From contig SHMW01000090.1 of the NCBI GenBank assembly GCA_008080735.1, forward strand, positions 1 to 17,500: DNA of 17,500 bases, read 5' to 3'. Each line of letters starts with the position of its first letter. Within the stretch, counting starts at the first letter, position 1. The stretch comes from Promethearchaeota archaeon. GTDB lineage: Archaea; Asgardarchaeota; Lokiarchaeia; Sigyniarchaeales; SOKP01. This document shows, one piece after another, positions 1-17,500 of this stretch. Both the position numbers and the translations under genes were made by a program. Under the pieces are notes generated by a model. It worked only from the letters and a program-made list of their open reading frames with translations. It had not been told where the DNA came from and ran no database searches.

Positions 1-2
1 AT

Positions 3-512
3 GAGGAGGCTGTAAAAGAGGCGCAAGATACAGAGCTAAAAAATGATATAAAGAAAGATCCGCTTTCATGTTCGTGTCCATCTTCTCAAGCTATTCAATA
101 TGATGACGAATGGACTGAGACAGCAATTTCCGAAGAGATACCTTCAGCATTGCGACAGTGGCCTATAAAAATCGAATTAATTAATCCCGACGCACCGTAT
201 TTTGACACAGATGAATTAGTAATTGTTTCAGATTGTTCCCCTCTGGCATATGGAGATTTTCATCGGAGAATTCTTAAGGGTAGAACCATAATTAGCCTCT
301 GTCCGATGTTAGGATTAGATGATGCTGCTTTACATAAACTTAAAATGATAATTCAAGAAAATCCAATCAAACATATTGAATTGATATTAATGGACGTTCC
401 ATGTTGTAAAAAGATCTCTTTTTTGCTAGAGCCGATATTATCAGAGATAGAAAAGGAGATTTCGGTGAAAACAACAGTTATCAGTCGTCAAGGCAAAATT
501 AAAAATCCTTAA
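3..512 (+). CDS. Fe-S cluster-binding protein (ferredoxin-domain family often found next to hybrid-cluster protein genes), 5'-truncated by the window edge
   Basis: The frame of the 150..512 ORF is open back to position 3 (EEAVKEAQ...CSCPSS...SALRQWPIKIELINPDAPYF...SDC...FH...CP...MDVPCC). This matches the family pattern CP-S...QWP.Q..L....APYF...DC...CP...M.VPCC. The TTG at 150 is internal. Confidence 0.75.
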   Translation, partial: EEAVKEAQDTELKNDIKKDPLSCSCPSSQAIQYDDEWTETAISEEIPSALRQWPIKIELINPDAPYFDTDELVIVSDCSPLAYGDFHRRILKGRTIISLCPMLGLDDAALHKLKMIIQENPIKHIELILMDVPCCKKISFLLEPILSEIEKEISVKTTVISRQGKIKNP

Positions 513-513
513 C

Positions 514-530
514 TTATTTTGACTTTTTTC
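514..530 (+). terminator. Archaeal oligo-T terminator (putative)
   Basis: TTATTTTGACTTTTTTC directly follows the TAA stop at 510-512. Confidence 0.4.
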
Positions 531-593
531 TGCTATGAAGGGTACTTGAGTCTATTAGGTATTTACCATTCAATTTGAGTCATTGCAATAAAC

Positions 594-601
594 TTTTATA
601 A
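594..601 (+). promoter_or_regulatory. Putative archaeal TATA box
   Basis: TTTTATAA preceded by an A-rich BRE-like stretch, about 70 nt upstream of the ATG at 669. Confidence 0.3.
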
Positions 602-668
602 GGATAGAATACTAATCTTTAATTTAAAATTGATCTGATCACATTTCGAAAATAGAGTTAGAATTATT

Positions 669-1934
669 ATGAAAAAACCACCCATTGAATTGAGTTTAAA
701 ACAAAAAATTTACCTCTACGCGATTATAGCTTTCTTAATCGTAACAATTGGTGTGAATGTTGGATTATTGGCGTATAAGAATCAACATCCTTCAGAATTT
801 CTCATCTATGTCAATGATGTGGATAGATATGAAAATGGTAATACTGCTTTACGCGTTGGAGAATTTTCCACCACAATCAAAATCGCGATGGGACAAGAGA
901 GAAAGAATTGTTATAGTGCCATCGTGGAGGTAGACTCGAATGGTAAAATAGTTTGGGAATATACACCGAAAAATCCCGCGCAGTCTCATATAGATCATGA
1001 AATTAAAAAGAGAGAATTTAAAGAACGGATGGGATATTTCTATACCGATTGCTTGCAAGATAGGATTGTATTTGTAGATTATCAAACACAAGAGATAACT
1101 TGGGACTATTGGTTAGGGGATATAAATTGGACGGCATTAAATTCCAGTTGGGATAAAAAACATTATTACAATCAACCCGATATTCTCGATTGGTCGCATT
1201 TAAATGATATCGATTTTCATAACTATAGTGATTGGGAAAGCATGCTCCTAAGCATCAGAGACTTCAATTTAATTGTTGAAGTGAATTTGACAAGTGCTCA
1301 AAATCGCACCAGCGCGCATGAAGATGACATTATATGGTGGTACGGAGGGGATGGAATTCTTGCGTGCCCACACAATCCAGATTATTTACCCAACGGGAAC
1401 ATTATCATTGTAGATTCTAATAATCGAAGATTCATTGAGGTAAATATGAGTTCGTCTGAAATAGTATGGGAATGGAATCAGAGTAATATCATTACTTGGC
1501 CTCGAGATTGTGATTTGATGCCAGATGGGGAACATTATCTTATTACCGATTGCGATAAGACATTCATTCTCAATAAAAATACCAAATAAGTTGGATTACG
1601 TATTGATTTTGGCGGATATGAAGCAGATTACATCGAAGATTCTAATACCATAACAATTGGGGGAGATATGGCTGGAAAAGCATGCGAATATGATGCTGAT
1701 ACAGGAAGAAAAGTATGGGAATGGGGGGGAGGCGGAATAAAAGTATTAGTCAGCTATAATTTGGTGATTTTCATATTATTTCAGATTTATTGGGTAATCG
1801 CTATATATATAGGCTCAAATAAAAGGATTTGGCTAAAGATATTCCCCCTTCTTGTTGTAATTGGGTGTGAGTTGTTCGTGCTATTAGGTTTTGAACTAAT
1901 CACTACGTTTTTCTTTGTTCGAACGATTTGTTAA
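669..1934 (+). pseudogene. Membrane-anchored arylsulfotransferase (ASST)-like beta-propeller protein interrupted by a single in-frame TAA at 1587-1589
   Basis: ORFs 669..1589 and 1668..1934 share a frame and the 26 codons between them are open (VGLRIDFGGYEADYIEDSNTITIGGD). ASST-type motifs DWSHLNDID, LSIRD, PHNPDYLPNGN, WPRDCD and YEADY are present, with repeated (E/K)(I/V)xW blade motifs, an N-terminal TM helix and two C-terminal TM helices. Confidence 0.7.
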
Positions 1935-1979
1935 CCCTTAATGGTTCAATTCTAAAGGATGAGGGATTTTGGAGTTATT

Positions 1980-2633
1980 CTAAGTACTTATCATAACTTT
2001 CTTTTTGATAATTTTGCGTAAGACAACGGAGAGGGTTGATTTTGATTTGCCTAATTCATTTGCTAATTCTTCTAAAGAAATTTTCCTTGGAATATCAAAA
2101 AACCCTTCATCAATCGCTTTTTGTAGGATTTCCAGCTCATCCAAACTTAATCGGTGACCTTCATCCTCTAGATTCACAGAAGTATTTCCAATTTTTAATA
2201 ATTCAAAATCTATGCCCATTTCTTCAAACATTGTAAGCATTTTATCAATTCTTTTACGGGTCGAAATTAAATCCCAATATGCATAACCGTCTTCTATTTT
2301 TACTGGAAAATCCACCAATACCCCACATTTAATAACTCCATAGAGTAAATACGGATCCATTGTTTTTACATTGAATTTAATGCGATTTTCCTCTCTCTCA
2401 ACTAATGAGAATTCCATAACAGAAGGATGGTTTTGGATTTCCTCAATCATTAAATCGATATCGTAATGCATAATTTCTACCACAGCGTTCCCGATTGATT
2501 TTTCCAAATCATAGGGGAGAAAGTATAATATTTCCATTTGAACATCATGGAACTTTTCAAATATATCTGAGATCCAGATTCCTTCCGGAAATTCTACTCT
2601 AATGGTTGCGATTGTCGAATTTTGAGAATCCAT
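1980..2633 (-). CDS. Archaeal transcriptional regulator with C-terminal bacterio-opsin-activator-type HTH (HTH_10)
   Basis: C-terminal LS..E.EILQKAIDEGFFDIPRKISLEELANELGKSKSTLSVVLRK is the typical HTH_10 signature. Start taken as the ATG at 2633; the alternative is GTG at 2657. Confidence 0.85.
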   Translation of the reverse strand: MDSQNSTIATIRVEFPEGIWISDIFEKFHDVQMEILYFLPYDLEKSIGNAVVEIMHYDIDLMIEEIQNHPSVMEFSLVEREENRIKFNVKTMDPYLLYGVIKCGVLVDFPVKIEDGYAYWDLISTRKRIDKMLTMFEEMGIDFELLKIGNTSVNLEDEGHRLSLDELEILQKAIDEGFFDIPRKISLEELANELGKSKSTLSVVLRKIIKKKVMIST

Positions 2634-2719
2634 AGCGACTGATAAAAAAGGGTTCACTTTCTATAGAGATTTTATGTAATTAGCAATAATATTAAATAAT
2701 AAATATACTATTTCTTCTT

Positions 2720-3316
2720 ATGTCTTTGGATAAAAACCTCCTTATAGGAGTTTGTGGAAGCCCCAGAAATCAAGGAACTGAATTTGCTGTCAAATATGCA
2801 CTTGAATATGCGAGAGATAAATTTGGGTTTGAAACCGAATTTTGGACTGTGAGAAAGAAGGAGATCAAGTTTTGTATTCATTGCGATTATTGTATAAGAG
2901 AGAAAAAAGGATGTATCCATAAGGATGATTTACAAGGATTATATCCGATACTCGAACAAGCCAAGTTTTTGTTGTTTGGTACCCCGGTCTTTCAAGGAAA
3001 CTTATCAGCCCAAATTAAGGCAATCATGGACAGGTGCCGAGCTATTGTTGCTAAGAATCCAGAAGTCTTTAAAAATAAGGTAGGGATGGCCCTAGCAGTT
3101 GGAGGGGATAGGAGCGGAGGGCAAGAGATTGCGATGCGAACTATATTAGACTTTTATCAGCAAAATCATATTATTTCTGTTTCTGGCGGTGCGTTTGGTG
3201 CCAATTTAGGAGCAGCATTATGGAGTAACGATAAAGGAAGGGAAGGGGTTGAAAACGACCAAGAGGGGTTGAAGGCAATACGAATGGTAATAAAGCGATT
3301 AGCAGAGTTTCAATAA
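2720..3316 (+). CDS. Iron-sulfur flavoprotein (Isf) / NADPH-dependent FMN reductase-family flavodoxin
   Basis: GSPR flavin loop, compact Cys motif CIHCDYC-x6-C, GTPVFQG, and GGDRSGGQE. Confidence 0.9.
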   Translation: MSLDKNLLIGVCGSPRNQGTEFAVKYALEYARDKFGFETEFWTVRKKEIKFCIHCDYCIREKKGCIHKDDLQGLYPILEQAKFLLFGTPVFQGNLSAQIKAIMDRCRAIVAKNPEVFKNKVGMALAVGGDRSGGQEIAMRTILDFYQQNHIISVSGGAFGANLGAALWSNDKGREGVENDQEGLKAIRMVIKRLAEFQ

Positions 3317-3417
3317 TTCAAGTGCCAAAAGAAAGAGAGGGAAAACCAAAAATTATAATCAAAACTTTTCATTCTTCCTTAATATATCATAAAATCATCT
3401 AAAAAGGATAGATAGTT

Positions 3418-4380
3418 ATGCCCGAATATCAAGACATTATTGAAGCTTATCACCGAATAAATGATTATATTAATAAAACCCCCGTAATAACTTCTAGAAC
3501 ACTTAATAAAAAAACAGAGGCAGATATATTTTTAAAATGTGAAAACTTCCAGAGAGTTGGAGCGTTTAAAATGCGGGGTGCTGTAAATGCGCTTTCTCAA
3601 ATGAGTGAAGAGCAAAAAAATAAAGGGGTTATCACCCATTCAAGCGGAAACCATGCCCAAGCCATTGCCTTATCAGCAAAACTTCTAAATATTCACGCAA
3701 CCATCGTGATGCCGAGAACATCTCCAAAAGTGAAGATCAGAGCAACAAGGGATACTTATGACGCGGAGGTAGTCCTTTGCGAACCAACCTTAGAAGCCCG
3801 TCAGACCACCACCCAAAATCTTATTGATAAACATGGTTATACCTTAATACATCCCTATGATAATGAGAATGTAATTGCGGGAGCGGGGACCGCCGCTTAT
3901 GAATTATTAAACCAAGTAAAAGAGTTAGAGATGATATTCGCACCGATAGGCGGCGGAGGTCTAATGAGTGGAACTTCAATTGCAACTAAAGGATTCGATC
4001 CCGGGATTCAAGTTATTGGGGTAGAACCGGAGAATGTCAACGATGCATATCGTTCTTTACAGTCGGGGAAGATTCAGAAAAACGAGACTATCAATTCTAT
4101 CGCTGATGGATTATTGACCAACTTGAGTGAAAGAACTTTTTCAATACTACAAAAAAATGTGGACCAGATCATCACGATCTCTGAACAACAGATTCTTGAT
4201 GCGACGCGATTTATTTGGGAGAGAATGAAACTTGTAGTGGAGCCCTCTGGAGCATGCTCGCTTGGGGGCGTCATGTCCAAGGAAATCCCGATCAAAGGAA
4301 AACGAATAGGTGTTATCATCAGTGGAGGAAATGTAGATCTTAGTCATTTATTTGAGAAATATGAAAATCTCATCAATTAA
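3418..4380 (+). CDS. PLP-dependent fold-II serine/threonine dehydratase (serine racemase / hydroxyaspartate ammonia-lyase-like; no ACT domain)
   Basis: LKCENFQRVGAFKMRGA (PLP lysine), HSSGNHAQA, PIGGGGLMSG, VEPSGA and SGGN motifs; 320 aa. Confidence 0.92.
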   Translation: MPEYQDIIEAYHRINDYINKTPVITSRTLNKKTEADIFLKCENFQRVGAFKMRGAVNALSQMSEEQKNKGVITHSSGNHAQAIALSAKLLNIHATIVMPRTSPKVKIRATRDTYDAEVVLCEPTLEARQTTTQNLIDKHGYTLIHPYDNENVIAGAGTAAYELLNQVKELEMIFAPIGGGGLMSGTSIATKGFDPGIQVIGVEPENVNDAYRSLQSGKIQKNETINSIADGLLTNLSERTFSILQKNVDQIITISEQQILDATRFIWERMKLVVEPSGACSLGGVMSKEIPIKGKRIGVIISGGNVDLSHLFEKYENLIN

Positions 4381-4458
4381 TAAGATTATTTTTAAATTCC
4401 GCTATGGATTAATAATTTAGGTTATAAAAACAAGTGAAAAAAAGAATAGTGATTTAGA

Positions 4459-5913
4459 TTAGTGTCCTATATCTTGCTCTTTTAGCTGGTTTTCTAGCCA
4501 TATCTTTTTGTCTCCCTTGATATCGTAAATCTTCGCATATCCTATCGTTGAGAGAGCCGTAATTATTGTAGGAATTATTACAAAGGTTAATAATATCCCA
4601 AATTTCGCTAGATCCGTCTGCAAAGTCTTTCCATATGCGTTGCCATCCCCGAGAAATGCTTCTAATTCATTAACTGGCACATATCCCGTCAATTCATGAA
4701 TTCCAAGCATAAAGATCGTAAATAATATAATTGAAAGACGCCCAAAAAAGATATATACTCCCGCATATACGTTGGTTGCGCGCTTACCTAATTGAACTGA
4801 TAAACTATCAAGGGCTTCTGATAGTACGGGCGACAGCATCGCCCACATCGCCCCATTTCCAATACCTATGATAAACGCAAATGGAATAGCCACAATGAGA
4901 TCTTGAATGAATAACAACGGAAGAGTAAGTATCGCTTCAGTCAGTCCCCCTATCACTGCTGTTTTATAAAATCCGTATTTTTTTGCTAGTTTAGTAAATA
5001 TAGGAACTGCGACGAAAATCCCTAAAATAACTGCTGCTAAAAGTATTGTTTTACTATCCGCGGGTTCCCCTAAAATGAAAGCATTGTAATAATCGACTCC
5101 CCCAACAACAAAATAATCCCATGTTTTATTGCCGAAATAGAGCAATACATATGCCAGAAATGCTTTGTTTTTAAGTCCAGTTTTGAGAAGTTGGATAAAT
5201 GGAGTCCTTTCTTGTTCTCCTTGAGCAACTGCTTGCGCTTTTCTTGCGGGATCTTCACGAGCGCCATAAATTACCGCTATTCCAGCAATACTTCCAAAGA
5301 AAAAGACTATGGCTGCCATCAATGCGAATGATTGGACATTTCCATACTCATAGATTTCTGGAGGAAGAACCGCACCAATTATGATGCTGATTATTGCTAA
5401 TACCAATTTGTATGCATTTCCTTTTCTTCTTTCTTCATCTGTTCTATATTTTTCAGCAAACATCGCAACCCAAGATATATGAAACATCGAATAGAAAGTA
5501 TCTGCAAGGACAAGCCAAGTCATCATCCATAAAAACCATACAAAAGGTCCTGCTCCCACGGGGGGCGCGAAAAGTAAGAAATAACAAAGATACATAGGAA
5601 TAAGAGTGGTGGCTATCCAAGGAAATCTTTTACCCCATTTACCCCAAAATTTTCTTGGCTTTTCAATTACATATCCAATAATTGGATCGTTTACAGCATT
5701 CCATACAGCAAAAACTATATTAGCAATGAGTATTAACCATGGAAAGAGGCCTAATTCGTTCTCATAAAACCAAAAATATAGCGCTCCAAAAGCATTTCCC
5801 ACTAATTCAATTCCAAAAGATCCGAAACTGAAAGATATCATGCTCTTCTTGGAAGTATGCCATTCGCTCCAGTCATCTAATTCCTTAAAATTTGTTTTTT
5901 GTTTTTGTTCCAT
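4459..5913 (-). CDS. MFS transporter, GPH (Na+/melibiose symporter-like) family
   Basis: About 12 hydrophobic segments and the WNAVNDPIIG...WGKRFPW GPH motif. ATG at 5913 has an upstream GAGTG; the ORF track starts at GTG 5925. Confidence 0.88.
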   Translation of the reverse strand: MEQKQKTNFKELDDWSEWHTSKKSMISFSFGSFGIELVGNAFGALYFWFYENELGLFPWLILIANIVFAVWNAVNDPIIGYVIEKPRKFWGKWGKRFPWIATTLIPMYLCYFLLFAPPVGAGPFVWFLWMMTWLVLADTFYSMFHISWVAMFAEKYRTDEERRKGNAYKLVLAIISIIIGAVLPPEIYEYGNVQSFALMAAIVFFFGSIAGIAVIYGAREDPARKAQAVAQGEQERTPFIQLLKTGLKNKAFLAYVLLYFGNKTWDYFVVGGVDYYNAFILGEPADSKTILLAAVILGIFVAVPIFTKLAKKYGFYKTAVIGGLTEAILTLPLLFIQDLIVAIPFAFIIGIGNGAMWAMLSPVLSEALDSLSVQLGKRATNVYAGVYIFFGRLSIILFTIFMLGIHELTGYVPVNELEAFLGDGNAYGKTLQTDLAKFGILLTFVIIPTIITALSTIGYAKIYDIKGDKKIWLENQLKEQDIGH

Positions 5914-5941
5914 TTTAAAAAGCACTCATAAATTAATTACA

Positions 5942-5980
5942 TTTTTATTAATTTAAATTTAATAAAAAGTTATATATAAA
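5942..5980. promoter_or_regulatory. Divergent promoter region with a 10-bp inverted repeat and a TATA-like element
   Basis: TTTTTATTAA-N7-TTAATAAAAA at 5942-5968 is followed by the symmetric TTATATATAA, between the divergent MFS and M20 genes. Confidence 0.35.
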
Positions 5981-6062
5981 GATTTATAATAATTACTAGA
6001 TTAACTTCTAAACAAGCTATTAATTCTGTTGATAATTATTATTTAAAAAGATAGTGAGAAAT

Positions 6063-7478
6063 ATGGCTAAAAATAGTCAAAATTCGCGAAAGATTCACAG
6101 AATGGAGAAATTTTCCTCCAACTCAGAGTTGGAACAAGAAGCAATTCAATTCTTACAGATGTGTATTCAAACTGACACTGTAAATCCGCCTGGAAATGAA
6201 GTGCAATTAGCCAAAAAAATTCAAGAAGTATTTGATAATGAGGAAAATCCCTTAATTCAAACAAAAATCATTGAAACAAAACCGGGTAGAGGCAATCTAA
6301 TAGTAGATATTCGAGGTTCCGATCCAGAGACTTCTGATTCATGGGGATTCGGGTCTCACTTAGATGTGGTCCCAATAGAAAACGCAAAAAACTGGAACTA
6401 TCCTCCATTCTCTGGGAAAGTTGTTGAATTAGAGCATGATAGATTTATATGGGGCAGAGGGGCGTTCGATATGAAGAATACGGGCACGGCTTTCACCATC
6501 GCTATTTTGGCATTATTAAGAGAAGGATTCCAACCGAAAGGAAATATCAAACTCATATTCGAGGCTGATGAGGAAAGAGGCGGAGAGGAGGGAATGGCAA
6601 TTTTAGTAGATCAATACTGGGATGAAATTAAGGTAGATTGCTTTATTACGGAAGGAGGTGGATTTAAACTTCCCATAGGTGGGGATTTTACCATCCAAGT
6701 AGGTGAAAAGGGCAAATGCCAAACAAAAATCGAATGTGAAGGGGTGGCGGGACATGGATCTACTCCCGGTGACTACAATAAATTCGCGATCTACAAATTA
6801 ATGGACATATTAGAAAATATTCGTAAATGGAAACCAGAAATCTATATGATTGATGAATATAAACAGCTTGTAAATGCCTTAAGTCTCCCAGGGATTTTTA
6901 AGTTCTTGTTAAAACGAAAATCAATCATTCGACCACTTCTTTCGGTAATATCAAAGCGTACAGGTGATCCGTTTGATAAATTTCTCATGCCCATAATTAC
7001 GGATACTATTTCTCCCACGATAGTCAAATCGGGAAGTAAGGTCAATGTGATAAGTCCGCATGCAGAGTTATCTTTAGATATTAGAGTGCTTCCAGGACAT
7101 AATCAAGATTTTATCTATAACAAGTTGGAAAAGATTATTGGATCTGAATTGTTTAAAGAATTAAAACTGAGCCCAATAGATGAGACTGCCTCAACAACTT
7201 CGCCTATTAATACAAAATATTATCATAGCATCGGAGAAACCTTGGAAGAGATATATCCCGGGGGAAATTTAGTACCCCTCTTCGATGTCGGAGGTACTGA
7301 TATGAAACACGTGAGAAAAAGAAATATCCCTTGTTATGGGTTTTCCTTATTGCTGAAAGACCCCGATTTGACCTATGACGAATTGGGCAGCTTAGCACAT
7401 GCTCCAAACGAGCGGATTTCGGTAAATAATTTGATGATCTCAACAGAATTTGCCTATCGGTTAATGAAAAAGGTTTAA
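6063..7478 (+). CDS. M20/M25/M40 family metallo-hydrolase (peptidase/aminoacylase)
   Basis: TVNPPGNE, SHLDVVP, WGRGAFDMK, ADEERGG, GHGS, GGTDMK and AHAPNE motifs. The start could be 6054 (GTG), 6063 or 6102 (ATG). Confidence 0.92.
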   Translation: MAKNSQNSRKIHRMEKFSSNSELEQEAIQFLQMCIQTDTVNPPGNEVQLAKKIQEVFDNEENPLIQTKIIETKPGRGNLIVDIRGSDPETSDSWGFGSHLDVVPIENAKNWNYPPFSGKVVELEHDRFIWGRGAFDMKNTGTAFTIAILALLREGFQPKGNIKLIFEADEERGGEEGMAILVDQYWDEIKVDCFITEGGGFKLPIGGDFTIQVGEKGKCQTKIECEGVAGHGSTPGDYNKFAIYKLMDILENIRKWKPEIYMIDEYKQLVNALSLPGIFKFLLKRKSIIRPLLSVISKRTGDPFDKFLMPIITDTISPTIVKSGSKVNVISPHAELSLDIRVLPGHNQDFIYNKLEKIIGSELFKELKLSPIDETASTTSPINTKYYHSIGETLEEIYPGGNLVPLFDVGGTDMKHVRKRNIPCYGFSLLLKDPDLTYDELGSLAHAPNERISVNNLMISTEFAYRLMKKV

Positions 7479-7544
7479 TGAACTAATCCAAATTAAAGCT
7501 ATATAACTAGATTTTAAATCTACTACAGGATAGAGTTGATAAAT

Positions 7545-8300
7545 ATGGAAACAGTTCGAATTGATGAGATGACGTGGGTCGATATTAAAGAAAAGATTGA
7601 AAACGGATATAAAACTGTGATTTTTGGGGTAGGTTCCACCGAGCAACATGGCCCGTCTTTACCCGAACAAACTGACGCACGGCAAGCGGATGAATTTGCA
7701 CACATTATCGCATTAGAATTAGGAAATACTCTCCAAGCTCCAACAATTAACGTAGGTTTTTCAAAATATCATATGCATTTTCCCGGCACGATTACACTAC
7801 GAAAGGAGACATTGAGTGCGATTATAGAGGATTATGTCAATAGTCTTGCAAGCCATGGATTTGAAAATATTATTATATTTATATCACACGGAGGTAATGA
7901 AGAGCCTGTAAACGCGGTCCTTCCTCAGCTACGGGAAAAATACCCAGAGAAAAAAATATTTTATTATTATACCCAAGATATACTTCCTGCTATGAGAGAG
8001 ATGGGACAAAAACACGATTTAACATTTGGGGAAATAGGTTCTCATGCGGGGGATATGGAAGCTTCTGTTATGCTCCATTTAGCGCCCGACCTTGTTAGAA
8101 AGGAGCGTCTTGCGAAAGGATATACAAAAATGATAACTCCGAGGGTAAGGAAAAAATATAGAGCAAACGGATTCCAAACGATAACCGAAAACGGAGTAGT
8201 TGGAGATCAAACACGAGCAACAGCAGAAAAGGGAAAGGATTATATGGATCACTTCAAAAAGGTAGTTTTCAACTATATTAGACAAAAATTAGAACAATAA
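7545..8300 (+). CDS. Creatininase / creatinine amidohydrolase family protein
   Basis: GSTEQHGPSLP..TD, H..FPGTITL, SHGGN, HAGDME and NGVVGD...AT.EKG motifs. ATG at 7545; alternative TTG at 7536. Confidence 0.9.
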   Translation: METVRIDEMTWVDIKEKIENGYKTVIFGVGSTEQHGPSLPEQTDARQADEFAHIIALELGNTLQAPTINVGFSKYHMHFPGTITLRKETLSAIIEDYVNSLASHGFENIIIFISHGGNEEPVNAVLPQLREKYPEKKIFYYYTQDILPAMREMGQKHDLTFGEIGSHAGDMEASVMLHLAPDLVRKERLAKGYTKMITPRVRKKYRANGFQTITENGVVGDQTRATAEKGKDYMDHFKKVVFNYIRQKLEQ

Positions 8301-8302
8301 AA

Positions 8303-8329
8303 TTTTATTTCATTTTTTTATTCCTTTTT
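8303..8329 (+). terminator. Oligo-T terminator (putative)
   Basis: T-rich run TTTTATTTCATTTTTTTATTCCTTTTT after the stop at 8300, in a convergent gap. Confidence 0.4.
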
Positions 8330-8343
8330 AATTCAAGAGAAGG

Positions 8344-9306
8344 TTATTTTGTTATATCAATTCTTTTAGATCGTTTCGATTTTCTAATTACGATAATATT
8401 CGCAATAATTATCAGACCACCCCCTAATACGGTAAATATCGAGAATTTTTGCAGGAATATAGCCGTATTGATGGTCGCTACGAACGGTTCAAAATAACCT
8501 AAAATGATAACATTGCCAGTTTTATCATTTTTTATTCCAATATTATATAAGATGAAAGCTAATGCTGTAGGGAATAATCCAAGAAGAAGGCACACAAATA
8601 GGTCCAGCAGACTTAATCGAAAAAGATCTGATGCACCGAATGGTAAAAAGAATATAATGAGTGTTATAGTGGCCCACCACGCCAAAAAAGTATCAAATGC
8701 CCCTTCATCGTCGCGACCTATCCCTTCAGACCTGTATCGCCGTTTATACATCATTTTTCGAATGAAAATATTAATTGCTAAAAATACCGCGGAGCCGAGT
8801 CCAAAAAGAAGCGAATTTAACAGTAGAGATCCCTCCCACACTTCCATTATAACTAAAACACCAAATATGGCTAAGAAAAAACTCAAGATATTTATTTTTG
8901 GAATAGTTTCCTCTTCTTTTGTGATATATTCGATACCGAGTAAAATGATTCCATTCATGTAGAGAAGGAATGCTGCGATCGCGTATCCGGAAACTTGAAT
9001 ATTTAAAAAATAAAAAAGAATTCCAAGGGGATAAATAAGAATTAGAATTGCTAAATTTTTCCAATGTAATTTAAAATTGTTTTTAAGAAATGTTTTTGAG
9101 AATGCCCCCGTTTTCATCATCCATAATGTGAGAAAGAACGTCCCAAAGACCCCTCTGAACAAAACTATACTATAAGTAGGAAACCCAGACAAGAAATCGA
9201 CCATTAAGCCGACAAAACCCATTGATACTGCCGATATGAGCATAGAAATCTCGGAAATAAATTGGTCCTTCGTTTTCTCGCTTCCATCATTCTTATTTTG
9301 TTCCAT
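8344..9306 (-). CDS. DMT superfamily (EamA-type) transporter
   Basis: About 10 TM segments in two repeats, with FRG..G, LG..PTALAFILYN.G and EP..A motifs. Confidence 0.85.
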   Translation of the reverse strand: MEQNKNDGSEKTKDQFISEISMLISAVSMGFVGLMVDFLSGFPTYSIVLFRGVFGTFFLTLWMMKTGAFSKTFLKNNFKLHWKNLAILILIYPLGILFYFLNIQVSGYAIAAFLLYMNGIILLGIEYITKEEETIPKINILSFFLAIFGVLVIMEVWEGSLLLNSLLFGLGSAVFLAINIFIRKMMYKRRYRSEGIGRDDEGAFDTFLAWWATITLIIFFLPFGASDLFRLSLLDLFVCLLLGLFPTALAFILYNIGIKNDKTGNVIILGYFEPFVATINTAIFLQKFSIFTVLGGGLIIIANIIVIRKSKRSKRIDITK

Positions 9307-9508
9307 CGTGTATCAAAAAATTCCATACAATAATTATCTTATTATTTATCAAAAGTAATTTAAAAAACTCAAGAGAACTAAAATAATTTTTAAGATAAAA
9401 AAAAATTCCTTCTCACCGTGAAAATCTTGTTTTTTAGCAACAATAAAGATAAAAAATTAGAGTTCACTTTAAAAAATAGTCATTAAACTTGGTCAATTGG
9501 GAAATATT

Positions 9509-10687
9509 ATGGATGTATATTCAAAAATACTCGAAAAATGCTTGGAGAATTCATTTGATTTTTTTGCCAGTCTTCCTTGTTCTTACAACATTCATCTTAT
9601 TAGAGAATTAGAAGGGCTTCACAAAACTTATGAATGTAAAAGCGGAAACACCTTGCTGCATATTCCATTAGTTAGGGAAGAGAGTGGCGTAGCATTAAGT
9701 GCTGGGGCATATATGGGCGGTCGAAGAACTGCGATGGTTATACAAAATCAGGGCTTAGGAAATATGTTAGGGCAGCTGTTCTCGTTCAATAGCCAAATGC
9801 AGGGTTCATATAAGATTCCTAATCTATATATTATCAGCCATCGTGGGACAAACGGAGAAAAGATTGAAGCACAGAAGCCTATGGGAAAAAGAACTCCTGA
9901 CCTTTTGGAATTAGCTGATATAAAATATTGCGTAATAGAGAAGGTTTCTGATCTTAAAAAATTTGACGATCTGTTGGTAGAGTATGAGAAAGGATACAGC
10001 ATAGCTTTACTAGTAAAACCAAATTATATTAACCCTCCCGAAAGAATTAGGAACGATAATGTAATAGTTAGGCGATATCAGCAACAGGAGATCGACGCGG
10101 TTGAAATTGCACCAGAGATTAGCCGATATAAAGCCATTGAAATTATTCTTAATAATCTTAATGATGAGTTTGTACTTTCCAATATTGGACACCCTAGTAG
10201 GGAATTATGTGATATTCACGACCGAGATCGTAATTTCTATCTTACCTCTTCTCTTAGTCAAAGTTATATGTTAGGTCTTGGATTTGCTTTAACTGTTTCA
10301 GAAAGAAACCAGAAAGTTATCTGTTTTGAAGGTGATGGTGGAATCTTGATGAATGCATCATCATTATCATTAGTAGCTCAATACGCGCCTAAAAACTTTA
10401 TATTGATCGTGCTGGACAATGGGGTATATGGATCCACTGGTAATACCGATACCTATGCCAAAGAGTCCATAAATATTAGTGGCGTGGCTCAAGTGTATGG
10501 TTTCCACAAAGAAAAGATATTTACTCTTTCTAAACCAGCCCAAATACAAAAACAATTAGCAATAGCATTAAAGAACAATGGACCGCATTTATTTCATATT
10601 TTAGTTACAGAAACGTTTGAGAAGGTTCCCACCATCCCTCTTTCGAATATAGAGATTAAAGCCAGATTTATGAAAAACATAGAATAA
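9509..10687 (+). CDS. comDE: Fused sulfopyruvate decarboxylase alpha+beta (ThDP-dependent)
   Basis: The alpha half has SLPCS, REESGVALSAGAYMGG, QNQGLGN and SHRG..GEKIEAQKPMG. The beta half has SNIGHPSREL, DRDRNFY and the ThDP motif GDG...DN..YGSTG. ATG at 9509; the ORF track starts at TTG 9497. Confidence 0.82.
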   Translation: MDVYSKILEKCLENSFDFFASLPCSYNIHLIRELEGLHKTYECKSGNTLLHIPLVREESGVALSAGAYMGGRRTAMVIQNQGLGNMLGQLFSFNSQMQGSYKIPNLYIISHRGTNGEKIEAQKPMGKRTPDLLELADIKYCVIEKVSDLKKFDDLLVEYEKGYSIALLVKPNYINPPERIRNDNVIVRRYQQQEIDAVEIAPEISRYKAIEIILNNLNDEFVLSNIGHPSRELCDIHDRDRNFYLTSSLSQSYMLGLGFALTVSERNQKVICFEGDGGILMNASSLSLVAQYAPKNFILIVLDNGVYGSTGNTDTYAKESINISGVAQVYGFHKEKIFTLSKPAQIQKQLAIALKNNGPHLFHILVTETFEKVPTIPLSNIEIKARFMKNIE

Positions 10688-10788
10688 GTAAATTTTTTTG
10701 AAATTTAATCACTGATTTTTCTCGTATTTATTCAAGAGTAAAAATTTAAACCAAGAGAAAAGAAAATGGGAAAAAGAAAAATAGATCT

Positions 10789-11082
10789 TTAGTCTAAAAA
10801 CATCTCTTCTGCTTTATTTTTTCGTAGTCCCGTCTGAGACCAGAGCTCTTTGAAATAATAACTGCCATCCATAATTACAACGGGAGTGTTCACAATGCAT
10901 TCATCAGCATCGCAGAACGTCTGGACGAAGTTTTTATCTTGAAGAAGCTGATTCACAAATTTTTCATCATTTATGTCTTGCTCTATATATTTCACATCAT
11001 TTTCATTAAGCCATTCCTTCAGTTCATGACACCTATGGCAATCTTCCTTTGTAACTATTATTGGGAGCTTCATTTCGGTCAT
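10789..11082 (-). CDS. Glutaredoxin/NrdH-like thioredoxin-fold protein
   Basis: CHRC active site, NTPVV cis-Pro loop followed by DG; SD-like GAGGT about 6 nt upstream on the minus strand. Confidence 0.8.
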   Translation of the reverse strand: MTEMKLPIIVTKEDCHRCHELKEWLNENDVKYIEQDINDEKFVNQLLQDKNFVQTFCDADECIVNTPVVIMDGSYYFKELWSQTGLRKNKAEEMFLD

Positions 11083-11249
11083 ATAAATATACCTCTTATA
11101 TTCGAATTTTTCTGTTTTTTCTATTATGTTTTTGATATTGTGAGAAAATTTTAAATTTTCAGATTTTAAATTATAAAATTCTGGTAAAAGAGGGTGAATC
11201 AGAAATAATTAATACTTCTACTCATAAATAAAAAAAGAAAAAAGGGGAT

Positions 11250-11768
11250 TTAATAATATTCTTCCCTTGGGAGTATTCCACTGATTATTCCTACAAATCC
11301 TCCGGCTATCACCAAATATGAACCTAATCCAACACCGCCTAAATCCAGATAAAACGGAATTACACCATCAATAATTGGTTTTTCCGTTAAAAGAATTAAC
11401 ATATAGTTTATCTGGGCTACATCCAAAGACATTAATATATCCAACACTGCAATTATGCCGACCCCTAAGGGAAATAAAGAGAAAATCAAAATAACTGCTC
11501 TGCTCTTTACACCTATCAATTGAAAAATTCCAGAAATTGCAAAAATAATCATAAGAATAATTAGGATATAGGCTACCCATTCACCACCCAATGCGGCGCT
11601 ATAAGAGCTCACATTTTCAAAAGTTGTAGTTATTCCTTGAAATAGTCCAATAGCGGAAGCAACCGAATCTGGAGCCAATCCTTCGTACATAGCAAATAAA
11701 TAGGAGCCTAAGATCGTTAGTAAACCAGCCACTACTGCCAAATATTTACCCGCTGATATTTTTCTCAC
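11250..11768 (-). CDS. Hypothetical integral membrane protein (about 4 TM)
   Basis: 172-aa ORF with four Gly-rich hydrophobic segments, followed by an oligo-T run on the minus strand. Confidence 0.75.
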   Translation of the reverse strand: MRKISAGKYLAVVAGLLTILGSYLFAMYEGLAPDSVASAIGLFQGITTTFENVSSYSAALGGEWVAYILIILMIIFAISGIFQLIGVKSRAVILIFSLFPLGVGIIAVLDILMSLDVAQINYMLILLTEKPIIDGVIPFYLDLGGVGLGSYLVIAGGFVGIISGILPREEYY

Positions 11769-12007
11769 CGAAAATTTTGAACTAACTTATATGAGTTATA
11801 TTCCATTAAAAACTTTACTAATGAGGGTGAATAAGAGACAAATTATGATTACACAAATGTTTCTTCCCTTAAATTCTCAAATAAATCCAGATAGGGATTT
11901 TACATCTCTCCTCTTTATAAGAAAGCAAATAAAGACTAGGTTTTTTAGATTCTCATTACTAAAAACTATTAGAAAAATAGAATTTTGTAATAAGAGAAGG
12001 TGAATTT

Positions 12008-12469
12008 ATGATAAAATTGAAAAAATCCAACCTAATTAAGCGAGTAAAAACCGCCCAATTCATCGGAAAACAGCTTTCACGATTAAAAGCGGGGCAATCG
12101 TATTACTCCATCGCAGTCTCGACCGTGAGCGCAATCTCGCTCATCTCATTAGCATTTAAGATCACTTTTTGGATGCTTATTATCGCATTTCCGGTGCTTC
12201 TCTTTTTCGCGTACATTATTGGCTATTTTATGGATGTCTACAACATTAATACAATGGATACGCTCAAATCAAACGAGATTGCGCAGAGATTTCTCACTAC
12301 AAGCGATTTAAAAAACCAAGAATTTCAACTTTTACAAACGGAAATCATTCTAAAAGCGATTCAAGCGATTCAAGAGGGGGAAAAATTAGACCCGAACGAA
12401 TTATTGGGGAAATACCAAGATTATTATGCTAAATGGAAATATCCCGACCCAATGGCAGAAAAAAGATGA
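12008..12469 (+). CDS. Hypothetical protein with two central TM helices
   Basis: 153-aa ORF with an SD-like AAGGTGA 4 nt upstream of the ATG, a basic N-terminus, a hydrophobic hairpin and a helical C-terminus. Confidence 0.72.
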   Translation: MIKLKKSNLIKRVKTAQFIGKQLSRLKAGQSYYSIAVSTVSAISLISLAFKITFWMLIIAFPVLLFFAYIIGYFMDVYNINTMDTLKSNEIAQRFLTTSDLKNQEFQLLQTEIILKAIQAIQEGEKLDPNELLGKYQDYYAKWKYPDPMAEKR

Positions 12470-12496
12470 AAAGGCTATTTAAGAAAAAGAAAGAGT

Positions 12497-13564
12497 TTAT
12501 ATGATATTTCTAATGAACCATCGGAGTGCTTCCAGAGTTTTTTTATCATTATTTAATAAATTTACAGGAAAATATTCGATTTTCACGTCGCACTCGTTTA
12601 TTTGATCAATTTGAAAAGTATCGTTTACTATCTCTTCGGAAACTTCTTCATGGTAGGTAAATTTATTACCGATGATGAGTATGGGGATGGTATCCTCAAG
12701 CTCATGATTACATATTTTTTTCACAATAATTTTAAAGCGTTCCTTTGCATCAATAATAGATTGTTTATCGGACACATTGAATATAAGTATAAATCCTTGC
12801 GCCTTATTGATACATCTATTACTTCTTCCACATTGTTCACATTTAAATTGGTTATCAATACACTCTTCCATCAAAATTTCCATATTGTCAATTACCACTT
12901 CTAAGATTTGGGTGCCTAATCCGCTGTCATCTTGACTATGGAATTGCAGTGCTTCGATATTTTTGAGGAATGTTGTCTTTCCCGCATGATCTGCCCCAAA
13001 GATAAAAACTTTTTTAAGTTCATCCTTTGATTTCTGGAGGAAAGGGCCCTCCTTCATGCATAAGGTCTTAAAATAGGATTTGAATAGATTTATAAACTTT
13101 TTTTGGAAAGATTTGTTGCCTAATGAAATTAAATCTTGCTGATTTTCAATATCCTTATTTTGGTTCAGTATTCGCGAGAAATCTTCTAATTGTTGTAATT
13201 CAGAGGCAAATTCTTCTAAAATTGGGGTTTTCGATTCCAAATAGCGATAAATATCAGAAATTTCGGATTTAAAATATGCGGCTCGAATCATGTAAGAAAT
13301 CATCAGCAAGTCTTTCCCTCCCCTCGCATATTCACTTTCCAGATAGAAAATATGGTTAACCGTTTGGTATTTTCGAAAGGCAAATATAAATGTTCCTTCT
13401 TCATTATTAAAATCAAGAATTCTACCTAAATCAGGAAATTCCTCACGATCCGATAATTCTGCATTGCAATGAAAGGTGTTAGGGCCGATAATTCTGTCAA
13501 AATAACTTATGCAGAGAATTTCTGTGAGCGGCATATCTAAGGATAAATAATCCTTTTGAGGCAA
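12497..13564 (-). CDS. uDENN/longin-like domain fused to a degenerate Ras-superfamily small GTPase domain (eukaryotic signature-type protein)
   Basis: N-terminal SYFDRIIGP and HIFYLESEYARG motifs. C-terminal KVFIFGADHAGKTT P-loop, AQGFILIFNVSDKQS, and IPILIIGNK (G4 lacking Asp). No DxxG G3 motif. Start is TTG 13564 or ATG 13534. Confidence 0.8.
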   Translation of the reverse strand: MPQKDYLSLDMPLTEILCISYFDRIIGPNTFHCNAELSDREEFPDLGRILDFNNEEGTFIFAFRKYQTVNHIFYLESEYARGGKDLLMISYMIRAAYFKSEISDIYRYLESKTPILEEFASELQQLEDFSRILNQNKDIENQQDLISLGNKSFQKKFINLFKSYFKTLCMKEGPFLQKSKDELKKVFIFGADHAGKTTFLKNIEALQFHSQDDSGLGTQILEVVIDNMEILMEECIDNQFKCEQCGRSNRCINKAQGFILIFNVSDKQSIIDAKERFKIIVKKICNHELEDTIPILIIGNKFTYHEEVSEEIVNDTFQIDQINECDVKIEYFPVNLLNNDKKTLEALRWFIRNII

Positions 13565-13700
13565 ATAATTTATATTTTATATTTTAAAAGATCAAGATGA
13601 GTTCTTGATTCAATTGGAAAAAAACTCATTAGCTCTATGCATATTTTATAAAGACTATCTTTAATAAAATTAGGTAATTTTGTTCTTTTAAAGAAGTCTA

Positions 13701-13760
13701 CTATTCACTCATAAATAACGCTTATTTGAGTAAATAGCTTAGAACCTATATTTTTATAAA
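13701..13760. promoter_or_regulatory. Long imperfect inverted repeat immediately upstream of a TATA box for the glutaredoxin-FTR operon
   Basis: CTATTCACTCA-TA-AATAA-cgc-TTATT-TGAGTAAATAG at 13701-13737, then TTTATAAA at 13753-13760. Confidence 0.45.
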
Positions 13761-13780
13761 ACAAAAAAGTCTAATAAAAA

Positions 13781-14122
13781 ATGATTCAACCTGGTGAGAA
13801 TGGAATGGAAAAAATGGAATTTCCGGAATATATAGAAGAATTAGCAACTAAAGTGGAAGGAAAGAACGACAAACGAGATATGATAGCTTTTACGCTTTCT
13901 ACATGTCAATGGTGTAAGAAATTCAAACGTTATATGGAAGAGCATGATGTTGCGTTCAGATATGTTGATGTTGACCAAATAGACCCCAACGATAAAGCAC
14001 AAATTCTAAATTTTTTGCGCAATAGTTTTAGCAACAGAATATCTTATCCATTTTTGATATGTGAAGGAGAAGCTGTCGTAGGATACAATCCTAATAAATA
14101 TGAGGAATTATTAGAAGGATAG
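13781..14122 (+). CDS. Glutaredoxin, methanoredoxin-like
   Basis: LSTCQWCKK active site, ISYP cis-Pro loop and AVVGY. Resembles Methanosarcina methanoredoxin (LSTCVWCKK, recalled). An alternative start at ATG 13805 is preceded by GGTGAG. Confidence 0.88.
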   Translation: MIQPGENGMEKMEFPEYIEELATKVEGKNDKRDMIAFTLSTCQWCKKFKRYMEEHDVAFRYVDVDQIDPNDKAQILNFLRNSFSNRISYPFLICEGEAVVGYNPNKYEELLEG

Positions 14123-14133
14123 GGTGTGTAAAT

Positions 14134-14514
14134 GTGAGTTTTAATTTAGAAAGTAAGGAAGGAATGAAAGAATATTGCGATGTCATATGCGAAAGAAATG
14201 GCTGGATTCTTCAAAAAGATACTGAAACCCTGAATGATTTACTCGAAGGTTTAGTTGAGAATAAAAAAAATTACGGATATCAGTCATGTCCTTGCCGGTT
14301 CGCATGTGGAAAGAGAGATTTGGACAGAGATCTTATATGTCCTTGTGAATATGCGCCTCTTGATATCGAGGAATATGGAACTTGCTATTGCAACTTATTT
14401 TTAAGCCCCGATTATTACGAGAGATATGACAGAAAATTCGTGCAGATACCAGAACGACGTCCTGTAGAAAAGGAGAATGCCGTTTTAGAGTATATGAATG
14501 AAAAAGTTGATTAA
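14134..14514 (+). CDS. Ferredoxin:thioredoxin reductase catalytic-subunit family (ferredoxin:disulfide/glutaredoxin reductase)
   Basis: YGYQSCPCR, DLICPC, GTCYCNLF (CPC/CPC/CxC) and IPERRP motifs; 11 nt downstream of the glutaredoxin, with a GGGTG SD-like site. Confidence 0.92.
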   Translation: MSFNLESKEGMKEYCDVICERNGWILQKDTETLNDLLEGLVENKKNYGYQSCPCRFACGKRDLDRDLICPCEYAPLDIEEYGTCYCNLFLSPDYYERYDRKFVQIPERRPVEKENAVLEYMNEKVD

Positions 14515-14521
14515 TGTGTGA

Positions 14522-14548
14522 TTTTTTGCCCTTTTTTCTTAATTTTTT
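14522..14548 (+). terminator. Oligo-T terminator (putative)
   Basis: TTTTTTGCCCTTTTTTCTTAATTTTTT follows the FTR stop codon. Confidence 0.45.
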
Positions 14549-14669
14549 TAAATTATAAGTCTGCTCTTCTCGATTTTAAAAGGAATTACGCTTATTATCC
14601 ACACCTCACTCCGAAAATCAATATTTTATAATCTGAATTTTTTTATATTTTAGATTGTGTGTAGATAAT

Positions 14670-14828
14670 ATGTCTAAGGAAGATCTAACAGATGAAGAAA
14701 TAGAAGAGATGCTTGAGAAAGATTTAAAAGCAAACGAAGCCAAGAAAGATAATTGTGGAACCGCTATCCCTCCAAATAGGGAAGTGGGAGTTCAGAGAAA
14801 TCAAGTTAAAATGAAAAAAGAAGAGTAA
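14670..14828 (+). CDS. Small hypothetical protein, 52 aa (below the ORF-track cutoff)
   Basis: MSKEDLTDEEIEEMLEKDLKANEAKKDNCGTAIPPNREVGVQRNQVKMKKEE*. Purine-rich coding-like composition in an otherwise T-rich gap, TATA-like elements upstream (14624-14631, 14641-14648), tandem TAA TGA stops and an oligo-T run downstream. Confidence 0.7.
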   Translation: MSKEDLTDEEIEEMLEKDLKANEAKKDNCGTAIPPNREVGVQRNQVKMKKEE

Positions 14829-14832
14829 TGAC

Positions 14833-14867
14833 TTTTTTTTGTTTTTCTTATTTTTTATCCTTTTTTT
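14833..14867 (+). terminator. Oligo-T terminator (putative)
   Basis: Long T-rich tract immediately after the small ORF. Confidence 0.45.
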
Positions 14868-14886
14868 AATGAAGATCAAGTATTAG

Positions 14887-15954
14887 CTAAGATTTTTCTT
14901 TTTGTTCGAGAATTTTCAATTCCGTAATAGCTCCGATCTCATTAAATTTGGAAGGTTTTATTGCTAATTCCTTTCCCGTCAGTTTGTTAACTATCGATGC
15001 GCTAAAAAGAGCCCATGGACATACCGCATCTTCAAGTTCTTGTTCATTCATAACGCTTCTTACTCTGGCAGTCGAACAATTAATAGATTCAATCGTAAAG
15101 GTGTCTTCCGATTTCCATTTGATTTTAATCTTCTCAGCCATCTCGATTTCTTCAGCCATTTTTGAAAACTCTTTCATCGCATCGTTCAAGCTCATGCGTT
15201 CCAGTTTTTTCATGTCAAATCCTGACATGTTCATCATTCGCTCAATAAATTCATAGGTCTCTGGTACGACATATTTATATAGTGCGGGTTTACCAAGAAG
15301 CTCTTTCGCTGAGCGTTCATAGCCGAATGTTATACCATGTAAGATAAAAGCAATTTGATTAATAGAGAACCTATCCTTCTCCTTTGTTGCCTCTCGAGTT
15401 TGATTCATGACAATTAGAAAAAGGACAAATCCAATGATAAATGGGACAATTCCAGTCCAAACAATATTCGGCGGTACCAAAATCACAGATCTCGTAAAAC
15501 CCGGATATACAACAAAATAAAAATTATATAAACTTGTCCAGTGGGAGATACTCCATCCGATAACGCCTATTGGCCCGAGGATATGGCCATAATTATATAT
15601 ATCGTCCTTTCTAAATTTCGCAATAATCAATTTCGTAGATACGAGCACCAATGCTAAAAATCCACCAAACCATGCATGAGACCATATTCCCGAGGGACGA
15701 TATAAATTAGGGTCACTGGCAAGAACGTGTTGAGCAAACATATAGAGGCACTGGCCAACAATCACGAAGAAAATTATCCCTTCGATCCTTCCAAACCATT
15801 TATGAGCTTTCACCAATTTGAGATTTCCTTTCATCAAGTTCAAATCTTTTATATTAGCCAATCCAATACATGCATTCGCAATAACAAAACTATACCCGAT
15901 AAACGTCTGTAAAATCATTAATTCTATCCAAATTTCCATCCAAAATGGCGGCAT
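14887..15954 (-). CDS. Membrane protein: cytochrome b561/DUF6529-like N-terminal domain fused to a V4R/methanogen-output-domain-like C-terminal domain
   Basis: About 5 TM helices with the pattern HKWFGR...CL...HAWFGG...K...HWTS. The soluble C-terminus has FTIESINC...VCPWALF...KLTGKEL, a V4R-like two-Cys pattern. Confidence 0.65.
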   Translation of the reverse strand: MPPFWMEIWIELMILQTFIGYSFVIANACIGLANIKDLNLMKGNLKLVKAHKWFGRIEGIIFFVIVGQCLYMFAQHVLASDPNLYRPSGIWSHAWFGGFLALVLVSTKLIIAKFRKDDIYNYGHILGPIGVIGWSISHWTSLYNFYFVVYPGFTRSVILVPPNIVWTGIVPFIIGFVLFLIVMNQTREATKEKDRFSINQIAFILHGITFGYERSAKELLGKPALYKYVVPETYEFIERMMNMSGFDMKKLERMSLNDAMKEFSKMAEEIEMAEKIKIKWKSEDTFTIESINCSTARVRSVMNEQELEDAVCPWALFSASIVNKLTGKELAIKPSKFNEIGAITELKILEQKEKS

Positions 15955-16052
15955 TATGCAATTTCCTTTGTATGTAATTTAATAGAAATGTAAGGAAAAG
16001 CAGAATATTAATATACCATTTTTAGATTATTTGAAGTCCAAATTTAAATTGA

Positions 16053-17162
16053 TTAAAGTTGAGCTAAAATATCCATATAAACCTCTTCAATAATTTCGAA
16101 ACTCTCTAAGTCTCTTCGATTTCCGATTACAATAAGGGCAACATTTTGTAGATTTACGCAAAATATAACAGTTGAAACTCCCCCAATACTACAAGACAAC
16201 AATTTTCTATTAAAAATTTCTTGACTCGCTCTTTTGGAAGAGGTCAAAAAGCTAATAATTTCAGGAATGTTATTTTCGTATGTGTTCTTATCCTCATTAG
16301 TCTGTAAATGTTTGAATAAAATGCCCCCGTCTAAATTTACGACGAAAAATTGTGATATTTTCTCAGAATAGGTTATATCGCTAAACAGTTTCTCGAGCTT
16401 TTTCAATTTTCTGCTGAATATGTGTGATTCGTCAAACATCTCGAATATTTGTTTCTTATTCGCACTAGTTGCTTTCAGGTCATAAATTTTAACTAAAAAG
16501 ATGGAGGCTCGAATTTCTATTAACAAAATTTCGTTTTTAATTGTATTAAGCATTATCCAATTCAGTTCTTGGTTAAGATTTCTTTCGTATAGTAATTTGG
16601 ACGATTTCGTGAGTAACGGGATGAGATAACTCATTTTGTCTTTATCTACATATTGTTTTGCATAGATAAAAAGAAGATCTCCATCACCAGGCTCCAAAAA
16701 AAGCACGGATTTCAAGGAATTCCCAGCATCTATCTTCTCTATCGTCGATTCTAATACATCTAAACCATAGGCCATAAAGATTTCATTAATATTCTCATCA
16801 AATTCTTTGAATGGAGTAATATCCCCATCAAACGGTCGGTCCAACCTCTCCTCGTATTTTGCTGTGAAGGTATCCATAATTTTATGAACAATAGAATGGA
16901 TAAGTTCAATCAATTCCTCGCTTTTGGTGGTGGCAACAAATGTTAAATGCTGTTCTAGTTCTTCAAGCCGCTCGAAAATAATCTGGGTCTCCTTTAACTT
17001 TAGGGATTTAATATCCTCTCCCCTCTCCATCGTGGCAAACGAATTTAATGCTGAGAGAAAACCCCCCACCAGATCATCTTTTGACTCTTCTTCTTGCTCA
17101 TCGTGATGCCAACTATATATTACTTGTCCTCCTGTATTTAGAATAAAAAGTTCATTGATCAT
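16053..17162 (-). CDS. Longin-like domain followed by two roadblock/longin-like domains (Asgard eukaryotic signature-type protein)
   Basis: N-terminal ELFILNTGGQVIY...DLVGGFLSALNSFA...IKSLKL...LTFV. The same beta-hairpin start recurs twice (SVLFLEPGDGDLLF; QFFVVNLDGGILF), each followed by a helix and a beta-meander. Confidence 0.72.
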   Translation of the reverse strand: MINELFILNTGGQVIYSWHHDEQEEESKDDLVGGFLSALNSFATMERGEDIKSLKLKETQIIFERLEELEQHLTFVATTKSEELIELIHSIVHKIMDTFTAKYEERLDRPFDGDITPFKEFDENINEIFMAYGLDVLESTIEKIDAGNSLKSVLFLEPGDGDLLFIYAKQYVDKDKMSYLIPLLTKSSKLLYERNLNQELNWIMLNTIKNEILLIEIRASIFLVKIYDLKATSANKKQIFEMFDESHIFSRKLKKLEKLFSDITYSEKISQFFVVNLDGGILFKHLQTNEDKNTYENNIPEIISFLTSSKRASQEIFNRKLLSCSIGGVSTVIFCVNLQNVALIVIGNRRDLESFEIIEEVYMDILAQL

Positions 17163-17291
17163 GGTAAAATTGGATATAGTTCGTATAATTTTAAGATTGT
17201 TTACTACTTAATATAGATCATTTTTCAAAAATATAGATTTTATGAATTAAAAATTAAACTCTCTTCCCATAAAAAACGATTGTTTTGGAAT

Positions 17292-17498
17292 TTATTTCCA
17301 GTATGGATCCAGCTCTTTTTGTTTTTTAAATAAATATGATATGTTTGCGTATGGAGCTACAGCGTGCAATATATCCAAGACAGTGAAATACTGCTCTTTG
17401 GAAAGATGCTCTAACCATGCATGTGGAGCGTCATCCCCCCGAGTCTCATCATCGAGGTCAAAATAGAGCCCGATCTCATATTTGTCTTTCTTTGGATT
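17292..17498 (-). CDS. 3' end of a hypothetical protein (truncated by the window edge)
   Basis: Open minus-strand frame NPKKDKYEIGLYFDLDDETRGDDAPHAWLEHLSKEQYFTVLDILHAVAPYANISYLFKKQKELDPYWK* ending at TAA 17294-17292; absent from the ORF track. Confidence 0.65.
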   Translation of the reverse strand, partial: NPKKDKYEIGLYFDLDDETRGDDAPHAWLEHLSKEQYFTVLDILHAVAPYANISYLFKKQKELDPYWK

Positions 17499-17500
17499 GA

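Follow-up and report, generated by a model that had tools for sequence, protein, structure and literature searches.

A Lokiarchaeal protein combining a longin domain of the folliculin/NPRL2/SMCR8 class with a degenerate Arf-derived G domain

Within the analyzed window (the whole stretch of DNA, 17,500 nucleotides in length), the gene located at positions 12497-13534 encodes a two-domain Lokiarchaeal protein, in which a longin domain (residues 1-160) precedes an Arf-derived P-loop domain (residues 171-345). The mechanically defined open reading frame spans positions 12497..13564 of the minus strand and gives a protein of 355 aa when counted from the TTG codon at 13564. Translation probably starts at the ATG at 13534 (Met11 in the TTG-based numbering), as the orthologues are 345 aa long and begin there, and as an AT-rich, TATA-like stretch, which may act as a promoter judging from its sequence, lies over the TTG. 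Most of the best 120 database homologues are approximately 345 aa long, with the alignment starting at Met11, and those carrying names are proteins of Lokiarchaeota/Promethearchaeota and of allied Asgard MAGs. Residues are numbered here from the ATG at 13534, hence residue n of the preliminary description of this DNA corresponds to n-10 in this work (e.g., Arg81 to Arg71). The genome contains only one orthologue of this protein, besides two paralogues that have the GP and ARG motifs and no P-loop; a third longin match is weaker. The features of the locus were collected in Table 1.

Table 1. Features of the longin–Arf gene and its upstream region (residues counted from the ATG at 13534).
Feature	Residues	Position	Strand	Basis
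AT-rich, TATA-like stretch upstream of the ATG, adjoining/overlying the TTG; putative promoter		13568..13589	(-)	sequence read
Whole gene, 345 aa + stop	1-345	12497..13534	(-)	ATG at 13534
N-terminal longin domain, β-β-α-β-β-β-α-α with extra helices	1-160	13055..13534	(-)	AlphaFold2, Foldseek, VIA
GP motif YFDRIIGP, β1-β2 hairpin	11-18	13481..13504	(-)	invariance, FLCN alignment
Arg-finger loop SEYARGG, β4-β5 hairpin	67-73	13316..13336	(-)	invariance, FLCN alignment
Low-confidence linker between longin and G domain	~161-170	13025..13054	(-)	pLDDT <50 at 166-169
Arf-family-derived G domain	171-345	12500..13024	(-)	PF00025, PDB profile search, Foldseek
P-loop GADHAGKTT	180-188	12971..12997	(-)	conservation
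Replaced switch II (EECIDNQFKCEQCGRSNRC)	223-241	12812..12868	(-)	alignments
G4 remnant GNKF, without the NKxD aspartate	289-292	12659..12670	(-)	alignments

The Foldseek search with the full-length model was dominated by GTPases, and therefore the longin was modelled separately; moreover, the pTM of the whole-protein model was only 0.52. The AlphaFold2 model of residues 1-170 (built on a 45-sequence alignment) reached a pLDDT of 82.7 and a pTM of 0.82, and its secondary structure follows the longin order β-β-α-β-β-β-α-α. DSSP applied to the AlphaFold2 models placed strands at residues 5-13, 17-23, 47-53, 56-66, and 74-84 and a helix at residues 36-42, with further helices following the last strand. 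Residues 1-160 possess the five-stranded antiparallel sheet of the Roadblock/LC7-longin superfamily, and, judging by the model, the longin fold of this domain is certain.

The use of Foldseek against PDB, with the longin alone as the query, indicated as the top matches FLCN (8dhb_J at 7.8e-5, and 6ulg_L), the GATOR1 longin chains 9v0j_A, 9o5d_D, and 7t3a_B, the Lokiarchaeal longin 8yqg, and Lst4. In the VIA search, which is independent of Foldseek, the best match was the Lokiarchaeal longin (8yqg_B, Z 12.4), followed by FLCN (6nzd_H, Z 11.1, with 138 residues aligned and 18% identity), GATOR1 (8fw5_C, Z 10.7), and Lst4 (4zy8_C, Z 10.2), while generic longins (TRAPP, Sec22, and VAMP7) scored Z 8-9.7, with TRAPP and Sec22 at Z 9.7. 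For the predicted structure, these results are consistent with a preference for GAP-type longins in both searches, with a modest margin over the generic ones. The preliminary description had proposed a uDENN/longin domain; the longin part of this label agrees with the model and with the structure matches, among the best of which are the FLCN and GATOR1 longins, whereas the uDENN part fits only loosely, as no DENN module follows the longin.

Among the VIA matches there were also the SRX structures 1nrj_A (Z 7.0) and 5ck3_A (Z 6.6). In the eukaryotic SRP receptor, the longin-like SRX domain binds the Arf-like SRβ, and the protein could in principle be a single-chain analogue of this pair, serving in membrane targeting or as a receptor and not as a GAP. 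The name “signal recognition particle receptor subunit beta”, given to several orthologues by JGI, and the match of Pfam SRPRB to 13/71 distant relatives speak for such a possibility. Nevertheless, we find it highly improbable, since a Z of 7.0 (compared with 10.7-11.1 for GATOR1 and FLCN) falls within a range flagged as possibly reflecting only a common arrangement, the ORF has no FtsY/SRα NG domain, neither the model nor the translation shows a transmembrane segment, and Arf outscores the other Pfam families listed for this protein.

The longin carries two short motifs, whose strings were already given in the preliminary description (FDRIIGP at 22-28 and HIFYLESEYARG at 71-82 in the TTG-based numbering) and are exact in the sequence; the latter occupies residues 61-72 when counted from the ATG, and the codon of Arg71 (positions 13324-13322) was read directly as AGG. 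In the AlphaFold2 model, the GP opens strand 2 and SEYARGG forms the loop of the β4-β5 hairpin. The usual strand order of longins is 2-1-5-4-3, and because of this topology the GP and Arg hairpins would be adjacent, at the same edge of the sheet. All 75 orthologues share Y11, F12, D13, G17, P18, R71, and G72, while A70 and G73 are conserved in at least 90% of them, and the same conservation was found in a second alignment, comprising 45 N-terminal domains from genome loci.

Arg164 of human FLCN is catalytic. The FLCN segment 154-175 was read in the PDB chain 6ulg_L, where the arginine in question is indeed R164 and the string given earlier turned out to be correct, and the N-terminus of FLCN (...ALCHFCELHGP...) contains the F-x4-GP opening that had been ascribed to it. 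When the FLCN longin region was left uncut, the one top-scoring local alignment of hhalign paired N60-K127 with FLCN 153-234 and placed R71 on R164 (P 0.0037, probability 9%). With FLCN 1-28 only, residues 3-29 were aligned without gaps and G17-P18 fell on G15-P16 (P 7.8e-5). When the b2-b3 insert of FLCN was removed, the alignment covered 148 columns with both motifs in register (E 2.4e-5, probability 75%); it should be stressed that this insert-free template was our own edit, which raised the probability from 9% to 75%, and that the FLCN profile is vertebrate-only, composed of near-identical sequences and shallow (Neff about 1.2-1.6). In these alignments, YFDRIIGP is matched by the FLCN stretch H9-F-C-E-L-H-G15-P16, and the Arg loop by DSLAR164G, by which the register of the gapless 12-residue match noticed previously was reproduced.

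The Pfam models Folliculin (PF11704) and NPR2 (PF06218) gave no match to the 12497-13534 protein at E<=10, and one orthologue reached a sub-threshold 0.14 against them. Over the same region, Folliculin also matched, below the threshold, the relative P0172 (0.0056, 17 bits) and a paralogue from the same genome (3.9e-4, 21.5 bits compared with a cut-off of 23.3). No significant family was assigned to the longin by Pfam or NCBIfam, whether the entire protein or the 45 N-terminal domains were scanned, and PDB HMM-versus-sequence searches with the orthologue and superfamily profiles returned only noise, FLCN not being found.

It might be argued from this weak sequence signal, i.e., from the lack of a Pfam match and the hhalign probability of only 9% with the uncut region, together with the Z of 8-9.7 reached by generic longins, that the likeness to the FLCN finger arose by convergence or by chance on a generic longin serving, as most longins do, as a GEF platform or adaptor. 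We regard such an origin as improbable, because the two separate motifs are collinear and gapless (with the P values and joined E value given above), the sub-threshold Folliculin matches recur in relatives over the same region, and GAP-type longins came first in both structure searches. The invariance in the 75 orthologues, the retention of Arg and GP throughout the superfamily (see below), and the gapless hhalign register likewise indicate that the motif match to FLCN is more than chance. Residues 1-160 form a longin of the FLCN/NPRL2/SMCR8 class, in which Arg71 aligns with FLCN Arg164. In the ESM Atlas, where the neighbours score only 0.83-0.84, one neighbour cluster has NPR2 in 19% of its members; being a lead only, it points away from a generic longin.

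The second domain was previously described as a P-loop domain of a GTPase fold lying downstream in the same ORF, and both GADHAGKT and the PF00025 match are in frame. The Arf family (PF00025) matched residues 181-353 (TTG-based numbering) with 38 bits (cut-off 22.3) and an E-value of 1.5e-9, scoring above every other Pfam family listed for this protein. The PDB profile search of the G domain indicated Arl8 (7e-10) as well as Arl5, Sar1, and Asgard ArfR structures, while its Foldseek matches were Arl6, Arl13B, Sar1, Arl8, and Asgard ArfR structures. Thus, the GTPase fold to which the longin is fused belongs to the Arf family by three approaches, with the reservation that the N-terminal amphipathic helix of Arf proteins is missing, as the N-terminus is a 160-residue longin.

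In the G domain, G180 is present in 75/75 orthologues, G185 and K186 in 73/75, and a strict GxxxxGK[ST] motif in 113/131 full-length family members, so the P-loop appears to be under selection in this family. The switch II glycine of DxxG is absent in all 131 members (131/131) and no catalytic Gln is aligned; a [YE][DE]C... sequence is found instead. The copy from the window (EECIDNQFKCEQCGRSNRC) has four Cys residues, which occur together in only 51/131 members, the last Cys being present in 126/131. The G4 element reads NKFT, with an invariant N290, and an Asp at its fourth position was observed in only 4/131 members. Judging from these alignments, the attached G domain can hardly be an ordinary switch.

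The longin-domain profile was then compared with 1.84 billion representative proteins, which yielded 203 relatives at E<=0.001, and all relatives carrying names are of Asgard origin (Lokiarchaeota, Helarchaeota, and Promethearchaeota). Among the best 150 of the 203 relatives, those 50%-identity representatives that cover the respective columns have the Arg in 127/132 cases and the GP in 133/136. Consequently, the conservation of the arginine in Asgard homologues, proposed earlier as a check, holds both in the orthologues and in this wider set. The 71 distant representatives include 22 with Arf domains (best E 9e-48), 11 with PAS, and 5 with HATPase_c domains, and PF04670 was matched by only some of the distant cousins. 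GP/Arg longins are thus a large Asgard superfamily, whose members are found as stand-alone proteins, as fusions with PAS/histidine-kinase modules, or as fusions with fully canonical Arf-type domains. Fusions of the last kind, approximately 320-330 aa long or longer, number 15 among the representatives listed, and these 15 have GLDxAGKT-type P-loops, DxxGQ (mostly DVGGQ) and [NH]KxD, and keep the GP and RG of the longin. Canonical cousins, such as those of the P0223/P0392 cluster and NHI93433.1 (a Lokiarchaeota “GTP-binding protein”), share with the 12497-13534 protein the same N-terminal GP/RG longin and a homologous G domain; they keep GLDxAGKT, DVGGQ, and NKxD, of which the family of the 12497-13534 protein has lost the last two, and, judging from these motifs, they can be true switches.

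As such canonical longin-Arf cousins exist, and the G domain of the 12497-13534 protein is detectably similar to theirs (up to 43.6 bits), the family appears to be a derived branch of the longin-Arf architecture. At E<=1e-20 it was found in 56/68 genomes of one GTDB family and in none of the 29 other sampled families of the phylum. The preliminary description viewed the protein as a possible single-chain forerunner of eukaryotic modules. This part of it was not supported: with a G domain devoid of the DxxGQ glycine and Gln and almost never having the NKxD Asp, the family is not a plausible forerunner and looks like a derived offshoot; also, the orthologue group is confined to one GTDB family. 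The canonical longin-Arf cousins fit this role better.

The longin GAPs folliculin, GATOR1, and C9orf72-SMCR8 are linked to disease and control mTORC1 and lysosomal traffic, and the origin of longin GAPs and the basis of their chemistry are only partly understood. Like FLCN (Lst7), NPRL2 (GATOR1/SEACIT), and SMCR8 (C9orf72-SMCR8-WDR41), the 12497-13534 protein combines a longin fold with a GP at b1-b2 and an ARG loop at b4-b5. Unlike these three proteins, it has no DENN or NPRL2 C-terminal module, and, unlike FLCN, its longin has no b2-b3 insert of ~100 residues. The clients of the eukaryotic GAP-type longins are Rag or Arf GTPases, and the 12497-13534 protein carries an Arf-like domain; it differs from the eukaryotic proteins in having the partner GTPase fold within the same chain and a longin lying below the Pfam thresholds.

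With slightly better than even confidence, we propose that the longin is the working unit of the protein. It would associate with another longin, probably forming a homodimer, and contact an Arf-type G domain at its nucleotide pocket, inserting Arg71, while the adjacent GP loop would shape this pocket. The pairing is expected from the precedents of FLCN-FNIP2, NPRL2-NPRL3, and SMCR8-C9orf72, as well as of the Lokiarchaeal longin 8yqg, which is a dimer, and the repeated fusion of GP/Arg longins to Arf-type domains leads us to infer that the latter are the natural clients of the former. In this lineage, the tethered Arf-type domain, the putative client, has lost its own switch II, which allows for two variants of the mechanism, considered by us about equally likely. 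Arg71 may complete the crippled P-loop site of its own protein, in cis or across the dimer; or else it may act on a separate ArfR/Rag-like GTPase, the tethered domain being then a nucleotide-bound regulatory or scaffolding pseudo-GTPase. In either case, a GAP activity of this longin, in cis or in trans, is predicted from sequence, and it has to be weighed against the fact that the G domain is devoid of the residues normally working together with a GAP finger.

Relatives that stand alone, are fused to PAS/histidine-kinase modules, or have no P-loop retain the Arg, which is equally conserved where a G domain is missing, as do family members with a destroyed P-loop (e.g., P0132 and P0138). Its role would therefore need no attached G domain, and a role strictly tied to the G domain of the same protein is argued against. 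The two Arg-less members of the family have imperfect P-loops, as do 16 Arg-keeping ones, and these sequences are not independent.

The conservation of Arg irrespective of the fusion partner would also be expected under the main rival explanation, according to which the longin is a dimerisation platform only, comparable with the C-terminal roadblock of Rag/Gtr proteins, and its GP and ARGG loops are structural, i.e., involved in hairpin stability or in the dimer interface, with no GAP activity. The VIA matches to the roadblock-type domains of Lokiarchaeal Rag-like proteins (9m28, Z 8.0, and 8yl2, Z 6.3), and an attached G domain that is no ordinary switch, are consistent with it as well. However, the domain order is opposite to that of Rag, the 12497-13534 protein has no Pfam match to Gtr1_RagA, the best family of its G domain being Arf, and the near-universal presence of an Arg-Gly in a solvent loop across such divergence would be unusual for a purely structural residue. 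Furthermore, according to passages of PMC12290439, the Arg is found in eukaryotes only in the catalytic partners, and the GP is absent from non-GAP longins. Taken together, a purely structural role of the loops seems to us rather unlikely, and the insertion of Arg71 into an Arf-type pocket is preferred.

A more far-reaching scenario is possible, albeit doubtful: longin plus Arf domain might be an ancestral, self-contained GAP-GTPase unit, in which the tethered longin of the canonical cousins would supply the finger to its own Arf domain, in cis or across a homodimer, and of which the family of the 12497-13534 protein would be a derived form, with the finger as the sole catalytic residue left to a P-loop domain devoid of switch II. 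If this were true, the fusions would constitute a prokaryotic “Rosetta stone”, indicating Arf-family GTPases as the original clients of longin GAPs, which later became SMCR8-C9orf72 (acting on Arf) as well as FLCN-FNIP and GATOR1 (acting on Rag).

Several components of this picture have been described before. Passages of Liu et al. 2021 (10.1101/2020.10.19.343400) report abundant NPRL2-like longins, two-component fusions, and longin-GTPase fusions in Asgards, those of Tran et al. 2024 (PMC10933270) catalogue the longin-GTPase architectures of MK-D1, and those of Zhu et al. 2025 (PMC11914678) mention longin N-termini on Asgard Arfs. Like the fusions described in these passages, the 12497-13534 protein begins with a longin, continues with an Arf/Rag-like G domain, and comes from the same phylum, and the GP/Arg superfamily is also fused to two-component modules, as the published Asgard longins are. 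Unlike the published longin-GTPase fusions, as presented in these passages, the family of the 12497-13534 protein has a degenerate G domain, retaining the P-loop only; the same passages do not mention that the longins of the fusions carry a GP motif or an Arg finger.

The passages of a further paper (PMC12290439, Traffic 2025) describe the GP and the Arg finger as neighbours within the catalytic pocket of FLCN, NPRL2, and SMCR8, state that Asgard longins share both, propose a GAP function for these Asgard “FLCN/SMCR8-type” longins, and ask whether their partner is ArfR or Rag. The longin analyzed in this work has the GP and the Arg in the same structural arrangement as the ones presented there. 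In those passages the GTPase partner of the longin proteins is in question, whereas the 12497-13534 protein and its canonical cousins have an Arf-type domain covalently joined to the longin; some of the 15 proteins of that work may themselves be fusions. In the searchable literature, we found no paper showing that the fused Asgard longins are those of the finger-bearing type. Hence, NPRL2/FLCN-like longins, longin-GTPase fusions, and the GP and Arg motifs of Asgards were known already, and what the present analysis adds is their link, i.e., the connection of GAP-type longins with Arf-type G domains through gene fusion. With regard to the ArfR-or-Rag question, as it is put in the passages of PMC12290439, the recurrent fusion offers a gene-fusion answer open to direct testing.

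The fusions are small (about 320-345 aa), consist of a single chain, and look soluble, and are thereby suited to biochemical and structural work, for which the canonical cousins are more informative targets than the 12497-13534 protein, a degenerate variant. Conserved neighbours hinting at a partner GTPase were looked for at 80 loci, and the recurrent ones are not GTPases; they comprise thiol-redox genes, a small uncharacterised ORF, and the genes for an HTH regulator and an FMN reductase, and recur at only approximately 30 of the 80 loci.

Analysis of the replaced switch II of the G domain in the 131 full-length members of the family revealed three main cysteine patterns, i.e., CCCC (51 members), -C-C (43 members), and C--C (28 members). 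The last cysteine is near-universal (126 of 131) and is the only one so conserved. The four-cysteine cluster is not family-wide, and as CCCC occurs in only 51 members, a putative metal site would be restricted to a subgroup.

The comparison of 80 orthologue loci showed that a neighbourhood resembling that of the window is kept in about 30 of them. On the divergent, upstream side of the orthologue, a glutaredoxin-like gene and a gene for the catalytic subunit of ferredoxin-thioredoxin reductase (PF02943) are localized, while the downstream side carries a small ORF (17 of the 80 loci; no Pfam match), a second glutaredoxin, an FMN reductase, and an HTH_10 regulator, the last two being about 10 kb distant in the window. 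This neighbourhood could reflect lineage synteny or, alternatively, a redox link to the cysteine-bearing G domain.

Features identified within the window
Feature	Position	Strand	Remarks
Replaced switch II	12812-12868	-	
Conserved neighbourhood gene	13781-14514	+	
Conserved neighbourhood gene	12008-12469	+	
Conserved neighbourhood gene	10789-11082	-	
Conserved neighbourhood gene	2720-3316	+	
Conserved neighbourhood gene	1980-2657	-	
Fuz_longin_1 ORF, 369 aa	16053-17162	-	Pfam 1.5e-7, 32 bits vs cut-off 26.1
TPP-enzyme C-terminal domain protein, 396 aa	9497-10687	+	located upstream
Creatininase-family protein	7536-8300	+	located upstream

The ORF matching Fuz_longin_1 (the first longin of FUZ, MON1, and HPS1) is a second longin protein in the window. 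It is localized 2.5 kb from the gene of the GP/Arg longin, on the same strand, and was found again close to the orthologue in 8 of the 80 loci.

Among the solved Lokiarchaeal structures there are a Roadblock-Longin protein (PDB 8yqg) and the Rag-like GTPases 'LokiRagM' (monomeric; 9m28) and 'LokiRagO' (tetrameric; 8yl2), and a search of the accessible literature library for the publications behind these three entries found none. The nearest solved fold to the longin domain of the analyzed protein is 8yqg (Z 12.4).

In the orthologue locus L031 (5001-5510), an in-frame stop was observed within the region of the N-terminal domain; the gene may be a pseudogene, or the stop may come from an error in sequencing or from an offset of the match. 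The orthologue of L030 lies on contig DATKTW010000151.1, which belongs to a MAG named 'Candidatus Nanopelagicaceae bacterium'; the contig is probably mis-binned, since the gene neighbours of the orthologue agree with Lokiarchaeal synteny.

Follow-up and report, generated by a model that had tools for sequence, protein, structure and literature searches.

Fusions of Rag/Arf-like GTPases to longin or roadblock domains have been described in Prometheoarchaeum MK-D1 (Tran et al. 2024, PMC10933270), in a report that makes no mention of a subfamily with a four-cysteine loop. A GP motif and an arginine finger, on the other hand, are common to the eukaryotic GAP longins and to one class of Asgard longins (PMC12290439, 2025). 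The longins and small GTPases of Asgard archaea are studied as forerunners of eukaryotic systems for membrane traffic and nutrient sensing, such as FLCN–Rag, GATOR1–Rag, and C9orf72/SMCR8–Arf. Members of the Arf family are recognized by an N-terminal amphipathic helix and by the sequence WDVGGQ in the interswitch/switch II region. Among the pseudoGTPases of the Ras superfamily, proteins of the Rnd and RhoH types bind GTP without cycling, and CENP-M binds none. We know of no pseudoGTPase in which a four-cysteine cluster takes the place of switch II, and a search of the literature returned no paper on an Asgard pseudoGTPase and nothing on such a cluster in the switch II of a pseudoGTPase.

Metal ligands in or next to switch II are found in the NifH-type and G3E P-loop NTPases, dimeric proteins of the SIMIBI class in which the ligands are shared across subunits or provided by a CxCC motif. 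A cysteine spacing that will be met again below, Cys-X6-Cys-X2-Cys-X5-Cys, is the [4Fe-4S] motif of endonuclease III and MutY (PMC11138216; bioRxiv 10.1101/2025.01.03.631205). The cluster of MutY has been lost independently in evolution, and filling of the resulting cavity has been modelled for the clusterless proteins (bioRxiv 10.1101/2025.01.03.631205).

The protein considered here is encoded by a stop-free reading frame in the window, that is, the whole stretch of 17,500 nucleotides that was analysed. Judging from its sequence and those of its relatives, it holds a stable, family-wide pseudo-GTPase-like domain with an apparently ancestral four-cysteine loop for switch II, fused to a longin domain of the folliculin type. 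Longin-GTPase fusions as such have already been reported; no published description of this Cys4 subfamily was found. Its features are the following, with residues counted from the TTG at 13564.

12497..13564, minus strand: whole open reading frame, 355 aa if begun at TTG, but probably 345 aa with the ATG at 13534 as start; longin domain and Arf-like pseudo-GTPase domain
13049..13531, minus strand: longin domain and helical linker of the folliculin/NPRL2 type (residues 12–172), from the AF2 model and structure matches
13481..13501, minus strand: GP motif F22-D-R-I-I-G27-P28, with F22, G27, and P28 invariant across the family
13319..13327, minus strand: A80-R81-G82, candidate arginine finger, invariant in alignment A1, with R81 in 132/134 family members
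12500..13024, minus strand: Arf/Sar-like P-loop domain (residues 181–355), from Pfam Arf and Foldseek
12974..12997, minus strand: G1/Walker A motif GADHAGKT (190–197), with G190 in 123/123, K196 in 119/123, and S/T197 in 112/123 members of the three large cysteine classes
12911..12913, minus strand: T218, equivalent of the switch-I (G2) Thr, aligned with PT(L/I)G of the canonical relatives; T or S in most members
12863..12865, minus strand: E234, the retained Walker-B/G3 acid, that is, the D of DxxG (hhalign of A1 against A3; profile against Arl8/Sar1)
12812..12862, minus strand: C235-x6-C242-x2-C245-x5-C251 loop, in place of GGQ, of switch II, and of the first part of helix alpha2, from translation and alignments
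12656..12667, minus strand: NKFT (300–303) replacing NKxD, with N300 near-invariant, K301 and F302 mostly kept, and no conserved Asp

The annotated TTG start is probably wrong. All relatives in the family alignment begin at the equivalent of Met11, and the 25 bases directly upstream of the TTG form an A/T-rich, TATA-like stretch that abuts it; both facts argue for the ATG at 13534 (M11), which would give a protein of 345 aa and a short leader and would lower all residue numbers by 10. A scan for sigma-70 promoters and terminators was uninformative, the host being an archaeon.

Modelled alone with 30 relatives (AF2), the N-terminal 160 residues adopt a longin fold with a pLDDT of 90.8 and a pTM of 0.88. 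The structures that match this model best are a Lokiarchaeal longin (8yqg, Z 11.8), FLCN (6nzd_H, Z 11.1, rmsd 3.0 over 136 residues), Lst4 (Z 10.4), and a GATOR1 chain (8fw5_C, Z 10.4), and Foldseek likewise placed FLCN and GATOR1 on top (8dhb_J, E 1.1e-4). As modelled, the N-terminal domain is a longin fold closest to those of FLCN and GATOR1. The candidate finger Arg81 lies in a S-x-x-A-R-G sequence and may be likened to the finger of FLCN and NPRL2 as described in PMC12290439. The same genome encodes, on contigs C72, C73, and C7 (loci L003, L002, and L006), other longins with a GP motif and ARG whose C-terminal fusion partners differ (296 and 446 aa); among these loci there is also an Arf-like GTPase with canonical motifs (GLDNAGKTT, DMGGQ, NKFD, SCKTG), which is joined to a domain at its C-terminus.

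The C-terminal domain matches Pfam Arf (PF00025; cut-off 22.3) with 39.4 bits (5.5e-10) when residues 181–355 are searched alone, and with 38 bits (1.5e-9) over residues 181–353 when the whole protein is used. The only NCBIfam match is small_GTP, below its threshold, and NCBIfam holds no family for the protein. In Foldseek, the C-terminal half of the full-protein AF2 model (pLDDT 79.5, pTM 0.52) retrieves Arl8/Arl10B, the Hodarchaeal ArfR1 (HodArfR1), and Sar1 at about E 5e-6 with a probability of 1.0, so that in the model the domain keeps an Arf/Sar-like G-domain fold. The Arf hallmarks are absent: the N-terminus is a longin module of 170 residues, not an amphipathic helix, and switch II is the cysteine loop, not WDVGGQ.

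Across 134 cluster representatives of the family, the conserved positions of this domain are G190, G195, K196, S/T197, T/S218, D/E234, N300, and K301. Position 234 is an acid in 114/123 members of the large classes (45/52 with four cysteines, CCCC; 41/43 xCxC; 28/28 CxxC); it is Asp in most of them and Glu in the window. No representative among the 134 has a DxxG at the G3 position, and the only such strings in the protein of the window are DHAG, within the P-loop, and DDSG (212–215), neither of which is at that position. When aligned, E234-C-I-D-N falls on D-V-G-G-Q, so that the acid is kept, while every member has other residues in place of the Gly and of the catalytic Gln. Retention of the G3/Walker-B acid at E234 follows from the agreement between the profile alignments to canonical relatives and those to Arl8 and Sar1. 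D237, which a single-sequence phmmer comparison with Ras had offered as the G3 Asp, was dropped in favour of E234 after the profile-profile and profile-PDB alignments. The Asp of G4 is absent from the family or shifted one residue later, some members reading NKID or NKFxD, and no SAK (G5) is present in the family.

An earlier note on this DNA, made from its letters alone, had described an intact P-loop at G190–T197, the four cysteines with their positions and spacing, and NKFT instead of NKxD, and the translation bears out all three. Its statement that G3 is replaced by the cysteine cluster holds for the Gly and the Gln, but not for the acid. Its proposal that the domain is catalytically dead finds no support. 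Conservation extends to the Walker A motif, the Thr/Ser of switch I, the acid of Walker B, N300, and K301, and with these residues in place nucleotide binding is likely kept. Most plausibly, the domain would still bind nucleotide and Mg, would lack the usual gamma-phosphate sensing and hydrolysis, and would have lost its guanine specificity. This binding would not be universal in the family, because a few four-cysteine members have a degenerate Walker A (GDQDVAKI, GNPKEKAE). In some xCxC members (P0100, P0111, P0120), an Arg replaces the Walker A Lys (GAPKTGRTT), which suggests a further decay of nucleotide binding there.

The conserved nucleotide-site residues would also suit a working NTPase of unconventional catalysis, in which Arg81, acting in cis or across a dimer, takes over from the lost Gln, the specificity for the base is relaxed (ATP or any NTP), and the cysteine loop is only a structural brace. 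The near-invariant GP motif and Arg81, which would match catalytic elements of FLCN, NPRL2, and SMCR8, speak for such an enzyme, as does the Asp near the G4 position of the NKID and NKFxD members. However, no member has the G3 Gly by which the gamma-phosphate is contacted, the Walker A motif is broken in some, the clade of the window has no Asp at +3 or +4 of NK, and the interdomain arrangement is not confidently modelled (the pTM of 0.52 given above). We regard this enzyme as unlikely, although worth keeping in mind.

The family was found in 59 of the 68 genomes of the window's own GTDB family and in none of the 233 others among the 301 Asgard genomes sampled at E <= 1e-20, including the seven of a sister family in the same order; the NCBI organism names of the full-length matches span several candidate phyla. 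An exhaustive HMMER search yielded 26 clusters (50% identity) at E <= 1e-30, followed by more distant two-domain proteins (about 320 aa, 20–30% identity). These paralogues hold the full canonical set (GLDxAGKT, PTLG, YDVGGQ, NKxD, SAK), and hhalign relates them to the family over the full length, with a probability of 100% and an E-value of 3.8e-40.

Loss of the canonical motifs could be taken as the mark of a dying GTPase gene with incidental cysteines, and lineage-specific decay was the outcome by which the earlier note would have seen its own reading refuted. Against such decay, the open reading frame is intact, it has more than 300 full-length relatives of about 345 aa (45–76% identity), 40 columns are invariant in an alignment of 25 sequences, and the gene was found in most genomes of the GTDB family. 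Moreover, the motif states are fixed family-wide, with DxxG and the G4 Asp lost throughout a family that is under purifying selection. The pseudogene reading, contradicted by these conservation data, is rejected as highly improbable.

The loop begins with C235, directly after the Walker-B acid, where the canonical Y-D-V-G-G-Q-x-x-F-R underlies Y-D-C-x-x-x-x-F-x-C in the family, and it is about three residues longer than its counterpart. The cysteine codons lie on the minus strand at 12860–12862 (C235), 12839–12841 (C242), 12830–12832 (C245), and 12812–12814 (C251). In the full AF2 model the confidence of this region is middling, with block means of the pLDDT of 78 for residues 231–240 and 62 for residues 241–250. 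Among 134 cluster representatives, with genera taken from the whole-genome search, the cysteine states are distributed as follows.

CCCC: 52 representatives; genera g1, g3, g6, g8, and g9
xCxC, with C245 replaced by F/Y: 43 representatives; genus g2
CxxC, with C242 mostly G/D/E and C245 mostly V/I: 28 representatives; genus g5
No cysteine: 5–7 of the 134 representatives
Three cysteines: 2 of the 134 representatives

In maximum-likelihood trees rooted on the canonical paralogues, CCCC proteins form the backbone and each of the deepest branches, with the xCxC clade (support 99*) and that of the CxxC proteins (99) branching from within them, whether or not the columns of the loop are included. 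The simplest history is that the four-cysteine loop is ancestral, having arisen once on the family stem, at the time when DxxGQ was lost, and then been lost independently at least three times; with weak support near the root, this single gain is a matter of parsimony and not a proof. The alignment of homologues that the earlier note had proposed as a check thus has a double outcome: the four cysteines appear conserved and ancestral, but the full set was lost while the protein persisted. Since three lineages do without it, the complete site would not be essential to the core function of the family. The scarcity of three-cysteine forms and the bulky hydrophobic replacements fit a tetrahedral site that a protein either has in full or has given up. 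The change of C245 to F/Y in xCxC proteins, or mostly to V/I in CxxC proteins, resembles the way in which the cavity is filled in models of MutY proteins that lack the cluster. Further cysteines are conserved in the CCCC and CxxC classes at positions 18, 33, 284/285, and 325.

The spacing of the four cysteines is not a chance occurrence. It is found twice in the 3,659 open reading frames of at least 100 aa of this 4.1-Mb genome (1.16 million residues, Cys frequency 1.19%), against a chance expectation of about 0.02 by our own arithmetic. The other instance is an RNA polymerase subunit D/Rpo3-like protein of 278 aa (contig C70:15962-16798, minus strand), whose segment with this spacing corresponds to what we take to be the Zn loop of eukaryotic Rpb3; the same protein carries a ferredoxin-like cysteine-rich segment further on. 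Classic zinc ribbons and rubredoxin knuckle pairs hold two CxxC knuckles, a pattern that the loop does not follow, as it has a single CxxC (C242-E-Q-C245) with C235 and C251 standing alone. Pfam returned no match for residues 225–262 at E-values up to 10, and PF10576 (EndIII_4Fe-2S) matched nowhere in the genome, which is 93% complete, while the control matched in 12 of 14 reference genomes. The spacing is not diagnostic of the metal, given the absence of a PF10576 match, the unrelated fold, and the other instance in RNA polymerase subunit D. From the sequence evidence, a metal site of some kind in the loop is fairly probable, with Zn somewhat likelier than Fe-S.

Several genes with a possible redox function surround the locus, three of which deserve mention.

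13781..14122, plus strand: divergent glutaredoxin-like gene with the active site C-Q-W-C (Pfam Glutaredoxin, 4.6e-8; alignment A6)
14134..14514, plus strand: homologue of the catalytic subunit of ferredoxin:thioredoxin/disulfide reductase, FDR (Pfam FeThRed_B, 4.2e-21)
10789..11082, minus strand: second glutaredoxin-like gene, downstream, also conserved at the loci of relatives (Pfam, 6.6e-5; tblastn matches at the g1, g5, and g6 loci)

Known components of thiol relays include the ferredoxin:disulfide reductases of archaea and methanoredoxin, which is glutaredoxin-like (PMC7278568). The divergent pair, which had been brought forward as fitting a redox-gated switch, adjoins the orthologue in five of seven genera (g1, g3, g5, g6, and g8), not in g2, and the neighbourhoods of the relatives include genes for CCG/Hdr-like proteins, Fer4, FMN reductase, OsmC, and rubredoxin reductase. 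Other genes also recur around the locus. At 14655–14828 (plus strand), downstream of FeThRed_B, there is a small open reading frame of about 52–57 aa with no family, and a gene of 51–53 aa occupies the same place in L007, L009, L010, and L011. A membrane protein of 355 aa (14887–15954, minus strand) and a protein of 369 aa with a Fuz_longin_1 match of 1.5e-7 (16053–17162, minus strand) are conserved at 76% and 50% identity, respectively, in a same-genus relative (L007). An HTH_10 regulator and FMN_red genes (1980–3316) lie about 9 kb from the gene here and 2–4 kb from the orthologue in several relatives.

A regulatory mechanism based on this context would be a switch gated by redox state, where oxidative or thiol stress leads to the oxidation or loss of a [4Fe-4S] cluster or Zn-thiolate centre. 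This would alter the former switch II and, through it, the longin output, and the glutaredoxin and FDR would reset the switch. The spacing is identical to the endonuclease III/MutY motif, and with C235 directly following the Walker-B acid, a change in the metal would reach the nucleotide site. The conserved glutaredoxin–FDR pair and the redox-type genes around the relatives' loci point in the same direction, as does genus g2, which lost the adjacency along with five conserved cysteines (33, 235, 245, 284/285, and 325), although this suggestive pattern is one event in one lineage. However, genus g5 keeps the pair with only C235 and C251 remaining, so the adjacency is not tied to the four-cysteine state. 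FDR is also more conserved than the pseudo-GTPase gene: FeThRed_B occurs in 74 of the 121 Asgard genomes sampled, including genus g4, in which the family was not found. The absent PF10576 match and the presumed Zn loop of RNA polymerase subunit D speak against an Fe-S reading of the spacing as well. The complex prediction between the G domain (A5) and the divergent glutaredoxin (A6) scored 0.00 against a mark of 0.32, which counts neither for nor against binding. The genomic context thus fits a redox link without singling it out, since g5 keeps its neighbours with two cysteines, FDR is widespread, and every case of adjacency comes from a single taxonomic family, whose members can share synteny by descent. 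We consider such a stress-gated switch possible, but improbable. In its furthest form, switch II would have become a redox-active centre ([4Fe-4S] or Zn-thiolate), and the thiol/ferredoxin redox state, not GTP hydrolysis, would set the longin output, with the glutaredoxin and FDR resetting it; this we hold to be a rather speculative proposal.

The explanation that we favour, to which we give a probability of roughly one half, is a putatively metal-braced, non-cycling, nucleotide-bound platform. According to it, the C-terminal domain would retain, in Walker A, the Thr of switch I, Glu234 of Walker B, N300, and K301, what is needed to hold an NTP with Mg. Gone from it are the elements required for switching, namely the gamma-phosphate-sensing glycine of DxxG, the Gln of catalysis, the Asp of G4, and the motif G5. 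The founder of the family would have exchanged switch II for the 17-residue Cys-x6-Cys-x2-Cys-x5-Cys loop right after the Walker-B acid. The four thiolates are proposed to bind one metal centre, with structural Zn favoured and [4Fe-4S] as the serious alternative, and this centre would hold the former switch II in a single conformation. Instead of a GTP/GDP timer, the domain would then be a nucleotide-bound platform for its own longin domain and for partners. The middling model confidence of the loop (block pLDDT 62), the single CxxC pair, the three lineages without the full site, and the broken Walker A motifs of some members count against this platform. So does the conservation of Arg81, which would be easier to understand if GTP were still being hydrolysed.

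In one Lokiarchaeal lineage, therefore, a cis-fused longin-GTPase appears to have given up its GTP-driven switch II for a cysteine cluster. If metal is bound, we know of no earlier case of a Ras-like (TRAFAC) G domain whose switch II has a metal centre built into it, and because orthologues with four, two, and no cysteines exist, the family offers a natural experiment on the role of such a centre. Were the site only structural Zn, a well-defined new pseudoGTPase subfamily would still be at hand; were the redox-centre proposal true, the family would be an archaeal, redox-driven counterpart of the FLCN/GATOR–Rag nutrient signalling.

Among the systems described to date, the closest are the Asgard longin-GTPase fusions (PMC10933270), which share the order of a longin followed by an Arf/Rag-like G domain and a length of about 320–350 aa. 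Unlike their canonical relatives, in which DxxGQ, NKxD, and SAK are kept, members of the Cys4 family hold the cysteine loop and have lost G4 and G5. The N-terminal domain resembles the GAP longins FLCN, NPRL2, and SMCR8 and the Asgard GP-motif longins (PMC12290439) in its fold and probably also in its F-x4-GP motif and in the candidate finger Arg of S-x-x-A-R-G. In contrast to FLCN, NPRL2, and SMCR8, however, it is fused in cis to a G domain, where those longins act in a heterodimer on a Rag or Arf that is a separate protein; it is followed by no DENN domain, and its GAP role is putative. With the pseudoGTPases of the Ras superfamily, it shares a G fold that is kept while the catalytic and switch motifs are lost.

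Endonuclease III and MutY show the identical cysteine spacing and, as in this family, independent losses with compensating packing. Their fold and context are nevertheless unrelated; the Cys4 protein has neither a PF10576 match nor an HhH-GPD context, and a cluster in the Cys4 family is hypothetical. The NifH and G3E proteins differ in class, the domain described here being a Ras-like member of TRAFAC with all four cysteines within one loop of 17 residues. The likeness to them lies in the position of the ligand, which, just after the Walker-B Asp, could couple the state of the nucleotide to a metal centre.
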